NCBI GenBank assembly: GCA_963664705.1
Contig: OY761556.1
Location: 736,001 to 800,000, forward strand
Length of the DNA stretch: 64,000 bases
Source of the DNA: Acidobacteriota bacterium
GTDB taxonomy: Bacteria > Acidobacteriota > UBA6911
Direction: 5' to 3'
Numbering within the stretch: position 1 is the stretch's first letter; every line of letters begins with the position of its first letter. The position numbers and the translations under genes are program-made. Of this stretch, positions 1-64,000 are shown in pieces. Under the pieces are notes generated by a model. That model saw only the letters and a program-made list of their open reading frames with translations. It searched no databases and was not told the DNA's origin.

Positions 1-204
1 CGTGTTCTCGAGATTGCTCACCTGAAAGCCATCGGCGGGATCAATAAGGGCGATCAGGGATTGATAAGATTTCGACCAGAAATCAGGCTGTCTCGAGAGG
101 ATTTCACGAAAATCTGTGCGGGGGACCAGGCGTCTTGAAAGGGAAGAAATCGTGCCGAATATCGTTTGTTGCCCAAATCGGAAAGATCGTGGTATCGCCT
201 CCAT
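1..204 (-). CDS. Hypothetical protein, N-terminal part only (runs off window start)
   Basis: ATG at 204 preceded by GAGGGACG. The frame MEAIPRSFRFGQQTIFGTISSLSRRLVPRTDFREILSRQPDFWSKSYQSLIALIDPADGFQVSNLENT stays open to base 1. Not in the ORF track. Confidence 0.45.
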   Translation of the reverse strand, partial: MEAIPRSFRFGQQTIFGTISSLSRRLVPRTDFREILSRQPDFWSKSYQSLIALIDPADGFQVSNLENT

Positions 205-463
205 CGTCCCTCGCTGTAAAGGTTGGATCCAATGCTACGCAAATGCATCCTGCAAGCTTCGATATCTGCGCTTTTACCTTTTGGGATTTTATACTGAAAC
301 AATGTGACAGGAAATATCTATCGGTTAGGGATTTGCTTCTATTTGGAGACGGAGAGGATTCGTGGAACATTGTCCATCTTCATGAACAACCACAGCCGAC
401 GTGCGCCGGATTTAGGGTAAACTATATGCTTCTCAAAAATGAGCGTCAGGTTTTGGACTTTAG

Positions 464-2053
464 GTGGCGAAAATGTTGAGTGCGGCTATGCGTGATGAAA
501 AGCTCGGCAATGAAAATGCACATCGGGAACTGCCTGTGACGAATGTATCGATGCTTACGAAATGTATTTGGTGTGCCATCCTGCTGACGGGCATTCTCAT
601 AATCCTTTCCTCCGGCGTGGGAATCCGGCCGCTGGATGCATTTGATGATTGTTTCTATGCCGAAGCATCCAGGAACATACTCAAGACAGGGGATTGGCTG
701 AACCTCTACTGGTTGGGCGGATCTCCGTTTCTTGAAAAGCCTCCCCTGCAGTTTTGGATTACGGCAGGCCTGTTTAAGGTTATGGGAGTCACGGAATTTT
801 CGGCTAGGCTGTTCCCCATGTTCTGTGGGCTGGGCATGGTTCTGGTGGTGATGATGTTCGCACGGCGCTTTCTGTCGTGGCAGGCATCCTGCGTTGCAGG
901 GCTGGCCATGCTGTCGTTTCCGGCTTTTTATGAATATTCGACCAAAGCCATGCTGGATATTCCAGTCGCTTTCCTGATCAGCATCTCGCTGTTGTTTTTT
1001 CACAAGGGCATAGAGCAGGAAGGACAGCGCCGGTATTTTTGGTTTTATGGCATCTCTTTTGGTTTGGCTGTTCTGACCAAGAGCGTCGTTGGATTTGTGC
1101 CGCTGATCGCGGGAACGATGATCCTTCTCCTGAAAAGGCCGGGCCGAAATGTCTGGCGGTATTACCTGGAATCCCTGGCCATCGCATTTCTCGTGATTAT
1201 GCCCTGGCACGCTTATGCCTATGTTCGGCATGGCAATCTCTTCCTGCGCGAATACCTCTTGTATCATGTAGTGCAAAGAATGATGGGAGACATCGGGTAC
1301 CAGACAGGGAATTCCGTCTGGTTCTACTTTTTGGAAATTGGTCGGTCGAATCCACTGGGCATCTTCATCGTGCTGGGGATTGCAGTAGTGTTGGTGCGCG
1401 CCATTATCTACAGAGATTGGAACTGCATGCTGCTGGCCGGTTGGATCGCTGCCGTCTTTATCCCCATCAGCGCCTCGGCGGTAAGACTGGCCTGGTATAC
1501 GGTACCGCTCTATCCGCCCTTTGCTCTGTCTGTTGCGGTGGCCTCTGACGTGTTGATCAAGAAGGTAAACCGGCCGGTGCTGGTTTACCTTCTTGTGGCC
1601 GGAGCTGCTCTGAGTGCCCTGTGGACCGGATATCATTTTCAGCACGAGAAAATAGAACTCTTGTCAAAGGAGACAAACCCGTTTCAGCTGAAGAACCTGT
1701 TTGCCCAATTCCGCAAATCCTCAGCTAATCGAGACCTGCTTCGCATCTACGAATTCGGTGAAGCTGCTCCGCTCGCCTATTTCTATGCCGATCGACCCAT
1801 TCAGTTCCAATTTAGCAGCAAAGAATCGTTGGCGGCTCATCAGAAAATTCCCAGCAATTATCTGGAAAAGGGTGTCGTTCGCATGATTCCTGATCTCAAG
1901 GCATTGGAAATGGAAATGGAACATGAAGGCGGGTTTTATCTCTTTCAGAAGACCGTATTCAGTACCCTGCCGAACCGAAGTGCCCTATGCTCGGAGGAGT
2001 ATAAAAGCAGAGACTTCATTCTCGTGCGGTGTAGCCATTCCGGCCCCAACTAA
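464..2053 (+). CDS. ArnT/PMT-like (GT-C fold) membrane glycosyltransferase
   Basis: DD-x-x-YAEASR, FLEKPPL, EFSARLFP and LTKSVVG motifs with many TM segments. The true start may be a later Met. Confidence 0.85.
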   Translation: MAKMLSAAMRDEKLGNENAHRELPVTNVSMLTKCIWCAILLTGILIILSSGVGIRPLDAFDDCFYAEASRNILKTGDWLNLYWLGGSPFLEKPPLQFWITAGLFKVMGVTEFSARLFPMFCGLGMVLVVMMFARRFLSWQASCVAGLAMLSFPAFYEYSTKAMLDIPVAFLISISLLFFHKGIEQEGQRRYFWFYGISFGLAVLTKSVVGFVPLIAGTMILLLKRPGRNVWRYYLESLAIAFLVIMPWHAYAYVRHGNLFLREYLLYHVVQRMMGDIGYQTGNSVWFYFLEIGRSNPLGIFIVLGIAVVLVRAIIYRDWNCMLLAGWIAAVFIPISASAVRLAWYTVPLYPPFALSVAVASDVLIKKVNRPVLVYLLVAGAALSALWTGYHFQHEKIELLSKETNPFQLKNLFAQFRKSSANRDLLRIYEFGEAAPLAYFYADRPIQFQFSSKESLAAHQKIPSNYLEKGVVRMIPDLKALEMEMEHEGGFYLFQKTVFSTLPNRSALCSEEYKSRDFILVRCSHSGPN

Positions 2054-2194
2054 GCTGTCTGGCCAAACTCCTCCTGCTAAGCCGCGAGGCAGCGCGGGGA
2101 GGGGCCGCCGTCCCAGCGGCATCAGCGCACGCAAGCAGCTGTGCCCTTTGTCGGCGAGCGCCCAAAATGCCATACTTTTTTGCAATTGCCGTTC

Positions 2195-2286
2195 TTTTGC
2201 CCCTTCAGGGCTCCAATATTTCAGCTGTTCTTCCCGGGGTTCGCTGCGCTCACCCCGGGCTATTTTCTGACGCGCCTCCGGCGCTT
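2195..2286. repeat. REP-like composite palindrome, copy 1
   Basis: Three hairpins: GCCCCTTCAGGGC, CCCGGGGT-TCGCTGCGCTC-ACCCCGGG and GCGCCTCCGGCGC. A related copy lies at 45927-46019 in the opposite orientation. Confidence 0.7.
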
Positions 2287-2414
2287 AATATTTGGCATTA
2301 GGCGAGACGCCGGCAGTCCCAATGGGACCCGGCTTCATAGCAATTCTGATAAATAGCGGATCCAGTCGCAGCATAATCCGAAAATATGTGGCCTGATTCG
2401 GTCAAAGTCAGGTT

Positions 2415-3464
2415 CTAAATGGAGTAATCTTCCAAAAATACCTGCGTTTCCTTCAGACTGACATATACTTCGTGATCGCGTTCCAACGCGAGAGAACGAT
2501 AGCGTTCCTGAGTCATTTCCACTCGCACGGAGTCTCCGGCTCGGGTGATCAATTCCACTTTAACCAGCGGGCCGGCACTATTGATATGCAGAACCTTTGC
2601 GCGCAAATGGTTGCTTCCATCCGGATGATGCGTGATGTCGAGTTGGTGTGGCCGCACATAGAGAACCGCGCTCCTTCCGGTGCCGGGCGCAGATTCGTCT
2701 CCGATATAGGGGATGCCGCCTTCAACCCTGCCATGGAACAGATTGACATTTCCGAGAAAGTTATAGACAAACGAATTTGCCGGGTGCTGGTAAATATCCT
2801 CGGGCGTCCCTGTCTGGGCAATTGTTCCTTTGTTCATAACGACAACGAGATCGGCGACCTCCAGTGCTTCTTCCTGGTCGTGTGTGACAAAGACGCTTGT
2901 AATATGAATTTCATCGTGAAGCCTCCGCAGCCAGCGTCGAAGCTCATACCTCACTTTGGCATCAAGCGATCCGAATGGTTCGTCCAACAATAGGACTTTG
3001 GGTTCAACGGCGAGGGCTCTTGCGAGAGCCACACGCTGCCTTTGTCCTCCGGATAGTTGCGATGGGAGCCGGTTCGCCATTGATCGGAGTTGAACCAGGT
3101 CCAGAAGGTTGTTTACTTTCGTCTGAATCTCGCCGGATGAAGGACGCTCCTTCCGGGGTTTTACCCGGAGGCCGAAAGCGATATTCTCAAAAACGGTCAT
3201 GTGGCGAAACAAGGCATAGTGCTGAAAGACAAAGCCAACTCCGCGTTCACGAGCGTGTCTCAAGGTTGCATCATTTGCATCAAACGAAAGGTTTCCGCTA
3301 TCGGGAAATTCGAGCCCCGCAATAATGCGCAGCAAGGTTGTTTTTCCGGAGCCGGAAGGGCCTAGCAGGGCAACCAATTGGCCGGAGGGGATCGTCAAGC
3401 TGATGTTGCTGAGTGCACTAAAATTGCCAAATGTTTTTGCGATGTTATTCAATTCGATGTTCAT
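2415..3464 (-). CDS. cysA: Sulfate/thiosulfate ABC transporter ATP-binding protein
   Basis: GPSGSGKT Walker [29 protein letters not shown]-terminal TOBE-like region, operon context. Confidence 0.95.
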
Positions 3465-3470
3465 CGAAGC

Positions 3471-4367
3471 CTACTCCGGTGCGATATTTGAGGTGGATGG
3501 CGTGTTGACGTGTCGCCGGCCTTGCCAGTCTATGATCGCTTTGGCCGCAAGGGTGATCAATGCGAGCAGCGCAAGCAGGGATGCCACTGCAAAGGACGCA
3601 ACAAACTGGTAATCGTTATAAAGTACTTCCACATGCAACGGCATTGTATTGGTCAATCCGCGGATATGTCCCGATACAACCGAAACCGCGCCAAACTCGC
3701 CCATCGCGCGCGCATTACATAAAATAATTCCATACAATAGTCCCCACTTCACATTGGGCAGGGTTACCAGCCAGAAGGTCTTCCAACCGCTGGCTCCCAG
3801 GATAAGCGCTGCCTCTTCCGCATCGCTGCCCTGTGCCTGCATGGATGGAATCAACTCGCGGGCGGCATAGGGAAAGGTTACAAATATGGTTGCCAGGATG
3901 ATCCCTGGCACGCTGAAAACAATCTGCAGATTGTGTGCGTCAAGCCATGGGCCCAGAAGCCCCCTGGCCCCAAAGAGAAGAATAAAGAGCATGCCGGAAA
4001 TGACTGGGGAGATGCTGAAAGGCAAGTCAATCAGGGAGAGTATGAAGCTCTTGCCCCGGAAATCAAACTTGGTGATTGCCCAGGAGGCTGCCAGCCCGAA
4101 CAGCACGTTGAGCGGTACGGCAATCAGGGCGGTTATCAAAGTCAGCTTAATGGCCGACCAGGCATCCGGCTCGGATATTGCCTCCCAGTATTTGGCAAAG
4201 CCCGTTTCCAGCGCCTTGGCAAATACGGTGAAGAGCGGAATCACCAGAAACAATCCCAGAAACAGCAATGCGGTCAGCGTCAGAGCCCATCGGATTATTG
4301 GAGATTCCGTGGTGTTCCGTGACTGGATCGTGCCATTCCGGATTTGAGTGGATGGAGCGTTGGCCAA
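3471..4367 (-). CDS. cysW: Sulfate ABC transporter permease CysW
   Basis: DLPFSISPVISG, EEAALILGASGW and NARAMGEFGAVSVVSGHIRG motifs. TTG start after GAGGAG. Confidence 0.93.
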   Translation of the reverse strand: MANAPSTQIRNGTIQSRNTTESPIIRWALTLTALLFLGLFLVIPLFTVFAKALETGFAKYWEAISEPDAWSAIKLTLITALIAVPLNVLFGLAASWAITKFDFRGKSFILSLIDLPFSISPVISGMLFILLFGARGLLGPWLDAHNLQIVFSVPGIILATIFVTFPYAARELIPSMQAQGSDAEEAALILGASGWKTFWLVTLPNVKWGLLYGIILCNARAMGEFGAVSVVSGHIRGLTNTMPLHVEVLYNDYQFVASFAVASLLALLALITLAAKAIIDWQGRRHVNTPSTSNIAPE

Positions 4368-4387
4368 TGGGGATCTCCTCAATGATA

Positions 4388-5215
4388 TTATCTGGAAAGC
4401 CTGGTTCGATATCCCTGGGCAAAGTTGATGGCAAGAAGCAGTGTGAAGGAGGCCAGCAGAAATACCAGGGCGATCGCGCTGGCTTCAGCGTAATTAAACT
4501 GCTCAAGCTTGATCATGATCAGCAGGGGCGTAATCTCGGTGCGCATGGGCATATTGCCCGAGATGAAAATCACCGATCCGTATTCTCCCAGGCCGCGCGC
4601 AAAGGCAAGCACAAAACCGGTAAGTAACGCGGGGGCGAGTTCCGGAAGCAAAACCCGCGTAATCGTCTGAAAACGGGTAGCCCCCAGGCTGACGGCTGCT
4701 TCTTCGACATCAGCGTCCATAGCCTGCAATACCGGCTCAACCGTGCGGACGACAAAGGGGAGCCCAATGAAGACAAGAGCGATGGTGATTCCCAGCGGCG
4801 TATAGGCTGCTTTGATCCCGAATCCATGAAGAATTTTTCCGATCCATCCGGTTTCGGAATAAAGCGTTGTGAGCGCTATGCCGGCGACCGCCGTGGGCAA
4901 GGCAAACGGAAGGTCCACCAGCCCATCAATCAGCTTCTTGCCTGGGAATTTGTAGCGTACCAATACCCAGGCCACAAGCAGCCCGAAAAAGGTGTTCACC
5001 AGGGCTCCTGCAAAGGATGCGCCAAAGCTGAGGCGATAGGAGGCCAATGCGCGAGGAGTCGACACCGTGGCCCAGAATTGCCCCCAGCTCAGGGACATCG
5101 TTTTGATCACGAGAGTCGATAGGGGAATCAGCACAACAATGCCGAGATAGAGCACCGCATAGCCGAGAGATCCGGCAAAACCGGGAATGATGCTCCGTTT
5201 CTTGAGAATGATCAT
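4388..5215 (-). CDS. cysT: Sulfate ABC transporter permease CysT (CysU)
   Basis: DLPFALPTAVAGIAL, EEAAVSLGA and RGLGEYGSVIFISGN motifs. Confidence 0.95.
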   Translation of the reverse strand: MIILKKRSIIPGFAGSLGYAVLYLGIVVLIPLSTLVIKTMSLSWGQFWATVSTPRALASYRLSFGASFAGALVNTFFGLLVAWVLVRYKFPGKKLIDGLVDLPFALPTAVAGIALTTLYSETGWIGKILHGFGIKAAYTPLGITIALVFIGLPFVVRTVEPVLQAMDADVEEAAVSLGATRFQTITRVLLPELAPALLTGFVLAFARGLGEYGSVIFISGNMPMRTEITPLLIMIKLEQFNYAEASAIALVFLLASFTLLLAINFAQGYRTRLSR

Positions 5216-5275
5216 CGATCCTCTTTCTTAAGGAAGCATAAGCGCGTCAACACGATCGGGTTCTCTGTCGCTTGC

Positions 5276-6283
5276 CTAGGGGTGATAGATCCGGTCGAAA
5301 ACGCCACCGTCATCAAAATGCGTTTTCTGGGCTTTTTGCCAACCGCCAAGCTGGTCAATTCCCACGAGCGTTGACTTTTGAAAGATATTCGAATATCTGG
5401 CTGCTATCGTTGCATTCCGCGGACGGTAGTAGTGGCGGGCCGCAATCTCCTGACCTTCCTCGGTGTATAGATATTCGAGATAGGCCTGGGCCGCTGTCAG
5501 AGAGCCTTGCCTTTTAGCATTTTTATCCACCACTGCAACGGGTGGTTCGGCCAGTATCGTGACTGAAGGCATCACGATATCAAAGTTGCCTTTGCCTATT
5601 TCCTTTACGGTTAATAGCGCTTCGTTTTCCCATGCGATCAGGACATCCCCTATGCCTCGCTCGACAAATGTGGTGGTCGCTCCGCGCGCACCGGTATCGA
5701 GAACGGGAACATTTTTGAATATGGATGTAATGAACTCCTGTGCTTTCTTCTCGTCATTGCCCCATCGCTTCAAGGCATAGCTCCAGGCGGCCAGATAGTT
5801 CCATCTGGCTCCTCCGGATGTTTTGGGATTAGGCGTTATTACCGATATCCCCGTCTTTGCCAGGTCATCCCAATCCTTTATTTTTTTGGGGTTTCCTTTC
5901 CGAACCAGGAAGACGATGGTTGAGGTATAGGGAGCGCTGTTGTTCGGCAGCCGCTTTTCCCAGTTGACGTCAAGGAGTCCGGCCTTGGCGATGGCATCTA
6001 CATCGTAGGCAAGCGCCAGCGTGACAACATCTGCGCGAAGTCCATCAATAACGGCTCGTGCCTGTTTCCCGGATCCTCCGTGTGACTGGCGAATCGTTAC
6101 GGCCTGTCCCGTTCGGGCTTTCCAGTGCTTGGTGAAGGCCGCGTTGAAATCCTGGTACAGCTCGCGCGTGGGATCATAGGAAACATTCAGGAGCGTCAGG
6201 TTTCCCTGGGCTAGGGCTGAAGTGAAGGTTGCAACGACAAAAGCAATAAAGATAAGAAACCCGCGGATTCGTATATTCATCAT
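5276..6283 (-). CDS. sbp: Sulfate ABC transporter periplasmic binding protein
   Basis: Signal peptide, then [26 protein letters not shown] and [18 protein letters not shown]. Start moved to the MM after GGGAG. Confidence 0.95.
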
Positions 6284-6348
6284 GCCAAAACTCCCAATAT
6301 GCTTGCGGTGCCTTGTTAGTGGCCCCTGAACGGCTCTTGGACCAGAGT

Positions 6349-8130
6349 TCATATGGCAAACTCTGGTAGAATCTCTTCCTTTCTAAGAGCATTTTCTGCC
6401 TGTCGGGAAGCTTCAACCGGGTCCTCGGTTGAGATATGAAGGTCTTCGCCTTCATCCCGGTGCATCCCGGTGCTTATTCGGATTGCAAGTATTTCCTGCG
6501 GAAGAACGAGTTCCCGCAGTATTCGCAGTTCGTGTCGATCCACCTCTGGCATGGCGGTTATAAAGATCAGGCCACTGTCTGTCATGATCCGGGCCAATTC
6601 CCCCAACCTCCGAATGCTTTCTTCCCTGCGGTCAAACGTGTCGGCCACGTCTGATCCAATCCCTTTGTCCATGCTGGATACGCCAAGGTAGTAGGAGAAA
6701 AAGCCGGCATTGAACAACCGCTTTTCGAGTGCTTTGCCGACTGATTTGACATGCTCTTCTGAAGGGCCGGTCAGAAACACGAATTTGGATTTATGGCCGT
6801 GTCGCGCTTCGCGGGTGTTGAGAGGGATCGAGCCCAGTTCCCAGGCCGCTTCTCTTTCTGCGACATGCTCTGCTACGAGTGGTTGTCCAGAGGAGGCCGC
6901 TTCGAGCACGATGCCTCCACCGGCTATCTCGTAATTGTCGACGATGACGAAGCGTCCGGTTCCCTCATGATTAGTGAAGAGATCGAATGCCAGGGGTTTT
7001 ACTGTCTGGAGGATGCACTCGCCGATATCGTGGCGCTCCAATTCGTTTTTGCCTTTTTCTGCTTTCAAGTCTGCGGCGTTCAGAACGTGATTCACCCTGG
7101 AAAGATATGCCGGCACACGCGCTGCCGCGAGTTTCAGCTTGTATTTCTTGCCGGTGATCATTGGAGTTTTGCCAAGCCAGAATATATGTACGCGCAGGTT
7201 CGATCCGACTATCACTGAAGGCTCGGAATATTTACACATAATTTCGCCGGGCCGGATATACAACTCTTCCGTAAACGTAACTCCGACTGCCTGGCCTGCG
7301 GATGCGCTGAACCCGGGCGGTCGGTTGAACGATTCGATGCTTTTGATCGTGGACTTCTTTTCAGAAGGATAGAAAACCACCGGGGTTCCAACGGAAACGG
7401 ATCCGGTTTCAATTGTGCCTGCCAGGATGCGCCGGTCATCTGCTTCCTCGGTAAATTTGTACACATCCTGCACCGCGAATCGAAATGGCTGTTCTTCTTT
7501 TCCCGCTTCCTTCGTGAATGAATCCAGAAAATCGAGGGCGGTGAGTCCCTTGTACCACTCCGCTTTTTGCGTCAGATTGATGCCTTCCCGGGCGGAGACT
7601 GGCACAAATCCGAATGGATGCAACCCGATCTCTGCAAGGAATGCGGTATATTCCTGCCGGATCCGTTCAAAAACGGTCATATCGAAACCGACAAGATCCA
7701 TCTTGTTTACCAGGACGACAATCTGGCGAATTCCCAGCATCGACAGAAGGTATCCATGCCGGCGGGAGTTTTCGCGTACTCCTTCTTTGGCGTCGATCAC
7801 CAGGAGCGCCGCTTCTGCACGGGCTGCGCCGGTTACCATATTCTTAAGGAACTCGATATGACCGGGCGCGTCGAGAATGATGTAATCGCGTTGCGCGGAT
7901 TTGAAGAAGCATCGGGCGGTATCAATGGTTATGCCTTGTGCCTGTTCGTCTTTGAGTGCGTCCAGAAGGAATGCGTATTCAAAGGGGCGTGCATTCCGCT
8001 CGCACATTGCCTGAACTTGTGCGAGTTTTCCCTGGGGCAGCGATCCTGTATCCGCAAGTAGCCGCCCTATGACCGTGCTTTTGCCGTGATCCACATGACC
8101 AACAACTACTATATTCATCTGTTCGCGCAT
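6349..8130 (-). CDS. cysN: Sulfate adenylyltransferase large subunit with degenerate C-terminal APS-kinase-like domain
   Basis: [19 protein letters not shown] and NKMD GTPase motifs. The CysC-like tail ([33 protein letters not shown]) lacks an intact P-loop. Confidence 0.92.
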
Positions 8131-8153
8131 CCGATTGCTCCAACGATATCGTT

Positions 8154-9035
8154 CTACATGTATCCTTCACGGCGCAGCGTTTCGAGGCCCCCGCCATCTT
8201 CCTTGTCCTGCGCACGCCCCGAGCGTTCCGCGATATTTGCGAATTTCCCGGTTCGCAGCTCCTCGATGATTTCCCTGACCGTACGCGCCTCGGAATCCAC
8301 CGCATGCGTACAGGGATAGCAGCCGAGAGAGCGATAACGCTTCCCGTCCCCCTGGTTGAAATACAGGGAGACAACGCCTATGCCTTCCCGCTCGATGTAC
8401 TCCCAGATATTCAGTTCCGTCCAATCAAGAAGCGGATGCACTCGTACATGAGTTCCCGGGGCAAAATCTGTTTTGAACTGATTCCATAGCTCGGGCGGCT
8501 GGTCTGCGATGTCCCATTCGTTGTCTTTGTCCCGCGAGGAGAAATAGCGCTCTTTCGAGCGACTGCCCTCTTCATCCGCGCGCACGCCGACGATCACTCC
8601 GGTATAGGGTTCCTGATGGAGCTCGCTTACATATTTCCCGGTGGAATGATCCATTCTGTAGCGGGGCCATTCGCCGGAAAGTGTTCGTTTGAGCGCTTCG
8701 CTTTTCAGGTTGCGGCAGCAGGCAATGCGATCGGCATTTCCATCCGGAAAGGTTTCCCGGCACCGGATAGCCTCAGCATTTTCACCGTAGACCATATTCA
8801 GTTTCCATTCTTTGGCCAGGCGATCCCTGTACCGGATCATTTCCGGAATTTTGAAATGTGTGTCTATGTGGACAAGCGGAAATGGTACATGGCCAAAAAA
8901 AGCTCGCCGGGCCAGCCAAAGGAGCACAGTGCTGTCCTTGCCGATCGACCAGAGCATGCAGAGATGTTTGAACTCCCGATAGGCCTCTCTCAGGATATAG
9001 ATGCTTCTTGCTTCCAATTTGTCGAGTGTATCCAT
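8154..9035 (-). CDS. cysD: Sulfate adenylyltransferase small subunit
   Basis: WSIGKDS PP-loop, [31 protein letters not shown], ending LRREGYM. Confidence 0.95.
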
Positions 9036-9046
9036 GGCTGTCCTCT

Positions 9047-9700
9047 TTACTGATCGCTATGTAGTCCGCACTCCATCCCATGCTGAGATGTTCCAGCAAA
9101 TCTCCCTGCGCGTTCGGAATCCCCGCCTTTGGATGTGCAGGGCAGGCATCCAAGCGAGGCATATCCCTGGTTGTACAGCGGGTGATAGCTGAGATTATTC
9201 TGCACGATGTAATTCCAGACATCTTCCTTGGTCCAGAATGCAATGGGATTGATTTTGGTGATCCGGCCTTCTGACAGAATGGGGGTGTCTTTCCTTAGCT
9301 CATTTTCATCGCGCCGCAGACCGGTTATCCAGGCGTCAAATTGAGGGAGAATGAGCGAAAGCGCGGGAGCTTTCATTTCGCAGCATTTATAGCGATCGTT
9401 CCTGATCGTGTGCTCTCCGAACTCGGTTTCTATCCGCTGACGCTCTGCATCCGGCGGCTCAATCCATCGGAAATGCATTCCGGTTTCCGCGACCAGTTGG
9501 TTTGCGTAGGCGAGGGTTTCCGGAAACTCGTAGCCGGTATCGATGCCAATGAACGGGACGTCTTTATTTACCTGCATGACGAGATCCACCAGCACCCGAG
9601 AGTCTTTACCAAATGAGCAGGAGGCAAATACCCTCGAATGTCTGGCAATGGCAACCTCTATGATAAATTTAGATAATTCGACTTTCTCCCAGAGCTTCAT
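9047..9700 (-). CDS. cysH: APS/PAPS reductase, probably the [4Fe-4S] APS reductase type
   Basis: [17 protein letters not shown] pair, [20 protein letters not shown] and terminal ECGLH. ATG at 9700 after AGGAGA. Confidence 0.92.
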
Positions 9701-10526
9701 TGATGTCTCCTGAATGGGTATAGAAAGGGATCGCTGCAAAAAGTTGTTCAGGCGCATTTCCTTCATGCCAGTTTAAGACCGGACTGAGCCGGACCACATT
9801 CCCGACTATCACCAGCATTGGTGTTGCCGGGTTCACATCGGTTACACCGGCGTCGATATCCTCAAGCGTCCCCAATACGGTTTGCTGATCCGGCAGCGTT
9901 GCTCTGCTGATGACCGCAATCGGAGTGTTGGGGGCGAGGCCGCCCGCCATCAGCGAACAGACGATTTCAGCCAGTTGCAGCCCGCCCATGTAAACCACCA
10001 GTGTGTCCACGGATTTGGCAATATCGGATAAGGATCGGTTCTTCGGGGCGGTCCTGAAATCCCTTGGAGTTACAAATGCAATTGAAGAGGAGATCGCGCG
10101 GTGAGTCAGCGGGATGCCCGAATAGCTGGCGGCCCCCAGTGCGGAGGTGACTCCGGGTATGATCTCAAAACGGATCCCGTGTTGCTTGCAGGCAAGAGCT
10201 TCTTCCCCTCCGCGTCCGAACAGAAGAGGATCGCCTCCCTTCAGTCTCACGACCGTCTTGCCCGATTTGGCAGAGGCAATGATCCTTTCATTGATGGCCC
10301 ACTGTTCCATCGCCCGCTTGCCGCAGCGCTTCCCGACAAAGACCCTTTCGGCTCCATGCCCGGCATATTGAAATATTTCCGGGTTGACGAGCGCATCGTA
10401 AAAGATGATGTCCGCCTTGCGAAGGGCCTGCATGCCTTTGATTGTGAGCAGATCGACGGCTCCAGGGCCCGCTCCCACGATAAAAACCTGGGGCATATCC
10501 AATTTGGTGGCAGCCTTTCTATTCAT
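9669..10526 (-). CDS. cobA: Uroporphyrinogen-III C-methyltransferase
   Basis: VGAGPG, DALV, VRLKGGDPLLFGRGGEE, IPGVTS and GIPLTHR motifs. Confidence 0.93.
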   Translation of the reverse strand: MNRKAATKLDMPQVFIVGAGPGAVDLLTIKGMQALRKADIIFYDALVNPEIFQYAGHGAERVFVGKRCGKRAMEQWAINERIIASAKSGKTVVRLKGGDPLLFGRGGEEALACKQHGIRFEIIPGVTSALGAASYSGIPLTHRAISSSIAFVTPRDFRTAPKNRSLSDIAKSVDTLVVYMGGLQLAEIVCSLMAGGLAPNTPIAVISRATLPDQQTVLGTLEDIDAGVTDVNPATPMLVIVGNVVRLSPVLNWHEGNAPEQLFAAIPFYTHSGDINEALGESRII

Positions 10527-11130
10527 CGATCCGAATCCTCCCTGGCTGAGCCTGATCCATCTGATCCAGTACGCGGCGAATAACCGCTTTACGCTCCTGC
10601 ATATCTTCGGGAATGTGGATTTTAAGATGTCTGCGCAACTGACCTAGTTCTATGGCGAATGCATCCAGGGTGGCTGGCAGCACTTCCTCGAGCCGCTCCC
10701 GCAACCATGCCGCGAGGACCGGACTGTTGCCGTCGGTGGAAATGGAGATTTTCAGTGCGCCGCGATCCACAATGGCGGGGAAGAAGAAATCGCTTTGCTC
10801 CGCCTGATCGACAATGTTGCACAGTATGTTCCGGCGATTTGCTTCTTCGAAGATTGTCTGCTGGACTGTTCGGTCATTGGTTGCGCCTATGACGATCGAA
10901 TAGGCGTTGCAAATATCCGAACGCAATAGCGGCCGCTGATGAAGCTGAAGGGAACCCTCAACCGCAAGATCAACGATGGACGGCATGGCCTCACGGGCGA
11001 TTACCGTGACTTTTGCCGAGGCCGACAGCATTTGTGATATACGAGTGAATGCCGTTTTTCCGCCTCCAACGATCAATACATGTCGACCGCTCAATTTCAG
11101 TGAGATTGGGAAGGTTTGACTGGTGGGCAT
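10519..11130 (-). CDS. Precorrin-2 dehydrogenase/sirohydrochlorin ferrochelatase (CysG N-terminal/SirC-like)
   Basis: FPISLKL, VLIVGGG, NIVD, DFFFPAIVDRG and ISTDGNSP motifs. Family similarity begins near MPTSQ (11130). Confidence 0.88.
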   Translation of the reverse strand: MPTSQTFPISLKLSGRHVLIVGGGKTAFTRISQMLSASAKVTVIAREAMPSIVDLAVEGSLQLHQRPLLRSDICNAYSIVIGATNDRTVQQTIFEEANRRNILCNIVDQAEQSDFFFPAIVDRGALKISISTDGNSPVLAAWLRERLEEVLPATLDAFAIELGQLRRHLKIHIPEDMQERKAVIRRVLDQMDQAQPGRIRIDE

Positions 11131-11352
11131 AGGCCTTGTTCCGAACTCCGGTTCATTCGCGATGACGCGCTGAAAAAACTTTAGAATTGAAGGATAGAGC
11201 CTTGGATTGCATGGCGGATATGCGTCATGAATTTTCAGGCCTGCCTCAATCCGGTATATGGAAACATGCAAGATCGTATGCATTTATGTATGCGGACGAT
11301 CTCAAGTAGTGGAAGCAGAAAGGAATGGATGCCGACGGGCTTGTATCGTGGT

Positions 11353-11457
11353 CTAGGACGCTGCGCAAGTCCATGCCGCGAGCCATGCCGTCGGCCGTCT
11401 ACAACAGCATCCGGGGCGGTTAGCGGTCTGGAATGTGCTTCTGCGTAATGAACTCAT
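11353..11457 (-). CDS. Putative leaderless poly-Cys leader peptide (34 aa) of the cys operon
   Basis: MSSLRRSTFQTANRPGCCCRRPTAWLAAWTCAAS*. The ATG is 7 nt after the -10 box and there is no SD. TGC-TGT-TGT lies at 11409-11401. Confidence 0.75.
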   Translation of the reverse strand: MSSLRRSTFQTANRPGCCCRRPTAWLAAWTCAAS

Positions 11458-11464
11458 GGCGCAA

Positions 11465-11493
11465 ATTCTAAAGATGGGAAGTGTGAGTGTCAA
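11465..11493 (-). promoter_or_regulatory. Sigma70 promoter of the cys operon
   Basis: TTGACA (11493-11488), 17 bp, TAGAAT (11470-11465). Confidence 0.8.
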
Positions 11494-11595
11494 TAAAAAT
11501 GTGATAAAAAGGTGCCACAAAGTAGTAGAAGCGAATGGAGGAGTTCATAAAATAAGGAGCCGGGCACTATAAAAGCAAAAACCTATGGTAATAAC

Positions 11596-11624
11596 TTGAC
11601 ACGATATGCTTGGCATTGTACAAA
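11596..11624 (+). promoter_or_regulatory. Candidate sigma70 promoter for sulfite reductase
   Basis: TTGACA (11596-11601), 17 bp, TACAAA. This implies the track start at 11606 is too early. Confidence 0.45.
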
Positions 11625-11674
11625 GCGTCGAATCGGCAACGATGGATCGGCTATTGGGGAAAAGGCAAAGAATT

Positions 11675-13375
11675 ATGGGGAACCCAGACTACGCTTTCCC
11701 GTTGGAACTGAAAACGGATATTGACGAATACGAACGGAATGTCCGGGCGTTTCTTTCGGCGGGAATGGAGCCTGAAATATTCAAGGCAAAAAGAGTGCCA
11801 TATGGCGTTTATGAGCAAAGAAATGACGGGACCTATATGGTTCGCGTCAGGGTTACGGCCGGGCGTCTGACCTGTGAGCAGGTCCGAGTGTTGTCCGATT
11901 TGTGCATGGCCTTTGGCGATGGACGGCTGCACATTACCACGCGGCAAGACATTCAGTTTCATAGCGTGTCTATTGGGGAAACCCCGATTATCATGAGGCG
12001 ACTTCTTGAAGTGGGCCTTACCACCAAAGGGGGGGGCGGGAATACGGTTAGAAATATCACCGCATGTCCCTATGCCGGCATATGCCCCAACGAAAACCTG
12101 GATGTAAACCCACAGGCACATCAACTGACGGATTACCTTATACGGCAGGCCGGCAGCTACACGCTTCCGAGAAAATACAAGATCTCGTTCAGCGGTTGCG
12201 GGGCCGATTGCGGTCTGGCGCAAATAGCGGACCTTGGATTCATCGGCGCAATAAGACATGGAAGGCCGGGTTTCCATGTATTCGCGGGTGGCGGTTTGGG
12301 TGTCAGTTCCAGGATTGGCGCGCCGTTACTGCATTGGGTACCGACGACAGATGTGATCCGGATTGCCGAATCTGTGCGAAGAGTATTTGACCGGCACGGA
12401 GATCGCAGCAACCGAAGTCGTGCCCGGCTGCGTTTTGTTGTGGAGAGGCTCGGAGAATCGCCCTTCCGAGATGCATTTCGCGGCGAATTCGATAAGATAA
12501 TCAGAAACGGTGTTCCTGAGTCCGTTAGCTCGAATCTGCGGCGAGAGCGCGAGGCCATTCAGCCGCAGACTCCGATTCTTGAAAAAGGCTGTGGGATACG
12601 CTACCTGAAGCAGGTTCAGGATGGATACATAACGATTCCGCTCCACATAAAACTGGGGCTTGTTTCCGCAGAAGAGTTTGCGCGGCTTGGCGATCTGGCT
12701 GCGCGCTTTAGCGAAAGCCGGGATATTTACGCCACTCGAGCGCAGGGACTTCAATTGCGATTTGTCAAAGAGGAAAATCTGCCTTTGCTGGCAGGAGAAT
12801 TACTGCAAATGAAGGCCGACTATATTGACCGCGGATCATTGACCCAGCGAATAGTATCCTGCACCGGAGCTGATACCTGCCGATTGGGGCTTTGTCTCTC
12901 GCGAAATGCTTCGCTCGCCTGCGAAGAGCGACTCAAGGAAAGCGGCATTATAGAGAAGGAGCTTAAAGGACTGTCCATCTTCATCAACGGCTGCCCCAAT
13001 GGTTGCGGTCATCAGCCCATCGCGCCTGTCGGCTTTTCGGGATGTGCCCAGCGAGTTGATGGTCGCCTGGTGCCTGCCTATAAAGTAACACTTGGGGGAA
13101 GGTGCGAATTCCAGCGTGCACGGCTTGGCATTGCTATCGGTCAAATACCTGCAAAAGCGATACCTGCTTTTCTATGCGCGCTGGCCGCCGATTTCGGCGA
13201 GAAGGGGGGCGCGGGGGAAGCCTTCTCCAATTATTTCGACCGCATGGGCAAAGCCCATTTTGTGAATATTCTGAATCGACACGCGACCGTGCCGCGTTTT
13301 GAAGATGCGCCGGACTACTACTTTGATTTCGGAGCCGACGAATTGTTTTCGCTTGTCCGGCGAGACAGCAAATAG
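11675..13375 (+). CDS. sir: Siroheme/[4Fe-4S] sulfite (or nitrite) reductase, ferredoxin-dependent type
   Basis: GVYEQR, HITTRQDIQ, VRNITACP, LPRKYKISFSGC, and ligands SCTGADTCRLG and NGCPNGCG. Divergent from the cys/siroheme genes. Confidence 0.88.
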   Translation: MGNPDYAFPLELKTDIDEYERNVRAFLSAGMEPEIFKAKRVPYGVYEQRNDGTYMVRVRVTAGRLTCEQVRVLSDLCMAFGDGRLHITTRQDIQFHSVSIGETPIIMRRLLEVGLTTKGGGGNTVRNITACPYAGICPNENLDVNPQAHQLTDYLIRQAGSYTLPRKYKISFSGCGADCGLAQIADLGFIGAIRHGRPGFHVFAGGGLGVSSRIGAPLLHWVPTTDVIRIAESVRRVFDRHGDRSNRSRARLRFVVERLGESPFRDAFRGEFDKIIRNGVPESVSSNLRREREAIQPQTPILEKGCGIRYLKQVQDGYITIPLHIKLGLVSAEEFARLGDLAARFSESRDIYATRAQGLQLRFVKEENLPLLAGELLQMKADYIDRGSLTQRIVSCTGADTCRLGLCLSRNASLACEERLKESGIIEKELKGLSIFINGCPNGCGHQPIAPVGFSGCAQRVDGRLVPAYKVTLGGRCEFQRARLGIAIGQIPAKAIPAFLCALAADFGEKGGAGEAFSNYFDRMGKAHFVNILNRHATVPRFEDAPDYYFDFGADELFSLVRRDSK

Positions 13376-13666
13376 TAATGGCGCCCAGCCGGATTGGCTG
13401 CTTTTGATTTGTCCTATTCACCCACATGGTTGTTTGATCGGCATCACAATCCATTCGCGAGGTGCGTCCACTTTCTGCTTCATTCTTTCGCAATTCTCAT
13501 AGAGATCATCGCAGTGAGTAAAACTACCGATGCCCAATTAGGTATTTTTGCCGGTAAGTAAATAGCTGCCTCCTCCCGTCATAAGAGCTGAACACAAGAA
13601 GCATAACTGGCCCAATTGGACGCCCGCGTTGGGTTTGTGATCTCAACTGTACGTTGGAGATATGAC

Positions 13667-16600
13667 ATGAATAGATGCAGATGGTTAATGTACGTGTGCC
13701 TGCTGGCAGCAGCGGGCGTGCAGTGGTTCTGTATGGACGGGACTGCCCAGGCACAGACGAACAGCGAAAATGCGAAAGCGAAACGTAGAATTACGCAGGC
13801 TGAAAGAGAGGCTGCAGCCAACAGGCTGAAAGAGATGAAGGCAGCGGCCTCTGCCAATTCCAAAAATGCGGCGCAGGCATCTTCCGGTGCCACGAAGGCG
13901 GCGAAGCCGGCCGCTTCTTCATCCGGCCGACAGGTTGCAGGTCGCACTCCATCCGCGGCCGCGCTTGCTGCCGGTGCCGGGCTTCAGGTCGGAGCCAACG
14001 GATATCTTATCCCCGATTATTTTGGCAGCGGGAATTGGGCTTTCAGCCCGCCGATCAGGAAGTTCGTTGACACATTGCCCGGAGTTGGATCGGGTGGTTC
14101 GAACAACCTGGGCAACTACCTGCCTGTGGCCGTGCCTGAAGTGCTTGCGGCTTCCGGCGGGACTCCGGAATCGGACTATTATGTCCTTGCCCTTGTGGAA
14201 TTCAGCCAACAGATGCACCGGGATCTGGCACCCACGAGATTGAGGGGATATGTTCAGTTGGAAAGACCCGCGATTCAGGGGGCCGGCTCACATTATCCTT
14301 TGGTGTATCCGGACGGCTCGGCCATCAGGGATGCCAATGGGAACCAGCTTTATGCCATGGACAAACCCCGGTATCTGGGACCCTTGATTCTCTCTCAAAA
14401 GGACCGTCCCGTACGCGTCAAATTCATCAATAAGCTGCCACGCGGTTCCGCCGGTAATCTTTCCATTCCGACCGATACCAGTGTGATGGGGGCGGGCCCG
14501 GGGCCCAATGCCGCCTGGGGATCGGCAGGGCCGGATATCCTGTGCAAAGCCGATCCTGTTAGTGGCGCCATCCCCTATGACTGTTTTACTCAAAACCGTG
14601 CCACGCTCCATCTGCACGGCGGCCTGACGCCCTGGATTAGTGATGGAACCCCGCATCAGTGGATCACTCCTGCGGGTGAGTTGACGCCTTACGTCAAGGG
14701 AGTCAGCCTGTATAACGTTCCGGATATGCCCAATCCCGGCGATGGGGCCAACCTCGATTGCACCAGCCCGGCCGGAGATTTCTGCGGCGCTCAGACCTTC
14801 TACTGGACGAACCAGCAGAGTGCCCGAATGCTGTTTTACCATGACCACGCATCCGGACTCACACGCCTCAATGTTTACGTCGGCGAAGCAGCGGGTTACC
14901 TGATCAGCGATCCGACGGAGGCCGCCCTAGTGGCGGACGGTATCATTCCCGGGAATCAGATTCCGCTCGTCATTCAGGATAAGAGTTTCGTGGATGCCAC
15001 GCCTCTTCCTGACGGCACTCCCACCATTCTCCGGGATGATCCTACCTGGAATTGGGGGACCGGTTCATTGGCTGCGGCAAACGCCTCGGGTTATCGCCAG
15101 CGAACGCCCATAACGGGAGATCTCTGGTATCCGCATGTTTATTCACCCGCGCAAAATCCTCAGGATGCTCTCGGACTCAATGCCTATGGTCGCTGGATGT
15201 ATGGGCCATGGTTTTTCCCGCCGACCACCAACATTACTTATCCTCCGGTTGCCAATCCCTATTACGATTGCGGTCCCGGCGGGCCATGCACGGCACCCTG
15301 GCAGCCGTCTCTAATGCCGGGGACGCCTCAGCCGTCCGCTCCCGGAGAATCCTTCATGGATACGGCAATGGTGAACGGTGCGGCATTTCCTACCGTTACA
15401 CTGGATCCCAAAAGCTATCGTTTCCGGATTCTGAATGCGGCTAACGATAGATTCTTCAATCTGTCCATGTATCTGGCAGACTCTTCGGTCACCAGTGCCG
15501 ATGGCCGAACCAATACGGAAGTTAAGGTTGTTCCCGCCGCCGCCACCGCCGGTTTCCCGGCGAAATGGCCGACCGACGGGCGCGATGGGGGAGTTCCGGA
15601 CCCGGCAACGATGGGGCCGGACTGGGTTCAAATTGGGAATGAAGCCGGTTTTTTGCCCGCTCCGGCGGTGATCCCGCCGCTTCCGACCATCTTCAATGCT
15701 GATCCGACGCAGTTCACCTTTGGGAACGTGATTGATCATTCGCTGCTGCTGGCACCGGCCGAGCGCGCCGACGTTATCGTCGATTTCTCAGCCTATGCCG
15801 GGAAGACCCTGATTCTGTACAATGACGCTCCCGCTGCCTTCCCCGCGCGCGATCCTCGCGTCGATTATTTCACCGATGCCCCGGATCTTCGCTCTACCGG
15901 TGGACACAGTGGACCCAAAGCCGGCTTTGGTCCCAATACGCGCACCGTAATGCAGATCGTCATCAGAAACACAACTCCGGATCCGGCCTTTAATCTTGCA
16001 GCTCTGCAGGCCAGATTCAATCCAACCAACGGGGCAACCGGTGTGTTTGCAAGCTCGCAAAACCCGGTTATTGTCGGGCAGAGTGATTATGATACCGCCT
16101 ACAATAAGACTTTCCCCGCCACCTACCCGAATTGGGGAAAAGTGACCATCGATATGTGGAATCTGCCCTTCGAGACTGTGGATGGCCGATCCATGACAAT
16201 CCCGCTTCAGCCAAAGGCTATGCACGATGAAATGGGCGCAGCCTACGATGAATACGGAAGAATGAGCACCAAACTAGGCCTCGAGATGTTGCCTCCCACT
16301 GCAACCACCCAGAATTTCATTCTGCGCAGCTATATCGACCCACCGAGCGAAATCATCTCGGATTCAGGGACGGTTGGCTATCCGCAACTGGGGGATGGAA
16401 CACAGATATGGAGAATCACACATCATGGAGTCGACACTCACCCGATTCACTTCCATCTCTTTGATGTTCAGGTCATCAATCGCATTGGTTGGGATAACCT
16501 GATCATTCCCACAGACCCCAACGAATTGGGGTGGAAGGAAACTGTTCGAATCAGCCCGTTGCAGGATACGATTGTTGCATTGAGACCGGTTGCCCCCAAG

Positions 16601-17695
16601 TTGCCTTTTGGCATACCGGACAGCAACCGTCCATTGAATCCAGCAATGCCGCTGGGCTCTCCGGATGGATTCAGTAATGTCGGACCCGATGGCAATGCGC
16701 TGCCATCCCCGGTAACCAACCAGATCATGAATTTTGGTTGGGAATACGTGTGGCATTGCCACATCCTGAGCCATGAAGAGATGGACATGATGCGGCCGAT
16801 CTATTTCTCGGTTGCGCAGGTGGCTCCCGCGGCACCGACCCTCAATTCCGTGACCGCGCCCGCAATTGCACCGCCGACTGCCTTGCAGATCAACCTTGTG
16901 TTCCATCGTAATTCAACCAACGAGATAGGATTTCAGATCCAGCGCGCTACCGCGTTGGCTGGTCCGTTCAGCAATGTCGGGTCGGCGCTGGCAAATGCAA
17001 CATCCTATATCGATAAAACCGTCCTGCAGGGTAGAACGTACTTCTACCGGGTTGTCGCCTACAATGCCCAGGGAAACTCCGCCTCGTCGAATGTTCTCTC
17101 CGCTACCACCGCGGCCAGGATTCCTTCGATTCCCACCGGGTTGATCCCTTCCGCGACAGCAACCCCATCGCTGCGTGTGAACCTGACCTGGACGATTGTC
17201 GACGCCAATCTGACTGGGGCAACGATCCAGAGGGCGACCAATCTCGGATTTACCGCCGGGTTGACCACGTTTGCCGTCAATTCGGCCAATCCAACGGCTT
17301 ATACCGACATGACGGTAGCGGCCAACAGCACCTATTATTACCGTGTTGCGGTAACCAATTCCGCCGGAACATCGGCTTATTCAGCGGCAGTAATTGTTGT
17401 GACTCCCGGCGCTCTGGCTGCTCCGACAAACCTGAGGACCACGCTTGTGGTACAAAGGACCACCGGACAGAATAACGGGCGAATCATTCTTGCCTGGAAT
17501 GCAACGGCGGGCGCTTCCGGTTATCAAGTGTGGAGAAGCGTCAACGGCGGCGCATTTGCGCAGGTTGGAACAACCACGCTGACAACCTTCCAAAACAGCA
17601 ATCTGGCCGCGGGCACCTATCTTTACGAGGTGCGCGCAACCAATGGCACTGTGCTTTCACCTTTTTCAAACATTTTGACCGTAGTGATTAATTGA
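13667..17695 (+). CDS. Large secreted multicopper oxidase with three C-terminal fibronectin type III repeats
   Basis: Signal peptide. All four Cu motifs present: HLHGG, YHDH, HPIHFH, WHCHILSHEEMDMM. FN3 signatures YFYRVVAYN, YYYRVAVTN, YLYEVRATN. RBS GGAGA. Confidence 0.9.
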   Translation: MNRCRWLMYVCLLAAAGVQWFCMDGTAQAQTNSENAKAKRRITQAEREAAANRLKEMKAAASANSKNAAQASSGATKAAKPAASSSGRQVAGRTPSAAALAAGAGLQVGANGYLIPDYFGSGNWAFSPPIRKFVDTLPGVGSGGSNNLGNYLPVAVPEVLAASGGTPESDYYVLALVEFSQQMHRDLAPTRLRGYVQLERPAIQGAGSHYPLVYPDGSAIRDANGNQLYAMDKPRYLGPLILSQKDRPVRVKFINKLPRGSAGNLSIPTDTSVMGAGPGPNAAWGSAGPDILCKADPVSGAIPYDCFTQNRATLHLHGGLTPWISDGTPHQWITPAGELTPYVKGVSLYNVPDMPNPGDGANLDCTSPAGDFCGAQTFYWTNQQSARMLFYHDHASGLTRLNVYVGEAAGYLISDPTEAALVADGIIPGNQIPLVIQDKSFVDATPLPDGTPTILRDDPTWNWGTGSLAAANASGYRQRTPITGDLWYPHVYSPAQNPQDALGLNAYGRWMYGPWFFPPTTNITYPPVANPYYDCGPGGPCTAPWQPSLMPGTPQPSAPGESFMDTAMVNGAAFPTVTLDPKSYRFRILNAANDRFFNLSMYLADSSVTSADGRTNTEVKVVPAAATAGFPAKWPTDGRDGGVPDPATMGPDWVQIGNEAGFLPAPAVIPPLPTIFNADPTQFTFGNVIDHSLLLAPAERADVIVDFSAYAGKTLILYNDAPAAFPARDPRVDYFTDAPDLRSTGGHSGPKAGFGPNTRTVMQIVIRNTTPDPAFNLAALQARFNPTNGATGVFASSQNPVIVGQSDYDTAYNKTFPATYPNWGKVTIDMWNLPFETVDGRSMTIPLQPKAMHDEMGAAYDEYGRMSTKLGLEMLPPTATTQNFILRSYIDPPSEIISDSGTVGYPQLGDGTQIWRITHHGVDTHPIHFHLFDVQVINRIGWDNLIIPTDPNELGWKETVRISPLQDTIVALRPVAPKLPFGIPDSNRPLNPAMPLGSPDGFSNVGPDGNALPSPVTNQIMNFGWEYVWHCHILSHEEMDMMRPIYFSVAQVAPAAPTLNSVTAPAIAPPTALQINLVFHRNSTNEIGFQIQRATALAGPFSNVGSALANATSYIDKTVLQGRTYFYRVVAYNAQGNSASSNVLSATTAARIPSIPTGLIPSATATPSLRVNLTWTIVDANLTGATIQRATNLGFTAGLTTFAVNSANPTAYTDMTVAANSTYYYRVAVTNSAGTSAYSAAVIVVTPGALAAPTNLRTTLVVQRTTGQNNGRIILAWNATAGASGYQVWRSVNGGAFAQVGTTTLTTFQNSNLAAGTYLYEVRATNGTVLSPFSNILTVVIN

Positions 17696-17706
17696 TGCGC
17701 CTCGAC

Positions 17707-17768
17707 TGACAGGGACGCAATCCCTGTCGGCCACGTGGCTGGTAGAGAAGCCACGCTCTACCAGCCAC
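17707..17768 (+). other. Two tandem intergenic hairpins
   Basis: GACAGGGA/TCCCTGTC stem and a perfect 13-bp stem GTGGCTGGTAGAG/CTCTACCAGCCAC. No U-tract. Confidence 0.6.
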
Positions 17769-17794
17769 ATCCTTTGATTATGGAGGAAGTACAG

Positions 17795-18439
17795 ATGAAA
17801 AAGTCACTAATAGCCATACCGCTTATCCTGATGGGCCTTCTGGCAACGCCTGCGTGGGCCACAATGGTGAATGTTGATTTTAATGAATTAGGGCTCGATA
17901 ACATTGACCTGACAGTGGGACGCAATCCGGCCGGATGGGTCGGGTACACGATGCAGGATGGAATTACTTTCCTGTATGACTACAGCGGAGAGGATCCGCT
18001 GGCCGCCTGGCTTAGCAATACCGGAATTTTTGGTGATACCGGCCCCGCGCTGCAGTTTGATTTCGGACTTACCAACCCGACCGGGCTTGCGAATAGCCTG
18101 TTGGTCGATTATACGCTCCTCAATGTCCCGTTTGATCCCAGCAGCCCTCCCGATCTGGTGACAGACGCCTTGTTTGTGATGTTTGATACGGGAGATTTCG
18201 TTTCTTCCAATGCGGCCTTCGTAGCGGACTCCAATGGCGTCGGCACCGCTACCGGGCAGTTGAGTTATCAGGGGCCTGCATTCAGTCAGGCGCTCCTGCT
18301 TTTTTATAGCCCCCCCACATCCTTTTTTGACGTTTCGGCTGTTTCCTATTCTCCTGTTCCGGAGCCGGGCACTCTGGTTCTGCTTGCATCGGGAATTTTA
18401 GGGATGATTGGGTTCGGAAGATATGTGAAGGTGCGCTGA
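17795..18439 (+). CDS. PEP-CTERM sorting-domain surface protein
   Basis: RBS GGAGG, signal peptide MKKSLIAIPL..AWA, C-terminal VPEPGTLVLLASGILGMIGFGRYVKVR. Confidence 0.9.
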   Translation: MKKSLIAIPLILMGLLATPAWATMVNVDFNELGLDNIDLTVGRNPAGWVGYTMQDGITFLYDYSGEDPLAAWLSNTGIFGDTGPALQFDFGLTNPTGLANSLLVDYTLLNVPFDPSSPPDLVTDALFVMFDTGDFVSSNAAFVADSNGVGTATGQLSYQGPAFSQALLLFYSPPTSFFDVSAVSYSPVPEPGTLVLLASGILGMIGFGRYVKVR

Positions 18440-18500
18440 GACCATTCCGCTAAACCAAGGGGGCGGATCCATCATTCGCTCCCTTCCTGATCGGGAGCCT

Positions 18501-19955
18501 ATGATGAAGACAACCATCCGGATATCCATACTGGCGCTGCTGACTGTGTTTTTCTATCTTGCCGGATCCTGGCGCAGCCAGAACCGAATCCAGAGCGAGG
18601 CATCAACGCAGAAAGCGCTTTATTACATGTGCCCGATGCATCCGACTTTCAGATCGGACAAGCCGGGAGTCGCTCCATGTTGTGGAATGGAGATGGAACC
18701 GGTGTATTCGGAGAATCACAAAGCCGGGACCGATTCGGGTCATGCCTCAGCAGCCGGCATTCATATCGAAGCAGACCGGCAGCAGTTGATGGGATTGCGC
18801 ACCGGAACTGTTCAACGAAGCTTCAATGCGCGATCGCTCAGAATTTTGGGCAGGGTAGCGGCGGATGAAACCAGGGTCTACAAAATCATAGCGCCGGACA
18901 GCGGGTGGATTCGCGAAATCTATCCCAATACGGTCGGCAGTTTCGTCAGGAGGGATCAGCCGCTCGCGGCATTTTATGCCACTCCTGCGCTCCAGGGCGC
19001 TCTCCTGACATACGTCAATACGCTGAACCTGGTTTCGCAGAATCCCGCCAGCAATGGTGAACTTCCGGGGCAGGCTGTTCCAGCCGAGACGCGTATCCAG
19101 GCGGCTGCGGATGCCCTGCGCAATCTTGGGGTGAGCGATTTTCAGATTGCTGAACTTACGCGCACGCGCAAGCCGATGAAAAATATCCTTGTTTGCTCGC
19201 CGGAATCCGGATTTGTCACGATCAGAAACGTATCCTTGGGACAGCGCTTTGTTGCCGGGGAAGAACTGTACCGTATCGTTAATTTGAGCAGAGTATGGGT
19301 TCTGGCAGACCTTTTTGAGAATGAGGCGGGCTTTTTGCGTCCTGGTTTGTCTGCGGAGATTCGCTATCCCGCTCTTGGCCGAACCCTCGCAGCCAAGGTC
19401 AGCGAAGTCTTGCCTCAATTTGATTCAGCAAGCCGCACACTCAAGGTAAGGCTGGAAACGGACAATCCGGAATTTTTTCTCCGCCCGGATATGTTTGTAG
19501 ATGTCCAATTATCCATCCCGTCCTCCAACGCCTTGACCATTCCCGCCGAAGCGCTATTGGATACCGGGCTGCGAAAAATGGTTTTTGTCGATTGCGGCAA
19601 CGGGGCGTTTGAAGCGCGCGAGATACAGGTCGGATGGCGATCCAATGGAAGTGTAGAAGTCAAGGCAGGGCTGGAAGAGGGAGAGAAGATTGTTGTCTCG
19701 GGAAACTTCCTGCTCGATTCGGAGAGCCGTATGCGGCAGGTGAGTGTCGAATCCCCATCCAAGACGCTACCAGTTGCGGACGGGCATACCGGAAGGAGAA
19801 TGGTGGACCCCGTTTGCGGAATGACCGTTGAGGTCAATGCCACTACTTTGCGGAGTGTGCACCTGGGGCATACCTATTATTTTTGCCTGGAGAACTGCAA
19901 ACGCCGCTTTGAGAGTAATCCATCCCGCTATCTGGCAGGCAAAACGGTTTCGTGA
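18501..19955 (+). CDS. CusB-like heavy-metal RND periplasmic adaptor with N-terminal metal-binding and C-terminal YHS domains
   Basis: YYMCPMHP..PGVAPCCGM, RTLKVRL, LRPDMFV, SGNFLLDSESR, and DPVCGM..YYFC..C. Confidence 0.88.
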   Translation: MMKTTIRISILALLTVFFYLAGSWRSQNRIQSEASTQKALYYMCPMHPTFRSDKPGVAPCCGMEMEPVYSENHKAGTDSGHASAAGIHIEADRQQLMGLRTGTVQRSFNARSLRILGRVAADETRVYKIIAPDSGWIREIYPNTVGSFVRRDQPLAAFYATPALQGALLTYVNTLNLVSQNPASNGELPGQAVPAETRIQAAADALRNLGVSDFQIAELTRTRKPMKNILVCSPESGFVTIRNVSLGQRFVAGEELYRIVNLSRVWVLADLFENEAGFLRPGLSAEIRYPALGRTLAAKVSEVLPQFDSASRTLKVRLETDNPEFFLRPDMFVDVQLSIPSSNALTIPAEALLDTGLRKMVFVDCGNGAFEAREIQVGWRSNGSVEVKAGLEEGEKIVVSGNFLLDSESRMRQVSVESPSKTLPVADGHTGRRMVDPVCGMTVEVNATTLRSVHLGHTYYFCLENCKRRFESNPSRYLAGKTVS

Positions 19956-19976
19956 AGTATAAGGGCGGATAAAGTC

Positions 19977-20525
19977 CTAGGCAGCCGCCTGGACGATGGT
20001 GCCCGTTTCCAGCGTTGCGCTCTGTTGTATCGAGATATTGGCGGACAAACCGCTGAGCGTTTTCAGATCGCCAAGCTTCTCGAGTTTATTCTGAGCTCCA
20101 TCCAGATTGCCGGATTGCATTTTTGAAGAAGCCTGTTCGAGGGTCTGCAGCGCCTTGTGAATATCCTGCAATTCCTGCTGGCTCAAATCCCCTTCAACCG
20201 AGACCGAGTATTTTTGCGTGGAGGAAGTGCTCGTTGTGTTTGTGCTGGTGGATGGGTCCTGGCGATGCATTCGTGCATGGCCGCCGTTTCTATGATGATG
20301 CGATCCATGGGAGCGACCTGCTTGATCATAGGAGGCGTAAGACTCGGAGGAGGCTTCGAATTGAAGCGTAGATGAAAGCGTTACTTTGTCTCCTTCGGCG
20401 GTGGTGATCTCTATTTCCGCAGTCTGGGTGCTCGTTATGGAGGCTTTTCGATATTGCATTGCCTCACCGCCCGCAGACGGATTAGTGGTCGCGATGCTCT
20501 GTTGTCCCAACGCTGAAATACTCAT
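19977..20525 (-). CDS. Hypothetical Ser/Thr/His-rich protein
   Basis: RBS GGAGG. TAEGDKVTLS and SVEGDLSQQEL segments, plus a His-rich insert SHGSHHHRNGGHARMH. Confidence 0.75.
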   Translation of the reverse strand: MSISALGQQSIATTNPSAGGEAMQYRKASITSTQTAEIEITTAEGDKVTLSSTLQFEASSESYASYDQAGRSHGSHHHRNGGHARMHRQDPSTSTNTTSTSSTQKYSVSVEGDLSQQELQDIHKALQTLEQASSKMQSGNLDGAQNKLEKLGDLKTLSGLSANISIQQSATLETGTIVQAAA

Positions 20526-20782
20526 ACGATGCCTCCGCCCGATAATGCACGAGAGATCATTCCCGACCTGCTCCGTGAATCATCGGCTTTGTATGATCTA
20601 CTGATCGACAGAACACGGTTCTTACTTAACGAGGATTTTTTTGACAGCAAAACCCGATCGTTCCACAACGAGTCATGCAGGCCGGTCCTATGCCGGGGAA
20701 ATGAGTTTTCAGAACTGCAATTGCCGTTTGTGCGGAGCAGGCCGCATGCTATCTTTTCTCCTTCCAGGAAAGGGGAGAGCGC

Positions 20783-20941
20783 ATGAAAAAATATTCCTGC
20801 CCTTGTGGCTATATTTATGATCCGGTAGCGGGAGATCCTGATTCGGGCATCATGCCCGGCACTCCATTCGAAGAAATACCCAATGAATGGCGCTGTCCGA
20901 CGTGCGGCGTGAGCAAGGATATCTTCTCGCCGATGGATTAG
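20783..20941 (+). CDS. Rubredoxin (52 aa)
   Basis: [62 protein letters not shown]. Too short for the ORF track. Confidence 0.93.
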
Positions 20942-21122
20942 CGCTGTCTGCATTGCCGCTTTTGGAAAAGATGCTTCTTTTTGATCTGGTCTCGCGCAAC
21001 TGCAAGGGACGTTAATAACCTGCTGTGGGCAGGAGCCGCATCCCTGGTGCCGTCGCTCCCGCCCACTTTCCATGTCTTGTCTCGAAGAAGCCCTGATGCA
21101 GGCGAAATCCTGCATCAGAGGA

Positions 21123-21305
21123 TTACCACGAGGAGAACATCCTTTCTGGGCTGCAGAGATTCTCACGGCTTGCCGCGGATTTCCCGCATTCCGAACAAAC
21201 GTAGGAAGGGTTGTTCACCAGCCTCTTCAGTTCTTCCGAATCTGAATCAGGAGGGAAGTCACAGATCTTTCTTGTGGACTGATCCTCTGATCGCTTTTTT
21301 TCCAT
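21123..21305 (-). CDS. Small Cys-containing (Zn/Fe-finger-like) protein, 60 aa
   Basis: RBS GAGGTG, KIC..PSYVCSECGKSAASRENLCSP, and its own promoter. Confidence 0.75.
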   Translation of the reverse strand: MEKKRSEDQSTRKICDFPPDSDSEELKRLVNNPSYVCSECGKSAASRENLCSPERMFSSW

Positions 21306-21338
21306 TGGCCACCTCATAGGTAGAAAAAACTTAACTAA

Positions 21339-21367
21339 AGGATAGAACCCTCTTGAATGTCTGTCAA
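21339..21367 (-). promoter_or_regulatory. Sigma70 promoter for the small Cys protein
   Basis: TTGACA (21367-21362), 17 bp, TATCCT (21344-21339). Confidence 0.6.
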
Positions 21368-21544
21368 TGAAACGACATATCATAATGTCTGTAATAATTT
21401 GATAAATATAATGATAATATGTAGATAGTCTTATAAGCGGCTGGCATTGTCTGCCAGGAAAGGGAGGGGAAGAAGAAGCGTTGGCTGCGTGAGTTCCGCG
21501 GCATTTTCATTGCCCTTCGGGCAATTTGGTGTATATTTGGTGCT

Positions 21545-21666
21545 GTGTTCTTCGGGGCGAGGTGGAATTCCTCGACCGGCGGTGACAGCCCGCGAGCTTT
21601 GGTTAACGAAGCAGAACCTGTGCAATTCAGGTGCCGACGGCAACAGTCCGGATGGTAGAAGGATCG
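21545..21666 (+). ncRNA. FMN riboswitch (RFN element)
   Basis: TTCGGGGCGAGGTGGAATTCCTCGACCGGCGGTGACAGCCCGCGAGC...GCCGACGG..AGTCCGGATGGTAGAAG. P1 is GTTCTTC/GAAGGAT. Lies upstream of ribBA. Confidence 0.95.
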
Positions 21667-21693
21667 ACGACTTAATAGGATAGTCCCTCCATC

Positions 21694-21719
21694 GCCCCGT
21701 TATCCGTGCGGGGTTTTTT
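21694..21719 (+). terminator. Riboswitch-controlled intrinsic terminator
   Basis: GCCCCGT-loop-GCGGGGT followed by TTTTT. Its 5' arm TCGCCCCG is complementary to aptamer CGGGGCGA (antiterminator). Confidence 0.85.
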
Positions 21720-21805
21720 CATGCCTGAACAATCCTGCACATTTTTGCAACCATTCTTTTGAGCTCGCGCCACAAGGCATAAGGGCCGGGATCTGCAACC
21801 AGCGG

Positions 21806-23047
21806 ATGATATCTATGAGTGAAGAAGATCTGAGATTTGACTCGATTCCAGAGGCGATTGAAGAGATCAGGCAAGGCAAATGCGTTATTGTGGTGGACGA
21901 TGAGGATCGCGAAAATGAAGGCGACCTGATCATGGCGGCGGAAACCACGACTCCCGAGATGGTCAATTTTTTTGCTATGCACGGACGCGGGCTGATCTGC
22001 GTTCCGATGACGGAGGAAAATCTCCAACGTCTCGATCTCGATCAGATGGTACCCAAGAACACGGCTCGCCTGGGAACGCGTTTCACGGTATCGGTGGATG
22101 CGTTTGAGGGCACCACGACCGGCATATCCGCGTTCGATCGTGCGCGGACGATTCAGGTGCTGGCGGATCCGAACAGCAAACCGGGAGACTTGGGACGCCC
22201 CGGGCATATATTCCCGCTGAAGGCTCTTAAGGGAGGAGTGCTTACAAGGGCTGGGCATACGGAAGCCTCGGTCGACCTGGCGCGCCTGGCTGGATTGAGG
22301 CCGGCGGGCGTTCTATGCGAAATCATGGATGATGATGGCTCCATGGCCAGAGTCCCGCGTCTCATGCGGATGGCGAAGCAATTCAACCTCAAATTCGTAA
22401 CGGTACGATCGCTGATTGAATACCGAAGACGCACGGAAAAGCTCATCCAAAAGATCACCACCGTGCAATTGCCCACGCAGTACGGTGACTTCAAGCTGCA
22501 TCTCTATCAGTCCGAAGTCGACGACCACCATCACCTCGCCCTGGTGCGCGGAGATGTGGCTGCAAAGGAAAACGTCATGGTTCGGGTCCACTCCAGCTGT
22601 TTGACCGGAGATGTGCTTGGTTCGCTTCGCTGCGATTGCGGCTCTCAGCTTCATGAAGCCATGAAGCGGATAGCCCAGGAAGGACTCGGCGTTGTGGTGT
22701 ATATGCGGCAGGAAGGGCGCGGAATCGGGCTAGCCAATAAGCTTCTTGCTTACAAGCTGCAGGATGAAGGGATGGATACGGTTGAGGCCAACAATGAGCT
22801 CGGCTTCGAAGCGGATTTGCGTGATTACGGCGTCGGGGCGCAAATCCTGGCGGACCTCGGGCTGACGTCGATTCGCCTTCTGACCAATAATCCCCGCAAA
22901 GTTGTAGGCCTGAGCGGATACGGACTGGTAATTACGCAACGCCTGCCGATAGAAGTTCCTGCCTCTGAGCATGCAGTCCGTTATCTCGAAACCAAACGCG
23001 ATAAACTGGGGCATCTCCTCAACCTGAATCCCATCCAGGAGCAATAA
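21806..23047 (+). CDS. ribBA: Bifunctional DHBP synthase/GTP cyclohydrolase II
   Basis: [52 protein letters not shown] and LLTNNP motifs. Confidence 0.97.
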
Positions 23048-23072
23048 CAAAACCGCAGAACATTCGGTACAC

Positions 23073-23108
23073 AAGGCCTGAAACGATGGTTTCAGGCCTT
23101 TTGTATTT
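23073..23108 (+). terminator. Intrinsic terminator after ribBA
   Basis: 12-bp stem AAGGCCTGAAAC/GTTTCAGGCCTT followed by TTGTATTT. Confidence 0.8.
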
Positions 23109-23148
23109 GGCATTGACACGTGAAAAGCTAGATGCTAATTATTTGCAT

Positions 23149-23718
23149 GTGAGAAATATTTCCAACAACGGAATACCGGACGATCAGGAGGTGCGGAGCT
23201 ACTTCCTGGAGCAATGTCGGTCCCGTGGTATTCGGGTTACCACCCAGCGCCTGGCGGTTTTTCAAGCGCTGGCACAGACCGCCGATCACCCGACCGCGGA
23301 TTCCTTATATGCGCGGCTGCGAAAATCGATGCCGGCGCTGTCCCTCTCCACCGTATACCGAATTCTGGAATCTTTGGAAGGCGAGGGATTGATCCGTCGC
23401 GTGATTTCTACCAATGGCATTGTCCGATATGACGGCAACCATCGCCCGCATCAACACCTTGTATGTCGCGTTTGCGGACGCATAATTGATATTACGGATG
23501 CATCCCTGTCGGAACTGCAGATGCCCCGAGTCGATCTTGCGGGATTTGTGGCGGAAGAGCTTGAAATAAGAATTGTCGGAACGTGCACAGACTGCCTTTC
23601 GGCGCTGAAGTCACTGAGTCAAACAGGTCGTCAAAAAGGAAAACTTCCGGGAGGTAATCGATCTCCCGCAAAAAGGAGAAAAGGGAATGGCCGAATTGAA
23701 AGGTTCGAAAACACATGA
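23149..23718 (+). CDS. Fur/PerR family transcriptional regulator
   Basis: RVTTQR, HPTAD, SLSTVYRIL, HQHLVCRVCG and GTCTDC motifs. The track ATG at 23086 falls inside the terminator loop, so GTG 23149 is proposed (start uncertain). Confidence 0.88.
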   Translation: MRNISNNGIPDDQEVRSYFLEQCRSRGIRVTTQRLAVFQALAQTADHPTADSLYARLRKSMPALSLSTVYRILESLEGEGLIRRVISTNGIVRYDGNHRPHQHLVCRVCGRIIDITDASLSELQMPRVDLAGFVAEELEIRIVGTCTDCLSALKSLSQTGRQKGKLPGGNRSPAKRRKGNGRIERFENT

Positions 23719-24106
23719 AAATCTCAAAGCCGCATTTGCCGGTGAATCCCAGGCAAATCGCAGATATCTATATTTTGCCAAAATAGCGGATGTGGAAGGT
23801 TATCCTGAGATCGCCGGCAACTTCCGTGAAACTGCGGAAGGGGAAACCGGCCATGCACATGGTCACCTGGATTATCTGAAGAAGGTGGGCGATCCTGCAA
23901 CGGACCTGCCCTTTGGTGATACAGTGGATAACCTCAAATCGGCGGTGGCCGGAGAGACGCATGAATACACCGACATGTATCCGGGGATGGCCAAAGCGGC
24001 AAGGCAGGAAGGGTTTGCTGAAATTGCGGACTGGTTTGAAACGCTGGCCAAAGCGGAGAAGTCGCATGCCGGGCGATTTGCGCAGATGCTGAAATCCATC
24101 AGCTAG
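23687..24106 (+). CDS. Short rubrerythrin (no rubredoxin domain)
   Basis: LKAAFAGESQANRRY, ETGHAHGH, GETHEYTDMYP and AEKSHA diiron motifs. Confidence 0.95.
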   Translation: MAELKGSKTHENLKAAFAGESQANRRYLYFAKIADVEGYPEIAGNFRETAEGETGHAHGHLDYLKKVGDPATDLPFGDTVDNLKSAVAGETHEYTDMYPGMAKAARQEGFAEIADWFETLAKAEKSHAGRFAQMLKSIS

Positions 24107-24120
24107 TAAAAATCAGATGA

Positions 24121-24154
24121 TTTGATCCGGGGGGGGATGCCCCCCTGGATCAAA
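24121..24154 (+). other. Strong intercistronic hairpin after rubrerythrin
   Basis: TTTGATCC-G-run/C-run-TGGATCAAA. Confidence 0.65.
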
Positions 24155-24216
24155 CATACTCTTGTTCGGCTCCGTGGGATTCCCGGCGGTGCCGGCAAAT
24201 TCGGGATATTCGCGCC

Positions 24217-25557
24217 ATGAACGATACAGAGAAAACCATTTCCTATCAGCCTACCGAGGGTCTGTCCTACGATCCCGCCGAGGATAGATACTGGAACCAG
24301 GGACTTCTTGACAAAGAGATACAGCGGATTTTCGAGATTTGTCACGGATGCCGCCTCTGCTTCAAATACTGCGATACTTTTCCGAATCTGTTTTCCCTGT
24401 TGGATCAGAAGCATGACGGTAACGTACGGAAAATATCGGCGGATGAGACAGGGCAGATTCTGGATACCTGTTTCCAGTGCAAGCTCTGCGAAGTGAATTG
24501 TCCTTATACGCCGCGGGATCATCACGCCTATATGCTTGATTTCCCCAAGATGGTGAGCCGCTTCCGCGCGATCAGGGTCCAGCAGCACGGTATGTCGCTG
24601 AAAGACCGGTTTCTCGCCGACCCTGATACAAGCGCAAAGCTGGCAAGAGCCAGCCTGGGCCTGGCAAATATTGCGAATCGGATGCGGCCCCACCGGATCT
24701 TCATGGAGAAAGCGCTGGGAATTCACCGGGACAAGCTTCTTCCGGATTTTGCGAGCCAGACCTTCGAGAACTGGGCTGAGAAGACGGGACGAGTTGTGAT
24801 CTCTCCCGGTTGCGAGGCGGTGCTTTTCCAGACATGCTTCGTCCAAAATAACGACCCGGAACTCGGAAAAGATACGATTTCGGTTTTCGAAAAAAATCAG
24901 GTAGATATCAAATGCGTGAAAGGCCTGTGCTGCTGTGGAATGCCGGCCTGGGAAAAAGGGGATTTGAAATCGCTGCGGGCGCAGGCAAAGCAGAATCTCG
25001 AGATTCTGTTTCCCTTTGTCGAGAAAGGCGCCAAGGTAATAGTCATCAACCCGACCTGTTCGATGATGTTCCGACGTGAATACCTGGAACTTGTGTCGCC
25101 GGAAGACAGGGAGATGGCCGGAAAGGTCGCGCAGGCAACCATGGATCCCAGCGAGTTTTTATGGAGCATCCGTGAAGAATCTCGATTCTGCGCGGATTTC
25201 AAGAGCACTCCGGAAGGCCCCGTGGCCTATCATGCTCCATGCCATCTTCGAGCGCAGGCCATCGGTTTCCGCGGCCGGGACCTGCTGCGCAAAATCCCGG
25301 GAGTGAAACCCGTTCTGGTTCAGGAATGCTGCGGCCACAACGGAACATTTGCGATGACGGTGGAGGGGTTTGAACCTTCCAGCCGGATTGGCAAAAAGGC
25401 GTTTGATGCCATGCGCGAGGCGAACGCGGCTCTCTGGTCGACCGACTGTCCATTGGCGTCCATTCAGTTCCAACAGCATGCAGGTGTCAAACCGATGCAC
25501 CCGATGTCGATTCTGGCAAAGGCCTATCGCCAGGACGGCTTTGACAAAAAACTGTAA
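24217..25557 (+). CDS. Rubrerythrin-associated Fe-S oxidoreductase (GlpC/HdrD-like, CCG domains)
   Basis: CHGCRLCFKYC, CFQCKLCEVNCPY, CCGMP, HAPCH and CCGHNG motifs. Confidence 0.9.
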   Translation: MNDTEKTISYQPTEGLSYDPAEDRYWNQGLLDKEIQRIFEICHGCRLCFKYCDTFPNLFSLLDQKHDGNVRKISADETGQILDTCFQCKLCEVNCPYTPRDHHAYMLDFPKMVSRFRAIRVQQHGMSLKDRFLADPDTSAKLARASLGLANIANRMRPHRIFMEKALGIHRDKLLPDFASQTFENWAEKTGRVVISPGCEAVLFQTCFVQNNDPELGKDTISVFEKNQVDIKCVKGLCCCGMPAWEKGDLKSLRAQAKQNLEILFPFVEKGAKVIVINPTCSMMFRREYLELVSPEDREMAGKVAQATMDPSEFLWSIREESRFCADFKSTPEGPVAYHAPCHLRAQAIGFRGRDLLRKIPGVKPVLVQECCGHNGTFAMTVEGFEPSSRIGKKAFDAMREANAALWSTDCPLASIQFQQHAGVKPMHPMSILAKAYRQDGFDKKL

Positions 25558-25578
25558 CGATAAAGGGTTTGCCACAAT

Positions 25579-26136
25579 ATGAGAGCCGTGAACAGAAGTG
25601 AAATCCTCGATTATGTCAGTTACGAGGAGAATCGGGCCGACATCCAAAAAAAGGTATTTCCAGCCAAAGCCCGCAGGCGGATACACCTGGGGGAGCACTT
25701 TACCTTTCTTTTTGAGAATGCTTTGACCATCCGTTACCAGATCCAGGAGATGATGCGGGCCGAAAAGATTGTACGGGAGAAGGATATTCAGCACGAACTG
25801 GACACCTACAACGATGTTTTGGGTGGCGACGGCGAGATCGGATGTTGTCTGATGATCGAAGTCGAAGATCCGCAGCAAAGAAATCTGAAGCTCCGGGAGT
25901 GGCTGGATCTGCCAAAGCATCTGTTCGCTGAACTGCCGGATGGAACGAAGGCATATGCCCGTTTCGATCCCGCGCAGGTCGGTGTCGATCGCCTTTCCTC
26001 GGTTCAATATCTGAAGTTTCCGGTTGGCGGGAAAGCACCGGTTGCTCTTGGTAGCGACTTGCCGGGATGCGAAACCAGGGGAGTGTTGACCGAGGATCAG
26101 AGAATCGCACTTCAGGAAGATCTTTTGGAAAAGTAA
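25579..26136 (+). CDS. DUF3501 family protein
   Basis: FLFEN..TIRYQIQEMMRAE, ELDTYN and SSVQYLKF motifs. Canonical position after rubrerythrin and the FeS oxidoreductase. Confidence 0.88.
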   Translation: MRAVNRSEILDYVSYEENRADIQKKVFPAKARRRIHLGEHFTFLFENALTIRYQIQEMMRAEKIVREKDIQHELDTYNDVLGGDGEIGCCLMIEVEDPQQRNLKLREWLDLPKHLFAELPDGTKAYARFDPAQVGVDRLSSVQYLKFPVGGKAPVALGSDLPGCETRGVLTEDQRIALQEDLLEK

Positions 26137-26141
26137 GCTTC

Positions 26142-26185
26142 TCTGTGAAATTCGTGGCAGTGTTTCCCGCCACGAATTTCACAGA
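26142..26185. repeat. 17-bp perfect inverted repeat between convergent genes (bidirectional terminator or REP-like)
   Basis: TCTGTGAAATTCGTGGC ... GCCACGAATTTCACAGA. Confidence 0.8.
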
Positions 26186-26197
26186 TTCAATGAAAGA

Positions 26198-28225
26198 CTA
26201 GGCGTTGCCCAGTTTGCCTCTTGCTGCCATGGTGTCGGCCATTTTCTTCATGCCGTAACCTTCCAGGGTTTTCCTGGTCGGCCAGCCATGTTCTTTGTCC
26301 CAGCCTTCCAGTGCATAGTAATGATCTTTGAAATCATTGACCCCCTTTCGATCCATGAACATCTCGGGGGCCAGGTCGGAACGCCACTTGCCGTTTTCGT
26401 AGATCGGAACGCCGCCCCAGAAGGTCATGCCGGAGGCGCCGGGCTTGTACATAAATGGAGCGAGGTCTTCGGTCTGACGGCTTCTGCCATGCATGACGCG
26501 AATCGCGCGTTCCAAAGTCCAGATCTTCTGGCCGATCCGAATGGTATCGGCAAAAGAGTCCTTCTTCCCTGTAACCGCGGCATAGTACTTCATTTCGACA
26601 TCGGGGCTCAGCGTTTCAAGCGTAGGCAGGAACATTTCGCAGAAAGCCATCGATTCGTTCCAGAAGGAAGCATAATGGCGGCTCCAGGCAACTTCTTTGG
26701 CCTTATGCGGCGAATAGATCCCGGTTTTCCAGGCTTCTTCGCCCTTCCACGCGTAGTTGAACATGAAGATATCGTCGGTATAAGGGATGGTTTTCTTCGA
26801 CAGTTTGGTCAAAGATTCCTCGAGCGTACCCTCTCTGGGGGCCCCAACCGCGGTAACCAATCCGTGCCAGCTTGGATCGCCTGCGCCGAGCATGTAGTTG
26901 TAGGCCCATTCGGCGCTGGGTAGCGTCCAGTGACCGGTGGCGCCCCATGCCGGGAAGCGCAAAGCTCCGCTTTCCAGATCCTTTTCCAGCCGTCCCCATT
27001 TCTGGGCGGCACGCATACAGCCCTCTGCCAGGATATCGCCAATGCCTGTGCGGCGCGAAATGGCATCCAGCATGGCTTCTCTGAATGACAGCTCACCCCA
27101 CTGATCGAGCGGCAGTGGAGCCGAATCGATTCGTTTGCCGGGGCCGAGATCGCCGATCTCATAGAGGTACCGGAGGTACCATCCGATTCCGGTTTCCACC
27201 GGCACCTGCTTGTGGAAAAATTCTGGCGCGCCTGGGATATCGGAAACAAACAGGCCGAGGAAGTGAGCGGACCAGCCGCTGGCTCCATACCGCATCAGGG
27301 CTTGGGCTGCCAAATCCTTGGCGGTATCGCCGCGATCGCTGAGCCAATGCTGATCGACGCACATGGTTTCGCCGGCGTTATAGGAATTCCTGCGCCGATC
27401 GGCCCGGAGGCACGGGTTGCAGGAAGCGGATCCGGCGCCGGCAGGCGCGAAGCTCCCGGTGACAAGCCCGCCGCCTGTCATCTGCCACAGCCTTGCGTCC
27501 AGGATAGCCTTGGGATTGGCAACCCGAACGTTGCCGCTGCCTGTTACGCTGATGGCCTTGAGGTTCTTGGCGCCAAAGACCGCGCCATAGCCGCCGATGC
27601 GTGCGCTGACTCCGCTGCCATGAATAAGAGAGGCCAGCCTCGATTTCGCTTCGCCCACTGGACCGATGCAGACAATCTGCGGTATGCCGGTGGTATAGGA
27701 TTCGCCGAGCTTCTGCCATTCTTCGCCATAACGTGTTCTGCCGCCGACCATGGATGCGATCCGGGTCTGTGTTTCCCAGGTGTCCATGCCCCAAAGCTCT
27801 TTGGCATCTTCAATTTTAACCTGGTCATTGATGATGTTGATCCAAACCGGTTTTTCGGCTTTGCCTTCCACGACCACGCCGTCCCAGCCGGCTTGCTTCA
27901 TCATCGTGCCGAAACGGCCCCCGAAGTTGCCTCGCCAGAACTCGCAGGTTGGAAACGTTTCCGGAGAAATGCCGCAGATGTTGGTTCTGCCGGCTCCTGG
28001 AACGCCTGTAGCTGCCAGCGGGCCCGCCATGATGGGAAGAACATGTCGCGGGTCATAGGGATCCTTCAAATCCCAGTCGCCGGGAGCGACCGCAAGATCC
28101 CAGAAGATGGCGGCGCCCATGCCATAGCCGCCACCGAATTCCTCATATTTAGCGGTATCGATCGTGCTGGTTTGTTTCGTCGTCAGATTGACTCGCAGTA
28201 TCTTTCCTGTAAATCCGTTAGCCAT
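26198..28225 (-). CDS. Aldehyde:ferredoxin oxidoreductase family (W-pterin) catalytic subunit, divergent
   Basis: GFTGKILRVNL, GGRFG..MKQAGWD..VEGKAEKPV, CIGPVGE, GAVFGAKNLKAI, LAEG and YYALEGWD..GWPT motifs. Confidence 0.88.
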   Translation of the reverse strand: MANGFTGKILRVNLTTKQTSTIDTAKYEEFGGGYGMGAAIFWDLAVAPGDWDLKDPYDPRHVLPIMAGPLAATGVPGAGRTNICGISPETFPTCEFWRGNFGGRFGTMMKQAGWDGVVVEGKAEKPVWINIINDQVKIEDAKELWGMDTWETQTRIASMVGGRTRYGEEWQKLGESYTTGIPQIVCIGPVGEAKSRLASLIHGSGVSARIGGYGAVFGAKNLKAISVTGSGNVRVANPKAILDARLWQMTGGGLVTGSFAPAGAGSASCNPCLRADRRRNSYNAGETMCVDQHWLSDRGDTAKDLAAQALMRYGASGWSAHFLGLFVSDIPGAPEFFHKQVPVETGIGWYLRYLYEIGDLGPGKRIDSAPLPLDQWGELSFREAMLDAISRRTGIGDILAEGCMRAAQKWGRLEKDLESGALRFPAWGATGHWTLPSAEWAYNYMLGAGDPSWHGLVTAVGAPREGTLEESLTKLSKKTIPYTDDIFMFNYAWKGEEAWKTGIYSPHKAKEVAWSRHYASFWNESMAFCEMFLPTLETLSPDVEMKYYAAVTGKKDSFADTIRIGQKIWTLERAIRVMHGRSRQTEDLAPFMYKPGASGMTFWGGVPIYENGKWRSDLAPEMFMDRKGVNDFKDHYYALEGWDKEHGWPTRKTLEGYGMKKMADTMAARGKLGNA

Positions 28226-28240
28226 CTTTCTTCTCCTTCC

Positions 28241-28978
28241 CTATGATTTCGGCGCCGGTTTGGCGCTTGGCGTTCCTGGCTTGCGTGCCGGCATCTTTGG
28301 ACGCGGCGGCTCGAGATTAACGTCGTACCCGGATACGTCCTCTTGCGGAGGCGCTTCATGCACCAGCTTGAGAGCCTTGGACGGGCAGATCGTAACGCAT
28401 GCCGGTTCTCCGTTGGGACCGCCCTTTTTGCTCCAGTTGGGCGCATCAATGCACAGGTCGCATTTGGAGGATTTGTTTTTGTACGGATTCCAGACAGTCC
28501 GATGCGGTCGCTGCGGGCAGGATTGGATACACATCTTGCAGCCCACGCACTTTTCCTGGTCGATCACACGGACATTGCCGTGTTCCGCATCCACGTGCGC
28601 CGCTCCAGTAGGACAATTCTGAACGCAGAGCGGTGAAACGCACTGCCGGCAGGGAGCCATTACAACATCGAACGGATATTTCGTAAACGATGGCGCATCC
28701 CGGATGATCTGGATGCGGGACAGGGTCGGATTTGCCTCTCCCTGGTGGCTGGTTGAACAGGCAAACATGCAGCTCTGACAGCCCCAACATAGACGGCTAT
28801 CGTAGACAATATATCCCGTGGATGCAGGATAGGATACCGATGCAGGCGAAGCTGCGGCCGCAGTTCCCGGAACGCTGACCGTCAGCGCTCCAGCCGCCAG
28901 AGCGGCCCCGCTGCCGACCAGAAATTCGCGCCGGAGTACCATCTTTTTCTTGCTTTCGGCTTTTTCGGATTCAGCCAT
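28241..28978 (-). CDS. Tat-exported 4x[4Fe-4S] subunit (DmsB/AorA-like)
   Basis: LRREFLVGSGAALAAG Tat signal. CWGCQSCMFAC, CRQC..LCVQNCP, CVGCKMCIQSCP and KCDLC..CVTICP. RBS AGGAG. Confidence 0.9.
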   Translation of the reverse strand: MAESEKAESKKKMVLRREFLVGSGAALAAGALTVSVPGTAAAASPASVSYPASTGYIVYDSRLCWGCQSCMFACSTSHQGEANPTLSRIQIIRDAPSFTKYPFDVVMAPCRQCVSPLCVQNCPTGAAHVDAEHGNVRVIDQEKCVGCKMCIQSCPQRPHRTVWNPYKNKSSKCDLCIDAPNWSKKGGPNGEPACVTICPSKALKLVHEAPPQEDVSGYDVNLEPPRPKMPARKPGTPSAKPAPKS

Positions 28979-29276
28979 AGAGCAGTCTCCTAATGAGTGA
29001 ATAAATACAATGGAGGTTTGGGTTACAGGACTCCAGGCTGCATTGACGCAGACACGTACGCCTAAGCCTTGAGCCGATAGATTAATTTGTCTGTTGTTAT
29101 GATGCCCGCGTGCGGCATAAACCACACTATTGCCAAAATTCTGTCCCTCTGTTTAAAAAAGAGACATATTAATACAAAAAATAACAAAATAAACCAAATT
29201 AGAACAGTGTGGCGGGTTGTTGGGGCGGGAAGGATAATAGCTCAATTGGCCTATGGTATTAGCCAAATGGCAAATT

Positions 29277-29318
29277 TCATGGGATTCGTGGCAAAAACCG
29301 AAGCCGCGAATCCCATGA
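29277..29318. repeat. 16-bp inverted repeat downstream of the cupin gene, same core as 26142-26185
   Basis: TCATGGGATTCGTGGC ... GCCGCGAATCCCATGA. Confidence 0.7.
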
Positions 29319-29328
29319 TGTTCCGGAC

Positions 29329-29919
29329 CTATTTCTTTTTGGATCGAATAGACATTTCTTCTGAAACCCTGGCATCAATGAACACCAGCGGTTTGCCGAC
29401 GCGCTTGATGACCAACGGGCAGTGGGGAGTATTTGCGGGAATGAAGAAATAGCAGGGATAATTGATCTTTCGAACCTTGTCTCCCAGCAGCATTTCGCAG
29501 TCCGCATCAAATTCGAGGAAATTTTTCGAATTTCCGCCGATCAGGAATATCCATTGATCGTGAGGGTGGGAATGAGTGTCGCCGCCCAACGTGTCCGGCG
29601 TGGTGATGTAGGCGAATCCTACCGCAAGGTTGGATTCAGGAATATCCTTAGCGCCCCAGGATGTGATCATCGGGGAGGTGATCGTTTTGTGAATGGACCT
29701 CCACGGCTTGAATTCGACAACGCCGGGTTCGCGGACGACATTCTCCAGCTTGCTCATGTCCATCTTGTCGTTGTAAGTAGGCTTTTGAGGGCTGGCAACA
29801 GCTGCCGAATTCAGCGTGGACAGCACGCTGGCAAATGCCATACCGGCTGCGCCTGCGGAAACGTTTTGAAAGAAATCCCTGCGGCTCGAGTTTTTCTTGT
29901 CGAACTCATCAAAATTCAT
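29329..29919 (-). CDS. Tat-exported cupin-fold protein
   Basis: SRRDFF Tat motif. Cupin-type metal motifs HSHPHDQ and FIPANTPHCP. RBS GGGAGG. Confidence 0.8.
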   Translation of the reverse strand: MNFDEFDKKNSSRRDFFQNVSAGAAGMAFASVLSTLNSAAVASPQKPTYNDKMDMSKLENVVREPGVVEFKPWRSIHKTITSPMITSWGAKDIPESNLAVGFAYITTPDTLGGDTHSHPHDQWIFLIGGNSKNFLEFDADCEMLLGDKVRKINYPCYFFIPANTPHCPLVIKRVGKPLVFIDARVSEEMSIRSKKK

Positions 29920-30079
29920 TGGTTCCTCCCTTTACGAGAATGTTATGAGGTGCTTGCGTATACAGAACCGAATCGCAAAATCCTACCCGGTTCTCAGCTT
30001 TATGCCATGATTGGGGACGATATTGCACCTAAAATCGGGGAAGCCACAATAGATTCCGGATCTCATGTTTTAGTTTCGG

Positions 30080-31648
30080 TTACGGCAGATCAAGCATCTG
30101 CCGCCAGCCCAATCCGGGAGAATCTGCGGTTCTGGTTCCGGCGATATTGCCTTGATTATCCATCCAGTGGTAATCGGAGTAGTTTTCTATCTTATACTGC
30201 CTGCCGCTTGCCGGATCGACGACATCAACCGTTCCGAGAATGGCATTTTCGCGTTTGCGGGATATCTCATCGTAGGTGGCCTGTCGTTGGTTATATCCGT
30301 TAACAATGATGTCGGACGTGGCACGCAGATCTTCCTGAATGGCTCGCAGCGCGCGCTGCTGGATCTGTTGGCTGCGTGCGTAGTCCTGCTGAACCGCCGC
30401 TGCCGAAATTTGCCTTTGGCGGTTTTCCCATCCCGGATCCAGCCGGAATGAAGATGCGACTTTCTCGCAGACGGCTTTGGCCGGCTGTATGGATTGAGTG
30501 GGCGCCAGGACTCCGAAGAGATTCTCCACGTACCACAGGCCCCCCTGCATGGAAGAATAGGCGACACGCGTCACTGCGGCGACGTACCCTTCCAGGGAAC
30601 GCCCGTTCACCGTACAAGAAAAGGCAACTTCCCCTGCCGTGGTCTCGACGCGTGCAATGCCGGGAACCATTTGGGAAGGCGCTGCCAATTTGGTGAGTTC
30701 CGGGCGATTGCCGGTTGAAAGAATGCGGAGGTTCTGACACTGGCCGCGCATTGTATTCTCAACATAGTCTCTTGCGAATTGTTCACCCGAGAGATAGCCT
30801 CGAATCAGCAGTTTGCTGCCATCACCCAGCGTCGTATAAGTGCCTTCGCGCATTCCTAGCTGGGAATACATCGGTGTCGGGAGGGTAAAGGCAGGGATAT
30901 TGGCGTCCCCGTAAAGGATCCGGACTTGCCCGTCCGGGGAAAAGAGGTTCACCCCTTTGCGGATGTCGGTTGCAGTGAAGCGATAAGCTCCACCAAGGGC
31001 TTTCCAGCCTTCCGGCACGGCAAGGGTGAAGGCACTTTCGTTCGGATCCATCCATTGGACATATTTGGGCGAAGCGGCAAACCCGCTATTGATGGGTGCC
31101 TGTTTTTCGGTGGCGCTTTCGATGCGGAAGCTTTCAAAAACTCGTGCGAACATATCTGCGGAAGTCCGATAGCTGCTCGCGGGTGCCGACGAGGCATAGA
31201 CGCATACCTGGGCTCCAATCGGCTTATTGGTCCACGTGAGCAGCAGGACGCCTTTGCGCTGAGCCCCTCGGGCGGTTAGGCGGACAAAATTGGAGGTATT
31301 TTCCGGCGGGCCCCAGGCGGCTTGTGGATCCAGCCTGGGAGCGATTTGCCTGGCAAGCATGCCGGCGGAATTTGCATCCAGCTGTTGCTGAGGAAGAAAT
31401 GTCGGCCAGATTGCCGACTGTTCGCCCTGGGTGCCTTGTACCAGGATTCGCCCGGTCTGTTTCTCTGTACGGACATTCCACCCGGCCGGAATCGCGATGG
31501 TAAAGCCGGCGGAATCTCGGTGAGTGCTCCAGCCGCTCGGCAGTCCGGATGTCGTTTTGGCGGCAGATGGGGCTGTCGTGTTCTGTTCAGCGGAAAAATT
31601 GCAGGATGCTCCCAAAAGAAGGAGCAGAAGACAGGCAAATGGCTTCAT
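30080..31648 (-). CDS. Hypothetical lipoprotein with two repeated domains
   Basis: Lipobox LLGASC. Repeats GFTIAIPAGW and AFTLAVPEGW. Gln-rich helical segment. RBS GGAGA. Confidence 0.75.
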   Translation of the reverse strand: MKPFACLLLLLLGASCNFSAEQNTTAPSAAKTTSGLPSGWSTHRDSAGFTIAIPAGWNVRTEKQTGRILVQGTQGEQSAIWPTFLPQQQLDANSAGMLARQIAPRLDPQAAWGPPENTSNFVRLTARGAQRKGVLLLTWTNKPIGAQVCVYASSAPASSYRTSADMFARVFESFRIESATEKQAPINSGFAASPKYVQWMDPNESAFTLAVPEGWKALGGAYRFTATDIRKGVNLFSPDGQVRILYGDANIPAFTLPTPMYSQLGMREGTYTTLGDGSKLLIRGYLSGEQFARDYVENTMRGQCQNLRILSTGNRPELTKLAAPSQMVPGIARVETTAGEVAFSCTVNGRSLEGYVAAVTRVAYSSMQGGLWYVENLFGVLAPTQSIQPAKAVCEKVASSFRLDPGWENRQRQISAAAVQQDYARSQQIQQRALRAIQEDLRATSDIIVNGYNQRQATYDEISRKRENAILGTVDVVDPASGRQYKIENYSDYHWMDNQGNIAGTRTADSPGLGWRQMLDLP

Positions 31649-31783
31649 GAAATCATCTCCGGGCAAGATTCTGTTATGCAGATGCACTTCTTCTTTTCGT
31701 TGTAAGAGAGCATATCGGCAATTGGGGCCAAGACCTTCATATTCCGGAGTGCGGGTTTACTGCAGGAGCGTTCCGCCCGTCGA

Positions 31784-31835
31784 TTCCAGATTCCCAATTG
31801 CAATCCGCAATCAGAAATCTGGAATCCGGAATCTG
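31784..31835. repeat. Degenerate heptamer tandem repeat
   Basis: aatccgc aatcaga aatctgg aatccgg aatctg. Confidence 0.6.
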
Positions 31836-31839
31836 TCAG

Positions 31840-33594
31840 CTATTTCCAGGCGTCAATAGAGACCCCTTGACCGGTCATGAAATCGGTGATGAACCAGACG
31901 CTTGCCGTGCTGCCTCCGACCACAATCGTCCGGATATTTCTGGGATTGGGCAGGTGTTTGATCAATGCATCATTCGATACTTTCTGCCATCCGGCATAGG
32001 GTTCCAGCCCCTGTTTTCCCATTGGAGCCATCATGCCCGACGCAATGGAGTTGGCCCAGTAAACGCCTGCGGGCACTTCCGAATTCTTGGACAGCCACTC
32101 GGAGAATGCCTCTTTGGTTTGAAAGCCCTGCGCGGTCTTAAGCAGCTTGGCGACCGACGGGTCCATAATAAGCGTTGCGGCTCCCGTTGCCGCGAGTACG
32201 CGCGTGAAATCGCGCATCAATAATTGTGGCGGATAATGCTCCACGACGGACCCCGAGCAATTCACGAAGTTCCATCCCGAGAACATGGAGAGAACGCTTT
32301 CCTCCGCTTTGTGCCCCATCTGTACATGAATGGGTTTCCAGCCCTCCGGCAGAGCCTCCTCATTTTCCGCGATGGTCACATTGTTGTAGCGCAGTGGATT
32401 ACTCAGGGAAGAGAATCCGGTTATGCCCTCGATGTAACCCTGCAGAGCGCTATGCATCAGGGTCATCGCTCGACCAATGACAGAATTAGCTTCGGCATTC
32501 GGCCCCAGGGCGCCCTCTCCCGAGTTCATTCCGATTTGTTTGCGAATCGGTCCGTTGATCAGCACCATGCTTGCATTGGATGTGGTGGAATCCATGAAGG
32601 GAACCTGGGTAGACAAGGCCAGCAATACAGGCATGTATTCAGGCTTTGCCCCAGCCATTACACCGATGATTGCTACTTTTTCAACTGTAAATGGACGGAT
32701 AGTTCCAAAGACGCCGGCGTCTTTCTTGATCAGTTCATCCGGCTTGTGGCTGGTGCCTTTGAGCATTGCCTTCACTCTCTCTTCGGTTGGGAGAATGACA
32801 GGATTGTAGTCCGTCCAGCCTTTATCCTTGAACAGCCGCTGCAGATTGTCTTCCGTGTCCGGAGGCAAAAATCTGGGTTCGGGGGCTGACTCGGAAGGAA
32901 GCCCGGTTTTCTTTTCCTCGGCGGTCAAGGGCCTGGTCAGATTGTCGACAATCGCCTGCATCAAGGGTTTGCCGCTGACTTTGTCTCTGCCGTCGAGATA
33001 GGATTTCAGGCTGTCTTTACTGAGGCCAGTAAAAGGATACGGTACGCCAACCCAGCGGAGCGGCATGCCGGAGTTGTATTTGAAATAGGCGTTCATGCCA
33101 TAGTTCACGACGTTTTCGTTCGCGAGCGGTACGGTGGGAATGCCATATTGTTTTTCCAGGGTCTGAGAGAAACGGCTCACGGCCGATAGGCATCCCCATC
33201 AGCCAGCCACGCCGATGATGGCGGCGCTGCCCTTATTGGCGCCGATCTCCTTCCACAAGGCCGGATCATCCGCAACGTAATTGCCGCTTTTCAGCTTGAG
33301 AATGGTCTTTACGCCAGGCTTGTTCTTTGCAAACCAGGCCTGCATTTCCTCCAGCACCGGAAGGCGGCCGAATCCTTCGTAGTTCGTGTCCACAATATAA
33401 ACGGTTTTGCCTTCAAGCGCGTCAAGCCGTGGAGCCAGGGGAATTCGCTCGGCAAGTTTGTCTGTGAGACCAGGACTCATAACCGTTATTTTTTCCTTGG
33501 ACGCGTCACCTGCGGCATGAGATGGTCCGATGCTGCATAGTACCAGGCCCGCGATCGCCAGCAGGCTATACAACAAGAGCGGCGTTCTTTTCAT
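31840..33594 (-). CDS. Secreted UGSC-like selenoprotein (584 aa, Sec132 in UWGC) formed by UGA read-through joining track ORFs 33199-33645 and 31840-33180
   Basis: GCT GGC TGA TGG GGA TGC CTA TCG GCC GTG reads AG-U-WGCLSAV, in frame with the downstream ORF. LAPRLDALEGKTV, LEKQYGIPTV, GWTDYNPVILPTEERV..ML, MAGAKPEY, NGPIR, ANSVIGRA and ENEEALP..W motifs. Signal peptide after GGAGG. Confidence 0.85.
33171..33198 (-). promoter_or_regulatory. Candidate bacterial SECIS hairpin
   Basis: CGGC-CGTGA-GCCG stem-loop at +14 to +26 after the UGA, with GU in the apical loop. Confidence 0.5.
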
Positions 33595-33716
33595 TTTTCC
33601 TCCACTGAGATGACCGTTGGCGGCCATGTCCACAGTCGTTGCCATACAAGAAAAGCATTGATTAGGAAATTGAGGCTATTGTAACGAAAACGGGAATTAT
33701 GCGATAGCAAAGATCG

Positions 33717-34244
33717 CTATCGGGCAATTTCCTGCGGTTTGCCAAGACGGAGGATGTTGGTGTCCCAGACACAGCCTCCAGCACAATTCCAGCCGTAATA
33801 CCACAGATACACCTGACTTCGCGTGCGCGAATATGGGGCGATCACAATGCCGCTGTATTTTTCCGCAACATCCTCCCACATAATGTAATTCGAGAATTGT
33901 TTCTGAATTTCGCTGAAGAGGTCGCGCCCATAGCTTTGTGCAAACGAGTCCATTTCCTCCGGGCTCTGGAGAAACTGGATGCGGCCGGATAAATTTTGTC
34001 CATAAGCGCCGGTAAATGCATCAATATCCGTGGGATTCCGGAGGTAAAGTATCCGTGATCCATCCACGATGGTGACCGTGTGCCGGTAACGGAAAGTCTC
34101 AGGACGGAACTCCGCGATCGCACACCAGCGTTTCCACCCGCCATTCACGTCAAACCAAAAGCCATTCGGCTTTGGTTGACCACTTTGTGGATAGCTCATT
34201 TCCTGCAGGGTAACGGGTTCTGCTGACCAGTGATAGTATGCCAT
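33717..34244 (-). CDS. Trp-rich hypothetical protein
   Basis: RBS GAGGA. YHWS..KPNGFWF..W, WEDVAEKYSGI..PY and WYYGWNCAGGCVWD segments. Confidence 0.8.
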   Translation of the reverse strand: MAYYHWSAEPVTLQEMSYPQSGQPKPNGFWFDVNGGWKRWCAIAEFRPETFRYRHTVTIVDGSRILYLRNPTDIDAFTGAYGQNLSGRIQFLQSPEEMDSFAQSYGRDLFSEIQKQFSNYIMWEDVAEKYSGIVIAPYSRTRSQVYLWYYGWNCAGGCVWDTNILRLGKPQEIAR

Positions 34245-34325
34245 TTGCTATGATTCCTCGTTTAGGCGTGCGGCTCCACTTTACCTTGAAGGCGCAAAGA
34301 CTCCAAGTTGCAGATTCGATTCCGC

Positions 34326-34353
34326 TAAAGAAGACCGTAAACTCCTCCGATAA
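34326..34353 (+). promoter_or_regulatory. Sigma28 (FliA/SigD)-type promoter upstream of the MCP
   Basis: TAAA, 16 bp, TCCGATAA. Confidence 0.55.
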
Positions 34354-34459
34354 TAGGGCATGGAGTAAGAAGGCTTGCTATTTTACTCAATAGATTAGTT
34401 GATTCCTTTAGATAAGCAGACTGATGTCTTAGCGGGTAGATAACCAGGTCTACAAGTTG

Positions 34460-34511
34460 AAGGCGCAGCGGGCACGAGAAGTGAATGGTGCCTGCTGCGC
34501 CTTTTTTATTT
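34460..34511 (+). terminator. Intrinsic terminator within the region upstream of the MCP
   Basis: 16-bp stem AAGGCGCAGCGGGCAC/GTGCCTGCTGCGCCTT followed by TTTTATTT. Confidence 0.8.
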
Positions 34512-34805
34512 CTCAGAAGCCGGAGGAGACAAAGAAATAATCCGCCCTCAAAAAGGCTGCGGGAGTACCGGAATCGGTTGATCTCGACAGCCAGTTGGGG
34601 GGACAGGTTCTCCTATGCTAGTGATTGCTCCGCTCCCTGTTCCTGTTGCACATACGAGCCACCTCATCGAAGTTGACTGCGGCAGCCTGAATTTCCTGGA
34701 GAATTTCAATAGTCCGTTATCAATGCCTGGAGGGCAACAACTTGGTTTCGTTGCAAAGAAGCCTGATCAACAGATCTTTTTTCGGACCAATCGAGGGAGG
34801 TCGAG

Positions 34806-36995
34806 ATGAAGTGGTTCTATAACATGAACATTGCTACGAAGCTGACGTTTTTTTCGCTTGCAATGGTATTGGTGGCGGGAGTGGTCGGTTATGTGGGGAT
34901 TACGGAACTGGGCAATCTCAGTCAGGCCGACCTGGCCATGTACAGAATTAACGTAGTGCCTCTCGGGCAGGTTGCCCAGGCATCGAAAAACTATCAGATG
35001 CTTCGCGTTGGTGTGCGCGATGCCATGCTGGCGGAAAACAAGGAATCGAAAGAGCAGGCCTATGGGACGGTTAACGAAAAGATAAAACAGTTGATGGGCT
35101 TCATCAAAGATTATGAAAGCATCATTGCCTCGAAGGAAGAAAGAGATGTCTACGATACCTTCAAATCGAGTGTCCAAAAGTATGCGGAGGACTTCGAGGT
35201 CTTTCGGAAACTTCTGGATGCAAAGCAAAAGAATGATGCCTTGAAGTACATGCATGGCCCCTTCCTTGTCGTTGCCAAGGAAGGGCTGGCGGCGATGGAT
35301 CAACTGGTCAAATTCAACACCGAACAGGCCCGGGCAAGTTCGGACAATAACCTGGCGCTGGCGAGTTCGGCTCGGAACGTGATGCTGGTTATTCTGGGCG
35401 TCACCGCTTTCATGGGCATAGGGCTTGGGCTGTGGATCTCCCGCCTCATTTCCAACCCGATCAAGCAGGTGGCAGAGCGTGCGGAAAGACTTCAATCGGT
35501 CTGCATTGCCAACCTTGGCAAAGCCAGTGAAGCGATGGCGCACGGTATTCTTGATGTTACGGTGGAGACAGATACCGAACTGCTGCAGATAGAGAGCAAG
35601 GATGAAGTGGGTAAGCTGGCGAGAAGCGTCAACGGGATCATCAGCCAGACTCAGTCGACTATTGGTTCATTTGAGGCGGCAATGGCTAACCTCCGGCACG
35701 TAACCGACGAGATCAATGGCATGATCCGGAGTGCTCAGGCCGGCGACCTTTCGAATCGCGGCAAGGCAGATCAGTTTGAAGGAGGCTATCGGCAGATGGT
35801 GTTCGGATTCAACGCCACGCTGGATGCCGTCGTCGGACCGCTGCAGATGGCTTCCACCTATATCGATCGCATCAGCAAAGGCGACATCCCGTCGAATATC
35901 ACCGAACACTACAATGGTGATTTCAACGCGATCAAGAACAGCCTGAACCTTTGCATCGATACACTCCGAGCTCTTATCGAGGAGGACGGCGGAGCGGCGC
36001 TGCTGGCTGCGGCCAACAAAGATCTGACGGCCCGCGCCAAACGCCAATACCAGGGTGCTTTTGAGAAAATGAGAAATAACATCAATACCCTGATTGGAAA
36101 TCTCGATGACGCCCTTGTTCAGGTAACGCTTGCCGCCGAACAGGTTGCATCCGCATCGGGACAGATTTCTTCCGGAAGCCAGACCCTGTCGCAGGGTTCC
36201 TCGGAGCAGGCGAGCTCGCTCGAGGAAGTGACCAGCTGCATTCAGGAAATGGCATCAATGGCCAGGAGAAATGCCGAGAATGCGAAGGAAGCGCGAAGCC
36301 TCTCTGAAGGCGCGCTGTCGACGGCGGACCGCGGCGTTGAAAGCATGAAGCGGCTCTCCGCGGCAATCAACCGTATCAAGGCATCGTCCGATTCGACCGC
36401 AAAGATCGTCAAGACAATTGACGAGATTGCTTTCCAGACCAATCTGCTTGCCCTCAATGCGGCGGTTGAGGCCGCCCGCGCCGGAGATGCCGGGAAAGGG
36501 TTTGCTGTCGTTGCCGAGGAAGTCCGCAACCTTGCCATGCGCAGCGCGGAGGCAGCCAAGAACACAGCCAACATGATCGAGGAATCCGTCAAGAATGCGG
36601 AGGGTGGTGTTTCCATCAACCAGGAAGTTTTAAATAATCTTACCGAGATCAACACTCAGGTGAATAAAGTCAGCGCCGTGATGGCTGAAATAGCCGCTGC
36701 ATCCGATCAGCAAAGCCAGGGCGTTGAGCAGGTCAATACTGCGTTTGAGCAAATGAATCAGGTAACACAGCAGATGGCAGCCAATGCTGAGGAATCGGCA
36801 AGCGCTTCGGAGGAACTGTCGGGACAGGCCGAAGAGATGAAGGGGATGGTTGGGGCTTTCCGTTTGACCAATGTTTCGGGAAAAGCGGTTCGGACCAATC
36901 GTCAGGCTCCCAGGCAGACGGCAGACCTGGCTCCGGGACTCAAAAAGCCTTTTGAGGCTCCAGGTTTTGCTTCGAACAGTTCCGCCGGTTGGTAG
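34806..36995 (+). CDS. Methyl-accepting chemotaxis protein (4-helix-bundle sensor, multiple HAMPs)
   Basis: Two TM helices, DEVGKLA HAMP, and the signalling hairpin [38 protein letters not shown]. Confidence 0.96.
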
Positions 36996-37010
36996 CGTGA
37001 GCCGGCCGTA

Positions 37011-37065
37011 GCCTCAAAGATGCAGAGACATGGATGGATCGTTTGGGTCTTTGCATCTTTGAGGC
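37011..37065. repeat. 19-bp inverted repeat after the MCP
   Basis: GCCTCAAAGATGCAGAGAC ... GTCTTTGCATCTTTGAGGC. Confidence 0.7.
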
Positions 37066-37184
37066 GTAGGACCTTCGTAAAGCCGCAATTTTCCCACCTG
37101 ATGTCGAAACCGACTTTCCAGATTTGAATGGACGAAGTTTCAAAATATTGATAGCTTTAGCCCTGAATTGTAGGGGGCGGAAGC

Positions 37185-39119
37185 ATGCGCGGAGGGAATG
37201 GATCTGGCGAGAATATCGGATCAGGATCTTCTTTGAACCGGGTGAAATCGTCTATCGTTGCAGGTCTGGCAAACCTGACGTGGAAAGCCTTCCAGGCGAT
37301 CAACACACTTGTACCGGAAGGAGAACTCCCGCAGCCTTCCTGGGCTCCCGACAAGATATCCAAGAGCAGGGAACGCTCGAAACCGCCCCTGGGTTTTCCC
37401 AGGGAGACAGACTCGCTTTGCCCCGTTTGCGTTCCGGAGATCAGGAAACAGATCGTTTCCGGCGAGGCGAATCTCGATGTCCTCATCAAAAGCCATCCTG
37501 GCGAAATCAAGGCGCAGCTTGTGGAGGAAAACGGCCGGATCTTAATCCGGAAGGTTTGTGATAAACACGGGCCGTTCGAAGATGTCCTGTCCACAAATCC
37601 TGCCTTTACGCGGCGCGTTGAAGATCTGTTTTTCGGTCGCGATTTTCAGACCGTCCAGGATGAGAATTTGCATCGGCACGGCGCCTCTTCCATTCTCTAT
37701 GGTCGGGGAACTGTTCTGACTGTTGACCTGACCAACCGTTGCAACATGATGTGCAACCCCTGCTTCACGGATGCAAATCAAGTCGGGTATGTGTGCGAAC
37801 CGAGCCTGGAAGAAATAAAGGCGGTGCTCGACCGGGCGGTTTCCTTCAAGCCGCGCAGGCAGATCATCATACTGTTCTCAGGCGGAGAACCTACACTTTC
37901 GCCTCATTTTCTTGAAGCGGTTGCCTACGCCAAAAAGATTGGTTTTTATCGAATCCTGGCGGCGACCAACGGCATCCGGTTTGCCCAAAGTGAGGAATTC
38001 ACGCGCCAGGCAAGGGATGCCGGGCTGCACGGCACGTACCTGCAGTTTGACGGAATCAGCAACGAAAAGAACCAGCATCGGGGTGTGAAGAACCTGTTCG
38101 ATGTGAAGGTTCAGGCGATTGAAAACATGGCCAGGGTCGGCATGAAGACGACACTGGTTACCACTGTTGTCAACACGGTGAACCAGGAGGAAACCGGTCG
38201 AATTGTCGATTTTGCCCTGAACAACGTGGATAAGGTGCAGACAGCGGTTTTTCAACCGATTTCCTTCACCGGGCGGGACGAGTCCATCGATGACGCCTCG
38301 CGGAATAGACAGCGATACACGCTGTCTCAACTGGTTGAAGATCTAAAACGGCAGTTGCGCGGGAAAGTGGAGCCCATGCGCGACTGGTTTCCACTCTCAA
38401 CCTACAGTGCGTTTACCAGCATTATGGACATTCTCCAGGGACCGGCTGCCTCCTGGGGGTGGAGTGCCTGCAACTGTCATCCCGATTGCGGCGTCTTTAC
38501 TCTGCTGGTGGTCCATCGGCAAACGCGCGAATGGATTCCTTTGTTCAAGTTCTTCGACTATGAGCAATTTATTCGTGATGTGAAGATCATCACGGACACG
38601 GCAAGAGGAAAAACGCTCACCGAGGCACAGCTGGCATTGGCTATTTTGAGAAACTTCCGTGCAGATCAGGCCCCCAAGGGATTTCCAATCTCCCAGGTCG
38701 TCAAGCTGTTCCGGCCTAATTCCGAAAAAGCAGACAGCGATCGAAATGACCGCATGAAAACGCGCTCATTTGAAGATGAGTGGCGCGTTTTGTGTGTCGA
38801 GGGGATGTGGTTCCAGGATCTGTGGACGTATGATTTTCGAAGAACCGAGATGTGCGTCATCCCCTATGGCACGCAGGAAGGGGAGATTTCCTTTTGTGCT
38901 TATAATACCGGAATCGGCTGGCGCCAGATCGTGGAGACGCGACATCAGACCGCACACCTCTCGGATTGGTATAAGGAAAAGGGAAAGCACGAAATCTATG
39001 CAAAGGGAAGAGAAGTAGAGCTGAAAACCACCCGGCACGACCTTATCCTTCCCGTCCTTCAAAATGAAGAGATAGGTGTTTCGAAAGAACGATCGACGGC
39101 ATCGGTTAAGTCAAAGTAA
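37185..39119 (+). CDS. Radical SAM enzyme, tetraether lipid synthase (Tes/GDGT-MAS, MJ0619-like) homologue
   Basis: N-terminal TDSLCPVC..CDKHG metal site, DLTNRCNMMCNPCF, SGGEPT, YLQFDG, FQPISFTGR, CNCHPDCG, and GMWFQDLWTYD..R..MCVIPY..ISFCAYN. Confidence 0.85.
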   Translation: MRGGNGSGENIGSGSSLNRVKSSIVAGLANLTWKAFQAINTLVPEGELPQPSWAPDKISKSRERSKPPLGFPRETDSLCPVCVPEIRKQIVSGEANLDVLIKSHPGEIKAQLVEENGRILIRKVCDKHGPFEDVLSTNPAFTRRVEDLFFGRDFQTVQDENLHRHGASSILYGRGTVLTVDLTNRCNMMCNPCFTDANQVGYVCEPSLEEIKAVLDRAVSFKPRRQIIILFSGGEPTLSPHFLEAVAYAKKIGFYRILAATNGIRFAQSEEFTRQARDAGLHGTYLQFDGISNEKNQHRGVKNLFDVKVQAIENMARVGMKTTLVTTVVNTVNQEETGRIVDFALNNVDKVQTAVFQPISFTGRDESIDDASRNRQRYTLSQLVEDLKRQLRGKVEPMRDWFPLSTYSAFTSIMDILQGPAASWGWSACNCHPDCGVFTLLVVHRQTREWIPLFKFFDYEQFIRDVKIITDTARGKTLTEAQLALAILRNFRADQAPKGFPISQVVKLFRPNSEKADSDRNDRMKTRSFEDEWRVLCVEGMWFQDLWTYDFRRTEMCVIPYGTQEGEISFCAYNTGIGWRQIVETRHQTAHLSDWYKEKGKHEIYAKGREVELKTTRHDLILPVLQNEEIGVSKERSTASVKSK

Positions 39120-39198
39120 TTCCATACCTGCGGTCTCTGTCGCGCATTACAAGGGGCGAACCGGGGACCGGGGCATGCGCGTTATCACATCCAGAGCT

Positions 39199-40248
39199 AT
39201 GGCCTATACGATTGGACAGATTGCCGCCCTGTTGGGTTTGGAATATAGCGGTGATGGAGACCGTTTGCTGACAAAAGTTGCCAGACTCGAGACCGCCGAT
39301 GAGTCCTCGCTGGTTTTTGTGCAGGCGGGCGAGTCGGAACGGACTCTCTCGGATGGACCCATCCCCGGCTGCGTCATTATTTCAAAATCTGCCGCGCCCT
39401 GCGGGATGAATGCAATCTACTCGGACAATCCCAAGCTCGATTTTTCGCGGGCTGCAGCGCAACTTCACCCTCGGCCGGTCAGTCGAGGGACCCGGCACGC
39501 AACCGCCGAGATTCATCCGGATGCCTCCGTGGGCGCCAATGTGGAAATCGGTCCCTTTGTCGTCGTGGAAGCCGGGGCACGAATCGGCGATGGCACCATC
39601 CTGCATGCACGCGCGGTTGTCGGCGAGGGGTGTATTCTCGGGAGCGATTGTATATTGCATCCGGGGGTTATGCTTTATCCCCGCGTTCATATGGGGAATC
39701 GGGTGATTCTACATTCCGGCGTTGTGGTTGGAGCCGATGGTTTCGGATATGTTCCAGACCGCGAATCCTATTGGAAGTTTCCCCAGGTCGGATCGGTGAT
39801 CATCGACGATGATGTTGAGGTCGGGTGCAATTCGACCATCGACCGCGGTTCGTTGGGAACAACGCGCATTGGAGCCGGAACCAAGATCGATAACCTGGTG
39901 CAGATCGCGCACAATGTCGAGATCGGCAGACATGTTGTTATTGCTGCGCAGACCGGTATTTCCGGCAGCACGGTCATCGAGGATCGTGCCGTCATCGGCG
40001 GGCAGGTCGGTTTTGGGGACCATGCACGCGTACAGACGGGAGCCGTGATTGGGTCCAAGGCCGGCGTACTTCCTGGAAAAATTGTGCGCAGCGGAGATGT
40101 CTATTGGGGTGTTCCCGTGCGCCCTTTGCGCGAATATAAGCGACTGAATGCACTGTTCGGGCGGCTTCCCGAAATGAAGGCGGAAATTGATGCGCTGAAG
40201 AAGGAAATTGCCGTCCTGCAGTCATCGATCAAGAAGAATGAGGAATAG
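39199..40248 (+). CDS. lpxD: UDP-3-O-(3-hydroxyacyl)glucosamine N-acyltransferase
   Basis: Hexapeptide repeats, GADGFGY, KFPQVG, TIDRG, KIDNLVQIAHNV and GGQVG..DH motifs. Confidence 0.94.
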   Translation: MAYTIGQIAALLGLEYSGDGDRLLTKVARLETADESSLVFVQAGESERTLSDGPIPGCVIISKSAAPCGMNAIYSDNPKLDFSRAAAQLHPRPVSRGTRHATAEIHPDASVGANVEIGPFVVVEAGARIGDGTILHARAVVGEGCILGSDCILHPGVMLYPRVHMGNRVILHSGVVVGADGFGYVPDRESYWKFPQVGSVIIDDDVEVGCNSTIDRGSLGTTRIGAGTKIDNLVQIAHNVEIGRHVVIAAQTGISGSTVIEDRAVIGGQVGFGDHARVQTGAVIGSKAGVLPGKIVRSGDVYWGVPVRPLREYKRLNALFGRLPEMKAEIDALKKEIAVLQSSIKKNEE

Positions 40249-40283
40249 CTGCCAGGGGTTATAAGTTCCGGATTATGCGTGAG

Positions 40284-40330
40284 AACCTGTAACCTGAGAT
40301 ATGAACCCTGCAACCTGTGGCCTGTAACTG
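40284..40330. repeat. Degenerate heptamer tandem repeat
   Basis: aacctgt aacctga ... accctgc aacctgt ggcctgt aactg. Confidence 0.5.
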
Positions 40331-40336
40331 ATCCGC

Positions 40337-41347
40337 ATGCCTTTTATTGAAGTCAATAATCTGAGAAAAGAATTCCGGGTTTTCAAGCACCGGGAAGGGG
40401 TTTGGGGCGCCTTCAAGGATCTGTTTCACCGGGAATACAAGAGCCTGTCTGCCGTGGATGGAATCAGCTTTTCCATCGAGAAGGGAGAATTTGTCGGCTA
40501 TATCGGCCCGAATGGCGCCGGAAAATCCACAACGATCAAGATGCTGACCGGGATTCTGATGCCGACATCGGGGGATATAGTTGCCAACGACTACCGGCCC
40601 TATGCGGATCGGACGCGGTATACAAAGAAGATCGGCGTCGTATTTGGTCAGCGCACTCAGCTTTGGTGGGATATTGCGGTGGTGGAGAGTTTTAAACTGC
40701 TGCGCAGAATTTATGATGTTCCGGAGTCGGATTATCGCCATCGGCTGGAGTTCTTCTGTGATCTCCTTGGGCTCGATGAGTTTCTCCACTCTCCGGTGCG
40801 CAAGCTGAGCCTGGGTCAGCGAATGCGTTGCGAAATGGCTGCGGCGCTTCTGCACAATCCGCCCATCGTATTCCTGGATGAGCCGACCATTGGCCTTGAC
40901 CTGATTGCCAAAGACCGGATCCGCCAATTCCTCAAGAATATCAACCGAGAATTGAGTACGACGATTTTATTGACCACTCACGATCTATCGGACATCGAGG
41001 AGCTGTGTCGGCGCGTCATTATCATTGATAAGGGAAAGCTCCTTTATGACGGTTCGTTGGACGAGTTGAGGCATCGTCTTGGAAGGTACAACTCCATCAA
41101 CATCCATCTGGATGACCGGAAACACCGATCCAAACTGGATGCGGTGCTCTGCAGCGGAAACGGACTGCAATGGGAACATGCGGATGAACTCAGCTACCGC
41201 GTCCGGTTTGACAGGGAACAGGTGTCCACCGCGGAGATCATCCGGAAGATCGTCAACGAAGTGCCGATCCACGATATCTATATTGAAGCGGAACCGATAG
41301 AAGACATCATTAAGACGATCTATAGTCGCGGCCTGTCGGAGTCCTGA
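40337..41347 (+). CDS. ABC-2 type exporter ATP-binding protein
   Basis: GPNGAGKST, VFGQRTQLWWD, LSLGQRMR and LDEPTIGLD motifs. Confidence 0.92.
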   Translation: MPFIEVNNLRKEFRVFKHREGVWGAFKDLFHREYKSLSAVDGISFSIEKGEFVGYIGPNGAGKSTTIKMLTGILMPTSGDIVANDYRPYADRTRYTKKIGVVFGQRTQLWWDIAVVESFKLLRRIYDVPESDYRHRLEFFCDLLGLDEFLHSPVRKLSLGQRMRCEMAAALLHNPPIVFLDEPTIGLDLIAKDRIRQFLKNINRELSTTILLTTHDLSDIEELCRRVIIIDKGKLLYDGSLDELRHRLGRYNSINIHLDDRKHRSKLDAVLCSGNGLQWEHADELSYRVRFDREQVSTAEIIRKIVNEVPIHDIYIEAEPIEDIIKTIYSRGLSES

Positions 41348-41395
41348 CGCAATGGTATGACCCAATTATTGAGATTCGCGGCAAGAGCAAGGTTT

Positions 41396-42196
41396 ATGAA
41401 TCGGCTGCCAATTTACTTTGAATTTGCCCGGATGTCTTTTCTCAAGATTCTTGCCTACCGCCTCCGCTATTTCACCGGCATTGTCGGCTACTTCATCAAT
41501 GTTTCCGTTTACTATTTCATCTGGAAGGCAATTTATGGAGCGAGCACAAATGTGGCCGGATACAATCTGCCGGAGATGACAACGTATGTTGCGATCGGCT
41601 GGATCATTCGCTCCTTTTATTTCAATAATGTGGATCGCGAGATTGCCATGGAGGTGTCGGAAGGCAAGATCGCCATTAATCTGATCAAGCCGGTGGATCC
41701 GCAGTTGATGTACGTAGCCCAGACGGCGGGCGAGGCGTGCTTCCGCGCCCTGCTGTTCACACTGCCGATTGCTGTTGTTCTGATGCTTGTCTATCCGATC
41801 GGATTGCCCGCCTCCGCTTCTCTGGGCTTGCTTTTTGTCCTGAGCTGTTTGCTGGCATTGCTGATTTTTACTCTGCTGAATTTTATCGTCGGCACACTCG
41901 CTCTTCACATCGTTTCGATCCTGGGCGTAATCCGAGCAAAGTATGCGATCGTGGAATTTTTTTCCGGATTGCTGATTCCGATTTCCTTCTTTCCTGCCGG
42001 GCTTCAGCGCTTCATGGCATTCCTTCCCTTTCCACACGTGAGCTTTACTCCTTTGCAGATTTATCTCGGAAAAGTCCATGGTGCGGCGGTATGGGAAGCG
42101 CTTGGTATCCAAGGCTTGTGGGTCTTGGTCCTATTCGTGACCGGCCGAATTTTCTGGAAATTCTCAACCCGCAAGCTTTCGGTACAAGGAGGATAA
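41396..42196 (+). CDS. ABC-2 family permease (DUF990-like)
   Basis: About 6 TM helices, G.IA..L.KP, SGLLIP..FFP, terminal VQGG. Confidence 0.88.
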   Translation: MNRLPIYFEFARMSFLKILAYRLRYFTGIVGYFINVSVYYFIWKAIYGASTNVAGYNLPEMTTYVAIGWIIRSFYFNNVDREIAMEVSEGKIAINLIKPVDPQLMYVAQTAGEACFRALLFTLPIAVVLMLVYPIGLPASASLGLLFVLSCLLALLIFTLLNFIVGTLALHIVSILGVIRAKYAIVEFFSGLLIPISFFPAGLQRFMAFLPFPHVSFTPLQIYLGKVHGAAVWEALGIQGLWVLVLFVTGRIFWKFSTRKLSVQGG

Positions 42197-42197
42197 C

Positions 42198-42989
42198 TTG
42201 TTTAAGATTCTGGTTATTCTCTCTCAATACTTCGCGCAATATGCCAAAACTCGGATGGCCTATAAAGCGGACTTCTTTATTGCATCCTTTGCCAACATCC
42301 TGGCAACGGTGGCCGGCTACGGGTTTGTCCTGGTGCTTTTCAGCCGAATACCGCAATTAAGGGGGTGGAGATTTGAGGAAGTGCTTTTCATTTATGGTTT
42401 CTCGCTGATTCCGATGGGACTGTTCAATATTGTCAGCCTTAATCTCTATGATTTCGGCGATATCTATATAGTGGAAGGGAAGTTTGACCGCATCCTGCTT
42501 CGTCCCGTTCATTCGCTGTTTCAAATCATGTTCGAAAATTTCCGCCTGGAGTCCATGCAGGAAATCATTACCGGGCTCATCGCTGTTGCCTATTGTGCCG
42601 GCAAACTGAAGATAGCGGTCACGGCTTTAAACCTGATCCTTTTCCCGCTTCTCTCATTGTGTGGCGCAATTATATACATCTGCATTTTTGTGATTATTTC
42701 CAGTGTCAATTTCTGGGTTGAGGATCGAATCGGACTGGCTCCGCCGGTGTTCAACATGATTGCTTTTGGAAGATACCCGATCACGATCTATAACACGGCG
42801 ATTCAATTTCTTTTGAGCTGGATCATTCCCTTCGCCTTTGCATCGTTCTATCCTACAGTTCGCTTCCTGGGACGGACGGAGTTCAGGACGGAATTCTATC
42901 TCATTCCGGTGGTTACTGCGGCCCTGGTTGGCATTTCCATTTTTGTGTGGGAAAGAGGCGTATTGCAGTACAAGAGTACCGGCAGCTAA
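42198..42989 (+). CDS. ABC-2 family permease (DUF990-like), second subunit
   Basis: GKFDRILLRPV, RYPITIY and terminal YKSTGS. TTG start after GGAGG. Confidence 0.88.
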   Translation: MFKILVILSQYFAQYAKTRMAYKADFFIASFANILATVAGYGFVLVLFSRIPQLRGWRFEEVLFIYGFSLIPMGLFNIVSLNLYDFGDIYIVEGKFDRILLRPVHSLFQIMFENFRLESMQEIITGLIAVAYCAGKLKIAVTALNLILFPLLSLCGAIIYICIFVIISSVNFWVEDRIGLAPPVFNMIAFGRYPITIYNTAIQFLLSWIIPFAFASFYPTVRFLGRTEFRTEFYLIPVVTAALVGISIFVWERGVLQYKSTGS

Positions 42990-43001
42990 TCTTTGAAACA
43001 G

Positions 43002-43784
43002 ATGCGACAGCCAGATAGTTATGCGCAACTCCCCGAATCCGGAGAGTCAAAACGAAGAAAAGAAGAAAGCGATGCGATGCTGCAGTGGATCTGCAGGTCA
43101 GCATTGCCGGAAACCTTCGCCTTTTTTCGGAATGTACGGATCGATGCGGCGTTTTATCCCTACATCGGACTGACACACACAATCCGGCGCAAAGGTTCCG
43201 GGTGGATGGTTCGGATCAGCGATCATTGCCGGCAAGCCCCCAGGCCCGTCCTCGAAGCCATCGTTATCATTCTCGGTTCAAAAATAGTGAGGCGGAAGCC
43301 CCAGGGGAAATATGTGGAGATCTATGATCATTACCGCAAGGATCCCCAACTTGAAGAATCGGTGCGGGGACGGCGCAGGACAAGTGGCCGCAAGCGAATC
43401 GGCAGCGTCGATGGGAAACACCACTCGCTGGTGCGGCTTTACGAAGAAGTGAATGCAGATTTTTTTAACAACCAGGTCGAAATTCGCAAAATAGGATGGA
43501 GCTTGAGAAAAGGATGGAGGCGGCTGGGCCATTATGACCCCATCCACCACACGATCACGGTGAGCCCGGCACTGGATTCCGGCAAAGTACCCGAATTTGT
43601 GGTTCGCTATATTGTTTACCACGAAGTGCTTCATGCCGTTTTTGGGGAGGAATCTTCAACTCCATCTCGCCGCCATCATCCTCCCGAATTTCAGCGCGCA
43701 GAAAAAGCCTATCCGGATTATGAGCGGGCTAAAAAGTTTCTCCGCGAATATTTCGGCCGTCGCCGCAGGGCGATTGACGGTTAG
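43002..43784 (+). CDS. SprT/YgjP-like zinc metalloprotease
   Basis: N..FF, RRLGHYD, YIVYHEVLH (HExxH) and HPPEF motifs. Confidence 0.8.
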   Translation: MRQPDSYAQLPESGESKRRKEESDAMLQWICRSALPETFAFFRNVRIDAAFYPYIGLTHTIRRKGSGWMVRISDHCRQAPRPVLEAIVIILGSKIVRRKPQGKYVEIYDHYRKDPQLEESVRGRRRTSGRKRIGSVDGKHHSLVRLYEEVNADFFNNQVEIRKIGWSLRKGWRRLGHYDPIHHTITVSPALDSGKVPEFVVRYIVYHEVLHAVFGEESSTPSRRHHPPEFQRAEKAYPDYERAKKFLREYFGRRRRAIDG

Positions 43785-43915
43785 CGCGGGAGATTATTTT
43801 GAAGCGTCCATGTTTGGTCGACAGATAGTGGATGTTGCCAGCAAAATCTGCAATTCATTTTGCCTTTGTGATATAAAACCACCTTCAACCTGATACGCAT
43901 GAAGTCGGCGGTTGT

Positions 43916-44563
43916 ATGAAATGTCCATTATGTGAACAGAGGAAAGCCAAAAGACCTTGCCCGGCAAAGAATGGGCTGATCTGCCCGCAATGCTGCGGAG
44001 AGAAGCGGGTTCTGGAGATTGATTGCCCGGAAAGCTGCGCATTTCTTCAGACCGGCAGGGAAAGGGAAATACAGGATTACGCCAAACGCTTTCGCGCTCT
44101 TGACCGGGATTCCATTGTGAAGAATCAGCGAATCCACAACGATCAGCAGGATACGATTGCGCGCATTGAATACACTCTTGCCCGCGAACGTTTATCGGAC
44201 CGGAACCTTCAGGATAAAGATGTGGTGGCTGCCATCGGGATCCTGATTGAAGCTTACAGGACGGAAGACAAGGGCGTCCTGTATGAGAAGACATCCGAAG
44301 ATATTCGTGTTGAGGCATTGCGCAGAACCCTAAAAACGACGGTGGAAGCGCTTCGCAATCCCGGAGGGCAGGAAAATCGAGGGATTGTAGATGCCAAGAG
44401 CGAACGCCTGCCGCTCTCTGCCGCCGTTGACTGCCTGGAAATTATACGCTCTCTCGCGGCATCCTACCTCGCGGACCGCGGGTCAGATTCAGGTTACATT
44501 GATTTTCTTGCACGCCTTTACCCTCGCGAGGAACAAGGCGGCACTTCCATTTTATTGCCCTGA
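43916..44563 (+). CDS. Hypothetical protein with N-terminal Cys-rich zinc-binding domain
   Basis: CPLC..RPCPA..ICPQCCG..CPESC followed by a helical region. Confidence 0.75.
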   Translation: MKCPLCEQRKAKRPCPAKNGLICPQCCGEKRVLEIDCPESCAFLQTGREREIQDYAKRFRALDRDSIVKNQRIHNDQQDTIARIEYTLARERLSDRNLQDKDVVAAIGILIEAYRTEDKGVLYEKTSEDIRVEALRRTLKTTVEALRNPGGQENRGIVDAKSERLPLSAAVDCLEIIRSLAASYLADRGSDSGYIDFLARLYPREEQGGTSILLP

Positions 44564-44568
44564 CTCCC

Positions 44569-45582
44569 ATGATCCTGAATCAGTATAACTGCAATCCTGA
44601 AACGTTGATCAGCGCCGTGCGCGGCTTCCAGAATAAGCGCATTCTGGTTTTCGGTGATTTGATGTTGGATCGATTTATCTATGGTTCGGTGTCCCGCATC
44701 AGCCCGGAAGCGCCTGTTCCCGTTGTGGAAATCAAGAGAGAGAGTACGCGCCTGGGCGGAGCTGCCAATGTATCCTCAAACATTCGGAGCCTGGGGGGGA
44801 TCCCGGTCCCGCTTGGGATTATCGGCAGCGATTTCGAAGGGGATCGCCTCCGGGAGGAATTCCGGTCGCTCGAGTGTCCTGTGGGCGGGCTTATTGTGGA
44901 TAAGAAACGCCCGACCAGCATCAAGACGCGAATCATTGCCCATCATCAGCAGGTTTGCCGCACGGACCGTGAAGATCGCTCGCCTTTATCCGCCGATATA
45001 CAACTGCGGGTTGCAGAGAGATTCCTTTCCGCCCTTCCGTCTGTGGCGGCGGTGATCGTCTCTGATTATGCAAAAGGACTGATTACGCCCGCAATGCTGC
45101 GGCGCGTATTGCCGAAAGCCAAGGCTGCGGGAAAATTTGTCTGCATCGATCCCAAGATGAAAAACTTCAGCGCCTATAAGCCTGCGACGATTATTACTCC
45201 GAATACCACCGAAGCGGAACAAGCGTCCGGAATCCCGATTTCGGGCAATCGGGATCTGCTGCGCGTCGGACGGAAAATCCTGGGCGAAACTGGTATCGAT
45301 CATCTGCTGATCACTCGTGGCGAAGAGGGAATGGCTCTTTTTGAGGGCGACTCGAAAGTAACCTGCATTCCTACGGTGGCTCAGGAGGTATTTGATGTGA
45401 CCGGTGCGGGGGATACCGTAATTTCGACGCTGGCACTGGGACTGGTCGCCGGGCTGTCCATTCTGGAAGCTTCCATGCTTGCCAACATCGCGGCCGGGAT
45501 CGTGGTCGGGAAACTGGGTACCGCATCCGTGAGTCCCGACGAGCTGATTGCCGGCATTCGGCAGCATGTGAATACAGATTAG
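44569..45582 (+). CDS. rfaE1: D-glycero-beta-D-manno-heptose-7-phosphate kinase (RfaE1/HldA)
   Basis: GDLMLD, RISPEAPVP, GGAANV, SDYAKG, TPN..E and DVTGAGDTV motifs. Confidence 0.93.
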   Translation: MILNQYNCNPETLISAVRGFQNKRILVFGDLMLDRFIYGSVSRISPEAPVPVVEIKRESTRLGGAANVSSNIRSLGGIPVPLGIIGSDFEGDRLREEFRSLECPVGGLIVDKKRPTSIKTRIIAHHQQVCRTDREDRSPLSADIQLRVAERFLSALPSVAAVIVSDYAKGLITPAMLRRVLPKAKAAGKFVCIDPKMKNFSAYKPATIITPNTTEAEQASGIPISGNRDLLRVGRKILGETGIDHLLITRGEEGMALFEGDSKVTCIPTVAQEVFDVTGAGDTVISTLALGLVAGLSILEASMLANIAAGIVVGKLGTASVSPDELIAGIRQHVNTD

Positions 45583-45596
45583 CCTGCAAATCTATA

Positions 45597-45643
45597 TCGG
45601 CAACGCGTGGCAACGAAACCTCAAGGACACATCTGCGTTCTCC
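45597..45643 (-). repeat. 47-bp diverged duplicate of the GT9 gene 3' end (direct repeat with 46104-46150)
   Basis: 42/47 identical. Encodes GERRCVLEVSLPRVA against GEPRCILEVSLPRVA in the gene. Confidence 0.85.
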
Positions 45644-45926
45644 TGACTTGAGCAATGAGGCCGTTTTAAGTCCCATGGCTATTTTCTGATCTCCGGGGCT
45701 GATTTGATTGCGATTCCAAGTTCCTTGGGCAGATAGTATGCGGCATCAGCCGGGACGGCTGCGTTCCCAGCGCACAATTCCCCAAAAGCTCCCCCGCACG
45801 GCTCTGTGCCATGGCTGGATCCGCCAGTTATCGGCATTGATATGAAGCCGATGCACACCGCTGCTTGCATGGCGCTGCTGCCTCAAAATAATTGTTCTGA
45901 GGTGTCTGCAATGCGAGCGAGGCACC

Positions 45927-46019
45927 AGGCCCGGAGGGCTGAAAGCAAGTAGCCAGGAGTGAGCGGAGCGAACCCCTGGATTGGGTTGGACCATTAACAA
46001 GCCCCGAAGTTTAGGCAAA
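45927..46019. repeat. REP-like composite palindrome, copy 2
   Basis: The reverse complement CCAGGGGTTCGCTCCGCTCACTCCTGGCTA..GCCCTCCGGGC matches the 2233-2284 element. Confidence 0.7.
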
Positions 46020-46066
46020 GGCTTGATCTTTCGCCGAAATAAGTGGGTAATTCGGCAAGTCAAAAA

Positions 46067-47116
46067 CTATGCCGATGGTTTGGCGAGCATTCTGGCGCAG
46101 GCTTCGGCAACGCGTGGCAGTGAAACCTCGAGGATACATCTGGGTTCTCCGAAAACACTGCACTCATATCCCGGGCAGGGTATGCATGGAAGATTGGAGC
46201 CCACGGCCTCGTAATTCGTTTCCCAGGGATGCCAGGCTTGCAGATTGGAGGATCCCCATACAACCACCAGCGGCCTTTTCAGCGCGGCGGCGGCATGTGC
46301 CGGGCCGCTGTCACATCCTGCAAAGAGGCGGCATCTTTCAATCAGCGCAAACAGGTCCATGAGCGGCAGATCTGCCCAGTAAGTATGGCGGCTTAGCGCG
46401 GTCCGCTGGATTTCGTCCAGCAGGTACCTTTCGTGGGCAGCAGCTGTGAAGATGACAGGGATTCCACAATTTTTCAGAATCCAGTCTCCCAGACCGGCAA
46501 ATCTGGCTGCGGGCCACTGTTTGGTGGGCAGCGTGGCAGTCGGCTGGATCAGAACGAACTCCGAGATCCCCGCCCGGGTAAGACGATCGCCAATGCCGGA
46601 TCGCGATCTTTCATCAATGTGCAGCGTGGAACGTGAGGTATCTATCGGGATATCCAGCCAGCGCAGAAGGCTGAGCTGATGTTCGACCGTGTGCAAAGAT
46701 GGACGCCCCCAGATTCCGGTGGAGGGTGGGATGCGCGTCGTATAAATCCAGGAATGTCGATGCCCTTCCTGTCCTATCCGTAATTGGGCTCCGCTGGTCC
46801 CGGTAAACATCATGGACGTTGTCCCTCCGTGGAGGTTCAACACTGCGGGATAATGCCTCTTCCTGATTTCCGCAACGGCCCGGAATCGCGTCCAGCCATT
46901 GCCTTTTGCAGTACCGCGTTGAAGGACAAGCGTCTCACGCACGGCCGGGTGATGAAGAAAAACCGGAGCGAAGGGTGCCTCAATCAGTACGCTTGGCCGG
47001 ATTTCCGGCCTCCAGCGATGAAGTGCCTCTATCAGGGGTAGGGTTAGGATGGCATCCCCAAGGGAACGCAGTCGAATGAGTAGAATATTGGAAATATTTT
47101 GCAGGTCGCGCCGCAA
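46067..47116 (-). CDS. GT9 LPS heptosyltransferase
   Basis: RSLGDAILT, KQWP..RF, DSGPAHAAAAL and CIPC..C..RC motifs. Confidence 0.9.
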   Translation of the reverse strand: MRRDLQNISNILLIRLRSLGDAILTLPLIEALHRWRPEIRPSVLIEAPFAPVFLHHPAVRETLVLQRGTAKGNGWTRFRAVAEIRKRHYPAVLNLHGGTTSMMFTGTSGAQLRIGQEGHRHSWIYTTRIPPSTGIWGRPSLHTVEHQLSLLRWLDIPIDTSRSTLHIDERSRSGIGDRLTRAGISEFVLIQPTATLPTKQWPAARFAGLGDWILKNCGIPVIFTAAAHERYLLDEIQRTALSRHTYWADLPLMDLFALIERCRLFAGCDSGPAHAAAALKRPLVVVWGSSNLQAWHPWETNYEAVGSNLPCIPCPGYECSVFGEPRCILEVSLPRVAEACARMLAKPSA

Positions 47117-47188
47117 TCGTTGCGCTTCCGCACTTGTCCCCGTGGATGTAGATGATTTTTGAGACGCCGAATTCAGGGTGGATGCTCC

Positions 47189-47362
47189 TTAGGGTTCCTC
47201 GATGGTGGCCTCGTCAATCAACATGACAGGTATGTCATCCCGAATAGGATAAACCCGGTTGCACTTTACACATTTCAATCCATTCCCATCGGGAGTGAGT
47301 CGAACCTCTTCTTTGCAGAGCGGACAGGCGAGAATGTCCAGAAGTTCCTTGCTGATGGTCAT
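47189..47362 (-). CDS. Trm112/YcaR family protein (57 aa)
   Basis: MTISKELLDILACPLCKEEVRLTPDGNGLKCVKCNRVYPIRDDIPVMLIDEATIEEP*. Not in the ORF track. Confidence 0.92.
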   Translation of the reverse strand: MTISKELLDILACPLCKEEVRLTPDGNGLKCVKCNRVYPIRDDIPVMLIDEATIEEP

Positions 47363-47365
47363 TAC

Positions 47366-47992
47366 CTATTTCCCTCCTGATCCGGCTCCCTGGGATGATC
47401 GGGCCCCGAGACCGAATTTGTTTTCCGTGCCGGAAAAAAGCCTTCGTATATTCTGGCTGTGTCTGATTATGATCAGCAGCGCTCCCAGAGATCCCCAGCC
47501 GATTACGACTATCGGTTGTCCATACAAATATGCCCAGACCGGGAAAAGTGCAGTTGCACCAATCGATGCGGCGGATATATAGCGTGTCAGAGCCAAAATC
47601 AGAATAAACACGACCAGGGTTGTAAGTACAGCCGCCGGCGAAAGTGCAAGGTAGGCTCCGCAGCCGGTCGAAACCCCTTTGCCTCCTTTGAAGCGCAGCC
47701 AGACTGTAAAAATGTGTCCAGCGATGGCAATAAATGCCGCGGCTGACTGCCACTCGATGCCGCCGCCCAGCCATCCCGCGATCAGGACTGCCAGATAGCC
47801 CTTGCCCGCATCCAGCAGATAGGTGGCGATGCCATTGATCCGGCTTCTGCGAAAAACATTCGTGGCGCCAATATTTCCACTGCCAAAAGAGCGGATGTCC
47901 TTGCCTTCGGTGAAACGGACCAGGATGTATCCGAACGGAATCGAGCCCAGGAGATATGCAATGAAAGGGATTAAAAGCTCCGGTCGCGGCAT
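47366..47992 (-). CDS. plsY: Glycerol-3-phosphate acyltransferase
   Basis: YLLGSIPFG, DIRSFGSGNIGATNV, D..KG, GH..FKGGKGVST and RHSQNI.RL..GTE motifs. Confidence 0.95.
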   Translation of the reverse strand: MPRPELLIPFIAYLLGSIPFGYILVRFTEGKDIRSFGSGNIGATNVFRRSRINGIATYLLDAGKGYLAVLIAGWLGGGIEWQSAAAFIAIAGHIFTVWLRFKGGKGVSTGCGAYLALSPAAVLTTLVVFILILALTRYISAASIGATALFPVWAYLYGQPIVVIGWGSLGALLIIIRHSQNIRRLFSGTENKFGLGARSSQGAGSGGK

Positions 47993-48010
47993 GATTGACC
48001 CCGGTTCTCC

Positions 48011-48568
48011 TCAATCACAAAGCACAACCTTATTCAGGACAGTGTACACGGCGCCCTGAGGCTTCAGCGTGCTCTGGTAGATATTAAAATGGTCTGCATG
48101 GAAACTGTGCTCCAGACCGGAGCCAATCTTAATACAGTCGATCAGGGGCTGCAAATTCCTTTTCCCCTTAACGCGCCCAAGAGTCAGGTGTGGTTTGAAG
48201 GCCCGGTCCTCCGGGGGGAATCCAAGAGTTTCGCAGGTTTTTTCTACGATGCCTTGAAGCTGGACCAGCGCATCCCGGTCCCCCTCGATTCCGCACCAGA
48301 TGACCCGAGGATTTTTGTCGCTGGGGAAACAGCCCAGACCGCGAAGCCGAAGTCCGAAGCTGCGAATCGATGAAGTTGAAATTTGAAGTGCTTCCGCCAT
48401 CCGCGGAATGGAGCTGGGTTCCACTTCACCCAGAAATTTGAGCGTCAGATGAATAGAAGGGATGGCAACCCATCCGACTTCGGCTCCCACGCGGCGCAAT
48501 CCTTCCTGCATTTCCATGAGCATTGACCGGCATGCAGGTGGAAGCGGGATTGCGATAAATGTTCTCAT
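48011..48568 (-). CDS. thpR: RNA 2',3'-cyclic phosphodiesterase
   Basis: MRTFIA and two HxT motifs (HLTLKFLG, PHLTLGR). Confidence 0.93.
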   Translation of the reverse strand: MRTFIAIPLPPACRSMLMEMQEGLRRVGAEVGWVAIPSIHLTLKFLGEVEPSSIPRMAEALQISTSSIRSFGLRLRGLGCFPSDKNPRVIWCGIEGDRDALVQLQGIVEKTCETLGFPPEDRAFKPHLTLGRVKGKRNLQPLIDCIKIGSGLEHSFHADHFNIYQSTLKPQGAVYTVLNKVVLCD

Positions 48569-48630
48569 GATAGTGGCAGCCTACGATAAAGCGGTTGTCC
48601 GTCGCCAGCCGTTAGTCAAACATCGACTGT

Positions 48631-49551
48631 CTATCGATATTTGATGACGGCAAGACTGAGATCATCTGTTTGTTCACCGGTGGCGTTGCGATCGTCAAGG
48701 ATAGCCTGGCATATTTCCCGGGCAGTCCCGTTTCGGGCCCGCGAAACCGCTCTCTCCATTTGCTGCTGCGAATAGGTAGAAAATGGATCCAGTAATCCAT
48801 CTGTGAAGAGGAGCAGCACGTCTCCCTCACCCAGAAGATTCAATTCGTTGACCGTGTAGTGCTTCATGTAGCCCAAGACCGGCTGATACATGCGGGCGTC
48901 CGCATTGTCTTCGTTCAGTTGTAATCCAAGTGGGGGATAGCTCACCATCCGGTCCGGGCTGATCTCCACGAACCGATCGAACTCTCTGGAGAAGACAAGC
49001 GGCAAGGGATGGCCCGCATTGACAAATCGGAACCCGCCTGATGAATCGATCTCTCCATAGATCATGGTGATAAAGCTGGCTGCTTCCGTTTCGCCGGAAA
49101 GCTTGTGGAGCGTCCTGGATCTGTAGAACCGCATGTTGATCTGCTCGAAAAGGCGCGTGGTGATCTCCCCGCACTGATCGAGTTCGTATAAGGCGCCGAG
49201 ATAAAAGGTCTGGTGAAGTATCAGTGCCGTGATCGCATCGGTAAACTCGTGGCCCGCCACGTCCGCAACCAGAATTCCCCCTTTTCTCTTCAGGCTGTAG
49301 AGTCGCTGGGCGATCCCCTCCTGCCCTTGTGATAGGGCTCGGGCAATCCTGGCATCCAAATGGTACCGCTCCGGAAAATTTACATACGAAATCAGGTCGC
49401 CGCCTGCCACGCCATTCAGTGGAATCGATGTGCCGTAAATATCCACGTTGTCGATTCGGGGAATGGCCCCCGCTTCCGGAATGAGGCTCCCAGCAAGGTT
49501 GTCGGCTCCGCTTCGCAGTTCCTTGTCGAGTTTTGCTCTAGACTGCTTCAT
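48631..49551 (-). CDS. Stand-alone PP2C/SpoIIE-type Ser/Thr phosphatase
   Basis: AGGD, VADVAGH, NAGHP, FTDG and DDLS motifs. Confidence 0.88.
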   Translation of the reverse strand: MKQSRAKLDKELRSGADNLAGSLIPEAGAIPRIDNVDIYGTSIPLNGVAGGDLISYVNFPERYHLDARIARALSQGQEGIAQRLYSLKRKGGILVADVAGHEFTDAITALILHQTFYLGALYELDQCGEITTRLFEQINMRFYRSRTLHKLSGETEAASFITMIYGEIDSSGGFRFVNAGHPLPLVFSREFDRFVEISPDRMVSYPPLGLQLNEDNADARMYQPVLGYMKHYTVNELNLLGEGDVLLLFTDGLLDPFSTYSQQQMERAVSRARNGTAREICQAILDDRNATGEQTDDLSLAVIKYR

Positions 49552-49691
49552 CCTTGCTCCCGGTAAAAATCGCTATCGAGTATATCCTTTGTGAGAAAAA
49601 GCATGCCACGGAAAAACACCCATTCTATCCGTATTATTGGGGGTAAAAGCTTAAAAAATTGCCATAATCCCGCAAATATCCCATAAACAGA

Positions 49692-50930
49692 TCAGACTTG
49701 ACCGAGAAGGAATCGCCGCAGCCATGAAAGGGCGAGATAGGTTGAACGTTCCCGGATTGATTCCCGGTCGCCGGGCATGATTCGATGACGGCTCAGCGTT
49801 CGGTTACCATCGGACATGCCGATATGCACAAGTCCGACAGGTTTTTCCGCGGAGCCTCCTCCGGGGCCCGCTATCCCCGTAATGGATAGGCCGATGGAGC
49901 TATGCAATGCCTCGCGCACACCCAGTGCCAGAGCCTCTGCCACCTCCGCGCTGACCGCACCATATTGTTGGATCAGGGCGGGATCAACACCGCAGAGCTC
50001 TATTTTGGCTTCATTGCTATAGCAGAGGATGCCCCCCCGAAAGTATTCCGAGCTTCCCGGAACTCGTGTGATGTGCATTCCCAGCATGCCGGAGGTACAG
50101 GATTCCGCAACAGCAAGAGTTTTTCCCTCCTGCAGAAGAAGTCCCCCGACTACCTGTTCCATCATTTCATCTTTGGTTGTGAAGATCGCGTCCCCAAGCT
50201 TTGCCTGAATTTTGGAGGCTGCCTCATCAAGGTCGGAGGCAGCGTTGTTTGAGGTAACCCATTGATACAGGCGAACGGAGATGTGCCGGGTTCCTGCCAG
50301 CACCGTAGTCTGTATTTCGGGATAGGCTGTGTATATCGGAGCTATTTGCGAATCAAGTTCCGATTCCGTAATACCGGTGATATGAAAGGATCGGCAAGCC
50401 AGACGCGTTTCAGCTCCCAAGGCCCTGATTCTTGGCAGCATGGATTCAAACATAGGCTTGAGTTCTCTGGGCGGGCCCGGTAGAAGTGCGATATGCCGGC
50501 CTTTTTCCTCGATCCACATGCCGGGTGCTGTCCCCAACGGGTTATCGATTATTTCGGCTCCCTGGATAACTTCCGCCTGCTTCTCGTTTATTTTGGCCAT
50601 TTGAAAACCGCGCGCCGCAAATCGCTGTTTCAATATTTCCAGAATGGATTTGTCCATATGAAGCGGCCGATCGAGCACTGCGGCTACCGCATCGCGAGTG
50701 AGATCATCTTCAGTCGGGCCGAGTCCTCCGCTGAAAATAATGATGTCGGAGCGAAGCAGCGCAGCGCGCAGCACGGCCCCTATGTCATTCCGATCGTCTC
50801 CAACGACTGTTTTCAGATGGACGCGGCATCCGGATTCGTTCAGGTGCTGAGTCAGGAAAAGCGAATTGGTGTCCAGGCTATCGGGAGTCAATAGTTCTGA
50901 ACCGACTGCTATAATTTCCGCCTTGATCAT
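49692..50930 (-). CDS. cinA: Competence/damage-inducible protein CinA (with PncC domain)
   Basis: VGSELL, DTNS, GGLGPTEDDLTR, LPGPP.E, AESCTSG and ITGIAGPGG motifs. Confidence 0.95.
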   Translation of the reverse strand: MIKAEIIAVGSELLTPDSLDTNSLFLTQHLNESGCRVHLKTVVGDDRNDIGAVLRAALLRSDIIIFSGGLGPTEDDLTRDAVAAVLDRPLHMDKSILEILKQRFAARGFQMAKINEKQAEVIQGAEIIDNPLGTAPGMWIEEKGRHIALLPGPPRELKPMFESMLPRIRALGAETRLACRSFHITGITESELDSQIAPIYTAYPEIQTTVLAGTRHISVRLYQWVTSNNAASDLDEAASKIQAKLGDAIFTTKDEMMEQVVGGLLLQEGKTLAVAESCTSGMLGMHITRVPGSSEYFRGGILCYSNEAKIELCGVDPALIQQYGAVSAEVAEALALGVREALHSSIGLSITGIAGPGGGSAEKPVGLVHIGMSDGNRTLSRHRIMPGDRESIRERSTYLALSWLRRFLLGQV

Positions 50931-50946
50931 TTCATTGTGCCCGGGA

Positions 50947-51408
50947 TTAGAAGAACAGGTTCAACAGGTGAAGCAGGATATTTCCATAGACACCAGCCAG
51001 CAAATCGTCGGCCATTACGCCCACGCCGTTTTCGAAGGATTCCAATTTCCGGATGGGGTATGGCTTCCACATATCAAAGACCCGGAAAGCAACGAAGCCT
51101 GCAGCCAGGTTGAAGATGCTTATGGGAAGGAACAGAAACGTCAGCAATTGACCGGCCACCTCATCGATAATGATGTATGAAGGGTCTTCTTCGCCGGTGC
51201 GTCGGCTGATAGCCGCGGAAGCAAGGATGCCGGCGAGGGTGATCAGGCACAGGGCGCTTATGTGAAGCGCAGGAAGAATTCGGCCGCAGCAACGGTAAAC
51301 GGCAAAGTACAAAATGGTAGTGACAAACGAACCATAGGTTCCTGGCGCTCCGGGAATAAAACCGATGTAGAACAGGCTGGCATAGGCCAGGCACAAGCGA
51401 TCCTTCAT
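50947..51408 (-). CDS. pgpA: Phosphatidylglycerophosphatase A
   Basis: APGTYGS, DPSYIIIDEVAG, FRVFD..KP.PI and GVMADDLLAG motifs. Confidence 0.93.
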   Translation of the reverse strand: MKDRLCLAYASLFYIGFIPGAPGTYGSFVTTILYFAVYRCCGRILPALHISALCLITLAGILASAAISRRTGEEDPSYIIIDEVAGQLLTFLFLPISIFNLAAGFVAFRVFDMWKPYPIRKLESFENGVGVMADDLLAGVYGNILLHLLNLFF

Positions 51409-51596
51409 GCTTTCTCCGTAATGTCAGGGGATGAATCCCCGTCTTCGTCTTCATCTGGAGTATTGACCGGGATACGGTACGAGCCTGAAATCCAATTGTC
51501 CAGGTCCAGCAGCTTACAGCGCTGGCTGCAGAAAGGTCGGAATTTGTTTTCTTCAGTTGCCGTATCTTTGCCGCAGCGGGGACATTTGACGATCAT
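51405..51596 (-). CDS. yacG: DNA gyrase inhibitor YacG
   Basis: KCPRC..RPFCSQRCKLLDL..W...Y.IP. Confidence 0.92.
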   Translation of the reverse strand: MIVKCPRCGKDTATEENKFRPFCSQRCKLLDLDNWISGSYRIPVNTPDEDEDGDSSPDITEKA

Positions 51597-51633
51597 ACTT
51601 GTCTGCAATTTCCTATAAATCGGACTGTGCCGG

Positions 51634-52977
51634 TCAGCGGACAATGGTTCCCAGTAAATCGTGGCCCAGGGCGCGTGTGATTCGGATGATTCGAAATTCG
51701 CCGCTTTTCACTTCACCGATCTCGGAATCATTGATGAGACAAACGCCGTCAATTTCGGGCGCCTGTGATGCCATTCGGCCCTGCAACAGTAAATCGCTTT
51801 CTTCGGATGGACCCTCCACAAGGATGGGGAATTCCTTTCCAAGCAGACGCCGGTTTTGCCTGGATGCGATAGTTGCCTGCTGCTCCATCAAAATGCGCCG
51901 CCGACTTTCGGCGGTTCTGGCGGACACCTTTGGTTTCAGCCCGTGGGCTAGCGTATCTTCTTCGTCGGAATAGGTGAACACGCCCAGCCTTTCGAATTCC
52001 ATTTCCCTGCAGAAATTTTTCAATTCCAGGAAATCCTCTCTCGTTTCTCCAGGATACCCCACAATCATTGTCGTTCGAAAGGTAACACCGGGAATTCCGG
52101 CGCGGATGTGCTCGATGAGCCTGCTGAGACTTGCGCGATTTCCGCCGCGCCGCATGGACTTCAGTATGCTCGCACTTGCATGCTGCAGCGGCATATCAAT
52201 ATAACGGCAGATTTTTTCGCTCGCGTTGACGACTTGTATCAATTTGTCGCTGACAAGCTCCGGATAGACATAAAGGAAGCGGATCCACCGCAGTCCCTCG
52301 ACCTTATCGAGAGCTTCAAGCAGATTGGCCAGGCCGTCCTGCATCCCCACATCCGTGCCATAGCTGGTGGTGTCCTGCGAAATCAGGGTGATTTCCCTGG
52401 TTCCTTCGGAGGCAAGCCTCGAGGCTTCCTTTACAAGCGATGGGATTGTACGGCTGCGGAGGCGACCGCGTATTTTGGGGATGACGCAGAATGCGCAGGT
52501 GTGATCGCAACCCTCGGATATCTTCAGATAGGCGCTGTATTTCGGCCCAATCAACGTCCTTGGGGTTGTGTCGTCATAAAGGTAGAGATCCGCGTCGCTT
52601 CGGCCGTAGGAATCGGGCGGCGCAACCGGGTCGCCGGAAACGGCTTTGACGATTTCCTCGATCTGATTTGTGCCGAGGATTGCGTCCACCTCAACCAGAT
52701 CCGAGTGGATTTCCTTTGGATAACGCTCCGCAAGGCAGCCTGTAACAATCAGTTTTTTGCAGGAACCGGAGTTTTTGAGCTGCGCAGCGGAGAGGATCGT
52801 ATCAATGGATTCCTTTTTAGCGTCACCGATGAAGCTGCAGGTATTGACCACAATGACATCTGCATTGGCCGGATCGGTTTCGATAACATGTCCGTGTGCC
52901 TGCAACAGTCCGATCATCACTTCACTGTCGACGAGATTCTTAGCACAACCTAAACTGATAAAACCTATTTTTGCCAC
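51634..52977 (-). CDS. rimO: Ribosomal protein S12 methylthiotransferase
   Basis: SLGCAKNLVDSE, NTCSFI, KISEGCDHTCAFCVIP, APEIDG and TRAM domain. Confidence 0.95.
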   Translation of the reverse strand: MAKIGFISLGCAKNLVDSEVMIGLLQAHGHVIETDPANADVIVVNTCSFIGDAKKESIDTILSAAQLKNSGSCKKLIVTGCLAERYPKEIHSDLVEVDAILGTNQIEEIVKAVSGDPVAPPDSYGRSDADLYLYDDTTPRTLIGPKYSAYLKISEGCDHTCAFCVIPKIRGRLRSRTIPSLVKEASRLASEGTREITLISQDTTSYGTDVGMQDGLANLLEALDKVEGLRWIRFLYVYPELVSDKLIQVVNASEKICRYIDMPLQHASASILKSMRRGGNRASLSRLIEHIRAGIPGVTFRTTMIVGYPGETREDFLELKNFCREMEFERLGVFTYSDEEDTLAHGLKPKVSARTAESRRRILMEQQATIASRQNRRLLGKEFPILVEGPSEESDLLLQGRMASQAPEIDGVCLINDSEIGEVKSGEFRIIRITRALGHDLLGTIVR

Positions 52978-53100
52978 CTGTCACTCCCGAGGAGCTTTCC
53001 ATAGTAAGCTTCCAGGATCATTGTATCAAGTCCATGACCTTGCATTGCTGCAATGGCTCGGAAACTGTCCGAAATACTGGAGTCACCTAAGCCTATATTC

Positions 53101-55269
53101 TCAATGCTTTCTCCGGAGTGCAACCCGAAGTTCGCGAAGAAGAATTTCCGCATCGGTCCGGTGGAAAGGAGCTTCGGGTGGACCGAAGCGAATGGAATTG
53201 TATATTTTTGTCAAATCGAGAAACGGTTTCCCGGCGGGGTGTTGCCCGATACTCCGAGCGAATTCCAGGGGGGTCTGGGTAGCGCCGCGTTGCATTCCTT
53301 CTGCTCCAAGAGCGGCCAGAGCCTCCATATAAAAACTTGCCGCGACTTTCCGGCTGTTCCTTCGATGAATGAGGCGTTGCAGCCAGCCCGATGCGCGTGC
53401 CCGTATTGTGGCGGTTATGATAACGACGATAATGGCCATCAAGGGGATCCAGAAAGCCCATTTTCGCAACAGCCAGAAAGCCACCTCCTTGACGCTCAAG
53501 TCCTGCCACCCCTTTTTAAGGCGTTCCTGCAGTGTGCTCCAGTGATCCATCACGCTTCGGGCGGCACTATCGGCCTTGGACCGCGCATTCACGAGCACAA
53601 CGGCCTGCTTCGAAAAGTCGTAATTTATCACGCTGTCCCACCACCAGAGATCGATGGCGTCGGACAGGTTGGCCAGAATGAGCGAAAGCCCGGATTTGCG
53701 CTGCCCGCTGTCCGGAGGCGTCGGATCAAATTCAATCCAGCCATAAGGCGGGAAATATGCCTCCACCCAGCTGTGGGCATTGTATTGCCGCACTGTCCAG
53801 CTGTTGCCCAGACGATTGTATTCTCCCATGCGGAATCCGTTGACGAGTCTGGCGGGGATTCCGAGTTGTCGAAGCATGATTGTCATGGCGGATGCGAAAT
53901 ACTCGCAATGGCCGCTCCGGATATCGAAGAGAAACGCGGCCAGCGGGTCCGGGCTGCTCGGCTTTCCACGCAGGACAAGGCTGTAGCCATAATGGGTCCG
54001 AAGATATTGCTCCATCGCCAGGGCTTTTGAGTATTTATCCTTAAAGCCCTTTGTGATCTGTTGGGCCAGGGCTTTGATCCGCGGATCTTCCGGTGGAGTC
54101 TGGGTATACACACGGATAATCTCGGGCGGAATCGGCCGAAGGTCGGAGATATTTGCGGGGTCCGGCTGGACGGGATCGGAAACAACGGAATATCTCAGCT
54201 TCTTGTTCAAGGACCGCGGCGCATACAGATTTTCCGAGCCATCGCGCAGAAGCAGACCAACGTCGACAGAGACCGCAAGCGCCTTGGGCGTCGCAAAGAT
54301 CACATCAGTGGACAGAGCTTCCAGGAAAAAGGTTTGATGAATCCAGTCCGTTCCCTGCGTGGAATTTTCCAGCTTGTAATGCCTTCCCTGAATCGGTATT
54401 GAGCCGCGGATCTGATTGGTCCGTTGCCACGCCCGCCCGTCATAGTAGTCAAAGGCGAGGCCCCGCCACTTCAATTCTGCGTGCAGTTCCGAGGGATCAC
54501 GATCCAGCTTTACGCGCATGACGACAGCATCGGATTGCTTGATATTTCCTATCTGGCCCAGTTCGACTCTTTCTGAAAATCCGGTTGTGAACTGCATGTT
54601 GCCGGATGGCCTGCCGTACATCCCGTAGGTGATTCTTGGCAGAATGAAGAAGATCGGGATCGATACGATGATAACCAAAAGTGCTATCCCCACCACCATC
54701 ATTGCCAGGAGACCGGCGGGGAAGGCGGAGAACAATTCCATTCCTGTACCCTGAAACTGCCTCGGGACGAAAAGTGGTTGGACCGGGATCTCCTTTTGAA
54801 CGCGAGCGTTTGTTCGCCGCATTTCAAAAAGAACCAGGGTGCTGATTCCACAAAAAAGGAAAACCAGGAAGCAGACGGCAAAGACAATATTGACCGTCAG
54901 GGTGGATGCGGCGAGAAGCTCGGTCAGGCTGATCAGGTATAACAGGATGTAATCGCGATCCTTCGAAAGGGTTAATAGCTTAATGGCCGCGGTAAAGAGA
55001 AGCAGATGAAAGACCGAGAGAATGAGGGAGCGCGATAGAAAAAGATAGTCAAGGGCAAAGAAGGGAAGATATGTCAGGGCGAGGCAGTTCAGTATCCATA
55101 TGGGGATCCGGTTGCGCAAGGCGCCAGTGTCGAGAAACCAACTGGAGATGAAGGTAACGACAAAAAACAGGGCAGACGGCCAGTCGACCGCCCCAGTCGC
55201 CCAGATAGCTATGAATCCGGAGGCGAAAAGGCAATAGGAAGACAGTTTGAATGACCGCGCAAATGTCAT
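53101..55269 (-). CDS. Membrane transglutaminase-like protein (TgpA/DUF3488 type)
   Basis: N-terminal TM helices, WRG..FDYYDG, and triad motifs GHCEYFASA, HSWVE, FDPTP. Confidence 0.9.
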   Translation of the reverse strand: MTFARSFKLSSYCLFASGFIAIWATGAVDWPSALFFVVTFISSWFLDTGALRNRIPIWILNCLALTYLPFFALDYLFLSRSLILSVFHLLLFTAAIKLLTLSKDRDYILLYLISLTELLAASTLTVNIVFAVCFLVFLFCGISTLVLFEMRRTNARVQKEIPVQPLFVPRQFQGTGMELFSAFPAGLLAMMVVGIALLVIIVSIPIFFILPRITYGMYGRPSGNMQFTTGFSERVELGQIGNIKQSDAVVMRVKLDRDPSELHAELKWRGLAFDYYDGRAWQRTNQIRGSIPIQGRHYKLENSTQGTDWIHQTFFLEALSTDVIFATPKALAVSVDVGLLLRDGSENLYAPRSLNKKLRYSVVSDPVQPDPANISDLRPIPPEIIRVYTQTPPEDPRIKALAQQITKGFKDKYSKALAMEQYLRTHYGYSLVLRGKPSSPDPLAAFLFDIRSGHCEYFASAMTIMLRQLGIPARLVNGFRMGEYNRLGNSWTVRQYNAHSWVEAYFPPYGWIEFDPTPPDSGQRKSGLSLILANLSDAIDLWWWDSVINYDFSKQAVVLVNARSKADSAARSVMDHWSTLQERLKKGWQDLSVKEVAFWLLRKWAFWIPLMAIIVVIITATIRARASGWLQRLIHRRNSRKVAASFYMEALAALGAEGMQRGATQTPLEFARSIGQHPAGKPFLDLTKIYNSIRFGPPEAPFHRTDAEILLRELRVALRRKH

Positions 55270-56525
55270 AGTTCGTCGAAAAAAACCACATGCGAGGATC
55301 GCCAGACCGCTGACGGGAAGCTGCCTCGTGGTTGCGATGTAATAACAATCTTGAAAACCTTATCGGAGAGGATCTCCTGCAACGGTGCATTATTTGCGGA
55401 AACGGGAAAGCCGGATAAATCCCAGAGCCGGGATCTTTCCATGGACTTTACCTCGTACCCTACAACTGCAAGCGATCGAAGAATTCGATACAGGTGATCG
55501 ATCCCGGTTCCGCGAGGGACATATTCGTCGGGAGTAAGAAATTCGATTCCCGCCCCCTGTTCAAGAAAATAGGCGGCAATACTTGCCGCGAGAGATACGG
55601 CTTTTTCAAATCTTTCCCGCAATTGTGGATGCGATTCTTCGCTGACGCGCGTGTCCAGGATCAGACAAAACTTGCTGTCCTCATCCCGGGCATGCTCGCG
55701 GGCCATCAATGTGCCTGTCTTGGCAGTAGCCTTCCAATCGATTAGTCGTGCGCTTTCAGAGTCCTCATATTTGCGAATTGAAAAAAGGTTTTCACCCGGC
55801 CCTACATGAAGCCCTTCGAGTGTTCCGGGAAGAAAAGGGAGAAGATGAAAAAATGAAGAAATCTGCCGGATTAGCGGATAGACGAGCACCTCTCCGTTGG
55901 CTCCGATGCGTTCGCCTCGGCGGAAGAAGCCAAAGGGGAACCGCGTGGAAATCCAGAATCCGTCCAGGCTGTATACGCCGCGGTTGGGAAAGGATTGCAC
56001 TGTCAATTCAGAGCGAGTTTCCCCGGCGCGAAGGACGGGAAAATAGGCTGCCTGGCGCAGCATCGAGCGGTTGTCCTCGCGGTGTTCGATTGCGTTAATC
56101 CTGCGCGGCAGGAGCTTTCGGATACGCGAAACCAAAGACCGGCTTCTGCTCATTTCCGGGTCTTCCACACGAATGGAGAACGACGGGAATACGCGCTTCA
56201 GATTTCTGACCGAAACTTTGATGGAAACGCGCTCGCCGGCAAATACGTTTTCCGGGAGCTGCAGGGACAATGCGACCTGCTTCAGAGAGTTCCTCGAAAC
56301 GATGCCTGAAACGGCAATCATGGACAGCAGGGCAGACAGGATAATGAAAAGCAGGTTATTGCCGGTATTGATGGCGGCAAGGGAAAGAATGGATACGCAG
56401 GCCAGGTAGATAAGCCCTTCGCGTGTAATTCGAACGGAAAAAGGGAGCGCACGTCTGGCAGGGCGCGGATTGCCGATGCCCTGATTGGAATTAGAGCGGG
56501 ATTTCGACGCTCTGAAGTATTTCAC
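55266..56525 (-). CDS. DUF58 protein (MoxR-associated)
   Basis: AINTGNNLL, TRFPFGFF, IRKY..D..R.IDWKATA and FEKAVSLAAS motifs. Start uncertain. Confidence 0.88.
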   Translation of the reverse strand: MKYFRASKSRSNSNQGIGNPRPARRALPFSVRITREGLIYLACVSILSLAAINTGNNLLFIILSALLSMIAVSGIVSRNSLKQVALSLQLPENVFAGERVSIKVSVRNLKRVFPSFSIRVEDPEMSRSRSLVSRIRKLLPRRINAIEHREDNRSMLRQAAYFPVLRAGETRSELTVQSFPNRGVYSLDGFWISTRFPFGFFRRGERIGANGEVLVYPLIRQISSFFHLLPFLPGTLEGLHVGPGENLFSIRKYEDSESARLIDWKATAKTGTLMAREHARDEDSKFCLILDTRVSEESHPQLRERFEKAVSLAASIAAYFLEQGAGIEFLTPDEYVPRGTGIDHLYRILRSLAVVGYEVKSMERSRLWDLSGFPVSANNAPLQEILSDKVFKIVITSQPRGSFPSAVWRSSHVVFFDEL

Positions 56526-57444
56526 TGAGAATCGCCTCTGCCTCTTCGCTCCGCTTGTACGGCGAAGAGTATTTGGAACTAACCACCACCCTGTGGGCCA
56601 GAACCGGCAGTACGAGCTGCTTGACATCGTCGGGTATACAGTAGCCGCGACCCTCGAAATATGCCATTGCCTGCGCTGCACGCCGCAAAGCCAGGGATCC
56701 GCGGGGGCTGACTCCAATCAGCAGGAATTCCGAGCGCCGGGTGGCTTCAACAATGGTCATGATGTAGTCGAGCAGTGATTCCTCCACGCGAACCTCGCTT
56801 ACGAGCGCCTGTGCCTGCACAATGTCCTCGGCGCGCATCAGCGGCTGGATACTCTCCACATCAGGGATGCTGTGTTGACGTCGTAAAATATCCTTTTCCG
56901 CCTCGGCATCCGGATATCCCATCTTGATTCGAAGGAGGAATCGGTCCAACTGCGATTCGGGGAGCGGATAGGTTCCGTGATGCTCCACCGGGTTTTGCGT
57001 GGCGACGACCATAAACGGTCGCGGGAGTGAGTGGGTATGGCTGTCAACGCTGACGCTTCCTTCGCTCATAGCCTCCAGGAGTGCGCTTTGTGTTTTGGGT
57101 GTCGTACGGTTGATTTCATCCGCGAGCACGATATTGGCGAATATGGGGCCTCGTCGAAAATCGAATGCCTGGCTGGTCTGACTGAAAATCGAGACTCCCA
57201 AAATATCCGAAGGCAGCAGGTCGCTGGTGAACTGGATTCTGCGGAATGTGCAGTCAAAAACTCGGGCGAGAGAGTGGGCCAGCGTCGTTTTTCCGACACC
57301 CGGGACGTCTTCGATGAGCAGGTGGCCTTCAGCCAGCAGGCAGATGAGTGCCAGCTTGATCGCTTCCGGCTTGCCCCGGACCACCGTTGCTATGGCTTTC
57401 TGCAATTGAAGAGTTCTGGGCTCCAGGTCTACGGTCTTGGTCAT
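56491..57444 (-). CDS. moxR: MoxR family AAA+ ATPase
   Basis: LIEDVPGVGKTT, RIQFTSDLLPSD, DEINR, ATQNP and YPLPESQLDRF motifs. Confidence 0.94.
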   Translation of the reverse strand: MTKTVDLEPRTLQLQKAIATVVRGKPEAIKLALICLLAEGHLLIEDVPGVGKTTLAHSLARVFDCTFRRIQFTSDLLPSDILGVSIFSQTSQAFDFRRGPIFANIVLADEINRTTPKTQSALLEAMSEGSVSVDSHTHSLPRPFMVVATQNPVEHHGTYPLPESQLDRFLLRIKMGYPDAEAEKDILRRQHSIPDVESIQPLMRAEDIVQAQALVSEVRVEESLLDYIMTIVEATRRSEFLLIGVSPRGSLALRRAAQAMAYFEGRGYCIPDDVKQLVLPVLAHRVVVSSKYSSPYKRSEEAEAILSEILQSVEIPL

Positions 57445-57477
57445 GTCGGTTCTCGCAGACACAAGTATACTGAAAGG

Positions 57478-57507
57478 AGACAGAAGTCAGAAGACAGAAG
57501 TCAGCAG
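57478..57507. repeat. Heptamer tandem repeat
   Basis: cagaagt cagaaga cagaagt cagcag. Confidence 0.65.
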
Positions 57508-57512
57508 GCCGA

Positions 57513-58562
57513 TTAGAAGAGGTTTTTTTGATTGCCTGTGATTTTGATGCCGAAGTGTTCGAAGGACTTTTTTGTCGCCATTCTTCCGCGTGGGGTCCTG
57601 TCGAGGAAGCCTATCTGGATCAAATATGGTTCGTAGATATCCTCGATGGCATCTTCGTCTTCGCTGATGGCGGCAGCAAGCGAACTTACCCCTACCGGGC
57701 CGCCGTTATATTTCTCAATGATGGTAAGCATCAGCTTGCGGTCGATTTCATCAAATCCATAAGTGTCGACATCCATCATGGCGAGCGCGCTCATGGCGAG
57801 AGCCTTGGTAATTTTTCCATCGCCCTTCACTTCAGCATAGTCGCGCACGCGCCGGAGAAGGCGGTTGGCGATGCGCGGTGTCCCGCGACTGCGTGAGGCG
57901 ATTTCCAGGGCGCCTTCGTCATCGATCTCGACTCCCAGCGTTTGTGCGGATTGAAGCACGATCACGCGCAGGTCGGGACTGCTATAAAACTCCAGCCGAT
58001 GAATGATGCCGAACCTTCCGCGCAAGGGGGCTGTCAGGAGGCCGGCGCGGGTCGTGGCTCCCACGAGGGTAAACCGGGGCAGTGGCATTTTGATGCTTCT
58101 GGCTCCAGGCCCTTCTCCGATCACAATGTCGATATAGAAGTCCTCCATTGCGGGATAAAGAATTTCCTCAATGGCCGGGTGCAATCTGTGTATCTCGTCA
58201 ATGAAGAGAACATCGTTTGGCTTGAGGTTTGTCAGTATTGCCGCCAGATCGCCTCGTTTTTCGATGACGGGCCCGCTGGTGGTCCGGACGCTTACCTTCA
58301 TTTCGTTGGCGATGATGGTGGCCAGCGTGGTTTTTCCCAACCCGGGAGGTCCGTATAGAAGCACATGATCCAGAGCCTCCGATCTCTTCAGAGCCGCCTG
58401 GATGCTGATTTCAATGTTGTCTTTGACCTTTTGCTGGCCAATGTACTGGCGCAGGGTTTGCGGGCGCAGACTCTGTTCGTAGGATTTCTCGTTGGAGTCA
58501 AACGATGGGCTCAGAAGAGTGTGGGGTAATTCTTTTGTCACGATATCTCCAGGCCGTGTCAA
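57513..58562 (-). CDS. ruvB: Holliday junction branch migration helicase
   Basis: [42 protein letters not shown] and RTPRGR motifs. Confidence 0.97.
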
Positions 58563-59164
58563 CCGGCGAGTCGTCGCAATGTGTTCCGCAGGACTTCCTC
58601 AAACGTGCGTTCGCATTCCGCCGAACGCAATACAACCGCAAGCGCTTTCTCCGCGGAAGGACGAGGGTATCCCAAATTGACGAGGGCTGAAAGGATATCT
58701 TCCTCGAGGGGGGATGGCGCACCGCTCTGTCTGGAGGCTTCCACCTGTTCGGGCAAAAGAAAAGGCGTCATATGGGCCTTCAGCTCAAGCACCAGCCGTT
58801 CTGCCGTTTTTCGACCAACACCCGGGATGGCGGTGAGGCGGGTTAGATTGCCTTCGGCTATCGCTTGGGCAAGTTCTTCGACCTGGGCTCCGGACAGTAT
58901 GGTAATGGCCAGCTTGGGGCCAACGCCGCTGATCGAGAGCAGCCGCAGGAAGAGATCTTTCTCTCTCTGGGTATGAAAGCCGAAGAGTGTCAGCGCGTCC
59001 TCGCGGACATGCGTATGGATTTTGAGCGAGACTTCATTTCCTTCGGCCGGGAGTTCATAAAAGCTTGTCAGCGGGATAAACACCTCATAACCGATCCCAT
59101 GAACATCCACCAGGAGTGCATTGGGTTTCTTCTGTAACAGCTGTCCCCGTAAATATCCGATCAT
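58559..59164 (-). CDS. ruvA: Holliday junction binding protein
   Basis: [37 protein letters not shown] and ALVNLGY motifs. Confidence 0.96.
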
Positions 59165-59214
59165 AGTTCCTTATTGGAGGATCTTGAATTGAAAGCGAAA
59201 TCTGCAAACCGCAA

Positions 59215-61323
59215 TTACCTGGGTGTTGCGTCCGGAAGACCTCCGTCCACCGGGATAGTTGCGCCGGTCGTCGGACTTTGTCTTGTTGCAAAAAACAAGA
59301 CAGCCTTTGCCACATGCTCAGCGGTGACTTTTGCTTTCAGGAGATTTCTGGTCCTGTAATATTCCTCGAGGCCTTCGGGACTTAGTCCTCTGGCTGCCAT
59401 TCGGTCCGGGCCGACTTCAGACCAGAGGCCGGATTTGCGGCTTCCGTGAGAAAAAACAGCATCTGGCGCCACCATGTTCACCCGGACATCCATATCCGCA
59501 AATTCCTGGCTTGCGATCCGCGCCAGCTGATGACCAGCCGCTTTTGTTGCGCTGTAGGCTCCGAATCTCGCTCCGGGCGCAAAGACATTTTTGGTCGATA
59601 CCAGCACGATATCGCCGCCGGTGCCCTGCAATTTGAACACGCGGGCGGATTCGGCAAGAGTAAGAAGCATCCCTTCCACGTTGATTTTTTCTATCTTCCG
59701 GAATACATCGAGGCTCAATTCCATAAGTCCCGATACATGAGCCACGCCGGCGTTGAGTACGACCAAATCAATGCCGCCCCAGTTGCGGATCACCGCGCCG
59801 AATCCCTCGGCAACGGAACCTTGATCGGTGATATCCAGCGGAGCTCCCATCACACGTGAACCATAACGGGACCGGAGTTCCTCTACCAGCCCATTCAGTG
59901 CATCACCGGGAAGATCCGTAACCGCGACATGACAGCCCTGCCGTAAGAGCTCTTCGGCAATGCCCGAGCCGATCGCTCCCGCCGCGCCCGTTATGAGCGC
60001 GATCTGCTTGCCAAGCGGAAGAGCCTTCTCTCCCTGCAATTTTGTATGCTGGAGTGTGCGGTATTCCATCTCGAACAGATCCTGTTCCTCCATGCCGCAA
60101 TAGGTCCCCATGGCGGCGATCTGCTCTTTGGTCGCAAGCGTATGCTCTGCGATATCCTTGACAATATCGGCCGTCGCCGCATCCTTGCCCGCGCAGAGAA
60201 CACCTAATCCCGGCAGGAGGATGACCCGTGGAGTGGATTCCATTCTTTCGACGCCGCAAGGCATTTCGCCCGCATGTCTTTCGATGTAGGCATTATAGGC
60301 GCTTGAATATTCCTGGACCGCCTTCGAAAACTGTTCCCGGAAATTTTTCAGATCGCTGAAATCGGGACTATCAACCCACATGTAAGTGGATTTGGTGCGA
60401 ATGAGATGATCGGAAGTCAGCGGCGGAGTCAAGGCCACTTCTCGTCCCCGGTCGGAATCGACGAGGTTCAAAGTGTTCTTGGTGATTAGCGGTCGCAGGA
60501 TAACCTTCGACCAATGATGATCGGAATCCTGGGTCGGGCTAGCCAGAATTCCGCGAATGATGGGAGCGATTTCGGTCAGCCTTTTCTCTGCCACCGAAGC
60601 CGGAGTGGATACGGCGCAGACGAGCGGGTTGTGCGAATGCTGCCGGAGGTACGCCTCCGCTTTGTTGGCAAGGTCAATGGTGGCGGTGTAAGACTCGCAA
60701 GCGCTTGCCCCCCAGGTCACGAGTCCATGCTGCATTAAAACGAGCGCCCTGGCTCCTGGATTGCTATCCAGCATATCGGCGACGGCTTTTGCCAGCCTGA
60801 AACCGGGAGCCACATAGGGCACTACCACAACATCCTCGCCGAGGGCCTCCCGAACCAGCTTCTCTCCCCCGCGTTGATTGGTAAGCGCCAGAATGGAATC
60901 GGGGTGAGTGTGATCGACGAACTTATTCGGCAGAAACGCATGGACGAGGGTTTCAATGGACGGGGATGCTGCCCGGGCGTCCAGCAGATGGGTGCGAAAT
61001 TCATTGACCATCTGCTCATCGGTAAGTTCCGAAACCGTTCTCAGCCGTTTCAGATAGTTGAGATCAAGTCCCGTGTAGCCATTGGGTTCGATGTGGGCAA
61101 GATTGTAGCCTGAAGCCTTGACGTAGACCGCTGGAACTAATTCGCCCCACAGATTTCTGTGCGTGGTCTTAACCGATGAATTGCCCCCGCCGTGCAAAAC
61201 CAGTTTGGATTCGGCCCCAATCAGGGAGGCGACGTAAAGCCCCACGGCCAAATCCTGCCCGCAGTGCTCCCCGTACTTCGCCACGAACTGAGCCGCTTTG
61301 TCATCAGACCAGCGGTTTTCCAT
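59215..61323 (-). CDS. Bifunctional class II aldolase/short-chain dehydrogenase (RhaD/RhaEW-like)
   Basis: HGGGNSSVK, KASG, PSIET..H, HTH, HGL, MEY..L, ITGAAGAIG, YSATK and VDGG motifs. Confidence 0.9.
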   Translation of the reverse strand: MENRWSDDKAAQFVAKYGEHCGQDLAVGLYVASLIGAESKLVLHGGGNSSVKTTHRNLWGELVPAVYVKASGYNLAHIEPNGYTGLDLNYLKRLRTVSELTDEQMVNEFRTHLLDARAASPSIETLVHAFLPNKFVDHTHPDSILALTNQRGGEKLVREALGEDVVVVPYVAPGFRLAKAVADMLDSNPGARALVLMQHGLVTWGASACESYTATIDLANKAEAYLRQHSHNPLVCAVSTPASVAEKRLTEIAPIIRGILASPTQDSDHHWSKVILRPLITKNTLNLVDSDRGREVALTPPLTSDHLIRTKSTYMWVDSPDFSDLKNFREQFSKAVQEYSSAYNAYIERHAGEMPCGVERMESTPRVILLPGLGVLCAGKDAATADIVKDIAEHTLATKEQIAAMGTYCGMEEQDLFEMEYRTLQHTKLQGEKALPLGKQIALITGAAGAIGSGIAEELLRQGCHVAVTDLPGDALNGLVEELRSRYGSRVMGAPLDITDQGSVAEGFGAVIRNWGGIDLVVLNAGVAHVSGLMELSLDVFRKIEKINVEGMLLTLAESARVFKLQGTGGDIVLVSTKNVFAPGARFGAYSATKAAGHQLARIASQEFADMDVRVNMVAPDAVFSHGSRKSGLWSEVGPDRMAARGLSPEGLEEYYRTRNLLKAKVTAEHVAKAVLFFATRQSPTTGATIPVDGGLPDATPR

Positions 61324-61452
61324 ATGTCTATTCCATCCTCGTTCGGCCGCGGATGTGGGTGCATCCGATCGATCACCGTGAATCAAATCATTTTGCTTAA
61401 TCTGGAATGATCAGGAGAAAACCCAATACCTCCCGCATCCGGTATCGTACGC

Positions 61453-62355
61453 CTATCGTTTAGCCGAAGCTTGTTTCAGATCATTTTTCAGGGTCTGAAA
61501 GAGCTCAAAGGCTTCCGCAGGTTTGGCGTTATCATGAACAACGCTGCGCACTGCCTGGATCATTGCCGCCGGAGCGTCGGACTGGAATATGTTCCTGCCC
61601 ATGTCGACTCCTGCCGCACCTTCGCTTACGGCCTTGTAAGCCATTTCCAGCGCTTCCAGTTCCGGAAGCTTCTTCCCGCCTGCCATAACGACCGGAACCG
61701 GGCACGAGGCCGTCACGGTCTCAAACCCTTCCGGGACGTAATAGGTCTTGACGACGTGGGCTCCGAGTTCCGCGCAGATTCGGCAAGCCAGCCGGAAATA
61801 GCGTGCATCCCGCGTCATGTTTTTTCCCACCGCGGTAACTCCAAGGGTTGGGATCCCGTAGCGCGTTCCCATGTCGACCAACCGGGTCATGTTATGAATG
61901 GACTGGGTTTCGAACTCTCCTCCAATAAACACCTGGACCGCCATCGCGGAAACGTTCAGACGGAGCGCATCCTCCATATCAACCGCAATCTGTTCGTTTG
62001 AAAGCTCCTTGAGAATACTCGGGCCGCCGCTGGCTCTCATCACGATCGATCTTGATGTAGCGGAAGGGATGCTTGTTCTCAATATGCCGCGCGTCAGCAT
62101 CAGTGCATCGGAATAAGGGACCAGCGGTACGATGTTAACATCCACGCGTTCAAGTCCCGATGTTGGTCCCTGAAAATAGCCATGGTCAATAGCCAGCATC
62201 ACGGTTCTGCCAGAAGCCGGGTTAAAAATGCGAGCAAGCCTGTTCTGCATTCCCCAATCCAACGCGTTTGAACCCTTCAGGAAAAACGGTGTATTTTTCG
62301 CGGGGATGTCCAGGCAGTAATCCTTTGTATCGGTTGCGCCATCTACGTCCGGCAT
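61453..62355 (-). CDS. lsrF: LsrF-like thiolase/class I aldolase
   Basis: [38 protein letters not shown] and [10 protein letters not shown] motifs. Confidence 0.9.
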
Positions 62356-62466
62356 TTTTCAAATTTCCTTTCTCTGGCAGCTATTGCATCTGCCCGTATC
62401 GCTTTATCGCTAAAAATAAAACCATATGGTATATCAAGGCATGCTGTAAGACGAAGCCAAAAGTCA

Positions 62467-62550
62467 GTGTGTCGTGGGCAGTAGGCAGTGGGCCGCAGTG
62501 CAGCGGCCGGCAGGTAGCCCGCTACTCTCCTGCCTACTGCCTACTGACTA
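62467..62550. repeat. Inverted heptamer repeats
   Basis: ggcagta ggcagtg ... ctgccta ctgccta ctgacta. Confidence 0.6.
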
Positions 62551-62572
62551 CGGCCGTCCGCTCGTGTATAAT
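62544..62572 (+). promoter_or_regulatory. Sigma70 promoter for purF
   Basis: CTGACT, 17 bp, TATAAT. Confidence 0.55.
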
Positions 62573-62648
62573 GAATAACTTATAGATATCAATATGAGAT
62601 CTGCTACGAAGTCCGGCCTGATACCTACAGCAATGATTGGGAATAACA

Positions 62649-64000
62649 ATGGCACCTTGGGATAAGTTGAAAGAGGAATGCGGCATTTTCGGCATAGTTT
62701 CTCATCCGGAAGCCGCGCGCATCGCATATCTGGGATTGTATGCTCTCCAGCACCGCGGGCAGGAGTCTGCGGGCATCGTAACCTCCGACCGCAAAAAGTT
62801 GTTTATTGAGAAGGGGATGGGATATGTGGCCGACCTTTTCAGTGAGTCGCGGTTGGAACGGCTTCACGGGGATTCTGCCTTGGGCCATGTCCGATACTCG
62901 ACGGCCGGGGAGAGTGCTGCGTGGAATGCCCAGCCAATCCTAGTGGACTGCTGGCGCGGCCCTGTGGCTCTTGCCCATAACGGCAATTTGACGAACGCGG
63001 GATATTTGCGCCATGAACTGGAACGCGACGGCGCGATTTTTCACTCCACAAGCGACAGTGAAGTTGTGCTGCATCTCATATCCCGATCCAGACGTCGCAC
63101 GCTGCAGGAAGCGTTTGTGGAGGCATTGAGAACCGTCCAGGGTGCATTTTCTCTTTTGTTGATGACTCCCGAGTATTTGCTGGCGGCAAGGGATCCGCAC
63201 GGATTCCGGCCGCTTTGCCTTGGACGCGTCGAAGGGGCCTATGTGGTCGCGTCGGAGACCTGTGCCTTCGACCTTATCAATGCGGAGTATATAAGAGATA
63301 TCGAGCCGGGCGAGGTTGTTCGCATTGAGGAGAACAGCCTGGAATCTCAACTTCCTCTGGCAAGGGAAAAGCCGGCTCACTGCGTATTCGAGCACATTTA
63401 TTTCAGCCGCCCGGACAGCCTGGTTTTCGGGCGTACCGTGAATACGAGCCGCAGGGAAATGGGCAAATACCTGGCTCGGGAACACGCGGTGGAGGCGGAT
63501 GTTGTGGTCCCCGTGCCGGACTCAGGAGTTTCTGCTGCTATCGGGTATTCCCAGGAGAGCGGACTGCCTCTTGAATTCGGCCTGATTCGGAACCATTACG
63601 TTGGCCGTACCTTCATCGAACCCAAACAGTCGATCCGCAATTTCGGCGTGAAAGTCAAATTGAATCCGGTGCGGGAGATCTTGCGGGGTAAACGCGTGGT
63701 GTTGCTGGATGATTCCATTGTGCGCGGAACGACGAGCAAAAAGATCGTCAATATCGTTCGCGCGGCCGGCGCAAAGGAAATCCACATGCGTATTACGTCC
63801 CCGCCTATCATCGCGCCATGCTTTTACGGGATTGACATTCCGACGCGGCATGAATTGATTGCTTCCTCAAAATCGGTGGAGGACATCAGAAAGTTTATTG
63901 GCGCGGATTCGTTAGGCTATCTCAGTCTTGAAGCGGTGATGCGGGCGGTTGAGGATAACAAGCGGTATTGCTCGGCCTGCTTTACCAACAACTATCCGAC
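62649..64000 (+). CDS. purF: Amidophosphoribosyltransferase (3' end runs off window)
   Basis: [15 protein letters not shown] propeptide and Cys, [46 protein letters not shown] and CSACF motifs. Confidence 0.96.

Follow-up and report, generated by a model that had tools for sequence, protein, structure and literature searches.

Gene organization and the leader region

The DNA under study, hereafter referred to as the window, is a 64,000-nucleotide stretch of an Acidobacteriota genome, and its relevant features are listed in Table 1. A sulfate operon runs along the minus strand and begins with a gene for the N-terminal domain of siroheme synthase. The match to this domain starts at residue 7 of the open reading frame that opens at position 11130, which is most likely the start of the gene; an alternative in-frame ATG at 11283 has no Shine-Dalgarno (SD) sequence. 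The distance from the stop codon of the upstream short open reading frame (sORF) is 223 nt, in keeping with the ∼220 nt estimated in the first-pass annotation. The divergent nitrite/sulfite reductase gene has its own probable promoter, TTGACA-17-TACAAA (window 11596-11624, plus strand), and the TACAAA variant of the -10 hexamer is also present in promoters of the leader family described below. No Cys sORF was seen ahead of the divergent reductase gene in this genome. Further along the window, at 21544-21667 of the plus strand, lies an FMN riboswitch (Rfam RF00050, 98.9 bits).

Table 1 Window positions of the sulfate operon, its leader and the divergent gene
Feature	Position	Strand	Basis
Siroheme synthase N-terminal domain (precorrin-2 dehydrogenase/chelatase), first controlled gene	10519-11130	-	domain match
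cobA, cysH-like reductase, cysD, cysNC, sulfate-binding protein, two ABC permeases (cysT/cysW-like), cysA	2415-10526	-	
Nitrite/sulfite reductase (sir-like), divergent	11606-13375	+	domain match
-35 hexamer TTGACA	11488-11493	-	sequence; promoter scan
-10 hexamer TAGAAT	11465-11470	-	sequence; promoter scan
Predicted leaderless sORF, 34 codons, SD absent, Pfam match absent	11353-11457	-	translation
GGATGC, alternative partner of arm end and tail	11407-11412	-	6 bp in this copy
Cys run TGC TGT TGT (putative sensor)	11401-11409	-	sequence; codon usage
Spacer, 5 nt, last Cys codon to helix	11396-11400	-	alignment
P1 5' arm GCCGACGG	11388-11395	-	pairing, alignment
65-nt hairpin (P1 plus variable inner helices), contains the stop codon	11331-11395	-	-29.6 kcal/mol, z -2.4
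P1 3' arm CCGTCGGC; 3-bp mini-hairpin possible if P1 is blocked	11331-11338	-	folding
C/U-rich, G-poor tail, no U-tract; candidate rut or anti-SD	11304-11330	-	base counts
Untranslated spacer to first enzyme gene; candidate Rho release zone	11131-11303	-	sequence

The first-pass annotation had described a promoter, an ATG without an SD sequence and three consecutive Cys codons on the minus strand, all of which were found where it had placed them. The hexamers TTGACA-17 nt-TAGAAT (11/12) are followed after 7 nt by the ATG at 11457, and we infer that transcription starts at, or adjoining, the A of this codon. The sORF, 105 nt in length and including the three Cys codons, is translated as MSSLRRSTFQTANRPGCCCRRPTAWLAAWTCAAS and ends with a stop at 11353. 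In a scan of positions 10500-12500 this was the only promoter-like site, and a single match does not exceed the level of shuffled sequence (shuffle mean 2.0). No Rfam 15 family matched the leader region at gathering score (best E 4.3), and no intrinsic terminator-like site was called on the minus strand at the leader. The 65-nt hairpin, with a G-rich 5' strand and a C-rich 3' strand, folds better than its shuffles (z -2.4), whereas the whole 179-nt leader does not (z -0.39). With a promoter match not above shuffles and ordinary folding of the whole leader, the case for this feature rests on comparison.

Within the genome, a Cys-Cys-Cys reading occurs in 119 of 64,819 ATG-initiated frames of 20-50 amino acids (0.18%). 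A TTGACW-type promoter with an adjacent ATG precedes 11 short frames; three of these carry a Cys run, all three lie upstream of sulfur genes, and the other eight have no such run. An exact pattern search of the 6.9 Mb returned three copies of the leader, and the reversed-pattern control returned none. The two further copies, recovered by BLAST and by the promoter-plus-sORF scan, are at C1:3199600, upstream of cysK-cysE and a cystathionine-lyase-family gene, and at C1:5000251, upstream of an OAH/OAS sulfhydrylase gene. A fourth Cys-Cys-Cys sORF behind a loose promoter (C1:1842340) was excluded in that it has no helix and is followed by an unrelated gene.

The leader family

The search for conserved Cys-run sORFs in relatives, proposed as a check in the first-pass annotation, yielded 19 distinct leaders with two or three Cys codons each after ten duplicate loci had been dropped (L296, L301, L303, L306, L309, L310, L317, L324, L326, and L327). 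All precede sulfur or Fe-S genes: 15 are upstream of cysK, one of the sulfate operon, one of the OAH/OAS sulfhydrylase gene, and two of Fe-S/Mo enzyme loci. Ten of the leaders were found with a pattern that fixes the codons, the spacer and the 5' arm, seven without these constraints, and two with a covariance model, R1, trained on 17 leaders. The metagenome pattern scan gave 24 matches, of which 17 are members (16 with cysK downstream and one incomplete) and seven are unrelated. All ten distinct metagenome leaders precede cysK, and the search pattern is blind to the downstream gene. Non-members accounted for 7/24 metagenome matches and 5/8 genome matches to the strict pattern.

The two members that R1 added beyond its training set, from genomes G013 and G009, both keep the promoter, the frame, the Cys run and the helix. 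That of G013 precedes a DUF2325 gene and a molybdopterin oxidoreductase pair (best match PhsA, below cut-off), and that of G009 precedes a 4Fe-4S ferredoxin gene; DUF2325 and the small ferredoxin are thus likely to be linked to cysteine or sulfur. Of 15 R1 matches inspected, one was a member (G013) and the other 14 lay in coding sequence or were without the layout.

Strong matches were confined to six of 137 genomes of the class, all within one bacterial family. When R1 was run on a sample of 150 genomes of the phylum, no match was strong (best E 0.03), and the other cysD-operon loci, from 71 sources, likewise gave none. The exact pattern matched once in the class outside the bacterial family (G039:C2), and R1 is silent there. 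A loose pattern scan of the genome contigs gave a Cys-Cys-Cys reading in 6 of the 120 matches listed, with no member among these, and a pattern that included the tail recovered only one leader, already known. Even within the bacterial family, the leader was present at 5 of the 30 cysK loci screened and absent at 25. Among four genus relatives with a cysD-type operon, it lies upstream only in G009; in G007 an Rrf2 gene occupies its place. In G029 the sir gene is located inside an operon, and the G017 locus has no such leader. By these searches the family is narrow and lineage-restricted, and its members are close kin, such that the counts given here are not independent.

Conserved features

A TTGAC[AT] motif is found 35-40 nt ahead of an in-frame ATG in 17 of the 19 leaders; of the other two, one contig ends early and one has no motif. 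At this distance the mRNAs are predicted to be leaderless or nearly so. The Cys run is preceded by 13-16 codons of variable sequence, always in frame. Counted from the beginning of the run, the stop codon falls at +27, +45, +48, +57, +66 or +99, whereas the position of the helix is constant, which argues that the geometry of the RNA, and not the peptide, is what matters. Every member closes its Cys run with TGT TGT, and ten of the members were found by a pattern that fixes these codons. Genome-wide, TGC accounts for 70% of Cys codons in genes, and the sole tRNA-Cys has the anticodon GCA. The spacer between the Cys run and helix P1 is 5 nt in all 19 leaders, including the seven found with no constraint upon it.

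The first-pass annotation had drawn two helices that share the downstream arm. One of them, GCCGACGG with CCGTCGGC, is the conserved helix P1. In the alignment, 98.5% of the P1 cells are paired as compared to 12-44% in slid controls, with A-U/G-U/G-C and C-G/U-G/U-A exchanges, but four pairs are invariant and the support from column shuffles is modest (9/500). The helix can be extended by one pair toward the Cys run in three members. Together with its inner helices it forms a hairpin of 62-68 nt (43 nt in one leader) with z scores from -1.6 to -6.0. The second proposed helix, in which GGATGC (11412-11407) is complementary to GCATCC (11332-11327) on the minus strand, is not the conserved one: all 6 bp form in this copy only, and a 3-bp UGC:GCA core is present in most relatives. 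The GGATGC helix and the mini-hairpin of the 3' arm both score better than column shuffles (2/500 and 3/500, respectively) but not better than a control slid by +3.

The C/U-rich, G-poor tail with no U-tract terminator, likewise noted at first pass, is indeed present. The 20 nt after the 3' arm hold 8 C, 1 G and 9 U, with three U in the first 9 nt, and a C-over-G skew comparable to that of this copy is seen in 1.4% of windows across the genome. In each of the 19 leaders the 3' strand and tail together hold more C than G (364 C versus 198 G), and there are one to four U in the first 9 nt past the helix, with a U-tract in none. The C-rich tail is missing in two members (G034 and L308). From the end of the arm to the ATG of the first gene the distance is 200 nt here and 60-200 nt across the family, and in this copy strong hairpins sit within the spacer.

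Proposed mechanism

The same layout recurs 19 times ahead of sulfur and Fe-S genes, in support of the original proposal of a leaderless poly-Cys uORF, and the leader is very probably a ribosome-mediated attenuator that senses Cys-tRNA. In such a scheme transcription would begin at the ATG, and a ribosome would load in the absence of an SD sequence. By analogy with established attenuation, scarcity of Cys-tRNA would stall the ribosome on TGC-TGT-TGT. The geometry suggests that the stall permits the helix to form and does not block it. With the last Cys codon in the A site, the helix begins 11 nt from the P-site codon's first base, and the mRNA channel holds 11 nt counted from that codon (PMC7282821). 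P1 would thus lie just outside the channel and could form facing the stalled ribosome. When 14 nt from the start of the run were masked in folding calculations, P1 had a probability above 0.5 in 18 of 19 leaders. P1 is therefore modeled as the likely ON-state structure, antiterminator-like and melted by read-through. The footprint of a ribosome in a toeprint extends to about +16. A footprint of this size would overlap the first bases of the arm, which counts against the formation of P1 during the stall.

What follows the read-through is less certain. Tentatively, and with slightly more doubt than belief, we favor a hairpin that forms only during the stall and hides the C-rich strand, with Rho providing the output once the ribosome has read through. 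During the stall, P1 would bury the C-rich 3' strand and leave the short tail beside the ribosome, and RNA polymerase would proceed into the operon (ON). With ample cysteine, the ribosome would cross the G-rich 5' strand ahead of synthesis of the 3' strand, reaching a stop 27-66 nt past the start of the run and leaving C-rich RNA open (OFF), upon which Rho could load and terminate transcription within the 60-200-nt spacer. In three of the 19 leaders, those with the shortest sORFs, the frame ends just beyond the 5' arm, as would follow if a ribosome that reaches the stop has to cover the arm.

Such control of rut masking by a uORF is established for mgtA and corA (PMC12360218), and its prerequisites are found here: Rho genes, no intrinsic terminator, and a C-rich, G-poor stretch past the uORF. 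Two full-length rho genes score above the TIGR00767 cut-off (G000:C1:643143-644378 and 3893937-3895178) in a genome with an estimated contamination of 6%. Other poly-Cys leaders of these same genomes have hairpin-plus-U terminators, and thus the absence of a U-tract is not a habit of the lineage. In the modeled ON state the 3' strand is buried in P1 and the tail is largely unpaired; an open tail in this state counts against gating of Rho. The free C residues rise on average from 7.0 (ON) to 7.8 (OFF), with an increase in 12 of the 19 leaders, a comparison confounded by the mask at the stop. The two tail-less members and the strong hairpins in the spacer of this copy likewise count against it. 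In L308 (1183-1290, minus strand), the 3' arm forms an 8-bp hairpin followed by an A/U-rich run 60 nt from cysK, which is possibly a terminator-like output.

An extension of the Rho reading, which is unlikely, would have the hairpin slow the entry of Cys-tRNA at the last UGU, in the manner of frameshift-stimulating stems, and fold the tail against the stalled ribosome, such that the geometry of the entrance channel gates Rho. Stems placed 11-12 nt from the P-site codon slow the binding of tRNA to the A site (PMC7282821), and stem length matters, with 11-12 bp favored (PMC8861025). By this account three codons would suffice as a sensor in that the hairpin delays Cys-tRNA, and the leader would be one mobile RNA module, copied to build a cysteine regulon in this Acidobacteriota family. 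The pausing stem-loops of dnaX and HIV on which the analogy draws are 11-12 bp stems that are sensitive to length (PMC7282821, PMC8861025), whereas the hairpin here spans 62-68 nt (43 nt in one leader), contains internal loops, and has no evident slippery sequence.

A Cys sensor could also act on translation, the tail serving as an anti-SD for the first gene, whose SD it would pair with after the ribosome leaves, and polarity silencing the rest of the operon, in the way of mycobacterial Ms5788A. We regard this as doubtful, though by no means negligible. The tail consensus, ACCTCTC/ACCTCCT, resembles the 3' end of the 16S rRNA of this genome. Duplexes of 5-6 bp between a tail and its cognate SD can be drawn in about 8 of 15 cysK members, including a C-G/U-A exchange between G002 (CCCTCC:GGAGGG) and L297 (CTCTCC:GGAGAG), and in the OFF model opening of the ribosome-binding site costs more for 8 of 19 leaders and less for two. 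Cognate pairs, however, do not reliably surpass non-cognate ones by permutation (p 0.63; p 0.18 and 0.09 in tighter windows), and the tails pair equally well with the SDs of cysK genes that lack a leader (-6.8 versus -6.5). The pairing is also present in both modeled states, must reach an SD 60-200 nt away across an unconserved spacer, and is weak in this copy (-4.2).

The polarity might instead be reversed, with P1 blocked by the stall (ON) and a hairpin arising upon read-through as the OFF signal, be it a U-less terminator, a pause hairpin for handover to Rho, or a substrate of the RNase III type. In its favor, P1 is part of the ribosome-free fold in 13 of 17 leaders (P at least 0.49), and masking the 15 nt that follow the last A-site codon abolishes it. 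GGATGC in this copy would allow the pairing to continue over the Cys codons, and Ms5788A is OFF when its sORF RNA is paired (10.1101/834739). The Cys codons nevertheless lie outside of the conserved helix at a distance that the mRNA channel permits, and masking P1 frees no conserved antiterminator partner and makes the ribosome-binding site easier to open in six leaders and harder in six of 17. There is, moreover, no U-tract, even though these genomes place U-tract terminators behind other Cys leaders. On this evidence a reversed polarity is quite unlikely.

It is highly improbable that the sORF is something other than a sensor of Cys-tRNA, such as a metal- or redox-binding peptide or a frame that happens to accompany an RNA element or a promoter under Rrf2 control: the three Rrf2-family genes of the genome (one of them beside the third leader copy), the palindrome upstream of leaders A and B and the cysK loci without a leader (25/30 in the bacterial family) could be cited in its favor, but the peptide varies freely in sequence and length around a fixed in-frame Cys run, Pfam and Rfam matches are absent, the wobble-read TGT is preferred here as in unrelated terminator-type leaders, and the leaders precede sulfur and Fe-S genes. 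The variability of the peptide led us to reject a functional role for it.

Comparison with known systems

The leader resembles the polycysteine leaderless sORFs of the mycobacterial "Cys ribulon" (Ms5788A and Rv2334A; Canestrari et al., 10.1101/834739), with which it shares the consecutive Cys codons, targets in the cysteine pathway, several loci per genome, and a layout in which an intrinsic terminator is not needed. The mycobacterial type has an sORF shorter than 150 nt in which two or more Cys codons follow one another (here 105 nt and three) and a transcript that begins at the AUG, which is predicted here from promoter spacing in 17 of 19 leaders. In Ms5788A the sORF RNA pairs with the downstream SD, and a stall breaks this pairing (10.1101/834739). 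In the Acidobacteriota leader, by contrast, the sORF pairs inside the leader hairpin, and release of the SD is inconsistent (easier in six, harder in six of 17); the Cys run lies in the middle of the frame and is followed after 5 nt by a 65-nt hairpin, whose end is still 60-200 nt away from the SD. It also belongs to another phylum, and one and the same RNA element is present in homologous copies at its three loci.

Actinobacterial cys/cbs leader peptides (Seliverstov et al. 2005, PMC1262725) likewise have a Cys run and a pyrimidine-rich tract with no terminator hairpin. Attenuation by Rho was proposed for them in 2005 on weak grounds, the authors themselves rating the prediction as weak (PMC1262725). 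Their Cys codons lie near the stop, and in the accessible part of that paper no conserved hairpin was found, whereas the Acidobacteriota leader has a conserved hairpin in fixed register to the Cys run. The view that no such attenuator had been described in a non-actinobacterial diderm was too strong, given that a Cys-codon uORF, uORFC-8-2, was predicted earlier as an attenuator before cysS in Rhodobacterales (Brewer et al. 2021, PMC8632094). It differs in that two Cys codons, mostly UGC, lie inside the first stem, an intrinsic terminator with a U-tract follows, and the target is cysS.

In mgtL/mgtA, corL/corA, tnaC and speFL, translation of a uORF decides the masking of a C-rich rut, as is proposed here (PMC12360218). 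The signals in those systems are Mg2+, tryptophan or ornithine, whereas here the signal would be cysteine and dependence on Rho is only proposed; the main text of that review of uORF-Rho attenuators, in its accessible part, contains no mention of a cysteine case (PMC12360218). With the classical trp and his attenuators the leader shares a run of cognate codons and a helix permitted by the stall and melted by read-through, the run being held in fixed register to the switchable helix (5 nt in 19/19). It departs from them in having no terminator hairpin with a U-tract and no SD before the leader peptide.

No Cys leader from Acidobacteriota was met in the literature searched, most subscription papers lying outside of it. 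The Lyubetsky group has reportedly published on Cys leaders, and this work may bear on novelty. Almost none of the attenuators predicted in Acidobacteriota have an assigned function according to the available text of PMC2965389, and the Cys-leader cases in the accessible part of PMC13236596 are mycobacterial only. Within the literature found, cysteine attenuation has been demonstrated experimentally in mycobacteria only. As judged from comparative sequence analysis, the leader is a real feature and a new lineage-restricted, terminator-less variant of poly-Cys ribosome-mediated attenuation. In this family the leader is conserved, can be aligned and has no terminator, and its codon-to-helix register is fixed; this leader, together with natural variants (short stops, no tail, a longer mini-hairpin), makes the question of Rho directly testable. 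The three copies would constitute a ribosome-sensed cysteine regulon of three operons in one Acidobacteriota genome, and leaderless translation in Acidobacteriota is probable.

Other regulators and Cys leaders

That there is no CymR gene, as was stated at first pass, holds for the window but not for the genome, which has three Rrf2-family genes. One of them (G000:C1:5000423-5000824, minus strand; best match CymR, below cut-off) is the immediate upstream neighbor of the third leader, such that control of initiation may be layered on attenuation. A tRNA-Cys gene (5002532-5002608) and a DUF2325 gene are also found near this leader. An imperfect palindrome, C[CT]AC-WWW-GT[AG]G, is located ∼25-35 nt upstream of the -35 hexamer in leaders A and B, with sites at window 11515-11525, at G000:C1:3199531 and 5444173, in L309/L313, and in L031 at ∼4380-4396, between the promoters of G009. 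The pattern has 34 matches on the plus strand of the genome and is a candidate regulator site. It is also present before a locus with hdrC/hdrB-like genes. Some of the control may come from the Rrf2-family regulator and from the shared palindrome.

Behind the third leader (L284:3760-4030, minus strand; G000:C1 ∼4999760-5000030) lies a second poly-Cys sORF, whose translation begins MQKAIFQITLTCCCLSH and which has a hairpin-plus-U-tract terminator, and the OAH/OAS sulfhydrylase gene is thus predicted to be preceded by two tandem Cys attenuators of different type. The sulfite reductase gene of G009 (L031:4165-4410, minus strand) has its own leaderless sORF with runs of four and three Cys codons and an intrinsic terminator that resembles that of the second sORF before the OAH/OAS sulfhydrylase gene; in G009, back-to-back promoters each drive a Cys leader. 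Unrelated poly-Cys sORFs were seen in other Acidobacteriota at L038:13060-13380 (minus strand), L044:285 and 11249, L052:200-700, L057:3300-3660 and L068:3424 (all plus strand), where they precede genes for sulfite reductase, a sulfate-binding protein and other products. A U-tract terminator closes those of L038, L052 and L057. Across Acidobacteriota, attenuation by cysteine may be widespread. Finally, ARAGORN called three tRNA-SeC (TCA) genes in the genome (G000:C1:1625651, 3078215, and 6559014).

Follow-up and report, generated by a model that had tools for sequence, protein, structure and literature searches.

The 64,000-nucleotide stretch of acidobacterial DNA analysed here (the window) raises the question whether two adjacent open reading frames on its minus strand, between positions 31840 and 33594, are separate genes or the two parts of a single selenoprotein gene and, in the latter case, what the encoded protein might do. 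Read in one frame from the ATG at 33594 to the stop at 31840, the region comprises 584 codons with only one internal stop, a TGA at 33199..33201 (codon 132, context ...AIIGVAG-U-WGC-LSAV), which confirms the proposal of an initial sequence-only reading that a UGA in a UWGC motif joins the two ORFs. Relatives match this frame over its full length with one TGA. The ATG is preceded at a distance of 4 nt by a Shine-Dalgarno sequence (GGAGG, 33599..33603), and orthologues share the start position, which in several of them comes directly after a stop. The downstream 446-aa ORF is annotated to begin at a GTG (33180) that has no canonical Shine-Dalgarno sequence, as had been claimed, and that falls within the loop of the hairpin described below; the best database relatives are annotated alike, as fragments of 430-447 aa in all 120 listed of 2312. 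The TGA is kept in all 34 distinct UWGC orthologues, and TGA-x-x-Cys is found in 31 of the 35 paralogues in the genome. Cys135 of the motif (33190..33192), which is probably the resolving cysteine, is present in 31/31 TGA paralogues.

A hairpin CGGC-CGTGA-GCCG had been reported 14-26 nt past the UGA, and it is found exactly there (+14..+26; 33173..33185, minus strand). As regards loop and spacing it agrees with the bacterial SECIS model of PMC13188914 (loop 16-37 nt after the UGA, G within the first two loop positions): the loop (CGUGA) begins 17 nt past the UGA, with G and then U. At -5.1 kcal/mol the isolated hairpin misses the -7.5 kcal/mol of that model, but it passes with its flanks; it is no stabler than chance when compared with synonymous shuffles (p=0.19), and folds of the whole region around it give z values from -0.4 to -2.2. 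The energy alone is a weak argument, and the hairpin is considered more than chance because of its conservation. Codons +5..+8, which are exactly those of the hairpin, are represented by a single codon in 97-100% of the 34 distinct UWGC orthologues; among 208 comparable columns the mean is 61% and not one attains 95%. All four pairs of the stem are preserved in 34/34. An outer helix, also suggested earlier, would pair +1..+10 with +55..+64 (33135..33198, minus strand). It forms 10 of 10 pairs in this gene, but orthologues keep the pairing only partly (two positions in 12/34 and 21/34); since the remaining conservation follows largely from the WGC and GIPT codons, it is a possible but unproven element.

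Loop size varies between subfamilies of the paralogues, and in 13 of the 31 TGA copies the hairpin has p<0.05 against synonymous shuffles. Covariation in a fixed hairpin register, covering 23/31 paralogues, was discarded as weak evidence: the 4-nt-loop register does no better than shuffles, and 7-8 of 500 shuffles do as well as the 5-nt-loop register, a frequency for which relatedness alone may account. Five U-G-S-C-T-K paralogues (L048, L060, L061, L062 and L063) have no short hairpin and possess a common longer stem (AAAGTTCCTCG...CGAGGACTTT) with its loop about 30 nt from the UGA, with p<0.05 against synonymous shuffles in 3/5. This stem is possibly a second SECIS form.

The Pfam match to the UGSC domain runs across the TGA, above the cut-off, and homologues with cysteine at the UGA position exist: 18 of the 64 site-spanning representatives from a profile search (150 listed of 8757 matches) have C-x-x-C there, some of them mirroring Sec forms (VGH-C-STC, VGD-C-GSC), and the other 46, full-length and without Sec, are also without C-x-x-C. 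The genome, a single contig of 6.89 Mb that is 98% complete with 6% contamination, carries two copies each of selA, selB, selD and the tRNA-Sec gene selC over the cut-off, one selD having its own TGA; a third match to RF01852 is tRNA-Ser according to ARAGORN. Of the outcomes that the sequence-only reading had named as refuting it, neither a lack of Sec machinery nor a lack of cysteine homologues was encountered, and together with the domain spanning the TGA this supports its proposal of one selenoprotein of 584 aa. On the strength of these comparisons it is almost certain that the two apparent genes are one, with the internal UGA read as selenocysteine.

The second selB-selA-selD-selC cluster (C1:3066000-3085000) lies beside genes for a corrinoid protein and an MtaA-like methyltransferase and beside AcsV-like genes; next to these comes an ArsM-like gene whose frame contains a TGA (STUIAGA). 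Its SelD has a Cys-rich C-terminal extension that is AhpD-like in appearance. The idea that this second kit is dedicated to the expansion of the family described below was rejected, as two selA matches occur in only 5/30 genus genomes and the corrinoid methyltransferase genes and ArsM-like selenoprotein around the cluster speak against such a role. A de novo count of the whole selenoproteome was also abandoned as too noisy: about half of the known copies were recovered among many false candidates, and the motif patterns used for it missed even the SelD TGA.

From its sequence, the protein is a member of the UGSC/Unknown_1 fusion selenoprotein family. Residues 38-197 (33004..33483) match the UGSC domain (Pfam PF24696; 36.5 bits versus a cut-off of 25), and the NCBIfam equivalog model NF041046 (UGSC_fam) gives 20.7 bits, below its cut-off of 125. 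The motif is U-W-G-C and not U-G-S-C, the latter being found in 7/31 TGA paralogues. Residues ~236-584 (31843..32889) make up the Unknown_1 domain, of which residues 308-357 agree by eye with the block that Fig. S1A of PMC2398784 shows for Unknown_1. Conserved residues of this domain include D262, S336, N370, R375, E410 and E412. This fusion has been in the literature since 2008 (PMC2398784), and a fused selenoprotein without evident signal peptide appears in the supplement of PMC12013277, so family and fusion were known and the rarity and novelty claimed for the protein were overrated. The function of the UGSC family is given as unknown in the accessible parts of PMC13188914 and PMC1976440. 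Like the published fusion, the protein has a UGSC domain over the Pfam cut-off, a U-x-x-C motif and a fused Unknown_1; unlike it, the protein has UWGC, a predicted signal peptide and Ala in place of the conserved Unknown_1 Cys (MAGA instead of MAGC). There are 31 Sec copies in this genome, versus a single sequence in the Olavius set. In non-acidobacterial loci, separate Unknown_1 and UGSC genes were seen beside selB in 5/26 cases, sometimes together with selA, and two homologues (L037, L097) are frameshifted or split within the UGSC domain.

Residues 1-27 (33514..33594) form a predicted Sec-pathway signal peptide, which, judged by eye and hydrophobicity, has a basic N-region, a hydrophobic core and small residues at the likely cut. 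The peptide, which had been claimed earlier, looks canonical and is conserved: a similar N-terminus is present in 32/34 orthologues (weakly in one), the remaining two being cut by contig ends. Export of the protein via the Sec pathway is predicted and likely. Inspection by eye also revealed export signals in 28/31 TGA paralogues (27 of Sec or lipoprotein type, 1 Tat, and none in 3), and exported copies appear to be the rule in the family of this genus. The supposed uncommonness of exported non-dehydrogenase selenoproteins was overstated, since reviews, in the parts available, list further extracytoplasmic selenoproteins such as SaoB/SaoX and BtuF.

The number of copies is high. Searches with tblastn, our own profiles and Pfam agree on 35 fused copies in this genome, the four without TGA-x-x-Cys having no stop at all. 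All 29 congeners have from 9 to at least 58 matches (9-24 in the first search, in which at most 22 candidates were scored). A full Pfam search of four congeners gave 58, 45, 23 and 18 matches, compared with 2 for a sister genus; matches in these searches are not exact gene counts. Among 31 other relatives, 1-2 matches occur in 7 and none in 24; the relatives' tallies for this family, as well as those for PF07355, selA, AFOR and PF09338, include the unpublished genome G046 as one outgroup row. In congener G028 (8% contamination), about 41 of the 58 matches have the TGA by our own count. Close orthologues carry the label Acidobacteriota in databases. A quick tree of 84 rows contains old subfamilies common to other lineages and one recent four-copy burst, and its UWGC clade, with 100% support, includes Desulfobacterota-labelled sequences.

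As to function, the predicted structure (pLDDT 90.9, pTM 0.89) gives a first indication. Its N-domain is modelled as a five-strand alternating beta-alpha arrangement with U132 after strand 3, and the top 50 structural matches of the model are mostly CheY/flavodoxin/Rossmann-type, with no thioredoxin fold. A flavodoxin-like UGSC domain is predicted, with U132 opening a helix packed against Unknown_1; the latter is confidently modelled, has no clear solved-fold match and is a candidate new fold. A search of PDB sequences with this protein gave zero matches, and none was found with a GrdB-like query. When the paralogue N-domain was compared by hhalign with 14 PF07355 Sec domains, a probability of 94% (pairwise E 1.4e-7) was obtained over the 71 columns that surround the motif, and the Sec positions of the two sides coincide; controls gave 0.1% and 0.7%. 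The 14 were selected out of 25 GrdB-like rows by the pattern U/C-x-x-C...E-x-x-G-I-P, which favours the match. Two members of the alignment have weak NCBIfam matches to GrdF, GrdB and GrdH (E 0.013-0.071). The UGSC Sec domain is, on these alignments, likely to be related to the Sec domain of GrdB/PrdB rather than to thioredoxin. With GrdB/F/H and PrdB (PF07355) it has in common U-x-x-C, a helix, E-x-x-G-I-P-T, a strand and P-x-P; unlike GrdB/PrdB, this protein has no PF07355 match, is fused to an unrelated domain and is predicted to be exported. The PF07355 search, positive in 77/301 phylum genomes, gave no match for this protein or 49 relatives at E<=1 and 0 in this genome. The GrdE/PrdA-type partner (PF09338), found in 2/301 genomes, also has 0 matches here, as has GrdA, for which no positive control matched either. 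The idea of Unknown_1 as a GrdE homologue found no support (0.4-0.6% versus 3 GrdE sequences, a comparison of low power). Literature searches returned no description of a UGSC-GrdB link.

A second indication comes from the neighbourhood. Downstream of the selenoprotein gene and on the same strand lie a WorL-like large subunit of an AFOR-family W/Mo oxidoreductase (26198..28225; 3.6 kb away) and its neighbour, a WorS-like Fe-S subunit with a Tat-type RR motif (28241..29125; 2.7 kb away). The nearest model for the large subunit is YdhV (PRK09849), below its cut-off, and outside the N-terminal domain the alignment of this subunit with solved AORs is poor. In combining a WorL-like subunit with a Tat-motif Fe-S subunit, the pair is similar to class V WORs (WorL plus a Tat-signal WorS; E. 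coli YdhV/YdhY); unlike in class V, no membrane subunit is seen beside it, and it is assigned by resemblance and not by clade 41 placement. Class V WORs are described as periplasm-facing enzymes with no known activity, one of which was tested and did not oxidize aldehydes (PMC13328260). The accessible part of that article makes no mention of selenium or Acidobacteria (0 matches), and literature searches found no UGSC-WOR link described.

An AFOR-family gene is present within ~8 kb in 8/20 UWGC loci (one frameshifted) versus 0/20 loci of sister subfamilies, and in all 7 UWGC loci labelled Desulfobacterota/Deltaproteobacteria, directly downstream in tandem in 5. A tandem selenoprotein-WorL gene pair is present in a Desulfatiglans-labelled locus. 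In this genome, 8/35 paralogues lie within 10 kb of an AFOR gene versus 2.3 expected (p=0.004; p=0.007 at 5 kb and p=0.02 at 20 kb), in a test that was post hoc and in which related loci are not independent. AFOR-family genes number 24 in this genome, 8-25 in each of the 29 congeners and 1-3 in 2/31 other relatives. Among the relatives compared, the AFOR and UGSC families are expanded only in this genus, a co-expansion that counts as one phylogenetic event, and within the genus their copy numbers correlate with a partial rho of 0.56 after genome size is partialled out. Because 12/20 UWGC loci have no AFOR gene nearby and kin are not independent, we regard the UWGC subfamily as associated with class V-like W/Mo oxidoreductases, of which two different clades are involved, and not as part of an obligate operon. 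An operon with the oxidoreductase was not supported by a promoter and terminator scan, which remained at chance level.

Directly downstream of the selenoprotein gene a 535-aa protein with a signal-peptide-like start is encoded (30080-31687, minus strand), followed by a Tat-motif protein (29329-29919, minus strand) with at least six paralogous matches in the genome; both are without Pfam match. A short REP-like element with GAATCTGAAATC-type repeats, recurring on several other contigs of the two public runs compared below, is located just past the stop codon (31798-31835). Further away, on the plus strand, are an ordinary FMN riboswitch ahead of a ribBA-like gene (21544-21667) and a cluster with a Fur/PerR-like regulator, a rubrerythrin-like gene, an Fe-S oxidoreductase and a small conserved gene (23086-26136), which from the translations appears to be of oxidative-stress type. 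A radical SAM protein (37185-39119, plus strand) has its nearest model in Tes, the tetraether lipid synthase (308 bits versus a cut-off of 450); in Acidobacteria, homologues of this kind are candidate enzymes for making membrane-spanning lipids. The other paralogues have mixed neighbours (92 chosen ORFs scanned), including esterases, Mo-hydroxylases, TonB-type receptors and transporters (MFS). The genome has one DsbD gene. An in-frame TAG inside an AFOR-family match (C1:6583965-6584621) reflects a broken gene, a sequence error or recoding.

By analogy, we tentatively favour, at somewhat less than an even chance, the possibility that the protein is a periplasmic reductive-cleavage enzyme of the GrdB/PrdB type. 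In Grd/Prd chemistry, according to the parts available of PMC10298544 and PMC10838667, a carbon of the substrate is attacked by Sec, after which a selenenylsulfide arises with a thiol, and substrate-specific GrdB paralogues exist, one of them without a pyruvoyl partner (PMC10838667). In the present case, Unknown_1 would help to bind a small organic molecule, and attack of the U132 selenolate on an activated carbon of this substrate would cleave a bond from carbon to nitrogen or another heteroatom. Cys135 would then set the product free by forming the selenenylsulfide. Re-reduction in the periplasm could possibly be carried out, in the UWGC subfamily, by the adjoining Tat-exported W/Mo oxidoreductase pair, and otherwise by DsbD. 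Specificity would be conferred by Unknown_1 instead of GrdE/PrdA, and the ~31 copies would differ in the substrates they accept. Against a GrdB-type enzyme speak the restriction of the match to 71 columns with rows pre-selected by motif pattern, the lack of a GrdE/PrdA-like partner (PF09338) in this genome, and the fact that most non-Sec full-length homologues (46/64) are also without C-x-x-C. A role of the WOR as reductant is weakened by the failure to find a precedent for electron flow directly to a selenenylsulfide and by the absence of a known activity of class V WORs (PMC13328260).

It is unlikely, but worth keeping in view, that the protein is instead a periplasmic thiol/selenol oxidoreductase, in which U-x-x-C cycles on disulfides, sulfoxides or peroxides or keeps client metallopterin enzymes reduced, with Unknown_1 picking the client. 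The predicted position of U-x-x-C at a helix N-terminus in 31/31 TGA paralogues would fit such a role, as would the oxygen-sensitive W/Mo enzymes among the neighbours and the description of UGSC proteins, in the literature available, as redox proteins that are likely Trx-like. However, the predicted fold is flavodoxin-like, and 31 diverged copies with a 350-residue domain seem excessive for general redox upkeep. Improbable, too, is a maturation or carrier protein that binds a metal, metalloid or cluster, with Sec and Cys as ligands, for partner W/Mo enzymes: the UWGC subfamily has no other conserved Cys, as the MAGA motif illustrates, export via the Sec pathway implies transport in an unfolded state without cofactor, and most paralogues are far from any WOR. 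We give only a slim chance to the idea that the protein binds or senses ligands in the periplasm, capturing them covalently via Sec for uptake or signalling and not for turnover. Such a role would suit the large, predicted exported paralogue set, the TonB-type receptors and MFS transporters among the neighbours and the 4/35 paralogues without Sec, but the resolving Cys is retained in every Sec copy and no conserved transporter or sensor partner occurs among the loci compared. It is highly improbable that translation really ends at the UGA, with two polypeptides as the result, or that the UGA reflects a sequencing error or the gene is a pseudogene. The 446-aa fragments annotated for orthologues and the separate UGSC and Unknown_1 genes of other bacteria would fit such a reading. 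Against it, the TGA would split the Pfam domain and the predicted fold mid-way, and all 34 orthologues keep it together with the frozen codons of the hairpin; uninterrupted Cys forms exist, and public contigs (two runs of one sample, possibly the source of this DNA) agree letter by letter, with zero differences.

In the literature searched, with the BSepDB supplement available only in part, neither export nor expansion of UGSC proteins was found described, and relative to it the export, expansion, GrdB/PrdB kinship and WOR link of the UGSC family, as they emerge from sequence comparison, appear new. This one family accounts for 31 Sec genes in the present genome and some 41 in G028, versus the 46-63 genes of the ten largest whole selenoproteomes in BSepDB, among which the accessible part of PMC13326102 includes no Acidobacteriota. 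Since the genes are usually annotated split, the selenoproteins of such genomes are probably undercounted. Extending the favoured reductive-cleavage reading, one may envisage a genus-wide periplasmic catabolic network, in which tens of GrdB-related selenoenzymes with new-fold specificity domains break a range of organic compounds apart and are linked to the expanded W/Mo oxidoreductases by an exchange of electrons or products, although we consider this rather unlikely. If true, a common function would be found for two orphan families, UGSC and class V WOR, and one selenoprotein family would come close in size to the largest whole selenoproteomes on record. For the UGSC family itself, the likely GrdB/PrdB kinship, a single-chain form that is predicted to be secreted and is convenient to express, and candidates for a new fold and for a redox partner may well serve as leads.
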